From positions 1-60,868 of IMG/VR virus record IMGVR_UViG_3300035670_000219: 60,868 nt of DNA; one strand, written 5' to 3'. The DNA is from a virus. Taxonomy: Duplodnaviria > Caudoviricetes. The notes below the pieces were generated by a model. That model had not been told where the DNA came from. It was given only the letters and a program-made list of their open reading frames with translations, and ran no database searches. Numbering within the stretch: the first letter of the stretch is position 1; every line of letters begins with the position of its first letter. Made by a program: the position numbers and the translations under genes. Positions 1 through 60,868 of the stretch are shown here, one piece after another.

Positions 1-1
1 T

Positions 2-238
2 CTTTACCAATCCCATAGCTGGGTTATCAGGGATACTGCGAGGTCTGCATCTAACGCAGCCACTGTTTATCTGGGCGCGAATAAAGCTGATGCAGAAGTG
101 GACGCATGGCAAGTGGACATACTGTCCAATGGTTTTAAGGTTCGGACAAATACCGGCAGTGATATAAACAAATCCGGGAATACGATGATTTACGCCGCCT
201 TCGCGGAGTCGCCCTTCCAGTATTCCCGAGCCCGCTAA
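2..238 (+). CDS. C-terminal end of tail fibre/virion structural protein (partial)
   Basis: Open frame from nt 2 ending DILSNGFKVR...IYAAFAESPFQYSRAR*, a typical cyanophage tail-fibre C-terminus. Confidence 0.75.
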   Translation, partial: LYQSHSWVIRDTARSASNAATVYLGANKADAEVDAWQVDILSNGFKVRTNTGSDINKSGNTMIYAAFAESPFQYSRAR

Positions 239-295
239 CTTTGCTTGTCAGTGAACAAAATTAAGTTAAAATGAAAGAATCAAATCATAAAAAAT

Positions 296-808
296 ATGTT
301 TGTTCTTGACGGAAAACCTCTATCGCCAGACGTGGCGTTTACTCACGCTGGTATTCAGTACCCTGCAAATTGGTTGCGTCTTGCCACACCGGAAGAACGC
401 AGCGCAATTGGCATTACTGAAGTACCAGATCCCACTCCTTACGACCAGCGTTTCTACTGGGGATATGATCAAGATGGACATTTAATCCCTAAAGACCACA
501 CCCAGCTTGTGGAACAATGGACGGAGCAGACACGTCACACGGCAAACAGCCTCCTGGCACCAACTGACTGGATGGTGATTCGCGAAGCAGATAATGGTGT
601 TCAGATCTCCCCGGAAATTAAAGCCGAACGTGAGGACATCCGTGAAAAATGTGGAACAAAGCTTTCTGCTATAACAGCCACTAACACAACCGATGAATTA
701 GCGGCTTATATAACTAGCTCAGATTATTCAAATTGGAATGATCCAGTTTCTCTCAACGACACAATTGCTATCCCAGACGATGCTGTTGCAAGCGGAGATG
801 CTGTCTAA
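296..808 (+). CDS. tail fibre-associated/assembly chaperone-like protein
   Basis: QYPANWLRL..EER.AIGITE and LLAPTDWMVIR motifs; lies directly after the fibre gene. Confidence 0.6.
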   Translation: MFVLDGKPLSPDVAFTHAGIQYPANWLRLATPEERSAIGITEVPDPTPYDQRFYWGYDQDGHLIPKDHTQLVEQWTEQTRHTANSLLAPTDWMVIREADNGVQISPEIKAEREDIREKCGTKLSAITATNTTDELAAYITSSDYSNWNDPVSLNDTIAIPDDAVASGDAV

Positions 809-838
809 TCACAGTAAAAATAAAGCAATGATTTAATT

Positions 839-1219
839 ATGAGCAAAGTACTTTGGGGTATTCGAAACCTAGATAGGAAGCTCCCCGATAGCAGTGCCTA
901 TCCAGGAGGGGAAGTTACGTCAATACACTGGATTGCTTATCAAGAAGAAGGTAAACACTCAATTAGTACAACAGGTGTAGTAAATCTTGCTCCAGCCAAA
1001 GAAGAAAATTGGATACCTTACTTAAACATTCACAAAGAAACTGCAATCGGTTGGTGTCGGGATGCTATTGGAGCAGATGAAGTAAAAGCAATTGAGGCTG
1101 ACATTTTAGCGCGAACGCAAGAACTTCTCTATCCGACACACGCGTTAGGTTTACCCTGGAACGTGCCAGATCCATTGCCCCCATTACCGTATAGCATTGG
1201 CTATGTAAAGCCAAAATAA
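839..1219 (+). CDS. conserved phage hypothetical protein (tail region)
   Basis: 126-aa ORF with IPY..I....AIGW pattern seen in small phage tail-region proteins. Confidence 0.55.
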   Translation: MSKVLWGIRNLDRKLPDSSAYPGGEVTSIHWIAYQEEGKHSISTTGVVNLAPAKEENWIPYLNIHKETAIGWCRDAIGADEVKAIEADILARTQELLYPTHALGLPWNVPDPLPPLPYSIGYVKPK

Positions 1220-1263
1220 GTTTATTGACCTGATCTAGAGTTATTTTTATTAGCTCTAGGTCG

Positions 1264-2277
1264 ATGTCTATAGAACTCACAGATGCTGCCAGGTTTTTTA
1301 AAGAAGAACAACATCAAATTGAAGCCTGGCAGTGGCTCCAGGGAACTCTTACACAAGAGACCCTGGAAATTTTTGCATCTAAATATCGCACCAAGCCCAA
1401 ACCTGCTGTCGTCAATAACAATAGTTGGGATGGTGTTTATGCCGCAGCGAAACAAGCAGGTGCCAAATTTCCTGAATGCGTTTGCGCCCAATGGGCACTT
1501 GAATCGGGATGGGGAAAACACACTTCAGGTAAGAATAATTACTTTGGCCTGAAAGGATCTGGCTCCACAGTTAGTACTCAAGAATTTATCAACGGTCAAT
1601 GGATCACAATTAAGGCTGGTTTCCTTGATTTTCCAGATTTAACAACATGTGTCGCATATCTTGTTGAACGTTGGTATAAAGACTTTGGCCGTTTCAAAGG
1701 TGTTAATCATGCTCAGTCACGTAATGAATGTTGTGAACTCCTGGTAAAAGAAGGGTATGCAACCGATCCTGAATACAGCAATAAATTAATTCAGATTCTT
1801 GACCGTCAATTACAAAACAGCGGAGCAAAACAAGATCCCATCAACGCTCAGAGCAATAATTTTAATCCCTGGAGCCCCTTTAGTTATAAAATTACACCTA
1901 ATATTACCTACGGCGAGTTAACACTTAACCAAGAAAAACGACGCTTTACTAAGCAATATCAATGTGATACAGCAAAAGAACTTTGTCTGTTTTTGGAAAA
2001 AGTTCGTACACAGTTTGGTGGCAAGCCGTTAATTATTACCAGTGCTTCCCGACCAGAGCCCATCAATACACAAGTAGGTGGCGCGAAAAACAGCGAGCAC
2101 ACTTACGATACTTCGTCAAAGGGAGCCGTAGATTTTTATATTGAAGGCGCTGGGATCTATGCTGTGCAAGAATGGTGTGACAGAAATTGGCCGTTTTCAT
2201 TAGGACTGGGCGCACCAAAAGGATTTGTCCACCTGGGAATTCGACCAGGAAAACCTCGTGTGCGATGGGACTATTAA
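1264..2277 (+). CDS. endolysin: GH73 glucosaminidase plus peptidase M15A domain
   Basis: AQWALESGWG..SGKNNYFGLKG...GYATDPEY (GH73); ITSASR...N.QVGGAKNSEH...AVDF...FVHLG (M15A). Confidence 0.88.
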   Translation: MSIELTDAARFFKEEQHQIEAWQWLQGTLTQETLEIFASKYRTKPKPAVVNNNSWDGVYAAAKQAGAKFPECVCAQWALESGWGKHTSGKNNYFGLKGSGSTVSTQEFINGQWITIKAGFLDFPDLTTCVAYLVERWYKDFGRFKGVNHAQSRNECCELLVKEGYATDPEYSNKLIQILDRQLQNSGAKQDPINAQSNNFNPWSPFSYKITPNITYGELTLNQEKRRFTKQYQCDTAKELCLFLEKVRTQFGGKPLIITSASRPEPINTQVGGAKNSEHTYDTSSKGAVDFYIEGAGIYAVQEWCDRNWPFSLGLGAPKGFVHLGIRPGKPRVRWDY

Positions 2278-2278
2278 A

Positions 2279-2440
2279 GTGAAAAAATACAAAGATAAAC
2301 CACAAAAAGTTAATATTTGCTGGCAAATTGGCGACGAAAAAAAATGCGTGACCCTACCAAGAGATCACGCATATGAAACAAAAGATTGGGTAGAAAGCCA
2401 AGGCGGAACCACGTTCTGGTTTCAACCTTTAGAAAATTAA
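2279..2440 (+). CDS. small hypothetical protein
   Basis: GTG start just after the endolysin stop; 53 aa. Confidence 0.55.
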   Translation: MKKYKDKPQKVNICWQIGDEKKCVTLPRDHAYETKDWVESQGGTTFWFQPLEN

Positions 2441-2605
2441 TCAGCGTTGTTTCGCTTTACCAACAACCAAGGCCAGGCTTTCAATAATTTTGTAAAGAGT
2501 ACCAACGATACTATCGTCTTTGGGTGTTGGTGTCAGCGCACAAATAGCGGAAGCTGCTGCGTGAATAGCAAGCAGTGCCTCGATGTAATCATTAAGTTGA
2601 TGCAT
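2441..2605 (-). CDS. small membrane protein, candidate holin
   Basis: Hand-translated MHQLNDYIEALLAIHAAASAICALTPTPKDDSIVGTLYKIIESLALVVGKAKQR; two hydrophobic stretches around TPTPKDD; absent from the ORF track. Confidence 0.55.
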   Translation of the reverse strand: MHQLNDYIEALLAIHAAASAICALTPTPKDDSIVGTLYKIIESLALVVGKAKQR

Positions 2606-2634
2606 AAATTCTCCTCTCTTTCTTTATTCTATAA

Positions 2635-2874
2635 TCACCTGTCAAATAAAGTATCTATATCTTCTTGAACTGCAAAAAAATCTTCCCAATCTTTTTCCGT
2701 TGCCGGAGAAATATTCACAAGTGACTGTGAAGACAAAGTTTGTGCTTCAAGTTCTTCTTTGTCTCTTTTTTGAGTTTGATTATCAGACATCATAAACTTT
2801 GCATGAAGGAGCAGAGGGGTGTTGTTCACAATAATACTTGAAATTGGTTGATTTTTTAAGTTTTTTTCCAACAA
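2635..2874 (-). CDS. small acidic hypothetical protein (real start probably near 2793)
   Basis: ORF track; fills the gap between neighbours on the same strand. Confidence 0.4.
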   Translation of the reverse strand: MLEKNLKNQPISSIIVNNTPLLLHAKFMMSDNQTQKRDKEELEAQTLSSQSLVNISPATEKDWEDFFAVQEDIDTLFDR

Positions 2875-2901
2875 AAAAAGTTAGAAGTTTTTTTAAAAAG
2901 G

Positions 2902-3819
2902 TCATGGTCTATTTGTTAAAGGTACAAAAATTTCTGGGAAACGATCTGTTTCCTGGTGTTGAGCATTCCAAGCTGTTTGCCATGCAAACAATGAATGGTC
3001 GTGTACAGTATCAAAATAAGAGTCGTCACCAACATCGCATAAAATACCAAAAGCGTCAGTAGAAGTAACAACGCCTCCAATAGCTAGAATGCTTGTATCA
3101 GGAACTGTTACAGAGCCTGTTGAGCCAATTACAAATGGCGTTACAGTTGCGACATACAGATTAGAAGGTAGCGTAACATCAGTCAACACAGGGCTGATTA
3201 AACCTGCTGTTTCTTGTCCAGATTCTTGAAGAACAATACTCCTATCATCATCCTCTAACTCAAACAGAACTTCTGTTTCTGGAAACTCAACGACAAGACC
3301 AACTTCGTAATCAACGGGCTCATTTCTTGTAGAAGAAACACAAATTAAATAAGAGCCTTTTGATAAAGGATAATAACGTTGATCTCCTAAATCTAAACGT
3401 AGCTGCGTAAACTGATTGTATAAACTTGACTGTGCAGCCATTACCGTATCTAAATACGGGAAATAAACTTCACCATTTTGTTTTGTACCAAAAGGAACCG
3501 AGTCTTCTTGAAAGAGAGAGCGTCCTTCTATTGGAATTTTGTTTAAATCGTAAGCAGATATTTGTATGTACTGCGGTTTAGGTGGACCTTTTGTAGCAAT
3601 AATCCAAGCAGGAGAATCAAGTTTAATAACAAACCAATGATTGTAAGTTCCTCCTCCATAACCCCCATTTGATTGTTGAGACGTGTCTGATCTGCCAACA
3701 ACTTTATACTGAGGTCCCAGAGAACCTTTCAGATACCGTAAAGATGTATAGGAAAAAGTACCTAAATTTAAAGGGTTATTTTGTGTTCTTTGTTGTTGAC
3801 CTACAGAATTACGCGCCAT
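2902..3819 (-). CDS. conserved phage hypothetical protein
   Basis: 305-aa ORF overlapping the end of the upstream gene. Confidence 0.6.
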   Translation of the reverse strand: MARNSVGQQQRTQNNPLNLGTFSYTSLRYLKGSLGPQYKVVGRSDTSQQSNGGYGGGTYNHWFVIKLDSPAWIIATKGPPKPQYIQISAYDLNKIPIEGRSLFQEDSVPFGTKQNGEVYFPYLDTVMAAQSSLYNQFTQLRLDLGDQRYYPLSKGSYLICVSSTRNEPVDYEVGLVVEFPETEVLFELEDDDRSIVLQESGQETAGLISPVLTDVTLPSNLYVATVTPFVIGSTGSVTVPDTSILAIGGVVTSTDAFGILCDVGDDSYFDTVHDHSLFAWQTAWNAQHQETDRFPEIFVPLTNRP

Positions 3820-4876
3820 CTCCCACTACATAACACATTTGTTCTTCATCATAATCGAGGTTGTTTTTTAGTAAATGAGGATGCTGTATCGTTGCTTTGA
3901 ACTGACTTTGAACGATGGGATTAAAAGGCAGATCAACAGAAGAATTAAACGAATGCATCAGTTTTTTAGGATCAAAATCAATAACAAACGGCATTGGCAT
4001 CGCTGGTGGATGTAAACGATTCCAAGAAGAAAATAAATGTAATGGATTAACACACTTTGGGTTGCGGCAAGCACGAGTAACAAATCCACTGCCTATATCC
4101 CCCCAGGTACATTGGTAAATTAATTTATGCGGCGTAACATTTGCGGTAACGGTATCCGAATAGTACGAACGGTAAGAAGGCATTTTTATGCGTTTATTTA
4201 TTGATAAGCGAATCTCCCAGCAATCCTGGAACTCACCAACACAAACTTTTGACCAAAGCTTGGAATATCGATTTCTATATTTTGGTTCCAAATAGTTGAG
4301 GTCAAACCCACAAATATTGCTATTTATTTTCTGTACGCAGTGATAACACCAATGTTTCGACTGATCTCGAATTGTATGACCATGTACACAAACGTAGCCA
4401 CGATAGTAACCATGCTTGGCAAGTTCTTCTTTTGATAAGTCTTCAATATTCGCAACAAAACGGAATTCAGTTGGTGAATTCAAAGAAGGTAACAGTTGCT
4501 TTTGATTTTTGTTTTGTCGTTTTGTAAAAGTGTTTTTAAGCTGAGAAGGGCCGTTACCTGTGGGAATGCGTTGTTTTAGTACCAATTCTTTTCTGTTGTC
4601 CCTGGGCATTTCGTTTGGATTTTTGTGAATGACATCCGCCGTTCCCGGATCTTCACCAGTACGCAAGTAGTACACCAAACGATGCGCGACGTAAGGAATG
4701 CGGTACAAGAAAACGGTGTAGTAACCGGTGCGTGGGTTGTAATTCCCCGCTGGCTCCCCGGCAGCATGCCGTGTTGACGATTGCTTCCACACCAAACCAC
4801 TGGGAGTGAGGTCAGATAGTTCCAGGAGGGACTGCAGCTCCCACAGAAGCGGAAGCTGACGGTACTCACGCGCCAT
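3809..4876 (-). CDS. protein with two HNH/His-Me finger-like domains and a Zn knuckle
   Basis: N-terminal TPSGLVW...GYY...AHRLVY..VIH resembles ORF 12582-13115; CVHGH...WCYHC; C-terminal CWE...HKLIY...CRNPKCVNPLHL. Confidence 0.6.
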   Translation of the reverse strand: MAREYRQLPLLWELQSLLELSDLTPSGLVWKQSSTRHAAGEPAGNYNPRTGYYTVFLYRIPYVAHRLVYYLRTGEDPGTADVIHKNPNEMPRDNRKELVLKQRIPTGNGPSQLKNTFTKRQNKNQKQLLPSLNSPTEFRFVANIEDLSKEELAKHGYYRGYVCVHGHTIRDQSKHWCYHCVQKINSNICGFDLNYLEPKYRNRYSKLWSKVCVGEFQDCWEIRLSINKRIKMPSYRSYYSDTVTANVTPHKLIYQCTWGDIGSGFVTRACRNPKCVNPLHLFSSWNRLHPPAMPMPFVIDFDPKKLMHSFNSSVDLPFNPIVQSQFKATIQHPHLLKNNLDYDEEQMCYVVGDGA

Positions 4877-4940
4877 GTCGAGAGGTAATCACGGAACTAC
4901 TGTACCAGGGATGGAGGCTAATTGGTACAAAATTGTCATG

Positions 4941-5318
4941 TATTCACTAAAAGTCCCGTGTTTTGGGGCCTGACAAATAGAGAATACCCCTATTTTTATC
5001 TTATATAAAGCGTTAAGTTACACTTTTGCGTGAATACATTTCCCCCTCACCTTTGTCTTACGCATCTCAAATGAGACACAAACTTGCCAGTGCTCACTCA
5101 TCTATTCACTCAAAAGTGTAACTTAGCGTATTATTAGGGATCAAATGGGGGGTATTCTCTATTTGTCCTGCAGGACTTTTAGTGAATAGATTCCCTGAAT
5201 ACGCGAAAACCCCTGCGGTGACAGGGGTCTGGAGAAAGGTACACTTTTCAGGACTTTTGGTGAATACCTGTTTTTTACCTAAAAACTGTACCCAAACCAC
5301 CGGACTTTTGGTGAATAC
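4941..5318. repeat. nested imperfect inverted repeat plus iterons; candidate replication origin
   Basis: Arms 4941-5036 and 5103-5188 are reverse complements over three blocks; GGACTTTT(A/G)GTGAATA at 5173, 5251, 5302 and inverted at 4941. Confidence 0.8.
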
Positions 5319-5327
5319 CCCAAAAAA

Positions 5328-6656
5328 TCAGGCAAAACTGTACCCGCGTCGCATCCGTTTCTTCTTGGATACAGCCTTGGGTGCCTCCAACTCTGCCTCC
5401 AACTCTGCCTTTGACTCTGCCTTTGACTCTGCCCCTTGGCTCGTCACCTCCTCAAAGATGCCGCCAAACTGAGACGCAATTGTGTCCCACGAGAACTGGA
5501 CATCGGTGACGCGGTCGTAGCAGCGTTGGGCAACGGAGGAGAGTTTGTTGCGGTCCTCGTAGAGTTCTTCCAGGATGGCCACCAGGTGCTCCGTAGAGGG
5601 GCATGGCATCTCACGTCCGTAGTTCGTATCCACATCGATGTGATCGCATCTAATCAGCTCTCCATGACCCTCAAACACCTCTTTGGTGCTGGTATGGTCG
5701 GGCACTACTTGTGCAACACGACAGGCAGCGTTCTCAAAATTGACCAGTTCCCAGCCACCCCCTTTGGTGGTGTTGACACCAACATCAGCGCAGTTATAAA
5801 TCCAGTTCAGCATCTCCGTTGGTACGTTCGGAGGGTTATGGCTGTTGGAGGTCATGATGATGCGTCCGTTCGGATCAAGACCGTTCTTACTCATCTCCCT
5901 GGCAAACAGCGGCATTAGATCCCAGCCCTGGTCCTTGAGTCCCATGTGCATATACAACTGTGCATCGGGACGACCAACCGCAAATTTGGCAAAGGCAGCA
6001 ATCGTGATGTCCATCCGCTTGCGGAATTGATTTCGATTACCGTTCAAGACAATAAAGATGTCTTTTTTTAGACCGAGTTTTTTTCTTGCTTCTTCCTTAT
6101 CAATGGGATAGAAGACCTCCGAATCAAGGCCATGCGGGATCACAGCAATTGGCTTGTGGATACCAGCTTTTACAAATTCGCGAGCACCAAATTCCGTAAA
6201 AGCAATCAATGCATCCCATTCGTTGATATGCGGATCAATTCCACCAAGCCAGTTGTAGCTATCCATGGTGAGATAACCGACAAACTTAAATTTTCCTGCG
6301 CGATGCAAGTCTTCAATGCGTCGGTATTGTTCAGAAACAATCCAAGGATCATTAAGACTGAAGACAACATCAGGCTGTTCCCGCTCGACGATTTCACGAA
6401 TGCGATCTTCGCCAAAGGGTGCTTGCTGGAATCGGTTAGATGCTGGATACATCTTGAATTTTTTTTGCTCCTCTACTGGATCTCCATGCCAGTTACAGGC
6501 AAGCACTACAAATTCAAAGTCGTCCCGCAGCCTGGGCAACACAGCACCAGAGACACGACCAAAACCTGTCATGGCAGCAAAATCTGCAACCCACAGGATC
6601 TTTGTTTTTTTAGTCAAGGTAAATCGAAATACTCTCGATTTACTATACAGAAGCAA
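5328..6656 (-). CDS. GT-B (GT4-like) glycosyltransferase
   Basis: TGFGRV, IPHGLD..F.P, NRNQ.RKR.D, YNCADVGVNTT.GGGWEL..FE.AAC motifs; start may be TTG at 6617. Confidence 0.88.
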   Translation of the reverse strand: MLLYSKSRVFRFTLTKKTKILWVADFAAMTGFGRVSGAVLPRLRDDFEFVVLACNWHGDPVEEQKKFKMYPASNRFQQAPFGEDRIREIVEREQPDVVFSLNDPWIVSEQYRRIEDLHRAGKFKFVGYLTMDSYNWLGGIDPHINEWDALIAFTEFGAREFVKAGIHKPIAVIPHGLDSEVFYPIDKEEARKKLGLKKDIFIVLNGNRNQFRKRMDITIAAFAKFAVGRPDAQLYMHMGLKDQGWDLMPLFAREMSKNGLDPNGRIIMTSNSHNPPNVPTEMLNWIYNCADVGVNTTKGGGWELVNFENAACRVAQVVPDHTSTKEVFEGHGELIRCDHIDVDTNYGREMPCPSTEHLVAILEELYEDRNKLSSVAQRCYDRVTDVQFSWDTIASQFGGIFEEVTSQGAESKAESKAELEAELEAPKAVSKKKRMRRGYSFA

Positions 6657-7002
6657 GCAAAGTTGTTGACCGCACCAGTTCTTTTTCTTCTACGTTTTTT
6701 GCCTTGAGTTTACTTTTAAGGAACTCAGCAGCTTTATGGGTATTTGTAGTATCACCACATGTATAAAGGTCTACTGCACAGTATCCAATCTCAGGCCATG
6801 TATGAATACTAGCGTGTGATTCCGACAGTAATGCAAGGAGCGTAACTCCTTGAGGCTTAAACTTTTCACCAATAATCCGAAGAATAGTAGCTTTTGCCAT
6901 CACAAGAGAAGCTTCCAACAAGCGTTGGAGCTCCTCATAATCATCAAGGATCCCTGGATCGCAATCATAGAGATCCAAGATGAGATGGCGACCGTTGCTC
7001 AC
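6643..7002 (-). CDS. speD: S-adenosylmethionine decarboxylase proenzyme family
   Basis: GRHLILDLYDC, F.PQGVT...LLSESHASIHTWPE.GY.AVDLYTCG with the ESH autocleavage site. Confidence 0.93.
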   Translation of the reverse strand: MSNGRHLILDLYDCDPGILDDYEELQRLLEASLVMAKATILRIIGEKFKPQGVTLLALLSESHASIHTWPEIGYCAVDLYTCGDTTNTHKAAEFLKSKLKAKNVEEKELVRSTTLLASV

Positions 7003-9665
7003 AGTTCTTCAGCAATATTCTCCATTTTCGCACCAGTAGACAAAGATGGGTTGACTCCGTAGAAAGGTTGATATTTCTCAGGATTCGAAGCCACCTCAAC
7101 CATGGAAGGATACCCTTCGTACTTGGTAGGATTTCCGTCTCTCATGCCAACATTAAAGATACGCAAACCATTGACGTTTTTCTTGCTATAGACATTGATC
7201 TTGAGCTGGTGTTTACAGATATCCAAAAAGAGTGGCTCAAAGCGACTGCGTGACATTGTGCCTACATTGCAGCTACGGCAGAACTCAGCGTAGTTGGGGT
7301 ACAACCAAGAGTTCCAGTTGTAGTAATTAGCACCTCCACCGGGGTTTGCTTTGCAAAAACCAATCTGACAACTGTTATTTGGATCAAAGACAAGGTTGTG
7401 CTCCATCCAATCCAACAGAGGATTAGAGCGAAGGCTTTGCATCTTTTCATACTTCTGGAAGAAGTCGACGTGCTTACCGGTTTCCATCAGGTAGAGACGC
7501 ATTTCTTCCTCTGTCATATCCAAAAGCCAATTCACCAACCCTGGCAGAAGAGGAGCAAAAACACCCTGCGGGTTCCCTTTGGAATCAAACTTAATTAGTT
7601 CCCGTTGTTCGGCTTGACCCCCTTCAAAAGGACGATCAAATGGAATGGTAAGACGACGACGGGCAAGACCAGATGTGTAGTCGGTTGATTGGATTGCTTC
7701 GTTAGCAGTAATCATGACCACCCCATGGTACTGGAAGGGATCTTGACTTTCCGACTGATACTTACGTTCTGAACGAATCCAGTCGTTACCTGTAATGGCC
7801 TTTAGTTTAGAAACAGAACCACCCCATCGATCAGCATCCTGGAACAGCAGGAGCTTTTTACCCATGTAACTTGCTGCTTCAAAACGGTTTTTCTCTAGGT
7901 TTTCAAAGTCTGTCGAATAAGCGTTTTGTTTACCGACTAGTGCAACCGCAATGTTGGCATAGGTGGATTTACCCGACTTACCTGGACCAACAATTTCAAC
8001 AAACTTTTGAATTTCATAGCGGCTAAGCAGTGTTGCACGCAGCCAAGCACGGAGAACTTGAGCACGTTCCCAGTTGCCATGTTGCGTATGCTTCAACCAC
8101 TTAATAATTTCTTCACATGTTGCAGCAGGATCATATTCATAAGGCATCTGCTGCGTCATATAAAGTTCTTTCTTAAAAGGAAGAAGTTCTTTAGCCTGTA
8201 CATCTAACACCCCATTGGTAAACAGCAAATAATCAGAGCCGTCATACCAATCACTAAATGGAACCATGCTCTGCAGTTGCAGATACATATCATTGAGTTT
8301 GTTGCTGCTAAAACCTGCGGGCAGAAACTTCATCTCAACAAGTTGTTTCATCTTGCTTCTAATATCACCAAACATCTCAACCTTGGTGAGCGGTGACCAG
8401 AGACCAGTATTTCTTGCGTATACAAAAAACTGACCATGCGTCTGGCTGTAACGCAAATCACCTTCATACATTCCAAAGAGAACGTCTGCTATTTTGTCGG
8501 AGGAAGGATTACGTTGGGAATCCTTGTCTGCTTTAGTTTTATCTTTTTCTTTTTTCTTTTTATTTGATTTTGGTTTTTCAGCCCACTCTACTTTGCCGCT
8601 TTGACCAGCAACGTTTTCAATTTGGTTGACCTGGAGAAGTTGTTCCATTTCTTGGTAAGTTTCTTGATCTAGTTGACTGCAGACTTCAGCACTTTTATCT
8701 AAAAGTTCGTCATCTACCGACAGTGCTTTATGGTCTTGTTTTTGTATCCAGCCTTGTTGTTTTGCGGTATGGATCAAGGTACCTAAACCTCGACCGCCAT
8801 TTTTGCTAAACGAAAGCCAACGTCGATGGCACTCACCTTCTTTGTATTTATCCGATTGAGACGACCATTTATCCCATTCTTCTAGCAATGAATCATCCAA
8901 TCCATGGAGCGTTTGACCAACGATGATCCAAATATCGTAATCATCAGCTGCTTCTGGAGGCATTGCCCATGTTGCTTCCAATGCAGTTTGAATATCACGC
9001 TCTAAACCAGCCGATGTAACGACAGCGAAATTTGCACCAACAAAACGAGAGGTTTCTTCTGCTGGCTTTCCTAGCTTGACATTCTTACCAATGATTAGTG
9101 TCAACAACCAACTTGGGATTTCCGGCAGTTTATCGGCCCATTCAAAACCAAGTCCTTCACCCGTGTGGTAACCTTCGGTTTCTGGGTGGACTCCCATCAG
9201 AACACCTTGGTGTTTTTTCCAAAGAATTTCTAGTTTTTCTTTGTTTTCAGCAGCAAACCAAGCGTATTTGTTCCGCAGAAAGTGCTGTTGTTTTTCTTTT
9301 GGCAGTTTGTAGAGCTTGCGCTCTCTTCCTATTTTGCCGCTGAAGACGGTAAGGGTGGGAGGCAGCGCGTCTTGTAGGGGTAAGCCGCTGAGTTCTTCAA
9401 TAAGGTTGTAGACGCTTGGTCCATCAACATCAACCCAGACCAAACCATAAGGCAAATTATAGATGGGACCACCAAGGACGCCAATTGCTTTGCAGTCACC
9501 TGTGGTAAGTTCTTTTTCAATTTCATCGACTGTAAACGGCTTGTTCTGCCACCCCTGAATGTATGGATCTTTGTTGCCCCCAAGAGGGGTAAGCGGCCAA
9601 TCGATCGGAATTAAATCAAGACGGATTTCGCCGGGCTTAATAGATTGTTGGTGCTGGTTTGTCAT
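6999..9665 (-). CDS. bifunctional primase-polymerase/PriCT-2/D5-like SF3 helicase
   Basis: N-terminal K.P...GW and WVDVDG; PriCT-2 YDIWI.VG..LH...W.KWS.QS.KY; Walker A GPGKSGKST; ITANE and RRRL.IPF. Confidence 0.92.
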   Translation of the reverse strand: MTNQHQQSIKPGEIRLDLIPIDWPLTPLGGNKDPYIQGWQNKPFTVDEIEKELTTGDCKAIGVLGGPIYNLPYGLVWVDVDGPSVYNLIEELSGLPLQDALPPTLTVFSGKIGRERKLYKLPKEKQQHFLRNKYAWFAAENKEKLEILWKKHQGVLMGVHPETEGYHTGEGLGFEWADKLPEIPSWLLTLIIGKNVKLGKPAEETSRFVGANFAVVTSAGLERDIQTALEATWAMPPEAADDYDIWIIVGQTLHGLDDSLLEEWDKWSSQSDKYKEGECHRRWLSFSKNGGRGLGTLIHTAKQQGWIQKQDHKALSVDDELLDKSAEVCSQLDQETYQEMEQLLQVNQIENVAGQSGKVEWAEKPKSNKKKKEKDKTKADKDSQRNPSSDKIADVLFGMYEGDLRYSQTHGQFFVYARNTGLWSPLTKVEMFGDIRSKMKQLVEMKFLPAGFSSNKLNDMYLQLQSMVPFSDWYDGSDYLLFTNGVLDVQAKELLPFKKELYMTQQMPYEYDPAATCEEIIKWLKHTQHGNWERAQVLRAWLRATLLSRYEIQKFVEIVGPGKSGKSTYANIAVALVGKQNAYSTDFENLEKNRFEAASYMGKKLLLFQDADRWGGSVSKLKAITGNDWIRSERKYQSESQDPFQYHGVVMITANEAIQSTDYTSGLARRRLTIPFDRPFEGGQAEQRELIKFDSKGNPQGVFAPLLPGLVNWLLDMTEEEMRLYLMETGKHVDFFQKYEKMQSLRSNPLLDWMEHNLVFDPNNSCQIGFCKANPGGGANYYNWNSWLYPNYAEFCRSCNVGTMSRSRFEPLFLDICKHQLKINVYSKKNVNGLRIFNVGMRDGNPTKYEGYPSMVEVASNPEKYQPFYGVNPSLSTGAKMENIAEEL

Positions 9666-9847
9666 ACTTCCGTTCGACTTTTAACTTCTACTTTAAAGGT
9701 TCGGTCTGGGAAAAAGTCCCTTTTTACAATGGTGTAAGCATGTAGATGCATTAGTGTGGGCAGATAAAAACAGTCCCCATCCATCGCATTATCCATGCGA
9801 CTCATGAGACTATTTATCCACTCACCCAAGCTGACATAGATGTCCAT
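9662..9847 (-). CDS. hypothetical protein
   Basis: 61 aa; stop overlaps the primase start. Confidence 0.55.
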   Translation of the reverse strand: MDIYVSLGEWINSLMSRMDNAMDGDCFYLPTLMHLHAYTIVKRDFFPDRTFKVEVKSRTEV

Positions 9848-9914
9848 GGGGAGGGGCCTGTTGTGCGTCTTCTTATCCTACGGCTCCCAACCCAGAGCGC
9901 TTACCAAAAAACTA

Positions 9915-10121
9915 TTAAGATTGTTGAGTCTTATTGGACTCACTTTCTTTGTATTTAACTCTCTTATCAATAGACAAAAACTCTTTCATTAAACGGTTGT
10001 AAATATCAACGGCATCCTCCTTGGTGACCACTGCCCTTTCACATGCGATCGTCCATGCCAGGCGCTTCCTGCACTCCATCTTTCCGTTGGGGTTGTATGA
10101 GACCATTGTACCAAGTCGCAC
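9915..10121 (-). CDS. hypothetical protein
   Basis: ORF track; co-oriented with neighbours. Confidence 0.5.
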   Translation of the reverse strand: MRLGTMVSYNPNGKMECRKRLAWTIACERAVVTKEDAVDIYNRLMKEFLSIDKRVKYKESESNKTQQS

Positions 10122-10148
10122 GTAGCTCTATTGCCCTACTTAGCTCCT

Positions 10149-11003
10149 TCAGATTAAATCAGCGTCATAATGACCGCAGTTTTCGATTTGCGTATAGTAT
10201 TCTGTCACCAGGGCGTACCAATCAGCATGTAATGCGTCCAAGTACTTTCTAGATATTTTAAATACTTGGGTACGAACAGGCGTTGAAACTAAAACAGCCG
10301 CTTGTTGTACTTTCATGCCTAAAGTCTGGGTAATACCCAAGTCGTAAGCTGCGAGCTGCTTTAGGCATTTTTTGAATTTAAGGTGACCACCAAGCAAATC
10401 CCTCCATTCTTGGGAGCCCTTCTCAAGATCTTTTGGCCACTTTCTACTGTAGGGTTTAACGCTTGTCTTGAGATCCGCTAGCGTTAACTTCCCGTTTACG
10501 ACAGCAATGATGTCAGGACTTCCTGACCAAGCGCGTCCCTCTTCGTCTTGTCCCCACACTCGACCAACTCCATCATCTGACAAAGCAAATTGATGTTTGT
10601 CTAACAGAGGAGTTTCAGCCCATATGATCTCATCAAATTGGTCAAGAATTGCGGGCATTCCCTGCCAAAACTCAGCATATTCCTCCGGTATCTCAGGGTT
10701 TTTGTCTCCTTTTAAGTAGCATTCCATGCCATAGTGAATGGCTGTACCTCGCTCTGCAGCCTGCTCCTTGACACCTGGATTATTCTTTGACCACATCTCA
10801 AGCTTTCGCTTGTTTGCTTCTGATGCGGTTTCCGAAAGGATAGTTGTTACACTGGGCGCCGGCCCTGTTACAAATGGCGTATGATAATGACGCTTACCAT
10901 TGATTGTAATTCGGGCGGGACGGCTGTTTAGCTCCCGCATTAACTCTGGTTGCTCTTGGTACTTTAGCGACCATGGATCGCTTGTTTCAATTTTAGCAAC
11001 CAT
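10149..11003 (-). CDS. PD-(D/E)XK exonuclease
   Basis: PSVTTILS, RGTAIH, E.PL, GSPDII, ADLKTS, QLAAY motifs. Confidence 0.88.
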   Translation of the reverse strand: MVAKIETSDPWSLKYQEQPELMRELNSRPARITINGKRHYHTPFVTGPAPSVTTILSETASEANKRKLEMWSKNNPGVKEQAAERGTAIHYGMECYLKGDKNPEIPEEYAEFWQGMPAILDQFDEIIWAETPLLDKHQFALSDDGVGRVWGQDEEGRAWSGSPDIIAVVNGKLTLADLKTSVKPYSRKWPKDLEKGSQEWRDLLGGHLKFKKCLKQLAAYDLGITQTLGMKVQQAAVLVSTPVRTQVFKISRKYLDALHADWYALVTEYYTQIENCGHYDADLI

Positions 11004-11055
11004 CGACAGTTTTGTGTATTATTTATAAGTTAACACAGTTGTCAAGGAGTTGTGA

Positions 11056-11160
11056 ATGGACGGGTTTAACTACGCAATTGCTTCAATCCTTGGCGCCATG
11101 CTTGTTGTGATTAGCATGGATGCCTACCTCTTTTTTACTGAAGTACTTTCTCGTCAATGA
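11056..11160 (+). CDS. small membrane protein (34 aa)
   Basis: MDGFNYAIASILGAMLVVISMDAYLFFTEVLSRQ*; AAGGAG upstream; ATGA overlap with the next gene. Confidence 0.5.
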   Translation: MDGFNYAIASILGAMLVVISMDAYLFFTEVLSRQ

Positions 11161-11399
11161 ACAAGTTTTGGCTTGGTATACAAGGCTACATTTCTTGCTT
11201 TGGTTGGATTTTTGTAGCAGTTGTTAAGTGGGCTTGCGAAGAATGCCCAGATCTTAAGTTTTGGAAACGACACACAAATCTAGACGACCACTTGTGGTAT
11301 GCCGAGCGAGTGAATGGGAGAATAGCAATGCTTACCCTTACATTCCTTCTACTTTGGAACTTGGCCCATGGGATGCAACTTAACTCGTTTTTACTTTGA
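11157..11399 (+). CDS. hli: high-light-inducible protein (HLIP/CAB family)
   Basis: AERVNGRIAML motif followed by a hydrophobic helix. Confidence 0.8.
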   Translation: MNKFWLGIQGYISCFGWIFVAVVKWACEECPDLKFWKRHTNLDDHLWYAERVNGRIAMLTLTFLLLWNLAHGMQLNSFLL

Positions 11400-11529
11400 T
11401 GTAGACGAAGACGGGCGCACTGGTATCTTTAATGGTAAGGTCTTTAAAGATGTCGAAACTATTGAAGCCGATGCTTATGAGCAAGAGCTTCGGGACCAAC
11501 AAATTCCTTACCTAAGAACTGATCTGTGA
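11368..11529 (+). CDS. small hypothetical protein (53 aa)
   Basis: Hand-translated MGCNLTRFYFDVDEDG...PYLRTDL*; GTGA overlap with the methyltransferase start. Confidence 0.5.
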   Translation: MGCNLTRFYFDVDEDGRTGIFNGKVFKDVETIEADAYEQELRDQQIPYLRTDL

Positions 11530-12137
11530 ACACTTACGAAGACCTGGCACCCTGGCAAGAATACTGGGAAAAGATCGGACCCCAACTCGGGAACCGTCAA
11601 AAGACTTTTGAAAAAATTTTTGATTACCTGCTGTGCATTGATGATCCTGTCATCATTGAAACAGGTACATATCGAGAAGAAAACAACTATGCAGGCGATG
11701 GGTGCTCAACCCTTCTCTTTGATAAATTTATCGAATGCAACAAAGGTGGAACAGTTATTTCTATTGATATTGACCCCAAGGCTTGCGCCTTGGCAAAAAA
11801 CAACACCAAATATACGCAAGTTATCTGTGGGGATTCAGTAGAAACACTAGCGCTTCTGGATACAAAGGTTGATCTCCTTTATTTGGATTCGTACAACATC
11901 CAAGATTGGTACAACGACTGGGCTCCTGCTGCTCACCATCTTAAGGAATTGTTTGCCGCCAAAAACCTCTTAGCATCAAGTGATACGTTGATCGTAGTGG
12001 ACGACAACCTTACAGCACCAGATGGTCGACGTTTAGGCAAAGGCCGTTTGATCTACGAACTTATGGAGTCTCTTGGTATTGATCCTGTCTTTGATGACTA
12101 CCAAATTGGTTGGGTATGGGAAGAAGAGTACGAGTAA
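11526..12137 (+). CDS. class I SAM-dependent methyltransferase-like protein
   Basis: IIETGT, SIDID, GDS, DLLYLDS, IVVDD motifs. Confidence 0.8.
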   Translation: MNTYEDLAPWQEYWEKIGPQLGNRQKTFEKIFDYLLCIDDPVIIETGTYREENNYAGDGCSTLLFDKFIECNKGGTVISIDIDPKACALAKNNTKYTQVICGDSVETLALLDTKVDLLYLDSYNIQDWYNDWAPAAHHLKELFAAKNLLASSDTLIVVDDNLTAPDGRRLGKGRLIYELMESLGIDPVFDDYQIGWVWEEEYE

Positions 12138-12216
12138 ACCGCATATTCTTGGTGAGTTAACCCAACACTTCTTTTGTTTTATCTTGCAACAATAAATTAG
12201 TTGCTACGATAGACAC

Positions 12217-12459
12217 ATGGTTATCATTCCTGTTATTCGTAAACCCCGCGCATCTGAAATGTCTCTTTCTACTCAGGTTAAAGAAGCAGTCGATCAAGCA
12301 GCCAATGCATTGCGCGATGCTCTCGCATTTGCTGCACGCACCGAACATCCGTTAACTGTTAACACGCTTGCCGATCTTCTTTGCCGCCTGGAATCCATTG
12401 AACAAGTTGATGAGTTAATGCACCATTTCTCGAAAAAAAATGAGAACACGGCAAAGTAA
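12217..12459 (+). CDS. conserved cyanophage hypothetical protein (start probably 12259)
   Basis: LS.QVKEAV..A...LRDALAFAAR.E.P pattern. Confidence 0.6.
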   Translation: MVIIPVIRKPRASEMSLSTQVKEAVDQAANALRDALAFAARTEHPLTVNTLADLLCRLESIEQVDELMHHFSKKNENTAK

Positions 12460-12581
12460 AACCGACAAGGAACGCCTAGAAGAATACTTTTACAAGTTGA
12501 GGTCTGTGATACCAGAGCCTCCAAGGAATTGGGCTGTGAATGCTCAACCATGTAAGTGGAAAAAATTATTAGAAGAAAAAT

Positions 12582-13115
12582 TTAAATCTGATTGAGTCTT
12601 GCAAAGTCCCCATGAAGTTTTAATGCTTTTACGTTATATGCTTGTGCAGCTTCTAATTCGGTTTTGTAATATCCAATTGCACCTCTTTTTCCATTGCAGC
12701 ATATTGTAGCAATCCATTTTTGGTTTTTTGCACACCAATAAACCCCTTTATGCTTACTAGTTGCTTTTAATTTTGCTTTGCCTTGGTTCCATTTGTTTTC
12801 ATTTAAGTTTGCTAGCCGTAAATTATTGATACAATTATTTGCTTTGTTTAAATCAATATGATCAATTATATGTTGATCAATATTTGTTTTATGATGCATA
12901 AAATATATAACTCTATGCGCCATTAATATTTTATTTTTTCCATTTACTTTTAATCCAATAACCCAATACCCTTTTTTATTTAGGCAGCCAGCAAAGTCTC
13001 CTGCTTTTATTTTTTTACCGTTTGCTTTACACCAGCTAAGACCACTAGGTGATACCGGATTTATTTGAAGCAGATCTTCAAGAAAGGAAAGCGGCGGGAG
13101 CGGGGTAGTCTTCAT
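12582..13115 (-). CDS. HNH-AP2 homing endonuclease
   Basis: AHRVIY...IDHID.N..NN.INNLR.A; SKHKGV.W....KW.A.I...G.Y.TE.EAA.AYN. Confidence 0.9.
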   Translation of the reverse strand: MKTTPLPPLSFLEDLLQINPVSPSGLSWCKANGKKIKAGDFAGCLNKKGYWVIGLKVNGKNKILMAHRVIYFMHHKTNIDQHIIDHIDLNKANNCINNLRLANLNENKWNQGKAKLKATSKHKGVYWCAKNQKWIATICCNGKRGAIGYYKTELEAAQAYNVKALKLHGDFARLNQI

Positions 13116-13172
13116 GAACGGATCCTAGCAAATGATGGGCTAAAATACTAGAAGAACGAAAGAATAATCCTG

Positions 13173-13478
13173 ATGCCACAGGATGATAGCAAATACTCAA
13201 AACCTGAGTTACGTGAGCGGATTAAAGACCGTGTAATGGCCGGGTCCAAAGGTGGAAAGCCTGGCCAGTGGTCTGCGCGTAAGGCACAGCTTGTTGCGCA
13301 AGAGTATAAAGAAGCGGGTGGTAGTTACAAAGGTGGTAAAGGCGAGAAGCAGAAGTCCCTGGAGAAGTGGGGCAAAGAAAATTGGAGCACTCGAGAAGAA
13401 TACGAAAAGGGCTTGAAAGCTGCTAAAGTAGCCAAAAAAGCAAAGCAACGCAGTGCCCAGAAAAATTCACGGTCATAG
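13173..13478 (+). CDS. DUF5872-like protein, N-terminal half
   Basis: KPELRERIK..VMAGSKGGKPGQWSARKAQL.AQEYK.AGG.Y motif. Confidence 0.7.
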   Translation: MPQDDSKYSKPELRERIKDRVMAGSKGGKPGQWSARKAQLVAQEYKEAGGSYKGGKGEKQKSLEKWGKENWSTREEYEKGLKAAKVAKKAKQRSAQKNSRS

Positions 13479-13923
13479 CTTAGGCAAGCGGGGAGAAACA
13501 AAACGTTCAGCCACGTATAACAGCTGGCGCGCAATGTATGATCGTTGTTTTTTAAAGTCAAGCGTTAGTTACAAATATTATGGCGCTATTGGAATCACTG
13601 TTTGCGATCGGTGGCGTTGTTTTGAATTCTTTTTAGAAGATATGGGAGAAAGACCTGAAGGCTGTGTTCTTTCTCGGTTTAATGATCAAGGTAATTATCA
13701 ACCGGGCAACGTTACGTGGAAGCTGTTAGAAGAGAATTCTTCAGAAAAGAAATCAGCAGTTGGCAGCAAGGTTGGCAGCTCTAAATTAGTAGAGGATCAA
13801 ATTTTAAAAATTAGAAAACTTGGAAACAAAGGATATGGCATGCGTGAGCTGGGAAGAATGTTTAATGTAAATCACAAAACTATTTCGGCTATTATAAAAA
13901 GAAAGACCTGGAATCATATTTAA
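13453..13923 (+). CDS. HNH-like homing endonuclease with C-terminal HTH
   Basis: TYNSWRAM..RC......Y.YYG..GITVCDRW..FE.FLEDMGERP....L.R.N..GNY.PGN..W; SKL.E.QI..IR...F.V....IS.I...K.W.HI. Confidence 0.85.
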   Translation: MPRKIHGHSLGKRGETKRSATYNSWRAMYDRCFLKSSVSYKYYGAIGITVCDRWRCFEFFLEDMGERPEGCVLSRFNDQGNYQPGNVTWKLLEENSSEKKSAVGSKVGSSKLVEDQILKIRKLGNKGYGMRELGRMFNVNHKTISAIIKRKTWNHI

Positions 13924-13924
13924 A

Positions 13925-14134
13925 ATGGCCATTGACAAGGCTATACAAAAGGGATACACCAAGCGCTACCTACCCGAAAAGGCTTGGGCCTCACTGTCTA
14001 AAGAAGAACGGGAAGAGACTGATCAAAAGAAAAGAGCTGGCAGTCGCAAAGGTAAACAGTTCATCCCAAACACTGAGAAAGCAAAGAAAGCAGGTAAAGC
14101 TGCCCGTGCCGCCAAACGTTACAAGAATAAGTAG
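13925..14134 (+). CDS. DUF5872-like protein, C-terminal half
   Basis: KAIQ...TKRYLPEKAW..LS.EER..TD.KKR.GS..GKQF..NT motif. Confidence 0.65.
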   Translation: MAIDKAIQKGYTKRYLPEKAWASLSKEEREETDQKKRAGSRKGKQFIPNTEKAKKAGKAARAAKRYKNK

Positions 14135-14167
14135 TCCATTTATACTTAACAAAGATTCCGTATCCCC

Positions 14168-14317
14168 ATGGAAAAAAAGAAACCCGTGCCTCCTAAGAAG
14201 GCTGCTGTACCTGCCAAAGGGAAAGGTGGTGCATCTGCTAAGCAGACTGAAGCACGCAATAAGTTTAAAGAAATGATTGCCAAGAAGAAAGAAGCTGCTG
14301 CCAAAAAGAAAAAGTGA
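14168..14317 (+). CDS. small Lys/Ala-rich basic protein (49 aa)
   Basis: Hand-translated MEKKKPVPPKKAAVPAKGKGGASAKQTEARNKFKEMIAKKKEAAAKKKK*. Confidence 0.6.
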   Translation: MEKKKPVPPKKAAVPAKGKGGASAKQTEARNKFKEMIAKKKEAAAKKKK

Positions 14318-14340
14318 CACTCTTGTTGTGATATCCTGAC

Positions 14341-14458
14341 AGCGGAGCAATACCGCTCTAAGGGTAATAGTCGAAACCCTTTCCACGTTACAAATACGTG
14401 GTGCTCACAAGAGCGCGGAAGGAAGCTATGATCCCGGCATAGTACACCGGGATTTTTT
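14341..14458 (+). ncRNA. multi-hairpin structured leader ending in an intrinsic terminator
   Basis: Stems AGCGG/CCGCT, AAGGGT/ACCCTT, CCACGT/ACGTGG, GTGCTC/GAGCGC, then ATCCCGG/CCGGGAT plus a T-run directly before ATG 14459. Confidence 0.55.
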
Positions 14459-15130
14459 ATGACGACTCTTGTAGCCAATGTGCCGCCAGTGAAGGTGTGG
14501 ATTCGACGGGAATATTTGAGAGATCTGCATGATGGGTATGGGGAATACACGCCAGCATATTGGGTGACTTGTAAATCCTTGACTGGTAGAGCTTTATATT
14601 TTGAAGCGTATTTAACAGAGTTTGGATGCCTTTACGACAAGCTTCCCATCAGCGCATTCCTTGCGTGGGACCCTGATCATCCGGACAAACCAGAAGCACC
14701 TACCCCAGATTTGGAACTAACCGACCTGCAGTTCTGGAATGGATTTGATCATGGTCTGACGATCATCGAAAAGAATCTGATCTTTAACATGCAGTTCCAA
14801 GTTATGACACGCACGCAGGGTGTGATGACGGGCACATACTTATTTACAGTTGATAACTATCATCCACATAGAAACGAACCGGACTTTTACTTTGCGGAAT
14901 TTCCTGACGAGCATAAGTCCCACAACATTGTGGCTTTGGACAACGGTCAAATTGGCGCTTATCCCAACAATCGTTGTCGAATGGTTGATCCATCGCTCAC
15001 CAACCACGACCTAAAGACACCAGACTTTAAGGTATCGACCAGATACTTTGATGTAGAACACGCCCCCAAATGGGGACGGCTGGGTGAATGTGACGATTAC
15101 TTTTGGAAAACACCCAATGAATGTGTATAA
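14459..15130 (+). CDS. conserved phage protein of unknown function
   Basis: RREYL.D...GE, KS..GRA..FE, LYDKLPISAF, EHKS, LDNGQ..AYPNNR motifs. Confidence 0.7.
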   Translation: MTTLVANVPPVKVWIRREYLRDLHDGYGEYTPAYWVTCKSLTGRALYFEAYLTEFGCLYDKLPISAFLAWDPDHPDKPEAPTPDLELTDLQFWNGFDHGLTIIEKNLIFNMQFQVMTRTQGVMTGTYLFTVDNYHPHRNEPDFYFAEFPDEHKSHNIVALDNGQIGAYPNNRCRMVDPSLTNHDLKTPDFKVSTRYFDVEHAPKWGRLGECDDYFWKTPNECV

Positions 15131-15131
15131 T
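15126..15131 (+). promoter_or_regulatory. -10 box upstream of the RNA gene cluster
   Basis: TATAAT about 8 nt before the first structured element. Confidence 0.5.
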
Positions 15132-15138
15132 AAATGAG

Positions 15139-15335
15139 TTCCCCCTCTCTTTTGATGGGGCTCAGTTGGCCGCTGATGCGCCGGGGACCCACTTGGCAAG
15201 CGCGAAGGCCTGGGGTGACTCGCTAGGCAGATAGCCTAGAAGGAGAGCCAAGATAGAGGTGCAGTCACTGATTGGATACGCCTGGTTAACTCACAGCCCG
15301 ATTGTCGGTAAGCCAGTCACACTGCATCCATCTAT
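15139..15335 (+). ncRNA. unidentified structured RNA(s) upstream of the tRNA-like gene
   Basis: ATAGA-GGTGCAGT/ACTGCATC-TCTAT stem (15253-15335) with inner TGATTGG/CCAGTCA; CTAGGC/GCCTAG hairpin; no credible ORF. Confidence 0.5.
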
Positions 15336-15336
15336 A

Positions 15337-15407
15337 CGGTCGGTAGTCTATTGGTAAGGACAGGCAGACAATGCACAAGAAAGCTGGTTCGATTCCAGCA
15401 CGACCGA
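15337..15407 (+). tRNA. tRNA-like RNA with aberrant anticodon arm (possibly Val-GAC derived)
   Basis: Acceptor CGGTCG/CGACCG, D-arm GTCT/GGAC, T-arm GCTGG-TTCGATT-CCAGC; anticodon arm only GCA-GACAA-TGC. Confidence 0.65.
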
Positions 15408-15408
15408 T

Positions 15409-15533
15409 AGGGTACGACAAGGAACGTCGTATTAAATGAAGAGTCCCCTCGGCTGCATCGTAGATTCACCGTTAAGTTTGTGGTAACACAGCCCTAGCGA
15501 TGGTCGGTGAACGTAGGCAGACACTCTCGCCCT
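15409..15533 (+). ncRNA. unidentified structured RNA between tRNA genes
   Basis: AGGGT/GCCCT closure; TACGAC/GTCGTA, GAGT/ACTC, CTGC/GCAG, TTCACCG/CGGTGAA and TGTG/CACA stems. Confidence 0.5.
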
Positions 15534-15539
15534 CCCTTC

Positions 15540-15575
15540 CGGGGATTAGCTCAGCTTGGCCAGAGCGCATCTGCT
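15540..15575 (+). pseudogene. 5' half of an interrupted tRNA (Pro-like)
   Basis: CGGGGAT-TA-GCTC-AGCTTGGCCA-GAGC-GCATCTGCT: acceptor 5' strand, D-arm and anticodon-stem 5' strand. Confidence 0.8.
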
Positions 15576-16060
15576 AAACTGATCGAACCCCTCGGGGTGT
15601 AGTAGAAAAGTATCACGCCGTCTTTGGGAGGCGGAGGAGAAGGGGCAGTACCTTCCACCCCGATTTTTATGGTCTCAAAAATTTCTGATTACAAAAAACG
15701 TCGCCAAGAGATGATTGATTTTCTTGGCGGTGTTTGCGTTAAATGCGGATGTTCTGATTTGTTGCATATTGATCACATAGATCACAATTCCAAAAGTTTT
15801 AATATTAGCTGCAAGTGGTCAACCCATTGGGATATATTGGAGGCAGAGCTTAAAAAGTGTCAGTTACTTTGTAAACCCTGTCATCACGATAAGACTTTAG
15901 AAGAAGGAAGTTATGGGAAAGGCTGGACCAACGAAAAACGACAAACACACGGGACAGTTTGGTCGTATTCTAAATATGGATGTCGGTGTGATTTATGCAA
16001 AACAGCAAAAAGCCAGGCGAGCAAAAGGCAAAGAGAGTTAAAAAAACAAAAAGTTAAATA
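15576..16060 (+). mobile_element. 485-bp insert (tRNA-Pro + HNH) in a tRNA anticodon loop
   Basis: Bounded by two complementary tRNA halves. Confidence 0.7.
15593..15663 (+). tRNA. trnP: tRNA-Pro(TGG) with non-canonical D-arm and T-loop
   Basis: Acceptor CGGGGTG/CACCCCG-A; anticodon arm CCGTC-TTTGGGA-GGCGG; T-arm GAAGG-GGCAGTA-CCTTC. Confidence 0.82.
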
Positions 16061-16061
16061 G
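15669..16061 (+). CDS. HNH endonuclease
   Basis: LGGVCVKCG....LHIDHID...K.F......ELKKCQLLC..CH; ATG follows the inner tRNA after 5 nt (the track's 15624 start lies inside the tRNA). Confidence 0.88.
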   Translation: MVSKISDYKKRRQEMIDFLGGVCVKCGCSDLLHIDHIDHNSKSFNISCKWSTHWDILEAELKKCQLLCKPCHHDKTLEEGSYGKGWTNEKRQTHGTVWSYSKYGCRCDLCKTAKSQASKRQRELKKQKVK

Positions 16062-16096
16062 AGCAGATGCCGCAGGTTCGAATTCTGCATCTCCGA
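16061..16096 (+). pseudogene. 3' half of the interrupted tRNA (Pro-like)
   Basis: GA-GCAGATGCC-GCAGG-TTCGAAT-TCTGC-ATCTCCG-A; ATCTCCG pairs with CGGGGAT at 15540. Confidence 0.8.
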
Positions 16097-16149
16097 TATC
16101 AACAATTCCAATAAAAGCGTTATATTAATTACACGAATAAAAACTATGA

Positions 16150-16404
16150 ATGCCCTGGAGAGATTCCAAGGAACGCATCAACAAGAATCGACAGAAGCTT
16201 CTGGAGTACAAGAAGACTCTGCAGTGCGAGAAGTGTGGGTTGGATGATCACCGTGTTTTAGAGTTTCATCACATTGGAGATAAGGATAACAACATCTCCA
16301 GCATGGTGAACCATGGCTACGCCTGGAGCAGGGTGGAGGAAGAGATTAGTAAATGCATTCCGTTATGCTGTAATTGCCATAGGCTTGAGCACTGGGTTAA
16401 TTAA
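16150..16404 (+). CDS. small HNH endonuclease
   Basis: CEKCG.DD.RVLEFHH...K...IS.....EEISKC..LC.NCHR.EH. Confidence 0.85.
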   Translation: MPWRDSKERINKNRQKLLEYKKTLQCEKCGLDDHRVLEFHHIGDKDNNISSMVNHGYAWSRVEEEISKCIPLCCNCHRLEHWVN

Positions 16405-17285
16405 CGAGCATTGATTGGCTCAACTCGTCCATCTGGGTAGACTTGTAAGCGAATAGGATATGGCGTACCCACGCCCATTGTAAGTAATTTTGTTCCAGCT
16501 TGCACAGGGTTTAATATAGTTTTATTTTTGGTAGCATCCTGAAGTCTTTTATTGGTATCTTCATCAGTACCACCTTTGTCTTTTGGTGCATAGAAAAAGT
16601 CGTATTTGTCGGAAACAATGTAGGAATTGTCTTTTTGTGGTTCTGCCCAAAACTGCCCAAGACCAAAAGCAGTTTCTGTTCTACCATAATTTATGTTTCC
16701 GAAATCATTGTCGTATCGCACAGGTACATGGCCTTTGCCGAGACGCTGCAATGCACCGCTGTCTTGACCATATGCAGCGTACAAACGTTCCATTGCAGCC
16801 CCATCTGTCCAGTTTTTCATTCCTTGGATAGGCTCATGGCTTTTTGTAATTACATCGTAAATTTCACGACCAGTTTCTGGACCAATTTCAAGATCTTTAG
16901 TGCCAGCACCAGACATATAGCGAAGGAATAAATTTGTCCTTAGATCGTATTGATTGGCGACTTGTGGATTTGCGCTATAGTAGTTAGAAACTAATTTAAT
17001 ATCATTTGGATTTGCTTGTGCCAGACCCAAAGGACTTGCACCTGCTTTTGTTATTGCGTCGATAGCATTAAGAGGCTGCCAACTATTGCGAAATTGTCCA
17101 GGTCGTCCAGCCCATGGTTGCCCTTGCTTTGTATTAGTTGGTCCAAGATCTTGTTTCCATTTAGGTTGTTCTGGTTTTGGACGAGCGGCGCCACCAGGTA
17201 ATAAACCACCAAATAAGTTTTTATCTACTTGTCCGTAACTACGTTGTGCACGATTTAAAAATTGTTGAAAAAGTTCTCCCATCAA
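16401..17285 (-). CDS. hypothetical protein
   Basis: 294-aa ORF; LGQF...Y.V.DKYDF pattern. Confidence 0.6.
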   Translation of the reverse strand: MMGELFQQFLNRAQRSYGQVDKNLFGGLLPGGAARPKPEQPKWKQDLGPTNTKQGQPWAGRPGQFRNSWQPLNAIDAITKAGASPLGLAQANPNDIKLVSNYYSANPQVANQYDLRTNLFLRYMSGAGTKDLEIGPETGREIYDVITKSHEPIQGMKNWTDGAAMERLYAAYGQDSGALQRLGKGHVPVRYDNDFGNINYGRTETAFGLGQFWAEPQKDNSYIVSDKYDFFYAPKDKGGTDEDTNKRLQDATKNKTILNPVQAGTKLLTMGVGTPYPIRLQVYPDGRVEPINAR

Positions 17286-17845
17286 CCATTCCGCAACGTA
17301 GCTTTAATAAACCAAGCAGCCTTAAAGGCTTGACCACAGAGATCAGCAATGTAGTTCTGGATATCAATGGCACCCACCTTGGCAGCAATGGGCTCCAGCT
17401 TTTTGGTCTTCATGCCCAGCTCCTCTAGGTTTTTATAGTACACCGCAAGCATTTCGGTGCCCTTGTAGCTGGTAACGTGTTGGATACCAGGACCGGCATC
17501 AGCCAATCCCCTGGCGCACATGGGCATTAAGTAGTCCATGCTGCGAATGAACTCACTTAACGTATCGAACTGTTCCAGATGAGCTTCGTATTGGTCTTTA
17601 AGGAATGCATGCACCCCGAGGAAGTTAGACCCCTCGTAGTTCAGGTGAATGAGGTGGGACTGTGTTTGAAGTTCCTTGAGGTAGGAGGCAAGGGAGATGC
17701 ACTGCTGGATGAAGGCCCCGACATCACCGTTCTTTGATTTACCAGGAGCTTTAGGCTTGGCCTGCTGCTCTGGAGCCACCCCAGTATTGAGTGGTTCCAC
17801 CCCCATTTGGGGTGGTTGTTGCGTTTGAGGACCAGGAGTATACAT
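17282..17845 (-). CDS. Dps/ferritin-like protein
   Basis: H..H.NYEG.NF..VH.F...QY......D.L.E.IR and C-terminal K.AWF..A motifs. Confidence 0.8.
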   Translation of the reverse strand: MYTPGPQTQQPPQMGVEPLNTGVAPEQQAKPKAPGKSKNGDVGAFIQQCISLASYLKELQTQSHLIHLNYEGSNFLGVHAFLKDQYEAHLEQFDTLSEFIRSMDYLMPMCARGLADAGPGIQHVTSYKGTEMLAVYYKNLEELGMKTKKLEPIAAKVGAIDIQNYIADLCGQAFKAAWFIKATLRNG

Positions 17846-17871
17846 AGTTTTTTACCAGTTGTACCAGTCTA

Positions 17872-19191
17872 TCAAAGAGAAATTTCTTCCCAATCAAGGG
17901 CAGCATAAACATCATCGCCTGCTACCTTAGTTTCAACAAGGACACTAAATTCTTCTGGTGTACTTGTGAAGCTATCTCTTTGCAATTGGAATTGAAACAA
18001 CGCAGCTTTTAGAATATCAATGGGTGTATTGCCTTGTGTAGTAGAAGCAATGTAACCCTGAGCAAGCGTACTCCCACCACTGGTGCTTGTACCGCTTAAG
18101 TTATATTCAACTGCAGATCCACTACTGGTGGTATCCCATGATCCTCCAGAGGTAGTACATCCTTGTTGTAATTTCCAGTTAAAGAAACCATTGTTACCAA
18201 CACCCATGATACTGGTAGCAGTTGGAATAACAATTGCGTCTAAGCGATTTGGAGAAGCTTTTAAACGTAAAGAGATGACAGGATAAAAAACACCGGTAGC
18301 AGTTAGATCTCGTGGCGTAGAAATTGGTGTGCCAACCGCATTTTGTTTACCACGCAGTTCATAACCCCCTTCCGAAATAACAGTAGAGCAAACCTGTTTT
18401 AGCGTACTGGTTGACGCAGTTGTATTTAAGTTTTCAATTTCATAACGCAGCGGCAAAGAAGCTGTCGTTATATAAGTTGAAGCAATAAGATTTGCATGGT
18501 GGAACGAATGGCAGTGAATGAATTGACCACCGATTACAAACCCCATACGCACTGTTCCCAAGCCAAGCCATTCAATATCCATCCACAAGATTTGAGATTT
18601 AGAAATATCTAGTTCAATTCCAGAAGGTCCCTCTCCATCTAACTTATCAATATTCCAATCACTTTGATTAACAATAGTTTCAACAACAGATCCAGTAACA
18701 GAACTCCTTTCAACAAAACTAAGTGTTGAATTTTGCAACTGTAAGTAAAGACCGTTATTTGCGCCAAAATAACCAACCCGCTGACGCAGGTTGGTTTTAG
18801 CAGGAGCCATTGCAAACGTAGAAAGAACTAGAAGCGATTTCCCTGGTTGATAAGAGAACACTCGTTTGGTCTCTCGTTTTACAAAAGCACCAGATGTAGT
18901 TGTTACATTGAGTTCTACCAATCCTGCATTTGCATTAAACGTTGCATCACATCCGCTTGCAGCAGATGTTGCCCAAAGACCATTGTCGCTGTAGCGATGA
19001 CTGGAATCAAATAGAGTTAAAGGTTCTGATACACGTGCACGACCAAAAGCATCGCCCGCAGGCGAACCAGCCGTCGTAAAAGTAACTTGATATCCGCTTG
19101 CAGTAGTTACTTCTAATGGCTGACCGCTGCATGTCTGTACTTTTACTACTTCATACAAAGTGCTTTGTCCAGACTCTCTATATACAGGCAT
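17872..19191 (-). CDS. probable virion structural protein
   Basis: DAFGR.RVS.P.TLFDS, YQPGKS, DIEWLG.G.VR.GF, LPLRYEI motifs; Thr/Ser-rich. Confidence 0.65.
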   Translation of the reverse strand: MPVYRESGQSTLYEVVKVQTCSGQPLEVTTASGYQVTFTTAGSPAGDAFGRARVSEPLTLFDSSHRYSDNGLWATSAASGCDATFNANAGLVELNVTTTSGAFVKRETKRVFSYQPGKSLLVLSTFAMAPAKTNLRQRVGYFGANNGLYLQLQNSTLSFVERSSVTGSVVETIVNQSDWNIDKLDGEGPSGIELDISKSQILWMDIEWLGLGTVRMGFVIGGQFIHCHSFHHANLIASTYITTASLPLRYEIENLNTTASTSTLKQVCSTVISEGGYELRGKQNAVGTPISTPRDLTATGVFYPVISLRLKASPNRLDAIVIPTATSIMGVGNNGFFNWKLQQGCTTSGGSWDTTSSGSAVEYNLSGTSTSGGSTLAQGYIASTTQGNTPIDILKAALFQFQLQRDSFTSTPEEFSVLVETKVAGDDVYAALDWEEISL

Positions 19192-19221
19192 TGTTATTTA
19201 ATCTATTTCTTTCATTGTAGT

Positions 19222-19506
19222 TTAGACATTTTTTAGATCATTTAAGTATTTAAGTTTTACCATGTCCCAGTTGGCGCATAGGTGACCATAATCCCTTGGC
19301 TCAGCCACAACGAGCTCTTCTCCTTCGCAAATGTCACAATTGCCCAAGCGTTGGAACATGAAATAACATGTTGGCCCAATATATTGTTTGCCTTTATACC
19401 ATTCTCCATAACGTCTTCCGCAATCATCACAAATCCACTGAGGTGCACCTCTTAACCGCAGTGTATTTTTATGCCAATCAGGGTTTTGTTCATTCATGTT
19501 TAGCAT
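19222..19506 (-). CDS. small Zn-ribbon protein (paralog of the next ORF)
   Basis: WICDDCG..YG.WYK...YIGP...G.CDIC.....EPRDYG.L. Confidence 0.6.
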   Translation of the reverse strand: MLNMNEQNPDWHKNTLRLRGAPQWICDDCGRRYGEWYKGKQYIGPTCYFMFQRLGNCDICEGEELVVAEPRDYGHLCANWDMVKLKYLNDLKNV

Positions 19507-19723
19507 TGAACTCAGTTTTCCACCTAGCCCTTAGGTAGCCATAATCCCGTGGCTCTGTTACCGGAACATCAGTAGCTCCACAGAGATCACAATTTCCTTG
19601 ATGGACGGTGGCATAGTGCAGCTTGGGACCTATGTAGGCCCCTTTTTTGTACCACCCTCCATAAGCCACGCCACATTCATGGCAAATCCAGTTAGGATAC
19701 TTCTTTTCTTTTTTGTCAGCCAT
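19490..19723 (-). CDS. small Zn-ribbon protein
   Basis: WICHECG..YG.WYK...YIGP...G.CDLC.....EPRDYG.L. Confidence 0.6.
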   Translation of the reverse strand: MADKKEKKYPNWICHECGVAYGGWYKKGAYIGPKLHYATVHQGNCDLCGATDVPVTEPRDYGYLRARWKTEFNAKHE

Positions 19724-20033
19724 TGTTATAACGAAGCATGTCAAGTAATTCTTTTGTTTTCTTGTATTCTTTTTCTGTTGCTTCTACATTTTCTACCACA
19801 GCTGTATAAAATGCTTTATATAATTCTTTACCAGTCAATTCATATTGAAACTCGGCAAGTGTATCAGCAAAATGTTCTTTTGCTTTTTCAAAATAAAATT
19901 CTTTGGCTTTGGATTCAGTTAAAAGATCGGTCACTGTCACAGGCGTTGTAATTTCTGGATCAGTGGAGCTAAATGTTTGATACCATTCTTGCCATGCTTT
20001 GATGGCATCCATGGGTTCGTTGGTAAAGTCCAT
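19716..20033 (-). CDS. hypothetical protein
   Basis: ORF track; tightly packed with neighbours. Confidence 0.6.
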   Translation of the reverse strand: MDFTNEPMDAIKAWQEWYQTFSSTDPEITTPVTVTDLLTESKAKEFYFEKAKEHFADTLAEFQYELTGKELYKAFYTAVVENVEATEKEYKKTKELLDMLRYNNG

Positions 20034-20037
20034 GATT

Positions 20038-20069
20038 AAAAGGGACGCACCACTATGGTGGCACGCCCA
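20038..20069 (-). terminator. intrinsic terminator-like hairpin
   Basis: Minus strand GGGCGTGCCAC-CATA-GTGGTGCGTCC-CTTTT. Confidence 0.45.
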
Positions 20070-20096
20070 AACACAGGTGTTAGTTTAGTGTAAACC

Positions 20097-20375
20097 TTAA
20101 GAAATAGATTCAAGCTGTTTTTCCTCGTATAGACGAACAGCTTCTAGCATTTCAAAGTACCGCTCACGCATGATTGGACCGGCCTCACGGATACAAAAGT
20201 TTTGCCAAAGGCCAGTATACAGACCATTGGTCCGACCGCTGCATTTGTACATATGCTCCATGAAGTCAGCTTTCTTTTGTTCCGAGACAACGTTCCAGTT
20301 TTGAAGCTGTTCTTTTAACCAAGGGGTGTCAAAAGCACCTGCGGTTTTAAGTTTTTTTACGAGGTCGTCAGTCAT
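20097..20375 (-). CDS. hypothetical protein
   Basis: FMEH.Y..SGRTNGLYTGLWQ pattern. Confidence 0.6.
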   Translation of the reverse strand: MTDDLVKKLKTAGAFDTPWLKEQLQNWNVVSEQKKADFMEHMYKCSGRTNGLYTGLWQNFCIREAGPIMRERYFEMLEAVRLYEEKQLESIS

Positions 20376-20583
20376 TGAATCCTAGGTTGGTAAGACTGGT
20401 GTAGACACCCTCAACATGAGGGAGTTCAAATAATAGATCATCTAGATCGTCTTGGAGTGCTTCTGCAATTTCATCTACAGTTTTGCCACCAAAAGAGTTG
20501 TACTCTACCTCAAGGTCAATTGCAAAAGACACCGTGAGTTTGGTTGTGTAGACAGGTTCCATTCCTTGATTGAAAGGTGTCAA
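20368..20583 (-). CDS. hypothetical protein
   Basis: ORF track. Confidence 0.55.
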   Translation of the reverse strand: MTPFNQGMEPVYTTKLTVSFAIDLEVEYNSFGGKTVDEIAEALQDDLDDLLFELPHVEGVYTSLTNLGFND

Positions 20584-20597
20584 TACCTTAACAGGAT

Positions 20598-20861
20598 TTA
20601 GTCTTTTAGTAAACGCTCTAAAGAATGTGTTTGGTTTTGCTGGTAATAACCTAGCCGTTCTTGGATAATTTGATAATAATTAATTGCCGCATCAACCATT
20701 TCGGTCGGATCCATTGATGCAGCAAGGCTTTCATTAGCAAGCATGGCTGCTGTCAAGATGACAACACCATGCTCCATCTTGGAGCCAATAGTTGCAGTTA
20801 AAGGAGTCCCATCGTTGGTAAACCCAGCAATCAATTTGTTAAGGACTGGATCCCCGCCCAT
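20598..20861 (-). CDS. hypothetical protein
   Basis: AGGAG ribosome-binding site upstream; 87 aa. Confidence 0.6.
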   Translation of the reverse strand: MGGDPVLNKLIAGFTNDGTPLTATIGSKMEHGVVILTAAMLANESLAASMDPTEMVDAAINYYQIIQERLGYYQQNQTHSLERLLKD

Positions 20862-20895
20862 AAGACTCCTGCTATTTCTTCTATTGTATGGCTAG

Positions 20896-21210
20896 TTATT
20901 TACCAGACTTTTCTCGCTGGATCCAATACCAATATGCATTACTTGCATTTTGGTGGAAGCGTTTACCCAACAACAGCTTTAGCTTTTTCTGTTCTAGGTC
21001 TTCGTACTCTTCTATCTGATACGGAACAACTTTGCCATCTTCCATGAGCATTTCCATTTGAAGAGCACTCATTTCTAGTTGAAGATCAAAGTCTTTGATG
21101 GCATGTTCATGACAGCTCATTTTGATACGAGCGTCTTCTGTGTCAAGAGGCGCTGGAATCTTCTGGTAGAAGCTCTCCTGGATACTCGGATGATGCCAGA
21201 TCCAAGCTTG
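20896..21210 (-). CDS. hypothetical protein (start uncertain; the track extends it to 21501)
   Basis: Only the C-terminal ~100 aa look protein-like; the upstream part shadows the Gp157-like gene. Confidence 0.45.
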   Translation of the reverse strand, partial: QAWIWHHPSIQESFYQKIPAPLDTEDARIKMSCHEHAIKDFDLQLEMSALQMEMLMEDGKVVPYQIEEYEDLEQKKLKLLLGKRFHQNASNAYWYWIQREKSGK

Positions 21211-21856
21211 GCTCTGAGAAGATTCGTTTGGAGCGGACTGAATATTCTTGGATGACCTTAACTCCACTGGGGAGTTGCTGTCCTTCTTGATAGGCATTGC
21301 GTATGGCATCGAGGTTAGGGAGGACTTTAGTGGTTGTTTTTGGTTCGGTTCTTTCTGAGAGAACTTCTCCTGACATTGAACGTAACACAACTCGTTTGGT
21401 TGTGGTGATTTCTTCTGTAACGCAATAACGTTTTCTTTCGTCAGTGTGCCAAAACTCCGGATCTGTGGAGATTTCAACGGTGAGCTCTTTCTTTTTAACA
21501 AGGGTAAACTGATAGTTACGGCCTGTGATTTTGTTCGTGTTTAAGGGCAAAACACGACGTAAATAATTTAGCAGGTTTTTGAGCGACCGCAGCTGAGATT
21601 CGTGGTGACGCTTGGCTTGTGTAATAAGATCACTTTCTTTTTTGATGCGTTCGAGCGCATCTTCATGTGACGCCATTGCGTAATAGATACGATCAATTTT
21701 TTCTGACCGTAAGTTGGCGCAAGCTTCAAGCTCTGCCTGAGCCAATTCCTGGGATTCAGGAGTGAGAAGAGGTAAAGACTTTTCGAGAGCATCATAGTGC
21801 TCGTAGAGTTTAATGACGTTTAGTTCTTTGAGTTTAGCTTGTGTAATTTGAGTCAT
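21143..21856 (-). CDS. siphovirus Gp157-like protein
   Basis: KID.I.......D..E.IK.E...I...K.......LK..L; C-terminal PNLDAIR......QLPSGV. Confidence 0.65.
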   Translation of the reverse strand: MTQITQAKLKELNVIKLYEHYDALEKSLPLLTPESQELAQAELEACANLRSEKIDRIYYAMASHEDALERIKKESDLITQAKRHHESQLRSLKNLLNYLRRVLPLNTNKITGRNYQFTLVKKKELTVEISTDPEFWHTDERKRYCVTEEITTTKRVVLRSMSGEVLSERTEPKTTTKVLPNLDAIRNAYQEGQQLPSGVKVIQEYSVRSKRIFSEPSLDLASSEYPGELLPEDSSAS

Positions 21857-21859
21857 GGC

Positions 21860-21973
21860 TTAGTTGAATTGAGATTGAACTTTGTTGAGCATATAGGTCA
21901 GCAGCATACCTGCCGCTGCCCAAAGAAAATCTTTTATCACCGGAAGTACCGTGGCAAGTAAGGATTCAAACAT
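21860..21973 (-). CDS. small membrane protein (37 aa)
   Basis: Hand-translated MFESLLATVLPVIKDFLWAAAGMLLTYMLNKVQSQFN*. Confidence 0.5.
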   Translation of the reverse strand: MFESLLATVLPVIKDFLWAAAGMLLTYMLNKVQSQFN

Positions 21974-21992
21974 GAGTTGAAGTTGAAGTAAG

Positions 21993-22020
21993 TGGTCAGT
22001 TTTACGTCATGACCAGGACG
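21993..22020 (-). promoter_or_regulatory. class A H-type pseudoknot element, copy 1
   Basis: CGTC-C-TGGTCA-T-GACG-TAAAAC-TGACCA. Confidence 0.7.
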
Positions 22021-22045
22021 GCGACCCTGCAGGATTTGTGCGTGG

Positions 22046-22441
22046 TCAGTCTACCTTGTCATCAAGGGTGGTAGCAATACCCTCAAGACCTGCTGTGGTG
22101 ATGGTGACCAAGTTACTGATATAGTCAACAAGGGATTCCACTTTGGCGTTGACGGATTGGATTTCTTCCATTAATTCTTCCCTGGTGGGACCGAGACCAT
22201 AAATCTCGGCGTCTTTTACAGCCTCGGGGTTGTTGCTTTTTTGATACCGGCGACAATCATCATTGGTGGTGTACACAGCTTCCTGGTACATATCCAAGAC
22301 AGTTTTGAAGTCAACATTACCGACTCCTTCACCTGTCAAGATGTTGCAGGTATCAAGGTAAAGCTTGGCAGCAAACCGAACATTCTTATGGAAAAACTCG
22401 GTGTATTGCTCAGAAGAAAAGCCGTAAGAATCAATCGACAT
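22046..22441 (-). CDS. hypothetical protein
   Basis: ORF track; start trimmed to MSIDSYG. Confidence 0.6.
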   Translation of the reverse strand: MSIDSYGFSSEQYTEFFHKNVRFAAKLYLDTCNILTGEGVGNVDFKTVLDMYQEAVYTTNDDCRRYQKSNNPEAVKDAEIYGLGPTREELMEEIQSVNAKVESLVDYISNLVTITTAGLEGIATTLDDKVD

Positions 22442-22655
22442 CACACTGAAGAGCATTGTAAAGTGCATCAATTATAAAGGTTTTTTGACCTTCTTCACCA
22501 AGGGATGTCCAGTATTCCAAATCTGGATCTGTTTCATCCCAATCAATGCGAATAGTCATTGTGCCATCCTCTTCATCAATGCATTCAATCTTTAGCTTTT
22601 CGATCCAGTTCAGATTCCACATGGCCAATGAGTACGTTGATTGCATAGTCTTCAT
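22431..22655 (-). CDS. hypothetical protein (start uncertain)
   Basis: EDGTMTI.IDWDE.DP pattern. Confidence 0.5.
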   Translation of the reverse strand: MKTMQSTYSLAMWNLNWIEKLKIECIDEEDGTMTIRIDWDETDPDLEYWTSLGEEGQKTFIIDALYNALQCDVD

Positions 22656-22803
22656 AATGCATTTTAAGGTCAGCGGCTAGCTTGACAAGTTCCCAGTGAG
22701 TGTCTTCTGGAATCTCAAGGTCGTAGCATTTGTCGCCAGGGATTGATGAAGTGCGTGGTTGCATGGCAAGTTGACGTGCGTATTCAAGGATGTCGTCAGT
22801 CAT
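22585..22803 (-). CDS. small ribbon-helix-helix-like protein
   Basis: LEIPEDTH.EL.KLAA...M....Y...VL. Confidence 0.45.
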   Translation of the reverse strand: MTDDILEYARQLAMQPRTSSIPGDKCYDLEIPEDTHWELVKLAADLKMHYEDYAINVLIGHVESELDRKAKD

Positions 22804-22989
22804 TGTTATCCGTTTCTATACGCCAAAGTACATTCCGAGCAATTGGAATGTTAAGGGCCATTCGAAGCGTGTTGTTTTCATGGATTAAAAGTTTTACCAT
22901 ATCAAGTGTAGTGATTTCACATTCAGGAAACTGCTTGCCCACAGTATAGGCAATGCGTTGATACTCAGTTTTGTAATCAATTTCATCAA

Positions 22990-23931
22990 TCATTTTTTGA
23001 TAGCAGCCTTGAGTTGAGGAAGTGAGGTACCTGGGAATGGGACGTAACCAGCCTCCATCATATTGAAAAACAAATCCCATGCATGGTGCTGAGTAAACAC
23101 TTCATTTGGTTTGTAAGTACGCCAATGGGTCAACGGAGCTTGTGCACCTTGGTTGGTATAAAGCAAAACAAAACGTCCATTGCTAATAGCATCTTTAGGA
23201 GGTGCATACCACCAAGCCACACATTTTTCGGGTGTACCACTGGGGCTTGCATTACGTGCTTCGGTACGTTTGCAGAGAAGCTCTCTGTACTTGTTGAACC
23301 AAGTCAGATGGATGCACCATGGTTTAAATCCTTGGATCTCTTCTTGGAAAGTAGATAGGTTACTGAGCTGACGTTGAAAGGACCCGCATGAGCAGCTAGG
23401 TTCGCCAAACATGGCCCGTTGTTCGGAGCCATCGTCCAGTTCAGCGTCCATATCAATCGGCCTATTCGTAAGCCGCATCCCGTCCGGTGCAACCAAATGG
23501 CCAATGTCCGTCTGGTCAGACTGAAGCAATGCTGTGATCTTTGCGATGTCTGATACATGAATGAATCGATCTGCCCAGTGCTGTTGTAGTTTTGCATTAG
23601 AAGTCAGGTGTCCGAGTGCATGTGTGTAGTTCCAGCCCTTAAACATAATGTAAGCATTGTTGTGCCATACACTAGGGCCACGATAATTAGGACCAAGGTA
23701 AGAAAAGAAATCTTTTAAACGGTTAGTGTAAGTCACATATGTCGCTTTAATTATTTCCCGTGAGTAAGTTTGCTCAGTACCATCACGACGCACCACGAGG
23801 CAATCATCACCTCGCAAATAAATCCCAGAGATTTCGGAGTCATCAAAGTCCTGGAAAGCACGACACAGATTAGTACGTGTGTAGATGCATTGTTGTGCGC
23901 TGTTAAGTTCTGTGTTGAGTTGAGTGGTCAT
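22990..23931 (-). CDS. SWIM-type zinc-finger protein
   Basis: CSC..F...WCIH (CxC...CxH). Confidence 0.6.
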   Translation of the reverse strand: MTTQLNTELNSAQQCIYTRTNLCRAFQDFDDSEISGIYLRGDDCLVVRRDGTEQTYSREIIKATYVTYTNRLKDFFSYLGPNYRGPSVWHNNAYIMFKGWNYTHALGHLTSNAKLQQHWADRFIHVSDIAKITALLQSDQTDIGHLVAPDGMRLTNRPIDMDAELDDGSEQRAMFGEPSCSCGSFQRQLSNLSTFQEEIQGFKPWCIHLTWFNKYRELLCKRTEARNASPSGTPEKCVAWWYAPPKDAISNGRFVLLYTNQGAQAPLTHWRTYKPNEVFTQHHAWDLFFNMMEAGYVPFPGTSLPQLKAAIKK

Positions 23932-23949
23932 TGGTTGAATTGGATTGAG

Positions 23950-24156
23950 TTAGATGAAAAGATCAGGCTCGTAATCAGAACCCCCCTTGGAACCCAGGTG
24001 AGATTTCACCTTGTGCTTTGCAGCCTTGCCCATTTTGTAGGCCCCATAGGCTGCTGCACCCAATACTACAGGGTTTGATGCGCATATAGCAAGTAAGCCA
24101 CCGATTAGGAATGTTAATCCCCCAGACTTAAGCGCTGCTTTGTCTTCTTGTTTCAT
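23950..24156 (-). CDS. small hydrophobic protein
   Basis: ORF track; Gly/Ala-rich hydrophobic core. Confidence 0.5.
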   Translation of the reverse strand: MKQEDKAALKSGGLTFLIGGLLAICASNPVVLGAAAYGAYKMGKAAKHKVKSHLGSKGGSDYEPDLFI

Positions 24157-24225
24157 GTGTAATCCTTAACACAATTGGATGTTTTGAATCAAGTTTAAAT
24201 GACTAAGTAAAATAAAAGTAGCCAA

Positions 24226-24453
24226 TTGAATAACATGTTGAAATTTGAAATGTCACCAGAAGATATGTTCTGGCAAGAAAAAATGATACGTAGTATTAAT
24301 GATTGCAGTTCAATGAGTGAATTAAAAGAAATGGCGATCCTGTTAACCAAGATCGCCACTACACGTCAAGTTGCAATCAAAGGATTAGTCAATGATGCAA
24401 TGGAGCTTATGCAAGAAAATTACTCATACAAGCCTCAAGACATCAAGGATTAA
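24226..24453 (+). CDS. NblA-like phycobilisome degradation protein (candidate)
   Basis: EMSPEDMF......I...S..ELKE....L......RQ..IK.LV fits the NblA helix-loop-helix pattern; own TAAAAT box at 24208; ATG at 24235 is the likelier start. Confidence 0.5.
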   Translation: MNNMLKFEMSPEDMFWQEKMIRSINDCSSMSELKEMAILLTKIATTRQVAIKGLVNDAMELMQENYSYKPQDIKD

Positions 24454-25470
24454 TCACAGGCTATCGTCTTCCCCAGTCAAAGGATCACGAGCAGGTAATG
24501 CTTTTACATCAACTGCGTCCGTAGTACGAGACACGGGCAAGATTTCAACCCCTTCTTTGATACCATAAGCACCACCAAGTTTTTGTGCATCCTGTCTTGC
24601 ATGTTGGTTGATGTAATCACTGAACATTTCTTGGAACTTCCAGGTTGATTCACGATCTTCATCGGGAATGCTGAGGCGATTAAGAGATGCAATCGCTTCA
24701 TCTTGAGAGCTGTAATCAGGAATCTCAAACGATTCAATAGCACAGATCTCCACGTTGTTTGCTCCACGCATCTCATTAGCGAGTACAGGAACAAACACGG
24801 TGGTGGCAAAAAACTTTTCGTTAAATGCCAGTGGTACCTCAGAGTCCAGTGCTTTGCTCAGGCACTTGGACATTTCTTTTTCGTATAGCTTGACCTTATC
24901 GGATACATCAGTACCGTTTAGGCCTTTAAGCGTCAAGACCATGGGGATCTTGTGAGCACGCTTGTTATCTTCAGTCAAGATGTAAACAAGATACTTGGTA
25001 CGCACGCTGTACTTACGCTTGTACATCTCACCTTTGCTATTGGCAAGATCAGCGGCTAGCTTGTCGTTATCAAACATTTCTTTCACCTCTGGATGTTCAA
25101 AGGTGCCAATCGTCTGTCTCATCCCTGTGGTTTCCTCAACCATGAGGGGAGAACGTAAAAGGATCTGCAAACGAGGCTCAGTGAAATTGAGTCCTTCTTC
25201 AATTGAAGTATTGGGAGCCATACCAAAAGTTTGCTTGTAGTCCCAGATAACTGAACCCTTAGCAAATTGATCTTCAGTTGCGATCCATCCACAAGTGTCC
25301 AAGTCTGACTTCCGCACGAACCAACCTCTGACCTTGGACTTATTGAGAGGTTGGATTGTGACGAGGTTTTGGTACCCCGAAACAAATTCTTTGGATTGAA
25401 AAAGTTTAAAAGAATCAAGGCTTCTGGTTGTAAGCGCAGATGTTTTCTTGGTGGTCATGGCAGAAATCAT
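24454..25470 (-). CDS. DUF5895-like protein
   Basis: GWFV...L...GW, G..F..PR..IL.RSPL, YLV..L..DN...H..P..L..KG motifs; adjacent to SSB. Confidence 0.55.
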   Translation of the reverse strand: MISAMTTKKTSALTTRSLDSFKLFQSKEFVSGYQNLVTIQPLNKSKVRGWFVRKSDLDTCGWIATEDQFAKGSVIWDYKQTFGMAPNTSIEEGLNFTEPRLQILLRSPLMVEETTGMRQTIGTFEHPEVKEMFDNDKLAADLANSKGEMYKRKYSVRTKYLVYILTEDNKRAHKIPMVLTLKGLNGTDVSDKVKLYEKEMSKCLSKALDSEVPLAFNEKFFATTVFVPVLANEMRGANNVEICAIESFEIPDYSSQDEAIASLNRLSIPDEDRESTWKFQEMFSDYINQHARQDAQKLGGAYGIKEGVEILPVSRTTDAVDVKALPARDPLTGEDDSL

Positions 25471-25490
25471 GGTTGTTTCGTAGTCAAAGA

Positions 25491-25519
25491 CAGGCCTTTT
25501 AACGTCATACCAGAGGACG
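25491..25519 (-). promoter_or_regulatory. class A pseudoknot element, copy 2 (weak second stem)
   Basis: CGTC-CTCTGGTAT-GACG-TTAAAA-GGCCTG. Confidence 0.5.
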
Positions 25520-25524
25520 GGAAA

Positions 25525-25779
25525 TCATTTTGTTTCCTCAAGCTCATCTTGTTGGAGCGGCAGCTCAACTGTTACGCCCTCTTGATATAGCTCAAGATAT
25601 TGTCTTGAGATCTCATGCATGCGTTCAATGATATTGAGTTCAAGATGACCAATACCACGCAGGAAATGAATCATCTCATCAACAATTTCATCTGTCCCAA
25701 TGCACTGGAACTCATGCAATACCTTTCGTTTTCCATCCTCATAAAGGAGAGTGAACTGATCTTCGGGTTGAGTTGACAT
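25525..25779 (-). CDS. hypothetical protein
   Basis: ORF track; start overlaps the SSB stop. Confidence 0.55.
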   Translation of the reverse strand: MSTQPEDQFTLLYEDGKRKVLHEFQCIGTDEIVDEMIHFLRGIGHLELNIIERMHEISRQYLELYQEGVTVELPLQQDELEETK

Positions 25780-26594
25780 CAGAATGGAGGTTCGTCGTTA
25801 AAGTCAGGTGCAGTGCCGTACTGACCAGGGAGATCAGGAAGACCTGCGTTGGGACCAGCGTTCCAAGGATCACTGGCTTCCTCAACTGTTTTGCCGCCCC
25901 ATAGGCTAGCAACATTATCGTCAGAAGCAACAGTGTTTCGTGCTTCTACAGATTTTGGTTGAGTCTCATTAGTCTTAGGTGCAAGTGTCATAGAGACAAG
26001 CTGCAACTTGGTAAGACTGCGCCGTTGTTGTGTTTCTTTATCAGTCCAAGCATCTGTAACAAGACGGGTACGGATCGTAATACCTGTCCCCTTCTTGGTC
26101 ATATTGACCAATAGTTCTGCTTGATTAAATTTATCTTGAGCAGAGTTAATTGCGTAGAAGTTAAACAAGTCCGCTTGATTGCGGCCTGTATTAACAGAGA
26201 TGGTTTGGTTAGCAATCATTAGACCATCTGGTGTGGTCTTAAATGCACGTGCGTCATCTTGATCAATGTCTTTAATACAGCGACCCGTCAAGATCACATC
26301 GTTGAAGACTGGGAATGATTCAGTAACTTGTGCAATAATTCCTCCATGTAGTGAATGCGTTTTTGATTCAAGATCAAACCGTAGCTTGGAGCCGTGAATA
26401 TAAATCCTTTCTCCTTTGCGCAGACTTTTGAATGAGTCTCCGCTTTTTCCGTAGACATTGAGATTAAGAATGGTGGGAGCTTTAGTGCCAACTGGTGGGA
26501 GAACAACTTCAGCGCAATAACTAAAAGCTGTCGGACTGGTGTAAACCTGACGAGGAGTCTCGTTCAGGATTGCGCATGCATCAACGTAATTCAT
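25779..26594 (-). CDS. ssb: single-stranded DNA-binding protein with tandem OB folds
   Basis: FN.VILTGR..KD, ADLFN, KKG.GI....RL....WTDKET...RS; acidic tail DFNDEPPF. Confidence 0.75.
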   Translation of the reverse strand: MNYVDACAILNETPRQVYTSPTAFSYCAEVVLPPVGTKAPTILNLNVYGKSGDSFKSLRKGERIYIHGSKLRFDLESKTHSLHGGIIAQVTESFPVFNDVILTGRCIKDIDQDDARAFKTTPDGLMIANQTISVNTGRNQADLFNFYAINSAQDKFNQAELLVNMTKKGTGITIRTRLVTDAWTDKETQQRRSLTKLQLVSMTLAPKTNETQPKSVEARNTVASDDNVASLWGGKTVEEASDPWNAGPNAGLPDLPGQYGTAPDFNDEPPF

Positions 26595-26615
26595 CAGATC
26601 AGATGGATGGTGTTA

Positions 26616-26642
26616 AAGCAGTTTAACGTCATGCTTAGGACG
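26616..26642 (-). promoter_or_regulatory. class A pseudoknot element, copy 3
   Basis: CGTC-CT-AAGCA-T-GACG-TTAAAC-TGCTT. Confidence 0.7.
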
Positions 26643-26647
26643 TAGCT

Positions 26648-28507
26648 CTAGTGCGTTTCGGACCAGTTGGATCCTACACGAGAGTCGCCTTCAATAACAC
26701 AGCGGAAGCCAAAGAAATTCTGCGCTTGCGGGAACGCCTCCATAGCTTGCAACTGGATTTGTTTTGTGTATTGAGGTTTACAAACTAGTTGCACTTCATC
26801 ATGCACCATCAAAACTTGTTGCCAATCTCTTTCATAAACAAGACCCAAATTCTTTTCAATATTGTTATTGATGTTAATAACAACTTGTTTCATAAGTATT
26901 GCGCCAGCAGATTGCAATAAAACATTTAATCCTTTAAATGCAGAACGACAATAAAGAATACGTCGATCTAGTCCAATCAGATATCCACGTGATTCAATGT
27001 TTGTTTCAATCTGTTCTTTTAATGCTTTAAGTGCAGGCACGCTTTTCATGAATGAATTAATTGCAGTTCTTCCTAATTGACGAAGAACATCTTCATTTTT
27101 TTCATTCGGATCCACAATGGTTCCAGCCTTAAGGTTGCCTGCTCCATATAGAACTGCATAAAGTAAACGCTTTGATATGTCTCTGGTCTCAACACCAAAC
27201 TTTTCTTGGTTATAAACATGGATATCAATCTCTGGATTTGTTACCACACTTGCGTATTCACCTTCATCCCATAGTGCAAGATAACCAGCAAGACAGCGCA
27301 GTTCTAATGCTTTGGCATCAATACCAATCATGTCCCATCCTTGGGGCGCATGAAATAGTGAACGACATTCTTTACCATAAGGTGAATAGCCCGCCGGAAC
27401 TTGAGCCATATTTGGGTATCTGTGAGAACAGCGACCAGTGATGCAACCATTAGTAATAACGTCACCGTGCATGCAACCGCTGTCATTATTAACCAACTTG
27501 ATCCAAGAGTTGTTTCCATTAATAATTTGCCCAAGACGTTTTTTTACAAGCATGTATTCTGCCAAAGGACCAGCCTCTTGATAAGGCAGCTGACTTAATA
27601 CTTCATCATCAAGGACTGGATTTCCTTTTTCAGTTGTTTTTTCAGGTTCCCATCCGTATTTGCTCTTGAGTCGATCAACAATCTGGTCACGAGATCCAGG
27701 ATTGAACTCTTCGTATCGAACCTTTTCAAATGGTACTCCTTTGATGTAACCGCGATTTTTGTTATTTACTTTTGGAGTAAACCAAGTTCGATGTTCAATT
27801 GGTGGAAAGATTTCTTTTAGCTGATGTTCAAGCTGTTTTTCCTTTGCTCGGAGATCATCCACAAGATCAAGAGCTGCATCCACATCAAAAGGAATACCTG
27901 CTCTAATTTGTCGATTAATTGCTGAGGCAAAATCATGCTCAAGTTTAAGCGCTGGTTCAGGATAGTTTTGGTTTTTTGTATGTTCCCAGAGTTTTGTTGT
28001 AACTGCAACGTCCTGGATACAATAGTCCAACATCTCCTGAGAATATTCGGAGAAGTCTTTGAAGTCGATCTTATGATCGGCCAAACGCCATCCCCATGCC
28101 TTAAGTGATGCGGATCCACGCAGCTTCTTTGGAACCTGCGGATATTGTTGGATGTCAAGGTCATAGAGTTTTTCCTTGGGCCAAATCAATCGAGTGCAGA
28201 TAAGTGTGTCAATAATGCGTGCTTTACTGACAAATGAATGCAGCTTTTGCAGAACAGGAATGTCATAAAAAATAATGTTGTGCCCAATCAAAACATCAGC
28301 GGTTGCCAAATGAGCAACAGCATCAGTAATGCAATCAGGCCCGTAACTAAAAGTCTGTTGTCCTGTGATGTCATAGAGAACAATGCAATGAATTTTTGTT
28401 ACTTTGTCATAAAGCCCATCGCTTTCAAGATCAAATACAAAAAACTTTTCATTTGCGGAACTGGGCTTCATCACAAATTTGGAGTTCTTTACAGGCGAGG
28501 TCTTCAT
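26648..28507 (-). CDS. polA: family A DNA polymerase, T7 gp5-like
   Basis: Exonuclease FDLESDGL, GHNIIFYD, YCIQDV; motif A IDAKALELR; motif B RDISKRLLYAVLYG; motif C VHDE; start may be 28471. Confidence 0.95.
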   Translation of the reverse strand: MKTSPVKNSKFVMKPSSANEKFFVFDLESDGLYDKVTKIHCIVLYDITGQQTFSYGPDCITDAVAHLATADVLIGHNIIFYDIPVLQKLHSFVSKARIIDTLICTRLIWPKEKLYDLDIQQYPQVPKKLRGSASLKAWGWRLADHKIDFKDFSEYSQEMLDYCIQDVAVTTKLWEHTKNQNYPEPALKLEHDFASAINRQIRAGIPFDVDAALDLVDDLRAKEKQLEHQLKEIFPPIEHRTWFTPKVNNKNRGYIKGVPFEKVRYEEFNPGSRDQIVDRLKSKYGWEPEKTTEKGNPVLDDEVLSQLPYQEAGPLAEYMLVKKRLGQIINGNNSWIKLVNNDSGCMHGDVITNGCITGRCSHRYPNMAQVPAGYSPYGKECRSLFHAPQGWDMIGIDAKALELRCLAGYLALWDEGEYASVVTNPEIDIHVYNQEKFGVETRDISKRLLYAVLYGAGNLKAGTIVDPNEKNEDVLRQLGRTAINSFMKSVPALKALKEQIETNIESRGYLIGLDRRILYCRSAFKGLNVLLQSAGAILMKQVVININNNIEKNLGLVYERDWQQVLMVHDEVQLVCKPQYTKQIQLQAMEAFPQAQNFFGFRCVIEGDSRVGSNWSETH

Positions 28508-28682
28508 CGTTTTTGTTAATCCATGTCAAGATCTGCTGTGCACCCGCACGATACGGATGAGAAAAGATCTTGCTTAATGCCACTTCAGAGTCTAGTGGAA
28601 TTAACTCAAATTGATTGGTTCTACCATTGGCTGTAATAGCATGTGGTACACCCCATCGTATACAAGCAATAACGTAAGACAT
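28449..28682 (-). CDS. hypothetical protein
   Basis: ORF track. Confidence 0.55.
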   Translation of the reverse strand: MSYVIACIRWGVPHAITANGRTNQFELIPLDSEVALSKIFSHPYRAGAQQILTWINKNDEDLACKELQICDEAQFRK

Positions 28683-28744
28683 GGATCAGATGAAAGTCAG
28701 ATCGATGATATCTGATTTCACCTGATCCGCAAGCGTCTACAGAA

Positions 28745-29170
28745 TTATTTCTTTTTCCTGTGACGTAACGTGTGGCAACCACGACACAAAGGAATAACTT
28801 CTAAAGGTAATAGGTAATTTTCATGATGATAGTCGCAAGCTGTTACACCGCAGTCTTTACAGGAACATTGTGATACAGGTAAGAGAATTCCCTTTTTTAT
28901 AGCGTCACGCACTTGTCTGCGTGCTTTTGTTTTTTCTGCATTATTCTTTCTTTCCTTTGCAGCTGAATTACGCTTACTTTCTTTCCATGTTTCAAGATTG
29001 CGCATCTTATACGAAAGCTGCACTTCTTTGACACGTTCCTTGTTTTTGTCTTCCCATCTTTTGTTTCTTGCATTAGCGCAATCAATGCATGCCCCAGTTT
29101 TTGTACCAGGGCGTGGTGGATAGCGCCGTATGCTACCGCATTTAATGCAAGGTTTTATTTGACTTTCCAT
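28745..29170 (-). CDS. Zn-finger/HNH-like endonuclease
   Basis: CxxC pairs; AR..V..AIK.G.L....C..CG.....HHE.Y..PLEV..LC..CH. Confidence 0.75.
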   Translation of the reverse strand: MESQIKPCIKCGSIRRYPPRPGTKTGACIDCANARNKRWEDKNKERVKEVQLSYKMRNLETWKESKRNSAAKERKNNAEKTKARRQVRDAIKKGILLPVSQCSCKDCGVTACDYHHENYLLPLEVIPLCRGCHTLRHRKKK

Positions 29171-29912
29171 ACCCAATAAAGCCTCCTTCTTTCTTTCGTT
29201 TGCTAAGAGCTTTACTTGCTTCTGATCCTGCTCGTTGTGAGCCATGAACTAAAAGAGCAAAAGGCTTGGTACCAAAACATAACTCATCTGAGTGATCAAT
29301 CTCGAGACCAAGCTCTGCGGCTTGTGTTTCTGTATACACAACGTGAGCAACCCTGGTAAACACGTCGCGGTACTTGTCAATCAAGTAATCGAGTGTCCCA
29401 CCGTGAGATGCAGTGAGATAAAAGTTGGATGGGATCATGTCACGCAGGTTGTACCACATCCCAAGGGACTTGGTGTAAGCATAGAACTTTTGTTCGGGCC
29501 GACCTTGGGCAACCATGATCCAAGCCTTCATGTAGTTCTCTGTCCAGAAGTCACCAGACTCATGGATGCGAACCAGCTTCTTTGGTGGGTGCATCAAGAG
29601 TGACAGGTCGATCAGATCACGCAACAGCACAGCCTGGTTCCCATTCATGTGAATGGTTTCACGCAGCAGATCCCAGTTGTGCCAACGTGCCTCTCGGACG
29701 TTAGGCCGTACTTCTGCCATGGCAGCAAAGCAACGGAAGTCACGTTCTGCTGTCACACCTGTGTACTGAGGCAGATCGGTGATAGCACCAGTGGTACGCT
29801 CAGCAAAGGTCTTGCAAACCCCAGCGTGTGGACAGGCATACCCTGCTGGCAGGCTAAAGATCAAACGATTCTTGAGCTTACCGTTGCCGGTAGAAAACTT
29901 GAGGAGTTTCAT
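29142..29912 (-). CDS. gene product 88 (gp88)-like protein
   Basis: GN.KL...FSLPAG..CP.AG.C...CFA; RIHESGDF; FYAYTK. Confidence 0.75.
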   Translation of the reverse strand: MKLLKFSTGNGKLKNRLIFSLPAGYACPHAGVCKTFAERTTGAITDLPQYTGVTAERDFRCFAAMAEVRPNVREARWHNWDLLRETIHMNGNQAVLLRDLIDLSLLMHPPKKLVRIHESGDFWTENYMKAWIMVAQGRPEQKFYAYTKSLGMWYNLRDMIPSNFYLTASHGGTLDYLIDKYRDVFTRVAHVVYTETQAAELGLEIDHSDELCFGTKPFALLVHGSQRAGSEASKALSKRKKEGGFIGYGKSNKTLH

Positions 29913-29947
29913 GGTGTTGAATTGAACTGAATGATAAGTAAAACTAA

Positions 29948-29975
29948 TGAGTAGTTTAAGGACTTGCTCAGGTCC
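29948..29975 (-). promoter_or_regulatory. class A pseudoknot element, copy 4
   Basis: GGAC-C-TGAGCA-A-GTCC-TTAAAC-TACTCA; stem 1 shows compensatory changes. Confidence 0.65.
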
Positions 29976-29989
29976 GCTAGAGAAGGTGA

Positions 29990-30202
29990 CTACTGGGTTT
30001 CAAGTTCAATAGCAATGGCCAAAAGTTCGGCGCGTATTGCTGCTGCGTTTACATCACAGCAAGAATCATACGGAAGACGTGGTGCTGGAACCACCTGATC
30101 CGCAGCAGCTCGCAGGGCGGCAGCGATGTCGTCATTCCTGTACCAAGGTTTGCGGCCAGTAGCATTAAGCACCTCCTGCGCGACGGGTGAAAGTTCAGTC
30201 AT
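29990..30202 (-). CDS. small protein, AAALRAAADQVVP family
   Basis: LSP.AQ.VL...AAALRAAADQVVP...R.ELLAIA.ELE. Confidence 0.65.
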   Translation of the reverse strand: MTELSPVAQEVLNATGRKPWYRNDDIAAALRAAADQVVPAPRLPYDSCCDVNAAAIRAELLAIAIELETQ

Positions 30203-30501
30203 TGGTTTTCCAGTTCGGTGGCGATGGCAAGAAGTTGTTCGCGGACGGGATCACGCTTTTCGTACTGAAGCATTTTTCCGTCGGTCCACACGTCCTCATA
30301 GCCGAGAGGCACCACCTCATCCGCAGCAGCTCGCAGGGCGGCGGCAACAGCGGAACGGTTGACGCAATCGAAACAACCATTCCAGCCGTTGTCAGATGGA
30401 TGGCACGGAGGATCGTTCACAGAGGCCCATTCAGAGACGCATCGCGCTCCGGCATCGGCACGCAGCACCGCCTGCGCGGCGGGGGAGAGAGGTTTAGCCA
30501 T
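30199..30501 (-). CDS. small protein, AAALRAAADQVVP family
   Basis: Start trimmed to MAKPLSPAAQAVL. Confidence 0.65.
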   Translation of the reverse strand: MAKPLSPAAQAVLRADAGARCVSEWASVNDPPCHPSDNGWNGCFDCVNRSAVAAALRAAADEVVPLGYEDVWTDGKMLQYEKRDPVREQLLAIATELENQ

Positions 30502-30814
30502 CGAAATTGTCGGGTCGATAAGGAGCAGTGAGTTGGCCGTGTTCGTCAACAAAGCCCGCCTCCTGCAGGAACTGTCTCGCAGCAGCACGATCCCCAGCCA
30601 AGGCGCGATCAAGCAGGGTTGGAGCCGTGAGTTCAGTGGCAAGCTCTTCAAGGGTGTCAGTCGTGACTCCGTGCCAGTACTCGTCACCGTCGCTGTAGTT
30701 ATCCCAGGTGACGGCAAGGTGCAGCAGCACATTGGCAATGCCCTCGCGAACGCTTTCGCCGTACTCAAACTCTTCGATTAGACACTGGGCGCGGGAGGTG
30801 AGGTGGTCAGTCAT
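30494..30814 (-). CDS. hypothetical protein
   Basis: ORF track; overlaps both neighbours by 8 nt. Confidence 0.55.
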   Translation of the reverse strand: MTDHLTSRAQCLIEEFEYGESVREGIANVLLHLAVTWDNYSDGDEYWHGVTTDTLEELATELTAPTLLDRALAGDRAAARQFLQEAGFVDEHGQLTAPYRPDNFDG

Positions 30815-31166
30815 CGGGCAGGGCCTCCAGTGCGCGGCGAATGGTGTCTATGCCCTTGTCGCTAAGGAAAGGCTGGTTTGCCGGATCGTGATTGAGCAAC
30901 GCCAGCGCCTGCTCCTTCAAGCTCGGCGGCTTGGGGCGGCGGGCGGCGCGGAGATCTTCCACAGCCTCGTGTTCGTATTTGAACCACCCTTCGCTGACCA
31001 GCCACTCACAGCACGCCTCTAGCTCCTGGTCTGCGCCCCATTGGGTGGCAGCTATAAGGACGCGCTGATCAAATGGGCTAATCACAGAAACTGGGCCGCC
31101 GTACAGCTCTTCCAGCCACTGCTGCACCAGCTCCGGTGGTGGGGTGATGGGGTGTTCTTGTGTCAT
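30807..31166 (-). CDS. small protein, WGADQELEACC family
   Basis: MTQEHPITPPPELV.QW...WGADQELEACCEW...RRPK..SLKEQA. Confidence 0.65.
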   Translation of the reverse strand: MTQEHPITPPPELVQQWLEELYGGPVSVISPFDQRVLIAATQWGADQELEACCEWLVSEGWFKYEHEAVEDLRAARRPKPPSLKEQALALLNHDPANQPFLSDKGIDTIRRALEALPDD

Positions 31167-31185
31167 GGGTTATTAGTGGTAATGG

Positions 31186-31401
31186 CTACGAAAGCGGGTA
31201 AAGCTGATTGATCGCATCACGAATGAGAAGAGCATCTGCCTTGCTAAGGCTTAGCTTTATTTCACCCACTTGATCGTTGTCGTCGTGATACTTGATGGTG
31301 AGGCCAGAGCCGGGCTCCACGTCGCACTCAGCAAAGCAGTCTTCAACTGTCCACCACCACTCGGGTTCAGATTGACAGCGTTTAATGGTTGTTACTGGCA
31401 T
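31186..31401 (-). CDS. hypothetical protein
   Basis: ORF track. Confidence 0.5.
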   Translation of the reverse strand: MPVTTIKRCQSEPEWWWTVEDCFAECDVEPGSGLTIKYHDDNDQVGEIKLSLSKADALLIRDAINQLYPLS

Positions 31402-31407
31402 GGTTGA

Positions 31408-31665
31408 TTAGAGAAGTGACGACTGGGCTTCAAGTTCAGCGGCAATGGCGAGGAATCTGCACCGGATGCGAACCCACTGGTCACGACGAGCGTCATCATG
31501 CTCATCTCCAACAGTATTTACGACTTCCGGTACCACCTGATCCGCAGCAGCTTGCAGGGCAGCGGCAAGACGTGCGTGTAGCACGGGTGTGGCACATCCG
31601 TATCCACCACCCGCTTCAACCGCTGCGTTAACTATATCCTGTGCGTCGGGGGAGAGGTCAGTCAT
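31408..31665 (-). CDS. small protein, AAALRAAADQVVP family
   Basis: Start trimmed to MTDLSPDAQ. Confidence 0.65.
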   Translation of the reverse strand: MTDLSPDAQDIVNAAVEAGGGYGCATPVLHARLAAALQAAADQVVPEVVNTVGDEHDDARRDQWVRIRCRFLAIAAELEAQSSLL

Positions 31666-32005
31666 CAGGCAGCTCCTCCAGTGCGCGGCGGATTTTGTCG
31701 CATACGAGATCGCCACCGTGAAACATACGAAATACCGCTGCGATTCCATCCAGCTCATCCATCGCCTGCTCCTTCAAGCTCGGCGATTTGGGCCGGCGGT
31801 GGGAGCGGAGTTGATCAGCGTCCCAAGGTGTCCACTTGGGGATCCACTCACAGCACGCTTCTAGCTCTTGGTCTGCGCCCCATTCGGCACCTAGCCGTAC
31901 TAGTTCATACGCAGCGATTTCTGGTTTATCCGGGCAGCCAAAAAGCTGTTCACACCATTGCTCTACTAGCTCCGGCGGTGGGGTGATGGGATGTTCTTGT
32001 GTCAT
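31658..32005 (-). CDS. small protein, WGADQELEACC family
   Basis: Paralog of 30807-31166 with shared upstream DNA. Confidence 0.65.
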   Translation of the reverse strand: MTQEHPITPPPELVEQWCEQLFGCPDKPEIAAYELVRLGAEWGADQELEACCEWIPKWTPWDADQLRSHRRPKSPSLKEQAMDELDGIAAVFRMFHGGDLVCDKIRRALEELPDD

Positions 32006-32028
32006 GGGTGATTAGTGGTAATGACTAG

Positions 32029-32379
32029 TCAGTTTACTTGAGCAGAGCCCTTGAACTTCTCCTTAGATAAACGCAAAACAATTTGGTCACCAGAGTCTGG
32101 GATTTCAGTTGGTCCTTGGTGAACCAACATCTCCCATATGTTTTGATTGATCTTCATCACTGAATTACAGTGACGAATCATCAAGAGTTCTTTGTCTTGC
32201 CCTGGTTTGTATGACAAAACTTTCTTGTAAACATCAATGGGTTCATCTTCATTGTCTTTGGCGTAGACAGCTATCCAATACGCTGCCGACTTTGTTGGTT
32301 GTTCAGTTAAAGCAAAACCTTTCATTAAACTTTTGAGTTGTGTTACATAACGAACGACATCATATACAACAATCGTCAT
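32029..32379 (-). CDS. hypothetical protein
   Basis: ORF track. Confidence 0.55.
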   Translation of the reverse strand: MTIVVYDVVRYVTQLKSLMKGFALTEQPTKSAAYWIAVYAKDNEDEPIDVYKKVLSYKPGQDKELLMIRHCNSVMKINQNIWEMLVHQGPTEIPDSGDQIVLRLSKEKFKGSAQVN

Positions 32380-32409
32380 ATACTTTCCGTATCAATAGAT
32401 ACAGAACTT

Positions 32410-32562
32410 ATGACTCTAACGTATCGTGGTTGCAAATACAACCAAGAGGAACAAGCGCAGAAAGATAAAGCATGGTGGAACTTAGTCCACCGTCCCTGGC
32501 TGTGCCTGACGTACCGTAACATCTGCTACTTTCCATTTGTTACTGGAGGTCAAATCAAATGA
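32410..32562 (+). CDS. DUF4278-like protein
   Basis: LTYRG..Y ... LTYR...Y repeated motif typical of cyanobacterial DUF4278. Confidence 0.65.
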   Translation: MTLTYRGCKYNQEEQAQKDKAWWNLVHRPWLCLTYRNICYFPFVTGGQIK

Positions 32563-32675
32563 ACAAAGCACTGATCGTTTACCTGGTGGACAAACGAAAG
32601 AAGATGGCACGCAAGGATGTGGAATCCAAGCATGCCACCACTGAATTAAAAAAACAAAGCGCCGCGACCTTCTGA
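32559..32675 (+). CDS. small basic protein (38 aa)
   Basis: GGAGG ribosome-binding site; ATGA overlap with the DUF4278-like gene. Confidence 0.5.
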   Translation: MNKALIVYLVDKRKKMARKDVESKHATTELKKQSAATF

Positions 32676-33377
32676 TCGCCACTTGTCTAGTTCATCAGTC
32701 TTCTGCAAAGGCTGCTTCTCCAATGATGGGGAATTCTTTGCAGAAGATTCCTTTAATTGTTCCTGCAATTTCTCGGTGTTCGAGTTGGGTTCCTGAGTCA
32801 TGTTCTCAATAATTAAATGACATTGCGAAATAAACTGTTCAATTGTCAATGTATGTTTCATGTAGTTGCATACACTACAACATGAAACGCAATTGGATTT
32901 TGTGTAGCCAGCTTCTGAATCTTTACGGTCTATCCCATGATGAGGAAAAGGTACACCAGTTCGTTTTGCTTGTTTACTTGTAGGCATAGCAGGCATAGCT
33001 CCACAATAAAAACAAGATTGTTCTATTAAAAATAAATGCTCTTCTTTTGTAAGATCAAAAGACAGGCGTCTTTGTTTAGCATTAGATTTTGTAGTACAAA
33101 ACAATAAATTATGATAAGACTCTTTTGTCTTTTGCTTTTTGCCTTTAATGCGTGCAACTTCTTTGGTAAGACAGCCGCAGCTTTTACTGGTTTCTCTGTG
33201 TAAATAATCGCCTCTTACTATACGTTCTGTACCACAATCGCATCTACATAAAAAACTACGCACAGGTCTACCTTTGCCATTGGCATGTTTATTTCCATAC
33301 CGTTTTATGACAGGTGTAGGATCCATAACAGTCCAGCGATTAAAACGCTGATACAGATTTACTTGTATTGGTTTCAT
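32646..33377 (-). CDS. HNH-like homing endonuclease
   Basis: CRCDCG...SKSCGC; CFYCG...GIDR.DS..GY...N.V.CC..CN.MK; ATG overlaps the thyX stop. Confidence 0.85.
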   Translation of the reverse strand: MKPIQVNLYQRFNRWTVMDPTPVIKRYGNKHANGKGRPVRSFLCRCDCGTERIVRGDYLHRETSKSCGCLTKEVARIKGKKQKTKESYHNLLFCTTKSNAKQRRLSFDLTKEEHLFLIEQSCFYCGAMPAMPTSKQAKRTGVPFPHHGIDRKDSEAGYTKSNCVSCCSVCNYMKHTLTIEQFISQCHLIIENMTQEPNSNTEKLQEQLKESSAKNSPSLEKQPLQKTDELDKWRSEGRGALFF

Positions 33378-34009
33378 CCCCAAATAGCCTCTCCAATAAT
33401 CGGAAACTCTGCACAAAAAATCTTTTTAATAGCAAGAGCAATTTCACGATGCTCTAATTGAGTTCCATTTGATTCACGAAGTTGTAGGTAATGGATCCAC
33501 GACCGGATTGTACCGTTCATGAAAAGACGAGTCTGTGTCGAAAGTGGCAGGATGGACCTGGCACATTCCTTTGCAACGCCGTTGCTAACCATCTCGCGGT
33601 AGAGATGTTCAGCGTCTTCATACAGCTTGCTAATGCGGCGATAATAACCACTGATTGCATCAGCAGACAAATCATCAATACTGTTCTGACGGTTCTTGTG
33701 ATCTTGACGGCGCAGATGAGGAATAACAGCTGAGCCAAGCTCACTGGTGTCTGCATAACGCTGACTAAATTCCTGGAAACTAAATGATCGATGGCGCAGG
33801 ATCTGTGGTGAGATTGCACGCGTGGTTTCAATCTCAACGCACAGGTTACTCATCTCGAACGGCGAGAAATGTTTGTGTTTAATCAAATACTTTAAAAGCC
33901 TTGGCGCAGTTTCAGTGTTTTTAGCATTTTTGGGATTTGACACTCGTGCCATTTCTACTATTAGGTTTTCTGCGTTTGGGGTGACCCACACCAATCTGAC
34001 CTGAGACAT
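33374..34009 (-). CDS. thyX: flavin-dependent thymidylate synthase
   Basis: ARVSNP, H.SPFE, QILRHRSFSFQEFSQRY, KECAR..LP, TQ.EHR. Confidence 0.95.
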   Translation of the reverse strand: MSQVRLVWVTPNAENLIVEMARVSNPKNAKNTETAPRLLKYLIKHKHFSPFEMSNLCVEIETTRAISPQILRHRSFSFQEFSQRYADTSELGSAVIPHLRRQDHKNRQNSIDDLSADAISGYYRRISKLYEDAEHLYREMVSNGVAKECARSILPLSTQTRLFMNGTIRSWIHYLQLRESNGTQLEHREIALAIKKIFCAEFPIIGEAIWG

Positions 34010-34442
34010 AGTCGGCTGCTTGTTGTAGAAGAAAGTAGTTGTCGTTAAACTTACCAATTGCTTGGTTGCATCTTAGGCAAAGAAGCCCACGTATTATACC
34101 GGTTAGATGGCAGTGATCAATGGCCAACCTCTTTCCAGATGTGCACTGCACTGTACCACAAATAGCGCATTGATTATTTTGCGCTTGCAACATTGTTTCA
34201 TAGTCTTCAATCGTTAAACCAAATGTTTTAAGATTAGCTTTTCTTTTGTGTATGTTGTTATATTTAACGCGCCGTTTTCTAGAGTAATTGCGATATTGCT
34301 CTGGTTTATTTGCATAAACTTGTCTTTGTTTTTCAGCACAACATTGTTTGCATTGTGATCTAGGTTTCTTATTTGTTTTAGATACACAGGGAAAAAGGTT
34401 GATTGATTTTGATTGTTTGCATCGAGTACAAATTTTATTCAT
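33921..34442 (-). CDS. endonuclease VII-like homing endonuclease
   Basis: Q.N.CAIC......LAIDHCH.TG.IRGLLC..CN..IG...D. Confidence 0.88.
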   Translation of the reverse strand: MNKICTRCKQSKSINLFPCVSKTNKKPRSQCKQCCAEKQRQVYANKPEQYRNYSRKRRVKYNNIHKRKANLKTFGLTIEDYETMLQAQNNQCAICGTVQCTSGKRLAIDHCHLTGIIRGLLCLRCNQAIGKFNDNYFLLQQAADYVSGQIGVGHPKRRKPNSRNGTSVKSQKC

Positions 34443-34645
34443 GAGCAGCGCAGGAAATATTGGTAGCGCTGAGATGGGTCACTGTACTGAACAATATCGC
34501 AACCCTTGTAGCTGTCAACAACTTTGAATTTCTCCTTAGTTGTTTCTGGCGTATCAAAGATCATTGCAATAAAAAGTACAATAAATATTCCAAAAATTAA
34601 ACCCCATGCAATAGCTTGAAGAATCATACTAGTTCTATGATCCAT
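34439..34645 (-). CDS. small membrane protein
   Basis: N-terminal transmembrane segment; FKVVD.YKGCDIV.Y. Confidence 0.6.
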   Translation of the reverse strand: MDHRTSMILQAIAWGLIFGIFIVLFIAMIFDTPETTKEKFKVVDSYKGCDIVQYSDPSQRYQYFLRCS

Positions 34646-34947
34646 TACTCCACCTCAAATCCATAGCCTTCAGATTGTAAACGCTGAAGCTGATCGGCAG
34701 GACAGATGCGCATCTGGGCATGTTCAGTGGGTGACTTAAGGTGATCCCACTTCACAAGCAAGAATTTCTGCTTGGCACCAGTCTTGTTTGGTTTCAGGTT
34801 GATACCGACCACTGTGCCATAACGCTGTGAACGATACTGCTCAATCCGCTCACGAACTTCTTGCCGTACAGCAAAGATTCCATGAGCTTTAGGGCGCTCT
34901 GCTACGCGATCACCAATGGCGTAGGTGTACTGACGTTTAGTTGTCAT
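34645..34947 (-). CDS. hypothetical protein (SH3-like)
   Basis: IGDRV...YGTVV...LVKWD pattern. Confidence 0.55.
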   Translation of the reverse strand: MTTKRQYTYAIGDRVAERPKAHGIFAVRQEVRERIEQYRSQRYGTVVGINLKPNKTGAKQKFLLVKWDHLKSPTEHAQMRICPADQLQRLQSEGYGFEVE

Positions 34948-34949
34948 TG

Positions 34950-35162
34950 TTAAGAAAAATGAACACGCAAAAAACCAGGCAAACGTTTCATCTTGTCTTT
35001 GCCTCTGGAATGTTGTGCAGCATTAGGTGGCAATTCAACTTCTAGTGTGAATGTTCTGTAGCCGCAATCAACGCATTTACGCTGACGCAAAATAGATTCG
35101 GCAGTGTCACGGTGTGTGCGATCAACATCAAAACGAGTTGAATCACATTGTGCACATCTCAT
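34950..35162 (-). CDS. NrdR-type zinc-ribbon protein
   Basis: CxxC...V..T...I.R.R.CxxCG.R..T.E. Confidence 0.65.
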   Translation of the reverse strand: MRCAQCDSTRFDVDRTHRDTAESILRQRKCVDCGYRTFTLEVELPPNAAQHSRGKDKMKRLPGFLRVHFS

Positions 35163-35466
35163 TGTCTAAAAATGTTTCAAGTTGTACTGAATTCAAAAAC
35201 TCAAGGGCATCAACTGAGCCCATGATTTTAAACAAATCAACAATTAATTCTTTTTGCATAAAAGGAATTTTATAATAATCAAGCAGAATTTTTTCTGCTC
35301 GATCAAAGTCATCATAGGTACCAGTCAAACGCTGAAGCACTGAACCAGGCATATTGTCAACTAAAGTTGTAACAATCACTTGTCTCAGATGAGTCCAGGC
35401 TTGATCTGGAACTAGTGCAATGACTTGGTCAACAAGGTCAAGATCAATAGAATTGGTTTGTGTCAT
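35143..35466 (-). CDS. hypothetical protein
   Basis: Start trimmed to MTQTNS, downstream of the terminator. Confidence 0.55.
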   Translation of the reverse strand: MTQTNSIDLDLVDQVIALVPDQAWTHLRQVIVTTLVDNMPGSVLQRLTGTYDDFDRAEKILLDYYKIPFMQKELIVDLFKIMGSVDALEFLNSVQLETFLDNEMCTM

Positions 35467-35493
35467 AAGAAAGAACCCCTGCTTGCGCAGGGG
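35467..35493 (-). terminator. intrinsic terminator
   Basis: CCCCTGC-GCAA-GCAGGGG-TTCTTTCTT on the minus strand. Confidence 0.7.
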
Positions 35494-35515
35494 CCAACAA
35501 TCCACCCGTGGAACT

Positions 35516-35878
35516 CTAGGCTGCTTCTGCCTGTGTGTCCACTATTGGGTTGATAATGCCAGACTCTTCTAGCTTGTTAAGCATGCTGAGCATGATTGAG
35601 GCATGAGCCTGGGTCTGATCCATGAAGTGCTTGGCACGTTCAGGGCTGATCGTATGGACATGACCATTGGGCTCTACATAACGCCAGCTTCCATCAGGCT
35701 GCGGATCCCCCTGGAGCGCAAGGCGTTCAGAGTTATGGACATACCGGAGCTCAAGATTATGGTAGTCCTGGAGCCCATCATGTGCAGTCCAAGTAGCACC
35801 AATGTTGTAACGCTTGTCCTCATCTGAGTAAGCATGGAACTCAGGGATGAGATGTTTGAAAGCAGCAAAGATTTGCAT
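35516..35878 (-). CDS. hypothetical protein
   Basis: ORF track. Confidence 0.6.
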   Translation of the reverse strand: MQIFAAFKHLIPEFHAYSDEDKRYNIGATWTAHDGLQDYHNLELRYVHNSERLALQGDPQPDGSWRYVEPNGHVHTISPERAKHFMDQTQAHASIMLSMLNKLEESGIINPIVDTQAEAA

Positions 35879-35899
35879 GGTTTTGAATTAAGTGTGGGT

Positions 35900-35985
35900 T
35901 GGTGCGAACAGAGAGGATCGAACTCTCACGACCAAAGGTCAACGGATTTTAAGTCCGTAGCGTCTACCTATTCCGCCATGTTCGC
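35900..35985 (-). tRNA. trnL: tRNA-Leu(TAA), intron-less, CCA encoded
   Basis: GCGAACA...ACGGA-CTTAAAA-TCCGT, long variable arm, GAGAG-TTCGATC-CTCTC-TGTTCGC-ACCA. Confidence 0.95.
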
Positions 35986-36195
35986 ATCACTTGGGCTTAC
36001 GCTTACGTCAATTGACGCATGCTGCCAAGTGTGGTCTTGAGGTAGGACTTCCATTCCGTAAGTCCAGCTATCGTAATCATCCTCATTACGAGGATCTTCT
36101 TCAATCAATACATAGTGAGGTGAGTTGTCATGGATGTACTCGCCAAGATTTGCCATAGCCATGGCAAGCAGTTGCTCATCGGTGTAGTTAGTCAT
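35968..36195 (-). CDS. small acidic protein whose stop lies inside tRNA-Leu
   Basis: ORF track; the last 18 nt overlap the tRNA. Confidence 0.5.
   Translation of the reverse strand: MTNYTDEQLLAMAMANLGEYIHDNSPHYVLIEEDPRNEDDYDSWTYGMEVLPQDHTWQHASIDVSVSPSDANMAE
35988..36031 (-). promoter_or_regulatory. class B element directly upstream of tRNA-Leu
   Basis: CACTTGG-CA-GC[hairpin]GC-GTAAGC-CCAAGTG. Confidence 0.6.
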
Positions 36196-36246
36196 TGGTA
36201 GAAACCAGCCCTAGTATCGAGGCTAAGGCTGGTAAACCGTGCGGGC

Positions 36247-37971
36247 TCAGGCAGATTGTAGCTGAGATTCTCGCTGTTGCAAAGCCAGTTTAAAGGCATC
36301 GCTGTACTGATCCTTCTGCTCATCCGTCAGTCGCTGGTTGGCAACACCAGCAATTTGCTTGACAGACATCAGGCCCATGTCAACTACCAGTTGGATGGTG
36401 AATGTAGGTTTACCATCAATCATGCAAAGCACAATGAAGTGTTTACGCTTCTTGATGTCATCAGCATAGTGCGATGCAGATCCGACGCAGTTGCGTACAG
36501 CCTGGCCCCACATGGCTAGTTGATGTGTGTCAACAGGCTGGAAGAATGACCAGGTTTGATCATTGCGTGTAACCCTGATGGGTTCAGGGAATAGATCTTG
36601 ACGCAAAGATTCGTTGGGATTCTGGATCTTCCAAGACTCAGCTTGCACATAATCATGGAACTCATTGATGCGCCATCGCTTGGGTGGTGCAAGTTCATTT
36701 CCATGGTCAAGGATACGGATTGCCATGGAGAATGTGTCATTCAGTTCATAGAATCCAACGCGTGGATAACCAACCTCTGAGTCAACACCTTTGAGTGTAT
36801 AGGTTTCAAGATATTTACGCAGCATTGTAAACAACGATGCAACAGGCATGTGCCTACGTAACCAACCAACAAATTGATTTGAGTTGGTGCTTATGCTGCT
36901 TGTACGTACTTGACTAAGTCTGATGTAACGGAGCTCCTTATAATAAGTTTGGTAGTAATCAAGTGGGCAGTCAGGCCATAGCCTGTTGATCCAGTCAATC
37001 GAATCAATGATATGAATAAATGTTCTGAAGCCTTGAGTAATTGGCTTGCGTTCAGTGTTGCCTGGGTCATTGTACGCAAGTGTACAGCGATCAAGCTCTG
37101 TTTGCAGCAACCTCTTGATTGCTGGCTTAGAAATAATGTGCTTGATTCTTTCCAGTACACAAAACGTTGATGATGGAAAATTCGGATTCTTGTTAAATTC
37201 AATTGCTGCATTAAGTAAGTTATCAACAGTTAAGCCTTGCTCTACATCAAGACACTTGGTAATCATCGGAGGCATATCAGCTGCATCAAAGATATTCTTG
37301 CAACGCAGTCGATCAAACAATCCACGGGAGTCAGACCATGTTGGAATATTTTCTCGCAAACTAAATTCAAATTGACGCGTTGCGTAATCAATAATATTGC
37401 GTCCTTTCTGGCAGTGAAGATTAAAGGCTTGCCATTGGTAGGAACGCCAGCCACTACCTTCATTTGATTCAATATCACCCTTGGTGATGTTCATTGAATA
37501 AGTAAACGTTTGGGCACCACGATCACTTGGGTGCTCGATGCATTTGTCCTTACTGTTCCAAATGAAATTTGGTGCAGTTTTGGCAGCAGCTGCTGTGTTC
37601 TTGAATGCGTAGGCATGGCCATACACATATTGATCAGCTTCCTGCTTGGGAGGAAGCCATGCTGCGTACCATACCTGTTCGTAGTGATACAGTATGGCAA
37701 TGACTTTGAATCTGGTCTCTAAAGTTGCTGCTGTAATAGGTTTAGTAAATACCCGGTAACGATCTGGTGCTTGCTGTTGATTGATGTGATCAATCGCAGC
37801 TTGCTGATCTGATTCACGCACCACGTTATGTGGGATGAGATGCGGAATGTTACCCAGTGGGTACTTAGCTTTCTTGGTAGTCTTGGCCTTGGTCTGTTTA
37901 GCCAACACCTTCAGTGTTGGATCATAAGCCAAGAGTTCGGTTTGAAGGTTGGAAGGAAGAGCAAATTGCAT
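36247..37971 (-). CDS. protein with C-terminal PcfJ-like domain
   Basis: L..WG..VRNCVG...Y...I......I......G....TIQL......V.QI.G..N. Confidence 0.7.
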   Translation of the reverse strand: MQFALPSNLQTELLAYDPTLKVLAKQTKAKTTKKAKYPLGNIPHLIPHNVVRESDQQAAIDHINQQQAPDRYRVFTKPITAATLETRFKVIAILYHYEQVWYAAWLPPKQEADQYVYGHAYAFKNTAAAAKTAPNFIWNSKDKCIEHPSDRGAQTFTYSMNITKGDIESNEGSGWRSYQWQAFNLHCQKGRNIIDYATRQFEFSLRENIPTWSDSRGLFDRLRCKNIFDAADMPPMITKCLDVEQGLTVDNLLNAAIEFNKNPNFPSSTFCVLERIKHIISKPAIKRLLQTELDRCTLAYNDPGNTERKPITQGFRTFIHIIDSIDWINRLWPDCPLDYYQTYYKELRYIRLSQVRTSSISTNSNQFVGWLRRHMPVASLFTMLRKYLETYTLKGVDSEVGYPRVGFYELNDTFSMAIRILDHGNELAPPKRWRINEFHDYVQAESWKIQNPNESLRQDLFPEPIRVTRNDQTWSFFQPVDTHQLAMWGQAVRNCVGSASHYADDIKKRKHFIVLCMIDGKPTFTIQLVVDMGLMSVKQIAGVANQRLTDEQKDQYSDAFKLALQQRESQLQSA

Positions 37972-38000
37972 GGTGAGTTCGTAGTAAGTTCGTAGTTGGA

Positions 38001-38028
38001 TAGGCAGTTTAACGTCATACCCAGGACG
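38001..38028 (-). promoter_or_regulatory. class A pseudoknot element, copy 5
   Basis: CGTC-C-TGGGTA-T-GACG-TTAAAC-TGCCTA. Confidence 0.7.
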
Positions 38029-38033
38029 GTTGA

Positions 38034-38285
38034 TTAGTCTAGATCGTCACGCTCGACAAGTTCCCACTGAGGATCGAGCTGATCAAGATAGGCACAGAAG
38101 CCATCTTCATCAAGAGGGATTGGTTCCTCTGGATCCAACTCGATAGTTGCTTGACACAATGCAGGAGCCCACTCTTCAGGTTCGAAGCGAGTCGCCCGAT
38201 AGAGCAAGCGCATTTCGTCAACAACTGCTGTAACTGTGACATGAGTGTCAGTGAATGAAGTGTGTTCAATTGCAAGGACTGTCAT
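38034..38285 (-). CDS. small acidic hypothetical protein
   Basis: ORF track. Confidence 0.6.
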   Translation of the reverse strand: MTVLAIEHTSFTDTHVTVTAVVDEMRLLYRATRFEPEEWAPALCQATIELDPEEPIPLDEDGFCAYLDQLDPQWELVERDDLD

Positions 38286-38470
38286 CAGTTGTCATCCACG
38301 TAGGAATAGGTAGTTGTTTTGACAAGGCGATACTTCATCCACAGACGTGCTGTGTCGTACTCGCCATTCCAACGTTTTGAATTCAACACATTTGCCGATG
38401 CTCTGCGCTCTGCGCAGGCAGCAAGATTAATGCGGTCAAACATGTTGAGGTTGTCAGTTACTGCAGACAT
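38285..38470 (-). CDS. hypothetical protein
   Basis: Start trimmed to ATG 38470. Confidence 0.5.
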   Translation of the reverse strand: MSAVTDNLNMFDRINLAACAERRASANVLNSKRWNGEYDTARLWMKYRLVKTTTYSYVDDN

Positions 38471-38495
38471 GAGTTGAGTTGAGTAGGTGGACAAA

Positions 38496-38527
38496 ATCTG
38501 GGACTTACACCATAAGGATGCCCAGAT
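38496..38527 (-). promoter_or_regulatory. class B element
   Basis: ATCTGGG-CA-TCC-TTAT-GGT-GTAAGT-CCCAGAT. Confidence 0.65.
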
Positions 38528-38700
38528 CTTTAATTACTCCAGAGATCTATCTCTTCTTCTAATTCTTCTTCAGTAAGAAGACAAACGGCTGTATTGAGAA
38601 AACCTTCAATACATCCTGGATCTTTGTGAACAGCATTCATTATTTTCAGAATAAGCTGCTGTTCTTTCTCGTAACGGTCAAGATTAATTGCCATGATTCT

Positions 38701-38898
38701 TTAGATTATCTTAATGTTTGGAATGCTAACTCCTGTGCCTGGAAGACTGAGTGATCCACGCACGCCAGACTGACGAGCATTAAGTGTCAATTGAAACGGA
38801 CCAAGCTGGAACGATTTGCTGTACGATTTGATCCCATGTTCTGTGATGTTAAATCCAGCAACAGTGCGATCAAAATTCAATGGAGATTTGTCGGTCAT
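38701..38898 (-). CDS. DUF4236-like small protein
   Basis: FNIT..GI.S.S...GP.........RGS.SLPGTG.S. Confidence 0.5.
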   Translation of the reverse strand: MTDKSPLNFDRTVAGFNITEHGIKSYSKSFQLGPFQLTLNARQSGVRGSLSLPGTGVSIPNIKII

Positions 38899-39205
38899 CT
38901 TTGAGTTTGCGAATGAGTTGTTGAAGTTCATCTTCAGTACCAGTAATTGATACTGTTAATGTTGTTTGCTTCGGCTTAGGTCTACGCTTATTGCGCAAAT
39001 CCCGCACAGAAGATTCGCGTTGGAACTTGGTGCCACATACTGAATTAGATTTGAACAATGCACAGCATTCTTCTAATTCAATATCTGCACCCCACTGTGC
39101 AGCTTCAATGAGAAGTTCACTGAAGCTTTTGCCTAACTGATTGTACTGGTGACGCCAAGCGTCAAGCAAGTACTCTGTTGGAATAACGGGATGTTGTTGA
39201 GTCAT
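38870..39205 (-). CDS. small protein, WGADQELEACC family
   Basis: MTQQHP...AAQWGADIELEECC...LR.KRRPKP. Confidence 0.6.
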   Translation of the reverse strand: MTQQHPVIPTEYLLDAWRHQYNQLGKSFSELLIEAAQWGADIELEECCALFKSNSVCGTKFQRESSVRDLRNKRRPKPKQTTLTVSITGTEDELQQLIRKLKDDRQISIEF

Positions 39206-39411
39206 TTGAGGTCTTCAGGCATAAGTGCATTGGCATCTTCGTCATCCATATTTGTCATGACAAATTTCTCTCCATTGGGGGCAATAAAGCCACCAATGAA
39301 TCCAATGCCATGTTTCTCAGCAGATTCCTTCATCTTGGCAACAAGTTGCATAGCTTGAAGTCTTTGCATATCCAGAGAGTCTGGTATACGAGGAAGATTT
39401 GATTCAGTCAT
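39202..39411 (-). CDS. hypothetical protein
   Basis: Start trimmed to MTESNLP. Confidence 0.55.
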   Translation of the reverse strand: MTESNLPRIPDSLDMQRLQAMQLVAKMKESAEKHGIGFIGGFIAPNGEKFVMTNMDDEDANALMPEDLK

Positions 39412-39571
39412 TGGTGAGTAATGAATGTTGAGTTGAGATAACAAGGGAAGTCTACCAGAGATGTAAAGGACTAGGACATAAGTATGTCTTATATAATCCA
39501 AGGATTCCCTGGTACTCCAGCGGGGGAGTTTGAGGGGGTGAGTACGTATGTACTAATCGCCCTACTGGCTG

Positions 39572-39847
39572 TTACCGATGCATGGCTTGGTGTTCTTTCC
39601 ATGCAGCAGTGTGCATCTCATTCATTGTTATGGGAGGCTCTCCTGGTTCATTCGGTGTTGGATCGTAGTCGATCTCGTCTTCTAACATACTGATCACTTC
39701 TAGTACAACATCTGCTGTATGCGGAGTGAGATGCTCGTCCATTTGATGACGCTTGCCCTCACGTTCTTGGATTGCCTTGAGGAGATTGACCACCTCTTGT
39801 AGTTGGTGGTACTCGTTCTTCTTCCAGTTGATTTCAGGGTAGGACAT
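39572..39847 (-). CDS. hypothetical protein
   Basis: DYDPT...GEPPIT..EMH.AAW pattern. Confidence 0.6.
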   Translation of the reverse strand: MSYPEINWKKNEYHQLQEVVNLLKAIQEREGKRHQMDEHLTPHTADVVLEVISMLEDEIDYDPTPNEPGEPPITMNEMHTAAWKEHQAMHR

Positions 39848-39877
39848 GAGTTGTTCAGAGTTGAGGTTGAGGTAAAG

Positions 39878-39918
39878 CCTGGGACTTACACACCGTAATT
39901 ACGTAGGTGCTGCCCAGG
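39878..39918 (-). promoter_or_regulatory. class B element
   Basis: CCTGGG-CA-GCACC[loop]GGTGT-GTAAGT-CCCAGG. Confidence 0.65.
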
Positions 39919-39995
39919 ATTGAGGCTATGACTAAAGTATTGGCATGTATTGGCATTTCTTACGTGCCATCTAATACTACGCAAGTGTTATGGTG

Positions 39996-40238
39996 TTATG
40001 CGACTTTGGGCTCTGTCATGATCCAACCAGTGTAGTTATCACTGCATCGTTCAACGCGTATCAAACCGTATTGTTCCAGTTTGATTAAGGCGTTGAGATA
40101 TTGATCAAGCCTTGAGTTCTGTACAGGAATCCTTGGTACAAAACAAGGCGTCTTCCCATACTTCTTCCTGTGATTCAGGAAGTATGCATAGAGATTACGC
40201 TGATTGATCGTAAGTGATGGAGTTGCAGTCGCTGGCAT
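39996..40238 (-). CDS. winged-helix-like DNA-binding protein
   Basis: LT.NQ..LY.Y........G...L..L.KLE..GLI. Confidence 0.5.
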   Translation of the reverse strand: MPATATPSLTINQRNLYAYFLNHRKKYGKTPCFVPRIPVQNSRLDQYLNALIKLEQYGLIRVERCSDNYTGWIMTEPKVA

Positions 40239-40241
40239 GAC

Positions 40242-40610
40242 TTAGCAATAGTGTGGACGGGTCTTAGGGTACACCTCTGCATACCTATTAGAAAAACTTA
40301 GCTCGATGTTCGAGTAAGTTGTTGTATCTCCAAGAGAGGGCTGACCTTCGATCTCGTACTCTTCGAAGTACTTGACGTAGGTTTGGATCGCCTGCTTCTT
40401 GGAGAAGATGCAGTGGCTGAGGACTGGGTATCCTGCTTGGTACCACCATCCACCTTCTTCTGGACCGCCGTAGTTGAGCGTCGTTTCGTGGATGGTGATA
40501 ACCGTTGGGTCTTGCTCTTCGTAATGCTTGTGTTGCTTGTAGGCTCCGATTGCGTATCGGGCTTTGTAGGTGTTGGGGTAGAACTTCTTGAGTTCTGAGA
40601 TGTAAGACAT
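40242..40610 (-). CDS. conserved phage hypothetical protein
   Basis: YGGPEEGGWWY..G and P..RPHYC motifs. Confidence 0.65.
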   Translation of the reverse strand: MSYISELKKFYPNTYKARYAIGAYKQHKHYEEQDPTVITIHETTLNYGGPEEGGWWYQAGYPVLSHCIFSKKQAIQTYVKYFEEYEIEGQPSLGDTTTYSNIELSFSNRYAEVYPKTRPHYC

Positions 40611-40697
40611 GATGCAAACTCCGAGATGATGATTGAAATGATTGCGATCAAGATGACGATAATGTCACCGTCATCCCATGCTTGATGCAGTGTGTAC

Positions 40698-40898
40698 TTA
40701 GGCCTGGTCATCGTATTCGTCCCATTGTTCTTCTGTATTTGTAACATTGAAACCAACGAATTGACCGTCGATTTCAACAAGGGACCAATCGCTTTGCGAT
40801 GTTTCACGCATGGCTTCTTGTTCTTCTTCGAACTGATCAGCCATTGCGTCAAGGATGTCAGCATTACGCTGCTCATCAATGAAGTTAGGGTCTCTCAT
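40698..40898 (-). CDS. small acidic protein
   Basis: ORF track. Confidence 0.5.
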   Translation of the reverse strand: MRDPNFIDEQRNADILDAMADQFEEEQEAMRETSQSDWSLVEIDGQFVGFNVTNTEEQWDEYDDQA

Positions 40899-40928
40899 GG
40901 TTTGAGTTGAGTAAGGTTTGCAGTTGTC

Positions 40929-40964
40929 CTGGGGCTTACACCACGTACTTATGTGGATGCCCAG
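40929..40964 (-). promoter_or_regulatory. class B element
   Basis: CTGGG-CA-TCCACAT[loop]ACGTGGT-GTAAGC-CCCAG. Confidence 0.65.
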
Positions 40965-40975
40965 TTTAGTTGGTG

Positions 40976-41323
40976 CTACTTCATGTATAAATAGCCGCCT
41001 GCCCAGTCGGCATTATGCAGACAGGTCTCATATGATACGTCGTCAAGCAAATTGTAACGGACATGTTTGGCTGGCGCCTTCCATGAAGCAGGTTTGTAGA
41101 CAGCACCTGATTGTCTGTGGATAAAAGCATGGACACTGCCATGTTCAGTACCTAAGCCATTACGCTTGAGGTTACGCTGAATAAGCTTGTAATACTTCGT
41201 ACCACGAACAACATCAAAGACAAGGTCGTTGCTGTGATAGTTCTTGTTGTAGTTCTCAGTAAGCTTATCGATTAATGCATCGATGCGTGCTTCGAGAACT
41301 TGGATGTGTTCATCGAGCTTCAT
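40976..41323 (-). CDS. conserved cyanophage protein
   Basis: G.KYYK.....SVHAFI....G.VYKPASWKAPAK.VRYNL...ADWAGGYLY. Confidence 0.7.
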   Translation of the reverse strand: MKLDEHIQVLEARIDALIDKLTENYNKNYHSNDLVFDVVRGTKYYKLIQRNLKRNGLGTEHGSVHAFIHRQSGAVYKPASWKAPAKHVRYNLLDDVSYETCLHNADWAGGYLYMK

Positions 41324-41513
41324 TAACTTTCTCCTGGATAGGTTGAGGATTGAGTTGCGTCATATCAACACCTAGCAGTGAACTGGCGGTGATGGTGGCG
41401 ATGATGATGGAGAAGAGAGCAATGGCAATAGACCAACGGCGATTCTCATGAGACTCACCATAAGAATCCATTGTGATGTACTTGCCTCTTCCCATGGAGT
41501 AGATGGTCTTCAT
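41310..41513 (-). CDS. small membrane protein
   Basis: One hydrophobic segment. Confidence 0.5.
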   Translation of the reverse strand: MKTIYSMGRGKYITMDSYGESHENRRWSIAIALFSIIIATITASSLLGVDMTQLNPQPIQEKVNEAR

Positions 41514-41514
41514 A

Positions 41515-41787
41515 TCAGTTGGTCTCTAGGATGTAACGGCAAGCAATGTAGTCTTGGTCAGGGAGTGAAACAGGGTTACCTTGTTCGTATGAACCGTAGG
41601 TATCCACCCACTGACCATCAATCAATACATCGAGACATTCAAAGTATGCATCGATGTATTCACGTGCTTGTTCTGTAAGTGCTACCCAATGAAGGTAACA
41701 CTCACTCGTCTTGCAACTGATGTAATAGTCATCGATCTTAAACATCGCAATAGCTTTGTCAAGATCTTCTTTGCCGACGGTTAACAT
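41515..41787 (-). CDS. hypothetical protein
   Basis: ORF track. Confidence 0.5.
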   Translation of the reverse strand: MLTVGKEDLDKAIAMFKIDDYYISCKTSECYLHWVALTEQAREYIDAYFECLDVLIDGQWVDTYGSYEQGNPVSLPDQDYIACRYILETN

Positions 41788-41811
41788 GGTGTCGTAACGA
41801 TGGATTGGTTG

Positions 41812-41862
41812 TGCAGGATATTGAGTCCTGCAGAGAAGGCCCGAAGGCCCTCAGTGCAGAAG
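41812..41862 (-). promoter_or_regulatory. class C element (X-hairpin-X'-loop-X)
   Basis: TTCTGCA...GGGCC-TTCG-GGCCT...TGCAGGA-CTCAATA-TCCTGCA. Confidence 0.65.
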
Positions 41863-42102
41863 TCAGTCCTCATGCTTGCGTTCCCAACGAAGCAGCTCTC
41901 GGTTGAGATCTACTTTACGTTGGAGTACAACGCAGAACGGCATGAGATCTTGGTAATCACGCATGCCATCCTGCCATTGGAAAAAGATCTCGAGAGCAGC
42001 TTGACGCTGCGCCTCAAGTTCTTCGTCAATCACAGGGGCATCTCTCCTGGCAAGCAGGCGAGCATCTTGCGTGAGGAGTTGTTCAACAGCTTGGTAGTTC
42101 AT
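41863..42102 (-). CDS. hypothetical protein
   Basis: ORF track. Confidence 0.55.
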   Translation of the reverse strand: MNYQAVEQLLTQDARLLARRDAPVIDEELEAQRQAALEIFFQWQDGMRDYQDLMPFCVVLQRKVDLNRELLRWERKHED

Positions 42103-42130
42103 TGAACTAACTTGGTGTCGTGTGGTGTGA

Positions 42131-42193
42131 TGCAGAGCTAAGCCCTGCAGAAACCCCTCATCTCCAATAGGAAATAAGGGGAAAGTGCAGAGA
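42131..42193 (-). promoter_or_regulatory. class C element
   Basis: CTCTGCA...CCCCTTATTTCC/GGAGATGAGGGG...TGCAGGG-CTTAG-CTCTGCA. Confidence 0.65.
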
Positions 42194-42397
42194 TCAGTTC
42201 ACGTACTTACTGTTGATGCAGTAGTACGTATCGCCAAGGAATCCTTGGACGTAGATCAGATTGTGTCCCGGTCTATCGTGGCATGTGGCTTGGTAGTGTT
42301 TGTTGAGAAGCTTCTGCGCTCCAACAGATAGCAGTAGACCCAAGCCAGAACCAAGAATGATAGCCACACAGGAATCACTAAAGCAGTTGGTACGCAT
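42194..42397 (-). CDS. small membrane/exported protein
   Basis: N-terminal hydrophobic helix; two Cys in the C-terminal part. Confidence 0.5.
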   Translation of the reverse strand: MRTNCFSDSCVAIILGSGLGLLLSVGAQKLLNKHYQATCHDRPGHNLIYVQGFLGDTYYCINSKYVN

Positions 42398-42399
42398 GA

Positions 42400-42588
42400 T
42401 CAGATGTTGTTCTTAGGAGTAATGACGAATGCCATGTCATTAGGCATGACAAGTGCAGCAGTACGACAACGAATGTCATGTAGCTTAGAGCCAATGTCAT
42501 CCTTGGTAGGTACCTTGGCATTCTCTACTGCGGCTGCAGTATTGACAAGGATGGACGCAATGTTCTTGCGGATGTTGAGCTTGGTCAT
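42400..42588 (-). CDS. hypothetical protein
   Basis: ORF track. Confidence 0.5.
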   Translation of the reverse strand: MTKLNIRKNIASILVNTAAAVENAKVPTKDDIGSKLHDIRCRTAALVMPNDMAFVITPKNNI

Positions 42589-42608
42589 GGTGTCGAATGA
42601 AATGAATA

Positions 42609-42681
42609 GCAGGCTGAGTGCCTGCAGTAAAACAACCGGGGTAGTACATATATACCACCCCGGAATGTCTTAGAGCAGGAG
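42609..42681 (-). promoter_or_regulatory. class C element
   Basis: CCTGC...CCGGGGTGGTA/TACTACCCCGG...GCAGGC-ACTCA-GCCTGC. Confidence 0.65.
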
Positions 42682-42891
42682 TCAGAAGGGAAGTTCTCCC
42701 ATCAATTGCCAGTAACTATTGAAATCAAGGACAGCCAGCCGAGGAGCTGGGACTTCAGCGCCAAGATCACTCTGCTCTTTCCACTCCTCAGCAAGCTGAA
42801 GAGATTGGGAATGAGCTTCGTCTTCTGTCTTGTGATAGCCAACGATGTAACCGTTGGAAAGCACGATGTAAGAGTTCTTGATCATTGACAT
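42682..42891 (-). CDS. hypothetical protein
   Basis: Start trimmed to MSMIKNS. Confidence 0.5.
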   Translation of the reverse strand: MSMIKNSYIVLSNGYIVGYHKTEDEAHSQSLQLAEEWKEQSDLGAEVPAPRLAVLDFNSYWQLMGELPF

Positions 42892-42912
42892 GATGTTGAG
42901 TTGGTAGTGGGT

Positions 42913-42962
42913 ACAGGATGTTGAGTCCTGTTGAGGGGGCCGTAGCCCCCAGAGCAGGAGTC
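42913..42962 (-). promoter_or_regulatory. class C element
   Basis: TCCTG...GGGGGC/GCCCCC...ACAGGA-CTCAACA-TCCTGT. Confidence 0.65.
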
Positions 42963-43151
42963 CTAGATCTTGTAGCCGTTCGCTACACACCAATCCCTGT
43001 GGATTTGATCGGCATCCTTGGGCCAGTCATGAGTTATGCATTGCTTGGCAGTTGCCTTATCAATGAAGTAACCAGCGACTGGGCCAGCGATGATACCCAT
43101 GGCAAATGCCTGGATAATGATAAGTGCATACATGTTCTGTGCTTTGATCAT
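42963..43151 (-). CDS. small membrane protein
   Basis: Hydrophobic N-terminus; C..HDWP......H.DWC..NGY. Confidence 0.55.
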   Translation of the reverse strand: MIKAQNMYALIIIQAFAMGIIAGPVAGYFIDKATAKQCITHDWPKDADQIHRDWCVANGYKI

Positions 43152-43191
43152 GATCGTGTGGTGTAGATAGATGCCACTGGATTGTGGCAAT

Positions 43192-43239
43192 ACTGAAGGC
43201 AGGGTTTGCACCTGCCAATGCCGCTTATACGGACTCAGT
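43192..43239 (-). ncRNA. class D mini-tRNA-like element
   Basis: ACTGAG-T-CCG-TATAAG-CGG-CATT-GGCAGG-TGCAAAC-CCTGCC-TTCAGT. Confidence 0.6.
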
Positions 43240-43516
43240 CTTCATCTTGCCAAGCAAGGCGTTCTTGCTCACGCTGACGCATGAACTTGATGATGCCCTG
43301 CAATTCGGCAAGTGTCAGGTAACCGGTTGGGTCACACATGCCTGGAAACCACGCTTCATACGTGGTCTCTGAGCCTGGATCGTTGGCTGCCATTAGTCCT
43401 GAACCCTTGGGTCCAGTGACAATAGAGATTTCGCCAACGAGGCTATCGATGTATACAAGGTGGAAACCACCAGGTACACCAAGATGTTGTACCCAACCAG
43501 TAGTCAGGTCAATCAC
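43235..43516 (-). CDS. hypothetical protein
   Basis: Start trimmed to GTG 43516; E.SIV.GP.G.GL...TYE.W...GYLT..E pattern. Confidence 0.5.
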   Translation of the reverse strand: MIDLTTGWVQHLGVPGGFHLVYIDSLVGEISIVTGPKGSGLMAANDPGSETTYEAWFPGMCDPTGYLTLAELQGIIKFMRQREQERLAWQDED

Positions 43517-43560
43517 GGGTGTTCTCCGTGTGTGCGGTACCCATCTCCGCTGTGGGTAAT

Positions 43561-43607
43561 AACTGGACCAGGGTTTGCACCTGGTCACCCGCTTTAACGG
43601 ATCAGTT
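43561..43607 (-). ncRNA. class D mini-tRNA-like element
   Basis: AACTG-AT-CCG-TTAAAG-CGG-GT-GACCAGG-TGCAAAC-CCTGGTC-CAGTT. Confidence 0.6.
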
Positions 43608-43832
43608 GTTCTCCAGCATCTCGTCCACGTAGGACTTGATAGTCTGGAGATGGTCGGCAGTAAGTACTTGGCTACGGCCATACTCAAGCAGGTCAAGGAC
43701 CTGGAGCATGACGTTATCGCCAGCTTCCTGCCGGGTTGGTACGCCACACATTTCGAAGATCTCATCACGTGACATCTCAGTGATGTCAACGCAATCGATC
43801 TGACGAACGGTGGCGATGGTGGTGCTGGTCAC
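43602..43832 (-). CDS. hypothetical protein
   Basis: GTG start with GGAG upstream. Confidence 0.5.
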   Translation of the reverse strand: MTSTTIATVRQIDCVDITEMSRDEIFEMCGVPTRQEAGDNVMLQVLDLLEYGRSQVLTADHLQTIKSYVDEMLENN

Positions 43833-43853
43833 GTTGTTACTCCGTAGGGTGAG

Positions 43854-43887
43854 CTTGGGCTTACACCACTGAAGTGTGGATGCCAAG
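43854..43887 (-). promoter_or_regulatory. class B element
   Basis: CTTGG-CA-TCCAC[loop]GTGGT-GTAAGC-CCAAG. Confidence 0.65.
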
Positions 43888-43912
43888 GTCGTGACCGACC
43901 GCCGAGTTGTCT

Positions 43913-43937
43913 GCTACGTTTAACGTCCAGCTCGACG
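43913..43937 (-). promoter_or_regulatory. class A pseudoknot element, variant copy 6
   Basis: CGTC-GAGCTG-GACG-TTAAAC-GTAGC. Confidence 0.5.
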
Positions 43938-44228
43938 AGATGCCTGGGATATAATGTATGTATATCCGACCTCAAAGGTCGGGATTAAATATGTAAACAC
44001 CTGGTACAATCCGCTACATTTCTAGAACCTAACGAACTACAGTCAGCGATTCCAAAAATTATAGACCAGAGATTATAGCATAAATACATCCAAAAAGTAC
44101 AGGAATTGGACAAAAGTAGTCAATGAATGTGACACTTTCTGTCCTGGATGTGACAGTTTGTGGGTAAAGAAAGCCTGAGGGCTATAGAAAACTCTGCAGC
44201 TGGTACACTACAGAGCTAAGGATAACCT

Positions 44229-44510
44229 TCACACTTTGTGAATCATGATTGCCTTCAGTCCTTCCTCGGTATGATATACTCTCATGCTTAGCTTATCGCT
44301 TCGCATCTCAAGTAATACCTGAAACAAATACGTCGGTTGACATACTTGCCTAACCTCGGAATAGATAAAGTCGGCTGAACTAAACTCCTCAAGTAACTCA
44401 TTCGCCATCTCCACATAACTGTGGAAAAGCTCTACGTTACTTTCGGTAGGCCGCTCGCCTACCTTCGAACGCCAATCATACTTAACCTTTGTCATTAAAC
44501 TAAATTGCAA
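44229..44510 (-). CDS. hypothetical protein
   Basis: ORF track. Confidence 0.45.
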   Translation of the reverse strand: MQFSLMTKVKYDWRSKVGERPTESNVELFHSYVEMANELLEEFSSADFIYSEVRQVCQPTYLFQVLLEMRSDKLSMRVYHTEEGLKAIMIHKV

Positions 44511-44729
44511 TGGAACGCCTGCGTTACACGGATGCGCAGCCCCCGTTACCTCTACTTATCCCTTACACCTTTCTTTTTTTCTACCCACATCCCATTCCTG
44601 TTGGGTGTTGGTAGACTACTCGGATAATTTTTGTCCTTTTTAGGCCCAAAAAGTTGGCAATTCCTAGAAATAAAAATATATAAAATAAAAAATGTACCAA
44701 AAAATATTTTCGACCCCAAAAATATAGAC

Positions 44730-44755
44730 AAAAAAGAGGGGGTGTTAACCCCCTT
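44730..44755 (-). terminator. intrinsic terminator after ORF 44782-45027
   Basis: AAGGGGG-TTAACA-CCCCCTC-TTTTTT on the minus strand. Confidence 0.7.
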
Positions 44756-44781
44756 GTTTGACCCTTGTTTAAATTTTGTAC

Positions 44782-45027
44782 TTAACGTACAGTTTGCTGG
44801 TATTGTGCCGCCTGTTTTGCCGCTTGTTTGTACTTGCCGTAATCAGGTTTTTGCCTAGCAACCTCTTCTCTTGCTCCTTGACGGAAAGCTTGCACCTCAA
44901 ATTCATCCGCACCGCGATTTTTTAATCTTTGCGCCTCTTCTTCAATGCCTTGATACGCAACTTGCTTCTGTGCTTCATCCGTATCAGCAGCAATTTCCTC
45001 TTTAATTTGAGCTGTGGGGCCAAACAT
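44782..45027 (-). CDS. hypothetical protein
   Basis: ORF track; followed by a terminator. Confidence 0.55.
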   Translation of the reverse strand: MFGPTAQIKEEIAADTDEAQKQVAYQGIEEEAQRLKNRGADEFEVQAFRQGAREEVARQKPDYGKYKQAAKQAAQYQQTVR

Positions 45028-45137
45028 TACTTTTATTTCTCAATATTCTTAGTTTAGTTCCTTTTAATTTCTGTTTGAGGGCTACATACATCTAGAATTG
45101 AACAAGAAATACCCGTAAAACACAATAAATACGTCCC

Positions 45138-47915
45138 ATGGCCCTTTCTGCCGCTGATTTTTACGCCTACAGCCGCGCCACTGGAGCCCCATACCCCGAA
45201 GATCCGGAAGAAAGGGCAGAGATGGCGCCAGAGGTGCTTGAATTTCGGCGTAATCAGCTCCGCGCACCGGAACAAGGGCCTAATTTACTTGAAACCTTAG
45301 GACTTGGCGCTCTTGCCGCAGGTGGTTTAGCTGGCATCGGCTTTGGTGCACGTCGTTTCTTGCGTGGTTCAGCACAAAAACCAGTTTCAGTAGCTGCAGG
45401 AATTACAAAAAAAGATCTTGCAAAGGTTGCCACTGCTCCTTCAGTAGAACCGAAGCAATATGTCCAACCTTCTAAAGTTGTTGGTCAGGTGCAGGAGGTT
45501 GCAGTACCTACGCGTAGGGAAGCTGCCATTCCAGAAGCAACCGTTGACTTAACAACTCTTCAGCAAGTAGAAGAGCCTGTAGTTGTTAATCAACAAAATC
45601 AAGCAAATGACACTGGTGTTGATCAAGCTGTTGCACGGATAAGCACTCAAGTCGATCAAAGAGATGTTGATACTACTCGCACAGGTATGGGCGGTCGTCA
45701 AAAAAAGTTGATGACTGAGTATGGACAAGTTGGTTCAGCAAAGACTGATCTTAATGATCCACTGTCTTCTTTAAAACGTGCAAGTTATCTTTTTGAGCAG
45801 AGTGATTGGTCTGGTGGCTTACCGCCAGGATTAGAAGAGCAAGCTCAAGCATTTATTCGACAACAACGATATCGCTCTCCGGAAGGCGTTGCTCAACGCG
45901 CTGCACAAGAAGCACTTGCCATTCAAAAAAGCAAAGCACCACAAAATGCAAAAGTACTACAAAATCTTGGACCGCAACTTGGTTTAAGTCAGGAAGAAAT
46001 CTTCCATCGCATTTCTGCATCGGCAAGTGAATACAAACCTGGTTCCATGGAACCTTTAACTCAACTTGATGTTGCTGCCTTACTTGATCCGTCTGTTCCA
46101 ACAAAGTCCGTTTCTGATCTTCTTGGGACAACTCTCGCCGTACGTGGCGGTCGTGTTGGGCGCAATTTAGATTATGAAGTTATGGCAGAAGGTGCTGGCA
46201 TAACTGGACGCAAAGGAGATGTAGAGGTAACGGGCGAATTCGGCTCTGATGTCTATGCCTACAATCCAAACACCGGTAATTTTGAAATTGATACCACGTC
46301 TGATCTAGAAGATCTTAATTTGAGTCGTGGTCGTACCAGTGATTACGAAAGTAGTGCAGCTGATTATGGTGATGTTGAAGGCCCCGGTGGTTTTGTGGCT
46401 ACTCGTAGTTTTGAAGAGACAACCAAAGGAGGTAAAAGCATTATTCCTGGTATTGCATCAGAAGCAGAAGGAATGGTTCCTGGCTCCAGGCGTCAGTTGC
46501 GTGAAGTAGATCGCGTCATTCCCGCCCGTGAGACGTTAGAAGGTGATCCGGCTGCTGGCTGGACATTTGATCCTCGGACAGGCCGTGCTGTTCTCGTTGG
46601 CGCTGGTAAACGCCTGGAAGAAACACGCACTAATGTCGCTGGTAAACCAATTAAAGTTGTTCAAGCTGGCGGACGCGCTCGTGAACTTGGCGCTTATAAA
46701 GGACGCATCTCAGTTGACGACCCAAGTTATGATCCGACTAGCGGCGGTAAACTCCCCGGTCGTTATCAACCCGCTACTACAGAAGTTTCTCCGCTTATCA
46801 GTACGCAACCCGTCACAGAATATAAAACTGTTCAAGAGCGTCTGCTTCAAGATGATAAAGGAAATTGGTGGGTAGATTCTTCCAAGAAGAAAAAAGTAGG
46901 AGAAGAACAACTGCGTGGTCTTGTCGGGAGTGATCCCAATCTCCGCGATATCTCCCTGGATCGAAATGAAATTAATAGTGTGATTAATAAAGCCGCAGAA
47001 CGGTGGAATACCGTTAATTCAAAAGGAGAGCTTAGCGCTCTCCAACGTCAAGAATTTTTAATTGATAATTTAAATAGCTATCTTGTTACTCAAAAACGCA
47101 TCACCCTTCCTGTTCTTCAACGTACTAAAAAAGGTGGTCTTCCAGCAGAGGCTTTTGCTTTTATTAAAGACGTTCAGCCTGGGATGCAGGTTTCCGATGT
47201 GTACGTGCGTCCTGCCAAGGTGAGTGCAAATAATCGCCCGTTAATGATTTCAGAAGGTAAAAAACAAGAACCTTTAATTGATCCTAAATATGCAGCTATG
47301 GATCCTGTTCCCCTCCCCGGCTTCACCAAAGTTGCGGGCACTGGTGGAGTAGAGGCACGTACTGTGGATACCGAAACTTATGAAGGCGATGTTTCTTTCT
47401 TCTCTCCAACGGTCGAGACCGCTCCCCAAGTAATTCGTGACCGTAGAACAGGTCAGCTACTTACCACGGCTACACCGCAAGCCATCAGATCATCCACTGG
47501 GGCTCAGTTAGCAAACTTGCGTGCCGCAATGGAAACGCCGCAGACTGGAGAAGGATTGCGTACTGTGCCGGTTGTTGATCCGTCTACCGGCGAACGGATT
47601 GGTACGGAAAAAGTTTCTGGTATTCGCATTGGCTCTTTCGCTCGTACACAAAACCCATACACTGGAAAAGCTGCGCCAACAATGGGTCCTGCTTCCAGGG
47701 TTCTAACTGGAGATTATCAATACACTCCCCAACAGCTCTATGTTGATCTAACGCCAAACATCTCAGAAGCTGGTGGTACAATAGATGTTATTGCTCCACA
47801 ACTTCCCTTCGAGGTATCTACTTCTGCTGAAGAGTATCGCCGTAGCTCTTCCAATGTAGATGTAGCAATGCAAAAATTACTTGCACAAGGCAAGCGTCGT
47901 CGCGCGAAACGTTAA
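45138..47915 (+). CDS. large hypothetical protein, possibly internal virion protein
   Basis: 925 aa with an N-terminal Gly/Ala hydrophobic segment; first gene of the late arm. Confidence 0.6.
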   Translation: MALSAADFYAYSRATGAPYPEDPEERAEMAPEVLEFRRNQLRAPEQGPNLLETLGLGALAAGGLAGIGFGARRFLRGSAQKPVSVAAGITKKDLAKVATAPSVEPKQYVQPSKVVGQVQEVAVPTRREAAIPEATVDLTTLQQVEEPVVVNQQNQANDTGVDQAVARISTQVDQRDVDTTRTGMGGRQKKLMTEYGQVGSAKTDLNDPLSSLKRASYLFEQSDWSGGLPPGLEEQAQAFIRQQRYRSPEGVAQRAAQEALAIQKSKAPQNAKVLQNLGPQLGLSQEEIFHRISASASEYKPGSMEPLTQLDVAALLDPSVPTKSVSDLLGTTLAVRGGRVGRNLDYEVMAEGAGITGRKGDVEVTGEFGSDVYAYNPNTGNFEIDTTSDLEDLNLSRGRTSDYESSAADYGDVEGPGGFVATRSFEETTKGGKSIIPGIASEAEGMVPGSRRQLREVDRVIPARETLEGDPAAGWTFDPRTGRAVLVGAGKRLEETRTNVAGKPIKVVQAGGRARELGAYKGRISVDDPSYDPTSGGKLPGRYQPATTEVSPLISTQPVTEYKTVQERLLQDDKGNWWVDSSKKKKVGEEQLRGLVGSDPNLRDISLDRNEINSVINKAAERWNTVNSKGELSALQRQEFLIDNLNSYLVTQKRITLPVLQRTKKGGLPAEAFAFIKDVQPGMQVSDVYVRPAKVSANNRPLMISEGKKQEPLIDPKYAAMDPVPLPGFTKVAGTGGVEARTVDTETYEGDVSFFSPTVETAPQVIRDRRTGQLLTTATPQAIRSSTGAQLANLRAAMETPQTGEGLRTVPVVDPSTGERIGTEKVSGIRIGSFARTQNPYTGKAAPTMGPASRVLTGDYQYTPQQLYVDLTPNISEAGGTIDVIAPQLPFEVSTSAEEYRRSSSNVDVAMQKLLAQGKRRRAKR

Positions 47916-47917
47916 TC

Positions 47918-48142
47918 ATGGCCGAAGAAAAGAAAAAAGAAAAGAAGTGGATTCAAGGCATGGAGATGAAGGAAGGCGCTTTCACAAAAAAAGCAAAACG
48001 CCGTGGTATTACTTCAGCCCAGCTTCAGGAAAACGTTCTTTCTAATCCCGATAAATATGATGAAAAAACTGTAAAACAAGCAAACTTACGCAAAACTCTT
48101 GTAGGCTTACATAAGAAAAAGAAAGCCGAAGGTAAAGCATAA
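47918..48142 (+). CDS. small basic conserved phage protein
   Basis: KWIQ....K.GAFT.KAK...K.ANL.KTL. Confidence 0.65.
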   Translation: MAEEKKKEKKWIQGMEMKEGAFTKKAKRRGITSAQLQENVLSNPDKYDEKTVKQANLRKTLVGLHKKKKAEGKA

Positions 48143-48757
48143 ATGGCAAAAGATCATCGCCTCAAACTAAATCGCTACATTGATTCGCCTTTTGAAAATA
48201 AAGTCAAACTTAATTTTCATCAACTGTTTGCGACTAAGCCCGAAACAGGTGATGCCCCCTGGATCCCCTCACGCCTTTCTTCTGCTGATCTTTTAAACAA
48301 ACTGCAGACTCGTAAACTTAAATTAAATCCAAATCTTAATTTTGTTGGAGATGATTCAACTGAATACCAGATGTTTGCTGGTTTGGGTCATTTCGATCGT
48401 ATCGAAGATTACGATTTTAATAGTGGACGCCCACGCACTGCTCAAAATCCTCGCGATCAACCCGACTTTACAGATTTGTGGGTCGAAGCATATCGCTATA
48501 GCCCAACTATAAATCCAGAGAAAAAAGCAAAGAACCCAATGCCGCGTGCCGCCAACCCTGATCCCAGGGGCTTTATCATGGCACAGGCTGAACGTCGCGC
48601 CGAAAGTGAAATGGAAGGAAATAAGTCAGTTGCGGAATTGCTTGCTGAGCGCAGTGAAAATAAAACAGAGATTAAACCAAATGAAGCCAAGCAACCTGCT
48701 TCGCAAGAGCAAGTAAAAGAGCAACAAAAACAACAGCAGGCTGGCCCCAAGACTTAA
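48143..48757 (+). CDS. hypothetical protein
   Basis: ORF track. Confidence 0.6.
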   Translation: MAKDHRLKLNRYIDSPFENKVKLNFHQLFATKPETGDAPWIPSRLSSADLLNKLQTRKLKLNPNLNFVGDDSTEYQMFAGLGHFDRIEDYDFNSGRPRTAQNPRDQPDFTDLWVEAYRYSPTINPEKKAKNPMPRAANPDPRGFIMAQAERRAESEMEGNKSVAELLAERSENKTEIKPNEAKQPASQEQVKEQQKQQQAGPKT

Positions 48758-48788
48758 CGATTTATAATTATTAAAAAGGTAGATAAAT

Positions 48789-49376
48789 ATGAAAGCTTTT
48801 CAGCAGTTACTTAATTACGCCGCTAAAAATAAAGACGTTTTATCCAATGTTGCTATTGGTAGCGGTGTTAATGCTCTCTTGGGGGGACTTGCAGAAGGAC
48901 CCACTGGAGCAATTAAGTATGGGCTGAGTGATCTTTTAATTTCTTACCCAGCTACACTAGGAGCTAGAAAATTAGCTGGTGGTCCAGTAACTGAAACTCT
49001 CTTAAAAAACGGCCAACAAATAACACGAAAAGTGCCATCTGGCCTTGAAAATACTGTCAATGTAGGTGCATCGATTATTGGCCCCATGGTCACTGATGTA
49101 GCTTTTGGTACCACAAGAGCCCAACCAGTGCCTACCGATATGTCTCAACAGCAGCAAATTGCACAACAACTGCTGCAACGCGACATGATCAACAACGACC
49201 CAACCATGGCTTTGTTCCCTGGAACGATGCTTCAAGCACAGGGTGCGGAGTCAACCTTATTCAGGGATTTCTTAGCGCAGATGCCTTCTTTGGAAGAAGT
49301 TGCATCTAGGCGTCGGCAAAGTTTCCAGCCAATTGATTACATGCAGCAAGCCACTGAGTTGCGGAGGATTGCATGA
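48789..49376 (+). CDS. hypothetical protein, possibly virion
   Basis: Gly-rich hydrophobic N-terminal half. Confidence 0.55.
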   Translation: MKAFQQLLNYAAKNKDVLSNVAIGSGVNALLGGLAEGPTGAIKYGLSDLLISYPATLGARKLAGGPVTETLLKNGQQITRKVPSGLENTVNVGASIIGPMVTDVAFGTTRAQPVPTDMSQQQQIAQQLLQRDMINNDPTMALFPGTMLQAQGAESTLFRDFLAQMPSLEEVASRRRQSFQPIDYMQQATELRRIA

Positions 49377-50293
49377 TTCCCCAACAAGTCAAAAATCTTG
49401 GTGCCGCACTTAAACAGGGCTTTTTAACTTCTGAGGGTATCTCTACTGAGCTACAAGAAGTTTATCCAACTACCCTGGCACCACGTTTCAAAAAGAAATT
49501 AAAAGAAGAAGGCATCTCTTTACGCGAAACACCTGCTCAATTTTTAGGCGCATTTAGCGCTCGTGTTCTTACAGATTTAACAAATGATGGTACACGTGGC
49601 GTCTATTGGCGTTACAACCATCCATTGGCTATTGCGGAGAAAGCCATTGAGAAATCAATTGGTGAAGAAGCCTATCAAAACCTTGGCCCTTTAAAAACAG
49701 GTCTGATTGGCTTGGGTATTACTGCACCAGCCGTTGCTGCTGCTGGCGCTTATGACATTACTAATATCAGTCAGCAGTTCAGGCCCAAGGGTTTTTCTCA
49801 ACAGTATGCAGAAGAAGGTTCAGAAGATCGACGTGAATCTACCCAACCTGTTGCAGAAACATTTGAGCGGTTTTTCTTGGGACGTACGGGCCGTCCTTTG
49901 AAGTATGAAACAGCCAAAGAAGATATTCCCGATCTCACTCCTGAGCGCTATGGTAATTATTTGAGAAATTATTACCAAGACCGTGGGTTCCTAGGTCTTG
50001 TCAAAGCGACTCCAGAAAACTTGCAGGGTGTTCCGGAGATGCGTGTCTTGAATTATCCAGTGACGATTCCAATGGTTGCTGGCTTGGCTGGTGGTGTTGC
50101 TGCAACAGCGATGGCAACAAGACTTAGCAAGGATCCATCAAAAACATTCAAACGTGCTGGTCTTGGTGGCGCACTAGGATCCATCGGTGGTGTTGTCGTT
50201 GGTAATGTTATCAATAATGAAATTGCTAAAGCAAATCGTCCGCAGCTACCAACAATTGGTGAATATCAAAGTATGAATACTGATAGAATTTAA
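49373..50293 (+). CDS. hypothetical protein, possibly virion
   Basis: Gly-zipper-like hydrophobic C-terminal segments. Confidence 0.6.
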   Translation: MIPQQVKNLGAALKQGFLTSEGISTELQEVYPTTLAPRFKKKLKEEGISLRETPAQFLGAFSARVLTDLTNDGTRGVYWRYNHPLAIAEKAIEKSIGEEAYQNLGPLKTGLIGLGITAPAVAAAGAYDITNISQQFRPKGFSQQYAEEGSEDRRESTQPVAETFERFFLGRTGRPLKYETAKEDIPDLTPERYGNYLRNYYQDRGFLGLVKATPENLQGVPEMRVLNYPVTIPMVAGLAGGVAATAMATRLSKDPSKTFKRAGLGGALGSIGGVVVGNVINNEIAKANRPQLPTIGEYQSMNTDRI

Positions 50294-50316
50294 GATATAA
50301 AAAACAGCTAATCATA

Positions 50317-51225
50317 ATGACCCCTGAAGAATTAGCAAGGATGCAGGCAGGCCTCGATCCTAGAGCTTATTATTCGGATGCTGATTTATTGCGTCGCGCT
50401 CAAGCAGGTGAGATACCAGCAGAAGCTTTGCAGGGCCGGGGTGCCACTCCCATAAAGCTCCGTGGTAGCCAATCTGATCAAGCAAAGCAATTCGCCCGTG
50501 AAACACTTGGAAAAGTACAAGGTGGATTATCCAGTGCCTCTGCGTTTTTGGGAGGAATTCCAACAGGTCGTCTTGGGCTTGGTTTAGGTGCTATCCCCGC
50601 CCTTGGTACTGCTTACTCTGAATTACAAGCAGATCGCCCCCTGGGAGCTGCAGGTGGCTTGTTAGGTGGCGCAGCAGGTGGCCTTACCGGTGCAGCAGTT
50701 GCTCGCTTCCTGCCAACGACAGGTAAATTTGGTCTAATCGGTAAAGCTGCCCAGGCCGTTCTTCCTGCAATTGGCGCAAGTGTTGGTGCACCAGCCTTTG
50801 CTTCAGAAGCGGAGCGGATCAAAGCACGTGCAACAAATGAACCCATTCGTGGCAAAGAAGCAGAACTGACTTCTCAACTTGCTACACAACGTGCCATCAA
50901 CGAGCTTGGCGAAACACAATTCCGTAATACACTTGGAATTTATACCAGCAATCAGATAGATTTACAGAAAGCCAATATTGAAGCGAATCTCTATGCAATG
51001 CAAAAAGAGATTCCATTGATTGAGCAGATTGAGCGGGGCCGCCTGGCACGTGCCCAAACAATGTTGAATGCGCAGAACAATGCGTATTTACAGCAGATGA
51101 CCCTTGGTGCACAGTCCAATTTAATGCTCGATGCTCAACGGGAGCGTGGTGCCACCATGCGTCAGGTTTTATCCAGCAATCCTTACATGGTTGCTCTTCA
51201 GTCTCCTAGCGTTTCGATTAGCTGA
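50317..51225 (+). CDS. hypothetical protein, possibly virion/ejection
   Basis: Gly-zipper segment followed by a Gln-rich coiled coil. Confidence 0.55.
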   Translation: MTPEELARMQAGLDPRAYYSDADLLRRAQAGEIPAEALQGRGATPIKLRGSQSDQAKQFARETLGKVQGGLSSASAFLGGIPTGRLGLGLGAIPALGTAYSELQADRPLGAAGGLLGGAAGGLTGAAVARFLPTTGKFGLIGKAAQAVLPAIGASVGAPAFASEAERIKARATNEPIRGKEAELTSQLATQRAINELGETQFRNTLGIYTSNQIDLQKANIEANLYAMQKEIPLIEQIERGRLARAQTMLNAQNNAYLQQMTLGAQSNLMLDAQRERGATMRQVLSSNPYMVALQSPSVSIS

Positions 51226-51227
51226 TC

Positions 51228-51680
51228 ATGCCTGGTCCTCTTGCTGGTAAGTATGGTCTAAACCTCAACTTAGACCAAGCTGATTACACAAATCCCATAA
51301 GTCCTGCTGTGAATAGTTATGATCCTTTAATTAGGCCTTTGACTCAAAATCCTTACGCAGAGCAAGAACGCGCTTTGGAAGGGATTAAAGATCCTGACTT
51401 ACAAGGTTTCTTGCGTTATGGTCTTGCGCAACAAAAATATCTTTATGATCCTCAACGAATGAGGGAAGAGCTTCAAGCGTACAGTGATGTACGCAAAAAA
51501 GAGGCATGGGATGCATTTGGCATGAAACAACTTGCCTCCATCCCCCAAACAATTGCAAACACTGTTTATAACAGAGATGCACTAGGTATCCTGGCAGAGA
51601 TTCCCAGGAACATTAGTCCTATTCTGCAGGGTGGCATTCAGAGCGCAAACTTACGAGACCGCTTTAAGTACTTCAGTTAA
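51228..51680 (+). CDS. hypothetical protein
   Basis: ORF track. Confidence 0.55.
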   Translation: MPGPLAGKYGLNLNLDQADYTNPISPAVNSYDPLIRPLTQNPYAEQERALEGIKDPDLQGFLRYGLAQQKYLYDPQRMREELQAYSDVRKKEAWDAFGMKQLASIPQTIANTVYNRDALGILAEIPRNISPILQGGIQSANLRDRFKYFS

Positions 51681-51702
51681 TTAACAAAGGGGCTGTAGAA
51701 TA

Positions 51703-52239
51703 ATGACAACATACTTCCCTTCAGGCCTTTCAACCACCTGGAGCAGCCCTAGTTTCGGAGCGGCAACCACTTCTTTTGGTGGTAGTCCTCCATATCAGCC
51801 AGGGTTTTCAGGTGCGATAGGAACAGCGCCATCATCTACACCCACCTCTAGCTACGGTTCATTAGGAGGATCATCAATGTTTCCCGGAATTGCAATGGGT
51901 CTTATTGGTGCTGGTGCTTCTATTTTTGGAGCATCTCAAGCAGCCGATGCCACACGCGATGCCGCTGCACAATCTGCCGCAGCAACAAAAGGAGCAGCAA
52001 GAATTGCAGGTAAGTACGGTATTAAACGCGATAAATTAGATTACGAGCTCCAACAGAAAGCAAAAGAAGCAAGTGTGTTTCGTTTTGATCCAGCACAACG
52101 AGCTTTGATGGCATCGTTTGCTGCATCTCCCGCAGCACAAAAACTTTCTGCGCAAGAGTTTTATAATCAACGTGCATTAGCTGGTACAGGCGGCGGCTTT
52201 TCTCCACTTGCAGGTGGGTCACCTTTCTACAGGATTTAA
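51703..52239 (+). CDS. pilot/ejection-like protein (candidate)
   Basis: IGAGASIFGAS.AA.A..AA.Q pattern typical of DNA-pilot/internal virion proteins. Confidence 0.5.
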   Translation: MTTYFPSGLSTTWSSPSFGAATTSFGGSPPYQPGFSGAIGTAPSSTPTSSYGSLGGSSMFPGIAMGLIGAGASIFGASQAADATRDAAAQSAAATKGAARIAGKYGIKRDKLDYELQQKAKEASVFRFDPAQRALMASFAASPAAQKLSAQEFYNQRALAGTGGGFSPLAGGSPFYRI

Positions 52240-52242
52240 GTC

Positions 52243-53382
52243 ATGAGTGGTATTTCCCCAACTAGTGCTATTTCTTTCGGTCAAGCAAATAATGACGACG
52301 AGCTTGTTACAAAGTCTTATTTTGAAGAACTTTTTAAAACAAAACAAAAACAAGATGCAAAAACTGACGCAGAAAGAACGGCTCAAAAACAAAAAACAAT
52401 TGGAGAAATTTTTGGTAGTTATAAACAACAAATTCGCAGTGGTGTTTTAGATCCTTTATCTGCTTCTCAAGCTTTTAAGGAAGAGGCCAAAGGTTACGGA
52501 GGACCTGCTAAGCGTACACGGCTTTCTACAGAGCTTGCAGACCTGCGCCCCATCCCTGGCTACGACCCCAAAACATATAATAAAAGAAAGGATTTAATCC
52601 AGCAAAAGAAAGATATTGAAGCGAGGCCCCAGACTTGGGAAGAAAAAGCCGACAAATTAGAAAACCGTGGCGTTAATATACAAGAAAAAATTGATGCATT
52701 ACTTGGCAGTGAAGACTATGATCCCACGCCAAATCGGCAAGCGGAAAAAGATATTTTTGCGCAACTTCAAAAATTAAAGGAAAGGCAGGCATTAATTGAT
52801 CCTGAAAAAGATAAAGCCAGAGCCGATAAACTACGAGCGAGAGCCGCAGCTTTTGATCCTGAGAAAGCAACATCTTCTCTTACCAAACGAATAGGAGAAC
52901 TTGCCCCTGGCGTTCAGTACAAAGAAATGGTGAGCGGTGCTTTGTCTACCCAAGCAAATCTTCTTGGTTTAGGCAAGGGAATTGTAACTCCTCAGTTAGA
53001 AAAAAGTTTAATCCAGCAAGCAAAAGCTCAAGGCATTACCGCAAGTGAAATGCCAAGCTATATGCGTGAGCAATTGTCTTCTAGTCAAATTACACGTCCT
53101 TATTTACTGACGGCAGACCAAGAGAAACTTCAGCTTGAATATGGCAACATAGGCCGAGACAAGTCAGGCTTAATCTCTAATACTTATCAATCCATACTTC
53201 CTGGTAATCAAGCACTTGCCAGTTCGTATGGTTTAAAATCAGGGCAAGGAATGTCAATCGGAGATATTGAACACTTAAAAAATGTAGATATGCAAAACGT
53301 TGTTAATGCTGGTATGGCAAAGGTTGAAAACATTCGCGGCTTGTCTAGTATGCTTGGTCTTATTGGTTACGCATTAAGCTAA
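52243..53382 (+). CDS. hypothetical coiled-coil protein
   Basis: ORF track. Confidence 0.55.
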   Translation: MSGISPTSAISFGQANNDDELVTKSYFEELFKTKQKQDAKTDAERTAQKQKTIGEIFGSYKQQIRSGVLDPLSASQAFKEEAKGYGGPAKRTRLSTELADLRPIPGYDPKTYNKRKDLIQQKKDIEARPQTWEEKADKLENRGVNIQEKIDALLGSEDYDPTPNRQAEKDIFAQLQKLKERQALIDPEKDKARADKLRARAAAFDPEKATSSLTKRIGELAPGVQYKEMVSGALSTQANLLGLGKGIVTPQLEKSLIQQAKAQGITASEMPSYMREQLSSSQITRPYLLTADQEKLQLEYGNIGRDKSGLISNTYQSILPGNQALASSYGLKSGQGMSIGDIEHLKNVDMQNVVNAGMAKVENIRGLSSMLGLIGYALS

Positions 53383-53385
53383 CCT

Positions 53386-53394
53386 TGCTATAAT
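53386..53394 (+). promoter_or_regulatory. extended -10 promoter
   Basis: TGC-TATAAT; hexamer starts 31 nt before ATG 53420. Confidence 0.55.
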
Positions 53395-53419
53395 TTAAAA
53401 AACACGACTTTGTTTTAAA

Positions 53420-53638
53420 ATGGCTAAAGATAGTAACTCTACATCCCAAATCGGAAAGAATACGGAAGTCGATCCTGGCGGAGCGATGGATTACCTTTCC
53501 GACGAGAATATTGCTAAATTCCAAGATCTTTTGAATCGCCTGCAGCGCTCTAAGATGGAACAAGCTCAGCAAGGTGCGCGTGAATCTCGCAAGGGTACCT
53601 TTGCTCAGGGTATCGCCAGCATGATGTCTAACTTCTGA
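53420..53638 (+). CDS. small hypothetical protein (duplicated module)
   Basis: Ends KFQDLL.RL..SK..Q....FAQG.ASMMSNF. Confidence 0.65.
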   Translation: MAKDSNSTSQIGKNTEVDPGGAMDYLSDENIAKFQDLLNRLQRSKMEQAQQGARESRKGTFAQGIASMMSNF

Positions 53639-54130
53639 TTTTATTTTTAAAATGGCTAAAATTTCTACAAAATTTGGGCAAAGCCCTGACTTCTTTGGTC
53701 GCGAAGATTACCTGGAAAACTTAAAACGGGGCGTCAGCAGTCAAGAAATGCTTGACTTTGTCAAGGCTAACCCCAATTTAATGCGAGGCAAGCTTCAAGA
53801 GCAAGTTCGTGATGAAATGCGTCAAGGAGCTTTGCGAGAAGCACAAGAAAAAACTACTCGAGAGCGAGAAGCAAAAGAAAAAGCTGATCGAGAAGCAAAG
53901 GAAAAAAGTAGCACTACCAAAAACGAAACCTCTAAAATCGGAAAGAATACGGAAGTCGATCCTGGCGGAGCGATGGATTACCTTTCCGACGAGAATATTG
54001 GTAAATTCCAAGATCTTTTGAATCGCTTACAGCGCTCTAAGATGGAGCAATCCCAGCAAAGTGCGCGTGAATCTCGCAAGGGCACCTTTGCTCAGGGTAT
54101 TGCCAGCATGATGTCTAACTTCTGATTTTA
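53448..54130 (+). repeat. 196-bp near-identical direct repeat (53448-53643 and 53935-54130)
   Basis: Read directly; about nine substitutions, no indels. Confidence 0.9.
53652..54125 (+). CDS. paralog of the preceding gene with an added N-terminal domain
   Basis: C-terminal ~62 aa nearly identical to 53420-53638. Confidence 0.65.
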   Translation: MAKISTKFGQSPDFFGREDYLENLKRGVSSQEMLDFVKANPNLMRGKLQEQVRDEMRQGALREAQEKTTREREAKEKADREAKEKSSTTKNETSKIGKNTEVDPGGAMDYLSDENIGKFQDLLNRLQRSKMEQSQQSARESRKGTFAQGIASMMSNF

Positions 54131-54136
54131 AAAACC

Positions 54137-54352
54137 ATGGCAGACGAAAGGCCTGATCTTCCTTCTACAGAAGACGACTGGTTTGATATTGATAAATATC
54201 GCCAGGCGGCTGGTGTCGCCTATGAGTTTTCCAAGAAGAAAATGGAAGAAGCTGGTAAACAAGAACGTGAAACCCGTGGCCAACAACAAGAGTTCTCTCA
54301 ATCGGACGAAGCCAGGGACTACAAACAGTCTCAACGAGCGTATAAATTCTGA
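54137..54352 (+). CDS. small hypothetical protein
   Basis: DWFDIDKYRQAAGVAYEFSKKK...RDY.QSQRAYKF. Confidence 0.6.
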   Translation: MADERPDLPSTEDDWFDIDKYRQAAGVAYEFSKKKMEEAGKQERETRGQQQEFSQSDEARDYKQSQRAYKF

Positions 54353-54839
54353 TCTGTTTGAGCTTTGGCTTGACAATCAAGACTCGGCAACGCAGGAAGC
54401 ATTTCTAGCGTTTGCTGAGTCTAATTATTCCTTGATTGAGTGCTATCTCTACGCTCGCTTCCTGGGCTACTCTGGGGCCATATCCTCTTGTGATTGCTGG
54501 TATCAACAGAACTATCCCAAGCCTGACCACAGGGAGATTTTGTTATTTGAGATTCAGGAGATGCAAGAAGATATTAAAAAACTCCGCGACGACATTGAGG
54601 CTGGTGTTGTAAAACGTGATTCAGGCGTTGCTCGTATTGCGGCAATGCAAAAAGAATTACGTAGTACTATTTCTCAAGTTGAAACTTTTACATCTAATAA
54701 GGATAAAAAAGGTTTGTTAATGGCAGGTGCCGATAGAGCATTGCGTGAAATACTTTCTATTTTTAAAGATGAGCCCATTGAAGGACCTCTGCAAGATGCC
54801 TCAATGAGTGTATGGGCTAAAATGCAGTTAAGCGAATAA
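54222..54839 (+). CDS. hypothetical protein, candidate terminase small subunit
   Basis: Helical ~200-aa ORF two genes upstream of terL; start uncertain. Confidence 0.45.
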   Translation: MSFPRRKWKKLVNKNVKPVANNKSSLNRTKPGTTNSLNERINSDLFELWLDNQDSATQEAFLAFAESNYSLIECYLYARFLGYSGAISSCDCWYQQNYPKPDHREILLFEIQEMQEDIKKLRDDIEAGVVKRDSGVARIAAMQKELRSTISQVETFTSNKDKKGLLMAGADRALREILSIFKDEPIEGPLQDASMSVWAKMQLSE

Positions 54840-54844
54840 TTTTC

Positions 54845-54997
54845 ATGTCTAAAAATAAAATGCCTCCTGAACTCTTGGAGCATTTCAAAAAGAAAGAAGC
54901 CAAGAAAGAAGATGGCACAGAGATGAATGATAAAGAAAAGCGTCGCGCTGCTTTAGATAAAGCACGCAAGTATAAAGAACAGAAAGCAAAAAAATAA
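54845..54997 (+). CDS. small basic protein (50 aa)
   Basis: Hand-translated MSKNKMPPELLEHFKKKEAK...ARKYKEQKAKK*. Confidence 0.6.
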   Translation: MSKNKMPPELLEHFKKKEAKKEDGTEMNDKEKRRAALDKARKYKEQKAKK

Positions 54998-55028
54998 GTT
55001 AGTATCGTAGTAATTACGCATACTTTAC

Positions 55029-56555
55029 GTGGCTTCTCATATCCATCTTGCTTATCGACGTACAGCACTTGCCGCTGCAAAAAATCGTCAGATACGCAAG
55101 ACGGACAATCAAGAAGACCTGGAACGAGCACGAGAAGACTTTGGTTTTTTCTGTGAGTACGTCGCAGATAAACCACCTGCTCGGCATCACAAGGAATGGC
55201 ACAAGTACCTGGTAACACAAGACGATAGTCAGTGCCTTGTAAAAATTGGTGGACCGAATATTGATCTCTTAGCTCCACGGGGCTCAGCCAAATCTACCGT
55301 CCTTGGTTTGTTTACGGCATGGGCCATTGGAGTGCATACGGCCGACAAAAAACCATTGCAGATTCTTTATCTTTCTTATACGGTTGATATCGCACGTTCT
55401 AAGTCGGCAACGATTAAGAGAATCATTGAAAGTAAAAAATATCAAGAAGTTTTTCCAACGGTAAAGCTTTTAAAGAACGTAACCAGTAATGAGTATTGGT
55501 CAATTGACCATAAGTTTGCAGGTATTGATACAACCGGTGATGAGCAATTTACTCTTTGCGCTGCTGGCTTGAAAGGCTCGGTGACATCCAAGCGCTCTCA
55601 CCTTTGTATCATTGATGACCCTATTAAGAGTTCATCTGATATCTCTAACCCTGACATCAGGAAAATGATGCAGGACAACTGGAACGCCGTGATTGCACCA
55701 ACGATGTTCGAAGGTGCACGAGCGATTTGCCTTGGAACTAGATTCCGGCATGATGATATTCATGCGACTACTTTTAATGCGAATAACAACTGGATGCAGA
55801 TTGTCCTTCCGGCTGTTACCTCAGATCCCGTTACGGGAGATGAAGAATCTTATTGGCCGGAAATGTGGTCCTTATCGTATCTGAAAGAGAAAAAACGTCA
55901 GGCGCCAATTGCTTTTTCCTTTCAGTACATGAATCAGATTGTCAGACAGAACGAGTTGTCACTCGCTCCAGAACTCTTGATTAAAGCTGAGATTGCCACT
56001 GAGTTTGATTGTCTTGGCGTAGGGGTTGACCTATCCTCTGGCACAAAAGAAAAGAACGATTACACGGTGTTCGTATTGGGTGGTCGCATTGGAGACACGA
56101 TCCACATTATTGATTACCGCCGCTTGCGCGTCATGGGCAATCTAGAAAAACTAGATACTCTCAAAGAATTGCTTAATGATTGGTCCATCATTGGTAAAGA
56201 TCAAAACGATATTTATTTCCCTACTCATTCAACGTGTGACGTATGGTCTGAAGCGGTGCAGTACCAGGCTTCTTTAGAGGCTGATTTTAAACGCATCTGC
56301 TTGACAGGCGAAAATCTTTACAACTTAATTTGGCATCCGGTCAAGGGATTTCGTGGCGACAAACTTGCGCGTTTCCGTGGAATTATGGGTATGTTTGAAG
56401 ATCGCAAGATTATCTTCAATCGTTACCGAACCTTTACTGCAATGTTTGAGGAGCTGACCAACTTTGGTGTTAGCGGTCATGACGACTGTGTTGACGCCCT
56501 TGTATGGCTTGTGAACGGACTCATGAAGAAAGGAAAATTACAACTTGATTACTAG
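55029..56555 (+). CDS. terL: terminase large subunit
   Basis: APRGSAKST (Walker A), IIDDP (Walker B), GTRF..DD; nuclease GVDL, NDYT, DK..R, HDD.VDAL. Confidence 0.93.
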   Translation: MASHIHLAYRRTALAAAKNRQIRKTDNQEDLERAREDFGFFCEYVADKPPARHHKEWHKYLVTQDDSQCLVKIGGPNIDLLAPRGSAKSTVLGLFTAWAIGVHTADKKPLQILYLSYTVDIARSKSATIKRIIESKKYQEVFPTVKLLKNVTSNEYWSIDHKFAGIDTTGDEQFTLCAAGLKGSVTSKRSHLCIIDDPIKSSSDISNPDIRKMMQDNWNAVIAPTMFEGARAICLGTRFRHDDIHATTFNANNNWMQIVLPAVTSDPVTGDEESYWPEMWSLSYLKEKKRQAPIAFSFQYMNQIVRQNELSLAPELLIKAEIATEFDCLGVGVDLSSGTKEKNDYTVFVLGGRIGDTIHIIDYRRLRVMGNLEKLDTLKELLNDWSIIGKDQNDIYFPTHSTCDVWSEAVQYQASLEADFKRICLTGENLYNLIWHPVKGFRGDKLARFRGIMGMFEDRKIIFNRYRTFTAMFEELTNFGVSGHDDCVDALVWLVNGLMKKGKLQLDY

Positions 56556-56579
56556 TTTTAAAATAAAAAGAAAAGTCTT

Positions 56580-56876
56580 GTGATGGGACCCGAGTATATT
56601 GCTATAGGGCTAACCGCTATTGCCTCCTCAATCACAGGCGGTTCTTGGGTAGCCAATAAAATACTACAAAGGCAACACGAAAAAGTGCAGCAAGCTTTTG
56701 ATTACATCGGATCCCAGAAAAGACGGATTGATGTACTAGAAGATCAGATCAACCGAATGCCTTTGGATTACGTGTTAAAGGTTGATTTCTTAAGAGAAAT
56801 AAAAGAAATGCATGATAATTTTCGACAAATTAACGATAAGCTTGATAAGCTTATGGAAAAGATTTTGTCCAAATGA
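56580..56876 (+). CDS. membrane-anchored coiled-coil protein
   Basis: N-terminal hydrophobic segment; YVLK.DF..E.....I..KLDKL. Confidence 0.55.
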   Translation: MMGPEYIAIGLTAIASSITGGSWVANKILQRQHEKVQQAFDYIGSQKRRIDVLEDQINRMPLDYVLKVDFLREIKEMHDNFRQINDKLDKLMEKILSK

Positions 56877-57055
56877 GCTACATCCTTGAAGTCCAGGAAG
56901 ATAACAACGGAGACTGCTTCTTGGAATTACCAGATGAATTAATTGAAAGCCTTGGCTGGCAGGAAGGAGATCTGCTTGACTGGGATGTCCGTTCCAATGG
57001 GATTATTTTGTCAAAAGTAAACGATCCCACTGGCTACGAAGTATTAGAAGAGTAA
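56873..57055 (+). CDS. AbrB/MazE-type swapped-hairpin DNA-binding protein
   Basis: GD..LELPDELI..LGW.EGD.L.W......IIL.K. Confidence 0.7.
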   Translation: MSYILEVQEDNNGDCFLELPDELIESLGWQEGDLLDWDVRSNGIILSKVNDPTGYEVLEE

Positions 57056-57081
57056 AATAAAATTAAGAGAAGATTGCTTAA

Positions 57082-57453
57082 ATGACTACAAGTATCAAAG
57101 GTGGTATTCCGGTAGGCGGTAATCTTGCCTTTCGTGATCTTGTGTATCGTCCACAGATTGACGGTGCCCCTCAAATGATCCCCCTACCGTATTACGGTGA
57201 TCCGGGTGAGGTCATGAATTTGGCTCGTGATCCTAGTTTCAAGATCAACGCACCAAGCCCTTTCAAGAACATGCCTCAGTCTGAACTAGATCGGCTTAAA
57301 GATTGGGATAGCGATCCAGGTGCTCTTCAAGAATATTACAATCGCATTAATCTCCCCGGTCCAAAGTTATTCCCTCAGGCTTCTGTAATGGGAAATATGG
57401 GTAATGTTGCAGGTATGCTTCCTGGCGACATTGGTGCGAAATACGTTTACTAA
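57082..57453 (+). CDS. hypothetical protein
   Basis: ORF track. Confidence 0.55.
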   Translation: MTTSIKGGIPVGGNLAFRDLVYRPQIDGAPQMIPLPYYGDPGEVMNLARDPSFKINAPSPFKNMPQSELDRLKDWDSDPGALQEYYNRINLPGPKLFPQASVMGNMGNVAGMLPGDIGAKYVY

Positions 57454-57488
57454 ACTGCTAGTATCTATTCAAGACAACAGGATAAATA

Positions 57489-59771
57489 ATGGCAGACGCT
57501 AAAGCCAGGCTACAAGAGATCATCAATGCTTACATTGATAAAGACAGTTCTGTAACTGTTGATACCGGCATTGTTGCGTCCCACCTGGCTCAAATGAAAA
57601 TGTTTGGCATCCGCCAGGGTGTTGAATTTTTTCCAGGACAAGATAACTTCGGAAATCAACGCAAAGACTTTATTGACCGAGTTGTCAAATACAACCAGCT
57701 TGATGTACGCTTAGATTCCATCTGGGATTACTTTTTGTGTGATGGTACGGGCTTGTTTTATATACGCCCTACTACCAAGAACTACCGCATTTATTACTTC
57801 AGGGAGCATGAGTATAGAACTTTCTACAACGTAGATGGCGACCTGGAAGAAGTTGTGGTGATCTACAGCTATAAAGTTCGGCGCGGCAACGGTTTTGGCA
57901 GCATCAATACTACGAACTTGGTTGGTAAAACAACTTTAGAGAATACAGGTACCAAAAGATATATTCGCCTGTCAATCAAATCAAAAGAAATTACAGAAAC
58001 CCATTCTGAATCCGAGATGTCTTTTGACATGCCGGAGTTCATGGCCCCTGGTAAAACAAAGACTTTTGTTAACACTCTCAACTTTATTCCCTGTGTTGAG
58101 ATCTTCAACAATCCCAAAGGCTTCTCGAATGAAGGCGTAGGGGAGTTTGATGCGATGGCCAACCACATCATCACGCACGATGAAATGGTTCGCACCATGC
58201 GTAAGAACGTTCAGTTCTTTGGTAATCCAACTCTCCTCTCCTCTCGTCCCAAGACGGACTTGATTGAAGCTGGTGGCGACACCACAATTCAAAGACCTTC
58301 TATTGCAGCGAACTCTGGCTTTACAAGTCCCTCTTCTTTGAGCCAATCAATGTTCAAGGCTGACCCAGTCAGTCGCAGCATTGATGGTCAGATTCGTGTG
58401 CCAAGGATTATTGCAAACCTGGAACCAAACGACCGTGTTGGCTACATCGTTCCCGATGCTATCACTGGTGATCAGAATGCGTTTGCTCGTCAATATCGCG
58501 AAGAGATTCGTACAGCTTTAGGTGGTGTTGACGAATTGTCAATTTCTGCGGGTGTAACGGCAACAGAATATAAATCCCTCTTTGGTCGTGTATCTGCTAC
58601 ATCCAAGAAAAAAGCCAATGCCATTTATACGCATGGCATTTGTCGTTGCTTTGAATTGATTATTTATCAAGAAGAGCAACTCTTCAGGAGGACATTAGCT
58701 GCTTCTGCTGGTTTTGAAAAGCCTGTCCAACCATCTCCAGATGCACCACCGGAAGAATATGGTGCTTACGAAGAAGCCATGAAAGCCTTCGAAGATAAGC
58801 TAAAGTATCTGTTAATGGCTTGTATCGAAACAGGTCAATTACCACCCAAAGTACAAGGACTAATTCCTGATGGTGATCTAACTGTTCTGTGGCGTTGGTT
58901 AGGCCCGGTTTATGAGGACTCTACCCAAGACATCCTCAATAATTCAATCGTGGTCCGCAACCTACAAGAATTAGGTGTTGATAGCATTGAAGCACTGAAA
59001 TACCTCTTCCCGTCTAAGACGGATGAGGAACGGGCCGAGATGTTATCTGGGTTCCCATTCAGGATGGTTAACGAATTGCAGGGTGCTTATTCTGCATTCG
59101 CGAAACTGGTGGGGGGAATGATGCAGACTCCTCACCCGCAGGCACCAGACTTACCGATGGCTGCGGATCCAAGACTGGATTTGACTCCATATCTGTATCG
59201 AACATTAGAAGCCTTACAAAAGGAGATGAGTTATGCAGGACGCTACCGTCCAGTCGATCCCACAGACGAGCCAAGTACAGACAGCTCCAGCTCCGAGCAG
59301 CTACGTGGTTCCGTCAGCACCAGCAGCCCAAGCTTACCAAGCGGCTCCGGTGGCGTATCAGGTGGGTACGAGCTACCCCCAAGCAGTACCACAGGCGGCC
59401 CCCAGCTACCAATCCGCCCCTACTCAGTACGCCCCCCAATCCCAACCGGAGACGGCGGGCAGCAACCCATGGGAATCGGCGTTCAACAAAGTGGTGGGCC
59501 TGCTGAGCTCACCAGTGCAATCCCCGTTCCAGGGTCAACAATCGCCAGCGACGAGCTACAGCCCAGCCAACTTCGGGCAGCAAGCCAGCTACCTCAATAC
59601 GCCACAATCGGGTCAGCAGATCTCGTATCCCAACCAGACCTACTCGCCCAACTCTTCCCAAACCTCCTCGGCTCAATCCTTGGAGCAGGCAGCAAACTTC
59701 CTGAATCTGAGCGATCAAAGCCGGTACGTTCTAAGCGCGTACGGGGCAGAAGCTCCAGCAATTCTAAATGA
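57489..59771 (+). CDS. portal protein with long disordered C-terminal extension
   Basis: Position after terL and size; N.L.FIPCVE..N and FFGNP.L motifs; helical core. Confidence 0.7.
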   Translation: MADAKARLQEIINAYIDKDSSVTVDTGIVASHLAQMKMFGIRQGVEFFPGQDNFGNQRKDFIDRVVKYNQLDVRLDSIWDYFLCDGTGLFYIRPTTKNYRIYYFREHEYRTFYNVDGDLEEVVVIYSYKVRRGNGFGSINTTNLVGKTTLENTGTKRYIRLSIKSKEITETHSESEMSFDMPEFMAPGKTKTFVNTLNFIPCVEIFNNPKGFSNEGVGEFDAMANHIITHDEMVRTMRKNVQFFGNPTLLSSRPKTDLIEAGGDTTIQRPSIAANSGFTSPSSLSQSMFKADPVSRSIDGQIRVPRIIANLEPNDRVGYIVPDAITGDQNAFARQYREEIRTALGGVDELSISAGVTATEYKSLFGRVSATSKKKANAIYTHGICRCFELIIYQEEQLFRRTLAASAGFEKPVQPSPDAPPEEYGAYEEAMKAFEDKLKYLLMACIETGQLPPKVQGLIPDGDLTVLWRWLGPVYEDSTQDILNNSIVVRNLQELGVDSIEALKYLFPSKTDEERAEMLSGFPFRMVNELQGAYSAFAKLVGGMMQTPHPQAPDLPMAADPRLDLTPYLYRTLEALQKEMSYAGRYRPVDPTDEPSTDSSSSEQLRGSVSTSSPSLPSGSGGVSGGYELPPSSTTGGPQLPIRPYSVRPPIPTGDGGQQPMGIGVQQSGGPAELTSAIPVPGSTIASDELQPSQLRAASQLPQYATIGSADLVSQPDLLAQLFPNLLGSILGAGSKLPESERSKPVRSKRVRGRSSSNSK

Positions 59772-60216
59772 GTACGCCCTTCAACTCGAAGGGATGCTGG
59801 ATAGTGCTGTTGCCTGGGGACAAGATGCCCAAGCACGCATGGCAGCTGGTCAGCAACTGCTGAATGGCTATGCCGAATTTGCTATTGATGAGCACACCGA
59901 GAATCTTGCCTATAACGAGATTCTGACCAATCCCGATGTACTGAGCGATTACACGCTGCGTTTCTTTGGTCCCGAAGGTCCGTACCCTGTATACGAAAGC
60001 GAAGTTGAGCTTGAGACCCGTGGTTATCCCACTGCTCCCGTGAATGACTACGTTGGTCAGTTCCCTGCTCCTCCCGCAGCCGCTGCTCCCCAACAGCCTG
60101 AGAACTTCTGGGGCACCTTCAAGCAGCAAATGGATATGGATCCCAGTCAAGCCTGGCGCATCCTGAACCAAGCTCAGCCTCAAGTTGTTGCTAACAAACT
60201 GTTTGTGATGGAGTGA
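59233..60216 (+). CDS. scaffolding-like protein
   Basis: Pro/Gln/Ser-rich N-terminus and helical C-terminus; AAGGAG ribosome-binding site upstream; between portal and capsid. Confidence 0.55.
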   Translation: MQDATVQSIPQTSQVQTAPAPSSYVVPSAPAAQAYQAAPVAYQVGTSYPQAVPQAAPSYQSAPTQYAPQSQPETAGSNPWESAFNKVVGLLSSPVQSPFQGQQSPATSYSPANFGQQASYLNTPQSGQQISYPNQTYSPNSSQTSSAQSLEQAANFLNLSDQSRYVLSAYGAEAPAILNEYALQLEGMLDSAVAWGQDAQARMAAGQQLLNGYAEFAIDEHTENLAYNEILTNPDVLSDYTLRFFGPEGPYPVYESEVELETRGYPTAPVNDYVGQFPAPPAAAAPQQPENFWGTFKQQMDMDPSQAWRILNQAQPQVVANKLFVME

Positions 60217-60220
60217 GGCC

Positions 60221-60754
60221 ATGCGTCCACTTCTTAAATATGGTGTACCTGCTGCCGCCGCTTTAGGTGTTGGTGGGTACGCCCTTTCTCAAGGTGAAGA
60301 TCCAGGCTCCGCAATTCTTGCTGGAGCAGCTGGCGGCCTTGGTGGCGCAGCTGGTTTACTTGGTGCACGCGCACTTGCTGGCAAATACGCACCTGGCCTA
60401 TTAAAGGCTGTTAAAGAAGGTAAGGTCGCCGCCGAGAAATCTCTTCTAGAGTCTGCCATCGGTATGCCCGAAGGTTCCAGGCGCCAAAATGCCATCTTGG
60501 GTTTAATTGATAAATCTGTAGGGATTCCCATTCCTTCAGAGCAACAATTCACTCGTGGTGTTGGCAAGGGCATGGCTGCTGCCGCTGTACCTGCTGCAGC
60601 ACTTACTGCCGGTCTCGGTGGTGTTGCATTAGGTGCCATTCCTGGTGCAATGGGTATGCCGGGCTTCCAGCAAAGTGGCGCCATCGATCCCGAGTCGCCC
60701 TATGTATCCCAAAACCCCCGTGGCCTTGGGCCAACAACGATGCAGTACGTGTAA
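60221..60754 (+). CDS. Gly/Ala-rich hypothetical protein
   Basis: ORF track; hydrophobic Gly-zipper segments. Confidence 0.55.
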   Translation: MRPLLKYGVPAAAALGVGGYALSQGEDPGSAILAGAAGGLGGAAGLLGARALAGKYAPGLLKAVKEGKVAAEKSLLESAIGMPEGSRRQNAILGLIDKSVGIPIPSEQQFTRGVGKGMAAAAVPAAALTAGLGGVALGAIPGAMGMPGFQQSGAIDPESPYVSQNPRGLGPTTMQYV

Positions 60755-60770
60755 TAAATAAATTACCAAC

Positions 60771-60779
60771 TGCTAAAAT
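60771..60779 (+). promoter_or_regulatory. extended -10 promoter for the next gene
   Basis: TGC-TAAAAT, then hairpin AGATAAGAC/GTCTTTATCT and GGAGGA at 60838. Confidence 0.55.
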
Positions 60780-60852
60780 TTGTGTTAGATAAGACGTAAG
60801 TGTCTTTATCTTTCACCCGATAAAAAACATCGACACTGGAGGATAAACCAAG

Positions 60853-60868
60853 GTGTTTATTGATAGCT
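60853..60868 (+). CDS. start of the next gene, probably major capsid protein (partial)
   Basis: Strong ribosome-binding site then GTG-TTT-ATT-GAT-AGC; gene order portal-scaffold-capsid. Confidence 0.4.

What the first reader, a model, noticed from the sequence alone, without database searches (positions are those of the whole stretch)
15540..16096. tRNA within a tRNA: HNH cassette inserted in a tRNA-Pro anticodon loop carries its own replacement tRNA-Pro
Seen: 15540-15575 and 16061-16096 are matching halves of one tRNA. The acceptor pairs CGGGGAT/ATCTCCG, the D- and T-arms are intact, and GCATCTGCT/AGCAGATGC pair over 9 bp on either side of the break. The anticodon is missing. In its place is a 485-bp insert holding a complete, divergent tRNA-Pro(TGG) (15593-15663, T-loop GGCAGTA) and, 5 nt later, an HNH gene whose stop codon runs into the 3' half. 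No group I or II intron core is visible. Established: C1-G72 with A73 is the bacterial tRNA-Pro signature, and both the outer and inner tRNA have it; homing endonucleases spread by cutting uninterrupted alleles. Inference: this is a non-splicing homing cassette that destroys its target tRNA and pays for it with a cut-resistant copy of the same amino-acid family. Alternatively the outer halves still fold around the insert as a processing scaffold.
Basis: partly seen in the sequence, partly recalled or inferred. Interest (0 to 1): 0.88.

Follow-up and report, generated by a model that had tools for sequence, protein, structure and literature searches.

The report
Homing cassette splits phage proline tRNA
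A small selfish DNA element in a cyanophage-like virus has cut the virus's proline tRNA gene in two and carries its own, oddly shaped replacement proline tRNA, a natural "break it and bring a spare" design.

Summary
Window 15540-15575 and 16062-16096 are the two halves of one canonical phage tRNA-Pro(UGG) gene ("type A"). A 486-nt insert (15576-16061) replaces loop nucleotides 33-37 (TTGGG). The insert holds a 17-nt spacer, a complete atypical tRNA-Pro(UGG) ("type B", 15593-15663), 5 nt, and a 130-aa HNH endonuclease gene (15669-16061).

Uninterrupted ...CTGCTTTGGGAGCAG... alleles exist in 20 related viral contigs. One of them, L023, has flanks that match the window's flanks and is syntenic.

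The same cassette sits at the same loop position in 11 further contigs. These carry three different outer tRNA-Pro alleles and some have unrelated flanks. Cassettes 99.4-99.6% identical lie in outer halves only about 85% identical, or in flanks 33-51% identical.

The HNH gene is under purifying selection (dN/dS 0.01-0.24). Type B is a widespread free-standing phage tRNA with compensatory stem changes. No intron core is found, and splicing could not restore an anticodon.

Best reading: a non-splicing homing-endonuclease cassette that carries a rescue tRNA. Cleavage specificity and the resistance of the type B gene are inferred, not tested. This is a new variant of a known kind, and I found no description of it in four literature searches.

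The parts
15540..15575 (+). Outer tRNA-Pro(UGG) type A, 5' half (positions 1-32): acceptor CGGGGAT, D-arm, 5' strand of the anticodon stem TCTGC, and T32. The window's copy carries G12>T and a 3-nt gain in the D-arm.
   Evidence: Sequence. It aligns with the first 33 nt of intact alleles in 12 contigs. ARAGORN -i pairs it with 16062-16096. The two halves cofold at -34.1 kcal/mol, a value reached by 1 of 200 shuffles.
15576..15592 (+). 17-nt spacer at the left end of the cassette (AAACTGATCGAACCCCT).
   Evidence: Conserved in the 486-nt cassette subfamily (window, L004, L128). A different 18-nt spacer is found in the 459-nt subfamily.
15593..15663 (+). Inner tRNA-Pro(UGG), type B. It has C1-G72, A73, anticodon loop TTTGGGA, D-loop AAAAGTA (no G18-G19) and T-loop GGCAGTA (no T54-Psi55). 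No CCA is encoded.
   Evidence: Rfam tRNA 37.5 bits. ARAGORN -mt calls it Pro(tgg). Across 9 distinct sequences, 6 of 21 pairs show compensatory changes, 94.7% of cells are paired, and 0 of 500 shuffles reach the observed values. It is free-standing in 17 other viral contigs.
15669..16061 (+). HNH endonuclease gene (130 aa plus TAG). It starts 5 nt after the inner tRNA. Its stop codon abuts the outer 3' half.
   Evidence: phrog_4234 'HNH endonuclease', E 8.8e-33. No Pfam hit at E<=0.01. Invariant in 43 relatives: C23, C26, H36, C68, H72, H94, G95, C105, C107, C110; D35 is nearly invariant, and C71 was invariant in the 5-sequence alignment A2. dN/dS 0.01-0.24 among cassette copies. AF2 model pLDDT 81. 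Foldseek gives only weak hits, and most of the top ones are HNH nucleases.
16062..16096 (+). Outer tRNA-Pro(UGG) type A, 3' half (positions 38-73): A38, 3' strand of the anticodon stem GCAGA, variable loop TGCC, T-arm, acceptor ATCTCCG, A73.
   Evidence: Aligns with the last 36 nt of intact alleles. In L023 the flank continues with the same sequence as in the window.
15409..15532 (+). Conserved structured RNA motif immediately upstream of the tRNA-Pro site (context, not part of the cassette). The window's version has a 43-nt optional insert at about 15465-15507.
   Evidence: 81-nt core in 10 aligned loci; 7 of 21 predicted pairs have compensatory changes. Versions without the 43 nt are seen in runs X4 and X5. 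No Rfam family at E<=10.
15337..15407 (+). tRNA-like element without a proper anticodon arm (context).
   Evidence: Rfam tRNA 34.2 bits, with the anticodon arm unaligned. Also present in Synechococcus phages S-CREM1 and DSL-LC03 and in L005, L023 and L137, with changed but still pairing acceptor and T stems.
16150..16404 (+). Second, resident HNH gene (84 aa) downstream of the tRNA-Pro site (context). It is present whether the site holds type A, type B or the split gene.
   Evidence: phrog_2255, E 1.7e-20. Homologous stretch found in 19 loci of all three site states.

Best explanation
The insert is a free-standing homing-endonuclease cassette that does not splice. It sits in the anticodon loop of the phage's canonical tRNA-Pro(UGG) gene (type A), between T32 and G37/A38. 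It removes the anticodon, so the outer gene is dead.

The cassette brings a complete tRNA-Pro(UGG) of a structurally atypical type (type B) directly upstream of the HNH gene. This is the phage's only working tRNA-Pro. The design is therefore 'home into the target and carry a rescue copy'.

Inferred mechanism:
1. In a mixed infection the HNH enzyme cuts the uninterrupted type A gene of a competing phage, in or just 5' of the anticodon loop.
2. The break is repaired from the cassette-bearing genome, using the two tRNA halves as homology arms.
3. The cassette is copied in, together with a few nucleotides of the 5' arm.
4. The type B gene is not a target. Its anticodon stem differs from that of type A at all 10 stem positions, although the 7-nt loop is identical.
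5. The split allele is immune because its target is broken.

Shown: the anatomy; the existence of empty target alleles; recurrence at one site in different alleles and contexts; selection on the HNH gene and on type B.

Inferred: the cleavage site, the immunity of type B, and the homing process itself.
For: Empty sites:
- 12 uninterrupted A1 genes were found among 15 loci sharing a 25-nt 5' pattern.
- Six A3-type and two A2-type uninterrupted genes were also found.
- ARAGORN calls them tRNA-Pro(tgg).
- L023 aligns with window 15250-15575 and 16061-16406, with only 4 nt in place of the window's 485.

Recurrence:
- All 12 of 12 contigs that carry this HNH (window, 2 IMG/VR, 9 metagenome) have it between the same two nucleotides of a tRNA-Pro.
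- The outer alleles are A1, A2 (L124) and A3 (L128).

Mobility:
- L004 and L128 cassettes are 99.4% identical, but their halves are 84.8% and 86.1% identical.
- L130 and L132 cassettes are 99.6% identical and their halves 100%, but their flanks are 51% and 33% identical.
- In trees of both flanks, the site states A, B and split are interspersed. The window's nearest neighbour, L023, is intact.

Co-conversion signature:
- 0 of 20 uninterrupted genes have a mismatched anticodon stem, against 9 of 12 split genes.
- In the split genes the 5' strand is always (T/A)CTGC, while the 3' strand varies: GCAGA, GCAAT, GCAGT or GCGTT.
- L133 is the intact counterpart of L128, with ACTGC/GCAGT.

Selection on the parts:
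- The HNH gene is intact in all 12 copies, with dN/dS 0.01-0.24.
- The halves change far less than HNH synonymous sites. For L005 against L131, dS is 0.46 but only 1 of 69 half positions differs.
- Type B shows 6 of 21 compensatory pairs. It is free-standing in 17 contigs, and in L032 it sits alone at this same locus.

Family habit:
- 28 of the 80 best relatives of the HNH end within 30 nt of the start of a same-strand tRNA.
- The closest cultured relative, Stenotrophomonas phage Marzo gp109 (55% identical), overlaps a tRNA-Pro(UGG) gene by 24 nt.

Precedent: T4 SegB is a homing endonuclease in a tRNA cluster that recognises a tRNA gene motif (PMC2330249; abstract and discussion read).
Against: - No enzyme assay or cross was done, so the cut site, the target and the resistance of type B are all inferred.
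- Pfam does not recognise the protein. The fold search gave no hit at E<=0.001.
- Seven of the nine mismatched split genes share the same TCTGC/GCAAT combination. They may descend from a single event, so independent chimeric events number about three, not nine.
- L125, L126 and L129 are identical over the stretch printed. Metagenome and IMG/VR contigs may overlap in origin. There are therefore about 10 distinct cassette copies, not 12.
- The flank trees have mostly weak support: 1 starred branch each.
- In the four runs laid, no contig joined 15575 to 16062, so an empty allele with this window's exact flanks was not seen in those samples. Contigs do not show absence.
- How the cassette first formed is unexplained.
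Confidence: 0.75

Rival explanations
1. Passive relic. A single old illegitimate insertion of a 'tRNA-HNH' module into a tRNA-Pro gene is inherited vertically and moved around only by general phage recombination. The HNH acts elsewhere, or has another role, and does not target the type A anticodon region.
For: No cleavage data exist. Most split genes of the 459-nt subfamily share one half combination, as expected from common descent. Many relatives of the HNH simply sit between tRNAs. The window's outer halves are decaying.
Against: Near-identical cassettes (99.4-99.6%) lie in outer alleles only about 85% identical and in unrelated flanks. The junction is the same in three outer alleles. The halves are about 30 times more conserved than HNH synonymous sites, which fits repeated entry into selected intact genes. 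The HNH is under strong purifying selection.
Confidence: 0.12
2. Functional composite RNA. In addition to, or instead of, serving as homology arms, the two outer halves pair in the transcript (acceptor stem, T-arm, and a 6-9 bp helix). They would then act as an RNase P/RNase Z handle that defines and protects the ends of the HNH message and the inner tRNA, giving a tmRNA-like layout.
For: The halves cofold into a cloverleaf without the anticodon loop: window -34.1 kcal/mol (reached by 1 of 200 shuffles) and L004 -29.9 kcal/mol (3 of 200). The halves are highly conserved in most copies. In the window the helix is extended to 9 bp. SegB and the T5 HNH messages are thought to be shaped by tRNA processing (PMC2330249, discussion).
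Against: Pairing is expected from their origin as one tRNA. L005-type copies have two stem mismatches and fold no better than 18 of 200 shuffles. The window's copy has lost the G53-C61 pair and altered the D-arm, which suggests relaxed constraint. No RNA data bear on this: the only RNA run touched 15342-15376 and 16201-16362, not the split gene.
Confidence: 0.1
3. A tRNA intron (group I, group II or protein-spliced) whose removal restores a working outer tRNA.
For: The position in the anticodon loop resembles that of bacterial tRNA group I introns. The 5' exon would end in U and the insert ends in G.
Against: No intron family matched at E<=10 in three Rfam scans, including one of the insert alone. 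Only about 95 nt of the insert are non-coding, and 71 of these are the inner tRNA. Joining the halves would leave a 2-3 nt loop without an anticodon, because TTGG(G) is absent. The insert ends are not conserved between the two subfamilies beyond AA... and ...TA(G/AG).
Confidence: 0.02

Closest known systems
Phage T4 SegB (GIY-YIG homing endonuclease in the tRNA gene cluster) and the T5 tRNA-region HNH enzymes F-TflI/II
   Same: Free-standing endonuclease gene embedded among phage tRNA genes. SegB recognises a tRNA gene motif, cuts tRNA genes of related phages, and drives inheritance of itself plus neighbouring tRNA genes. Its message is part of the tRNA precursor and is cut at the adjacent tRNA (PMC2330249, abstract and discussion read; PMC13096335, abstract and section 10 read). 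Here too the ORF abuts tRNA sequence at both ends.
   Different: SegB belongs to a different nuclease family. It sits between intact tRNA genes and destroys none. Here the element lies inside a tRNA gene, deletes its anticodon and supplies a same-anticodon substitute. The information on the T5 enzymes comes only from the SegB paper's discussion.
MobE in the Aeromonas phage Aeh1 nrdA gene ('genes in pieces')
   Same: A free-standing HNH homing endonuclease gene inserted inside a conserved gene, without intron or intein, splitting it in two (PMC3045599, seen as search listing and start of abstract only).
   Different: In Aeh1 the two protein pieces reassemble and the split gene still works. Here the split gene cannot work, and function is rescued by cargo.
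Group I introns with homing endonucleases in bacterial tRNA anticodon loops
   Same: A mobile element located in a tRNA anticodon loop that encodes an endonuclease (PMC3984707, listing only; the example I-Ssp6803I in tRNA-fMet is recalled, not from a call).
   Different: No ribozyme is present, the anticodon is not retained, and no splicing is possible.
Synthetic home-and-rescue (HomeR) and cleave-and-rescue gene drives
   Same: A nuclease element placed in or aimed at a needed gene, carrying a recoded, cut-resistant copy of that gene (PMC7968924, title and start of abstract only; cleave-and-rescue is recalled).
   Different: Those are engineered Cas9 systems in diploid insects. This is a natural protein-guided element in phage populations, and the rescued gene is a tRNA.
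Stenotrophomonas phage Marzo gp109 (MZ326868.1), annotated HNH endonuclease
   Same: Closest relative in a cultured phage: 55% identity over 98% of the protein. Its 3' end overlaps a tRNA-Pro(UGG) gene by 24 nt.
   Different: In Marzo the tRNA-Pro is intact and canonical, and no tRNA lies directly upstream of the HNH. There is no nested arrangement.

Membership tests
HNH (His-Me finger) endonuclease | Sequence membership in curated HNH families | tested here: met
   PHROG phrog_4234 'HNH endonuclease' E 8.8e-33, plus 12 further PHROGs annotated HNH endonuclease among the 14 matched. Pfam gave no hit at E<=0.01, so membership rests on PHROGs.
HNH (His-Me finger) endonuclease | Catalytic D-H, a distal metal-binding His, and two CxxC pairs | tested here: met
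   C23, C26, H36, C68 and H72 are invariant and D35 nearly invariant in 43 aligned relatives; C71 was invariant in the 5-sequence alignment A2. All are present in the window's protein.
HNH (His-Me finger) endonuclease | Beta-beta-alpha metal fold | tested here: inconclusive
   The AF2 model (pLDDT 81.2) has strands 32-36 and 64-68 followed by helix 69-79. Foldseek found no match at E<=0.001. The weak top rows are mostly HNH nucleases: Cas-HNH, Cap5, T4 endonuclease VII, T5 SciA. The VIA-align second look was unavailable.
Homing endonuclease gene (free-standing, intronless homing) | Presence/absence polymorphism at a precise site, with an intact empty allele in relatives | tested here: met
   20 uninterrupted alleles against 12 interrupted ones, all with the same junction. 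The syntenic empty site is in L023.
Homing endonuclease gene (free-standing, intronless homing) | The element is more similar between genomes than its surroundings are (lateral spread) | tested here: met
   L004 against L128: 99.4% for the cassette, about 85% for the halves. L130 against L132: 99.6% for the cassette, 33-51% for the flanks.
Homing endonuclease gene (free-standing, intronless homing) | Co-conversion of flanking markers | tested here: inconclusive
   9 of 12 split genes carry a donor-like 5' stem strand opposite a non-matching 3' strand; 0 of 20 intact genes do. This reflects perhaps only three independent events.
Homing endonuclease gene (free-standing, intronless homing) | The enzyme cleaves the empty allele near the insertion site and spares its own genome | not testable with these tools
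   Needs an in vitro cleavage assay or phage crosses.
Group I / group II intron | Ribozyme core detectable by covariance model | tested here: not met
   No intron family at E<=10 in scans of 13000-19000 and of 15530-16110.
Group I / group II intron | Exon ligation restores the interrupted gene | tested here: not met
   Nucleotides 33-36/37, including the anticodon, are absent from both halves.
tRNA (inner gene, type B) | Cloverleaf supported by covariation, and a score above the Rfam gathering threshold | tested here: met
   37.5 bits against a threshold of 29. 6 of 21 pairs are compensatory, and 0 of 500 shuffles reach the observed value.
tRNA (inner gene, type B) | Canonical elbow (G18-G19 in the D-loop, T54-Psi55-C56 in the T-loop) | tested here: not met
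   D-loop AAAAGTA and T-loop GG(C)A/GGTA are invariant or nearly so in 9 distinct sequences. Default ARAGORN misses the gene.
tRNA (inner gene, type B) | Proline identity (anticodon UGG; C1-G72 and A73), with processing and charging | tested here: inconclusive
   The sequence features are present in all 9 variants. That they are ProRS identity elements is recalled knowledge. Aminoacylation is not testable here.

The most novel reading that the evidence does not exclude
This is a natural 'home-and-rescue' gene drive acting among phages. An HNH lineage specialised on tRNA-Pro(UGG) genes destroys the canonical gene of competitors. It spreads because it carries a structurally recoded tRNA-Pro.

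The recoded tRNA has different stems and a non-canonical D/T-loop elbow. These would make its gene invisible both to this enzyme and to endonucleases that read the T-loop motif GGTTCRANTCC, as SegB does, and perhaps to host tRNA-targeting defences.

The retained tRNA halves would serve twice: as homology arms in DNA, and as RNase P/Z handles that release the HNH message and the rescue tRNA in RNA.

The three states found at this locus (type A, type B alone, and type A split by B-HNH) would be snapshots of an ongoing arms race over one tRNA gene.
Probability: 0.3. Interest if true: 0.85.

Novelty: new variant of a known kind. Interest (0 to 1): 0.72.

Why it matters
Homing endonuclease genes are thought to survive either by hiding in introns or inteins, or by sitting between genes. 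A third solution is known from one case, in which the split protein reassembles. The element here shows a fourth: kill the target gene and carry a substitute.

That is the logic of the engineered home-and-rescue and cleave-and-rescue drives, found here in nature and acting on a tRNA.

The finding has three further consequences.
- It identifies an abundant phage tRNA-Pro type with a non-canonical elbow that standard tRNA finders miss. Phage tRNA inventories, and codon-supply or anti-defence arguments built on them, are therefore incomplete.
- It provides a clean natural system to study target recognition by a small HNH enzyme, co-conversion tracts, and tRNA gene turnover in phage populations. 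The system has about 10 cassette variants, 20 empty alleles and three allele states at one locus.
- The cassette is absent from 50,697 deposited phage genomes at blastn sensitivity. Four literature searches found no description of it. These cover only the open-access library, and supplements were closed.

Tried and rejected
- Exact 27- and 30-nt patterns of the window's own halves found nothing in IMG/VR, because the window's halves are diverged. Success came only with the canonical half taken from L004.
- The whole-window Rfam scan in E-value mode misses the inner tRNA because the filters are stricter on long input.
- Profile search of PDB sequences with the HNH alignment gave only chance-level rows, E 0.21 and 0.48.
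- Foldseek against the PDB gave nothing at E<=0.001. The VIA-align second look was busy and was not repeated.
- The sigma-70 promoter and terminator scan of 15000-16600 gave 3 promoter-like sites against 2.5 expected and 1 terminator-like site against 1.3 expected, so it adds no information.
- The type B D-arm 18-mer in 185,579 prokaryote genomes gave two hits, and both are chance matches without a tRNA. No bacterial source of type B was found, within the limits of an exact 18-mer.
- blastn of L006 2100-3300, and of the split gene, against deposited phages gave no match.
- A search for a 3' partner of the tRNA-Pro 5' fragment in L046 gave no match.
- Reads: none of the four runs showed a joint across the insert, and the single RNA run covered only 15342-15376 and 16201-16362. 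Nothing can be said about transcription or splicing.
- A tmRNA reading of the outer structure was considered. ARAGORN finds no tmRNA, and the ends have proline, not alanine, identity features.
- An origin by two independent deletions of two tRNA copies was considered. It was rejected as unparsimonious, because the two break points are complementary to the nucleotide.
Full report
WHAT THE WINDOW IS. The window is a 60,868-base IMG/VR virus record estimated at 77% complete. Its nearest deposited relative is the freshwater Synechococcus phage S-EIVl, with 75% nucleotide identity over the gene at 14459-15130. That gene is annotated PurM in S-EIVl and matches a PHROG labelled ferredoxin.

CHECK OF THE OBSERVATION. 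The sequence reads as follows:
- 15540-15575: 5' half of the outer tRNA
- 15576-15592: 17-nt spacer
- 15593-15663: a complete tRNA
- 15664-15668: TTTTT
- 15669-16061: an ATG-initiated 130-codon ORF ending in TAG
- 16062-16096: 3' half of the outer tRNA

Standard detectors miss all of it. Default ARAGORN and Rfam at gathering threshold report only a tRNA-Leu at 35900-35985 on the minus strand. With laxer filters Rfam gives the inner tRNA 37.5 bits against a gathering score of 29. ARAGORN in mitochondrial mode calls it Pro(tgg). ARAGORN with introns allowed pairs the two outer pieces into a 74-nt cloverleaf with a 483-nt 'intron', inventing a Leu(aag) anticodon from insert bases.

The ORF has no Pfam hit at E<=0.01 but matches PHROG 4234, 'HNH endonuclease', at E 8.8e-33. 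The D-H, distal His and CxxC residues of the HNH motif are conserved: C23, C26, H36, C68 and H72 are invariant and D35 nearly invariant in 43 relatives, and C71 was invariant in the 5-sequence alignment A2.

RELATIVES SETTLE WHAT THE OUTER PIECES ARE. A protein-guided scan of IMG/VR found two contigs with the same nested layout: L004 (HNH 92% identical) and L005 (68%). In L004 the outer pieces are fully canonical: CGGGGAT TA GCGC AGTTTGGTA GCGC A TCTGC T | insert | A GCAGA GGGTC GCAGG TTCGAAT CCTGC ATCTCCG A.

A 25-nt pattern from that 5' half retrieved 15 loci:
- 2 are the interrupted contigs again.
- 1 is an unrelated tRNA-Pro.
- 12 are uninterrupted genes reading ...TCTGC TTTGGGA GCAGA... 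or the covarying ...ATTGC TTTGGGA GCAAT...

ARAGORN calls these tRNA-Pro(tgg). L023 is syntenic: window 15250-15575 aligns to L023 1173-1451, and window 16061-16406 aligns to L023 1456-1802. Four or five nucleotides of the loop (TTGG or TTGGG, positions 33-36/37) are therefore replaced by 485 or 486 nt.

The window's own halves are unusual:
- G12>T
- a 3-nt gain in the D-arm
- a shortened variable loop
- a G53-U61 pair
- as a side effect, a 9-bp instead of a 6-bp helix next to the break

A contig in public run X4 that differs from the window at only 3 letters over 15508-16067 has the canonical D-arm. These changes are therefore recent decay in this lineage.

THE INNER tRNA. An 18-nt pattern from its D-arm found 21 loci in IMG/VR:
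- 2 are the cassette contigs.
- 2 are chance matches.
- 17 are free-standing copies in several genomic contexts.

The nine distinct sequences keep D-loop AAAAGTA and T-loop GGC(A/G)GTA. They vary in the acceptor stem (CGGGGTG, CGGGATG, CGGAGCG) and the anticodon stem (CCGTC/GGCGG, CTGCT/AGCAG, TTGCG/CGCAA). In these stems 6 of 21 pairs show compensatory changes, 94.7% of cells are paired, and 0 of 500 shuffles reach the observed values.

It is therefore a real, selected tRNA-Pro(UGG) with a non-canonical elbow. I call it type B, and the canonical outer gene type A. In L032 type B sits alone at the very locus where L023 has type A, with the same flanks up to the tRNA ends. A contig in run X1 shows the same arrangement (table 5c). 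The D-arm 18-mer was not found in a tRNA in 185,579 prokaryote genomes: the two hits are chance matches.

THE CASSETTE IS MOBILE AND SITE-SPECIFIC. A 26-nt pattern from the start of the HNH gene found 9 metagenome contigs. In all 9 the gene lies, together with a type B tRNA 5 nt upstream, between T32 and G37/A38 of a split tRNA-Pro. With the window and the two IMG/VR contigs, that makes 12 of 12. About 10 are distinct, because L125, L126 and L129 are identical over the region shown.

There are two subfamilies:
- 486 nt with a 130-aa HNH: window, L004, L128
- 459 nt with a 120-aa HNH: the other nine

The outer gene is:
- allele A1 (CGGGGAT...) in ten contigs
- A2 (CGGGATA...) in L124
- A3 (CGAGATG..., with a different D-loop and T-stem) in L128

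Uninterrupted A3 genes (L133-L138, one of them with an aberrant 3' part) and A2-like genes (L140, L141) exist. L133 has the flanks and the ACTGC/GCAGT stem that match the 3' half of L128.

Segment identities:

| Pair | Cassette | 5' half | 3' half | Flanks |
|---|---|---|---|---|
| L004 vs L128 | 99.4% | 84.8% | 86.1% | 92% / 90% |
| L130 vs L132 | 99.6% | 100% | 100% | 51% / 33% |

Trees of the upstream gene and of the downstream 270 nt intersperse the states A, B and split. The window's nearest neighbour in both is the intact L023. In the downstream tree the window, L023 (A), L004 (split) and L032 (B) form one group with 94/97 support. Most other branches are weak.

CO-CONVERSION-LIKE ASYMMETRY. 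None of the 20 uninterrupted genes has a mismatched anticodon stem, whereas 9 of the 12 split genes do. The strand 5' of the insert is always (T/A)CTGC. The 3' strand is GCAGA (3 contigs), GCAAT (7), GCAGT (1) or GCGTT (1).

This is what one expects if a few nucleotides to the left of the insertion travel with the cassette while the right half comes from the recipient. It would place the cut at or 5' of the insertion point. Seven of the nine share one combination, so about three independent events are documented.

SELECTION.
- All 12 HNH ORFs are intact. Pairwise dN/dS is 0.01-0.24, with dS up to 0.46 within the 459-nt subfamily and above 1 between subfamilies.
- The outer halves change far less than these synonymous sites. 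For L005 against L131, dS is 0.46 but only 1 of 69 half positions differs.
- This fits repeated entry into intact, selected genes, or selection on the halves as homology arms.
- The window's decayed halves show that the phage itself does not need them.

NOT AN INTRON. No intron family appears at E<=10 in Rfam scans of 13000-19000 and of 15530-16110. The only non-coding part of the insert is about 95 nt, and 71 of these are the inner tRNA. Joining the halves would leave no anticodon.

THE HNH FAMILY LIVES ON tRNA GENES. Of 220 relatives in IMG/VR, the best 80 loci were examined:
- 56 of 80 have at least one ARAGORN tRNA call within the flanks of up to 1.5 kb.
- 28 of 80 have a same-strand tRNA starting within 30 nt of the ORF stop.
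- In 11 of these the offset is exactly -10, so the stop codon is the TAG formed by tRNA positions 8-10.

The relatives nearest to the cassette HNH are again tied to tRNA-Pro(UGG):
- L046 and L047 (48% identical) read 42 nt into a complete tRNA-Pro and have a tRNA-Pro-like 5' fragment upstream.
- The closest cultured relative, Stenotrophomonas phage Marzo gp109 (55%), overlaps a tRNA-Pro(UGG) gene by 24 nt.

The cassette as DNA has no match in 50,697 deposited phage genomes.

MECHANISM. Shown so far: the anatomy, the empty sites, a single insertion point in several alleles and contexts, selection on the nuclease, and a functional substitute tRNA that is also sufficient on its own in other phages.

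Inferred from established knowledge of homing endonucleases and from the SegB precedent (PMC2330249, abstract and discussion read): the HNH cuts intact type A genes of co-infecting relatives near the anticodon loop. Repair then copies the cassette, using the halves as homology arms. The split allele and the type B gene are not substrates, because type B differs from type A at all ten stem positions around an identical loop.

I put this reading at 0.75. The passive-relic reading gets 0.12. A functional role of the paired halves in RNA processing gets 0.10, and it is not exclusive of homing. An intron gets 0.02.

COMPARISON WITH WHAT IS KNOWN.
- The kind (free-standing homing endonuclease genes in phage tRNA regions) is known. 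SegB recognises the T-loop motif GGTTCRANTCC, and its message is processed with the neighbouring tRNA (PMC2330249). SegB homologues are enriched near tRNAs (PMC13096335, section 10 read).
- Insertion of such a gene inside a gene without splicing is known from Aeh1 nrdA (PMC3045599, listing only).
- What is new here is the combination: insertion in a tRNA anticodon loop with loss of the anticodon, plus a carried same-anticodon tRNA of a different structural type.
- This is the logic of synthetic home-and-rescue drives (PMC7968924, title and start of abstract only).
- Four searches of the open library turned up no description. Supplements were closed, and subscription journals are not covered.

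Hence 'new variant of a known kind'.

NOT DONE OR NOT POSSIBLE. No biochemical, genetic or RNA evidence was obtained. The one RNA run found did not cover the split gene. The fold search was inconclusive. The origin of the cassette is unexplained.

Noticed in passing
window 15337-15407 (+): A tRNA-like element. The acceptor, D-arm and T-arm are good (Rfam tRNA 34.2 bits), but the anticodon arm is replaced by a 3-bp/5-nt mini-hairpin (GCA-GACAA-TGC). It is conserved in Synechococcus phages S-CREM1 (unannotated, between tRNA-Met and tRNA-Leu) and DSL-LC03, and in L005, L023 and L137. The acceptor and T-stem sequences differ between copies but still pair. A relative's copy occurs in a metatranscriptome contig (run X20). 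Function unknown.
   Followed up: partly
window 15409-15532 (+): A conserved structured RNA (81-nt core; the window has an optional 43-nt insert at about 15465-15507). It lies directly upstream of the tRNA-Pro site in at least 15 distinct loci and in S-CREM1. 7 of 21 predicted pairs have compensatory changes. No Rfam match at E<=10.
   Followed up: partly
window 15593-15663, and L025-L043: The type B tRNA-Pro(UGG), with D-loop AAAAGTA and T-loop GGCAGTA, is common in viral contigs but invisible to default ARAGORN and to Rfam's default filters. Its T-arm lacks the GGTTCRANTCC motif that SegB-type endonucleases read. That might be why the type exists, but this is speculation.
   Followed up: partly
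L044-L123 (relatives of the HNH): In 11 of 80 loci the HNH ORF ends exactly at the TAG formed by positions 8-10 of the downstream tRNA (offset -10). In 4 more the offset is -15. Overlap of the ORF with the tRNA 5' end seems to be a family habit.
   Followed up: partly
L046/L047 about 1440-1948: The 48%-identical HNH has a tRNA-Pro-like 5' fragment (D-arm and 5' anticodon stem) about 35 nt upstream. Its ORF reads 42 nt into a complete tRNA-Pro(UGG), stopping just after the anticodon loop. No 3' partner of the fragment was found in the 3.4-kb locus.
   Followed up: partly
L006-L008 about 2310-2895: A tRNA-Lys(UUU) followed by a 48%-identical HNH whose ORF reads through a tRNA 3' fragment (T-arm plus acceptor CGGGTTC). 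A complementary GGACCCG-GA-GCTC lies just upstream of the tRNA-Lys. This may be a second nested tRNA.
   Followed up: partly
window 16150-16404 (+): A second small HNH gene (84 aa, phrog_2255) lies directly downstream of the tRNA-Pro site. It is conserved whether the site holds type A, type B or the split gene. Its target is unknown.
   Followed up: no
L005 2890-2975; also L010, L016, L027, L033: Another tRNA-like sequence (acceptor CACCTGG/CCAGGTG, T-arm GTAGG TTCGACT CCTAC) directly follows the tRNA-Pro site in several relatives. ARAGORN does not call it.
   Followed up: no
L138 about 4309-4381: A hybrid tRNA-Pro. It has an A3-type 5' part through the T-loop joined to an A1-type 3' end, so the T-stem and acceptor no longer pair. 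It looks like a recombination junction inside the T-loop.
   Followed up: no
window 12585-13115 (-): A 177-aa protein with HNH_3 and AP2 domains (Pfam E 2e-07 and 1e-06). This is another likely homing endonuclease, 2.5 kb upstream of the finding.
   Followed up: no
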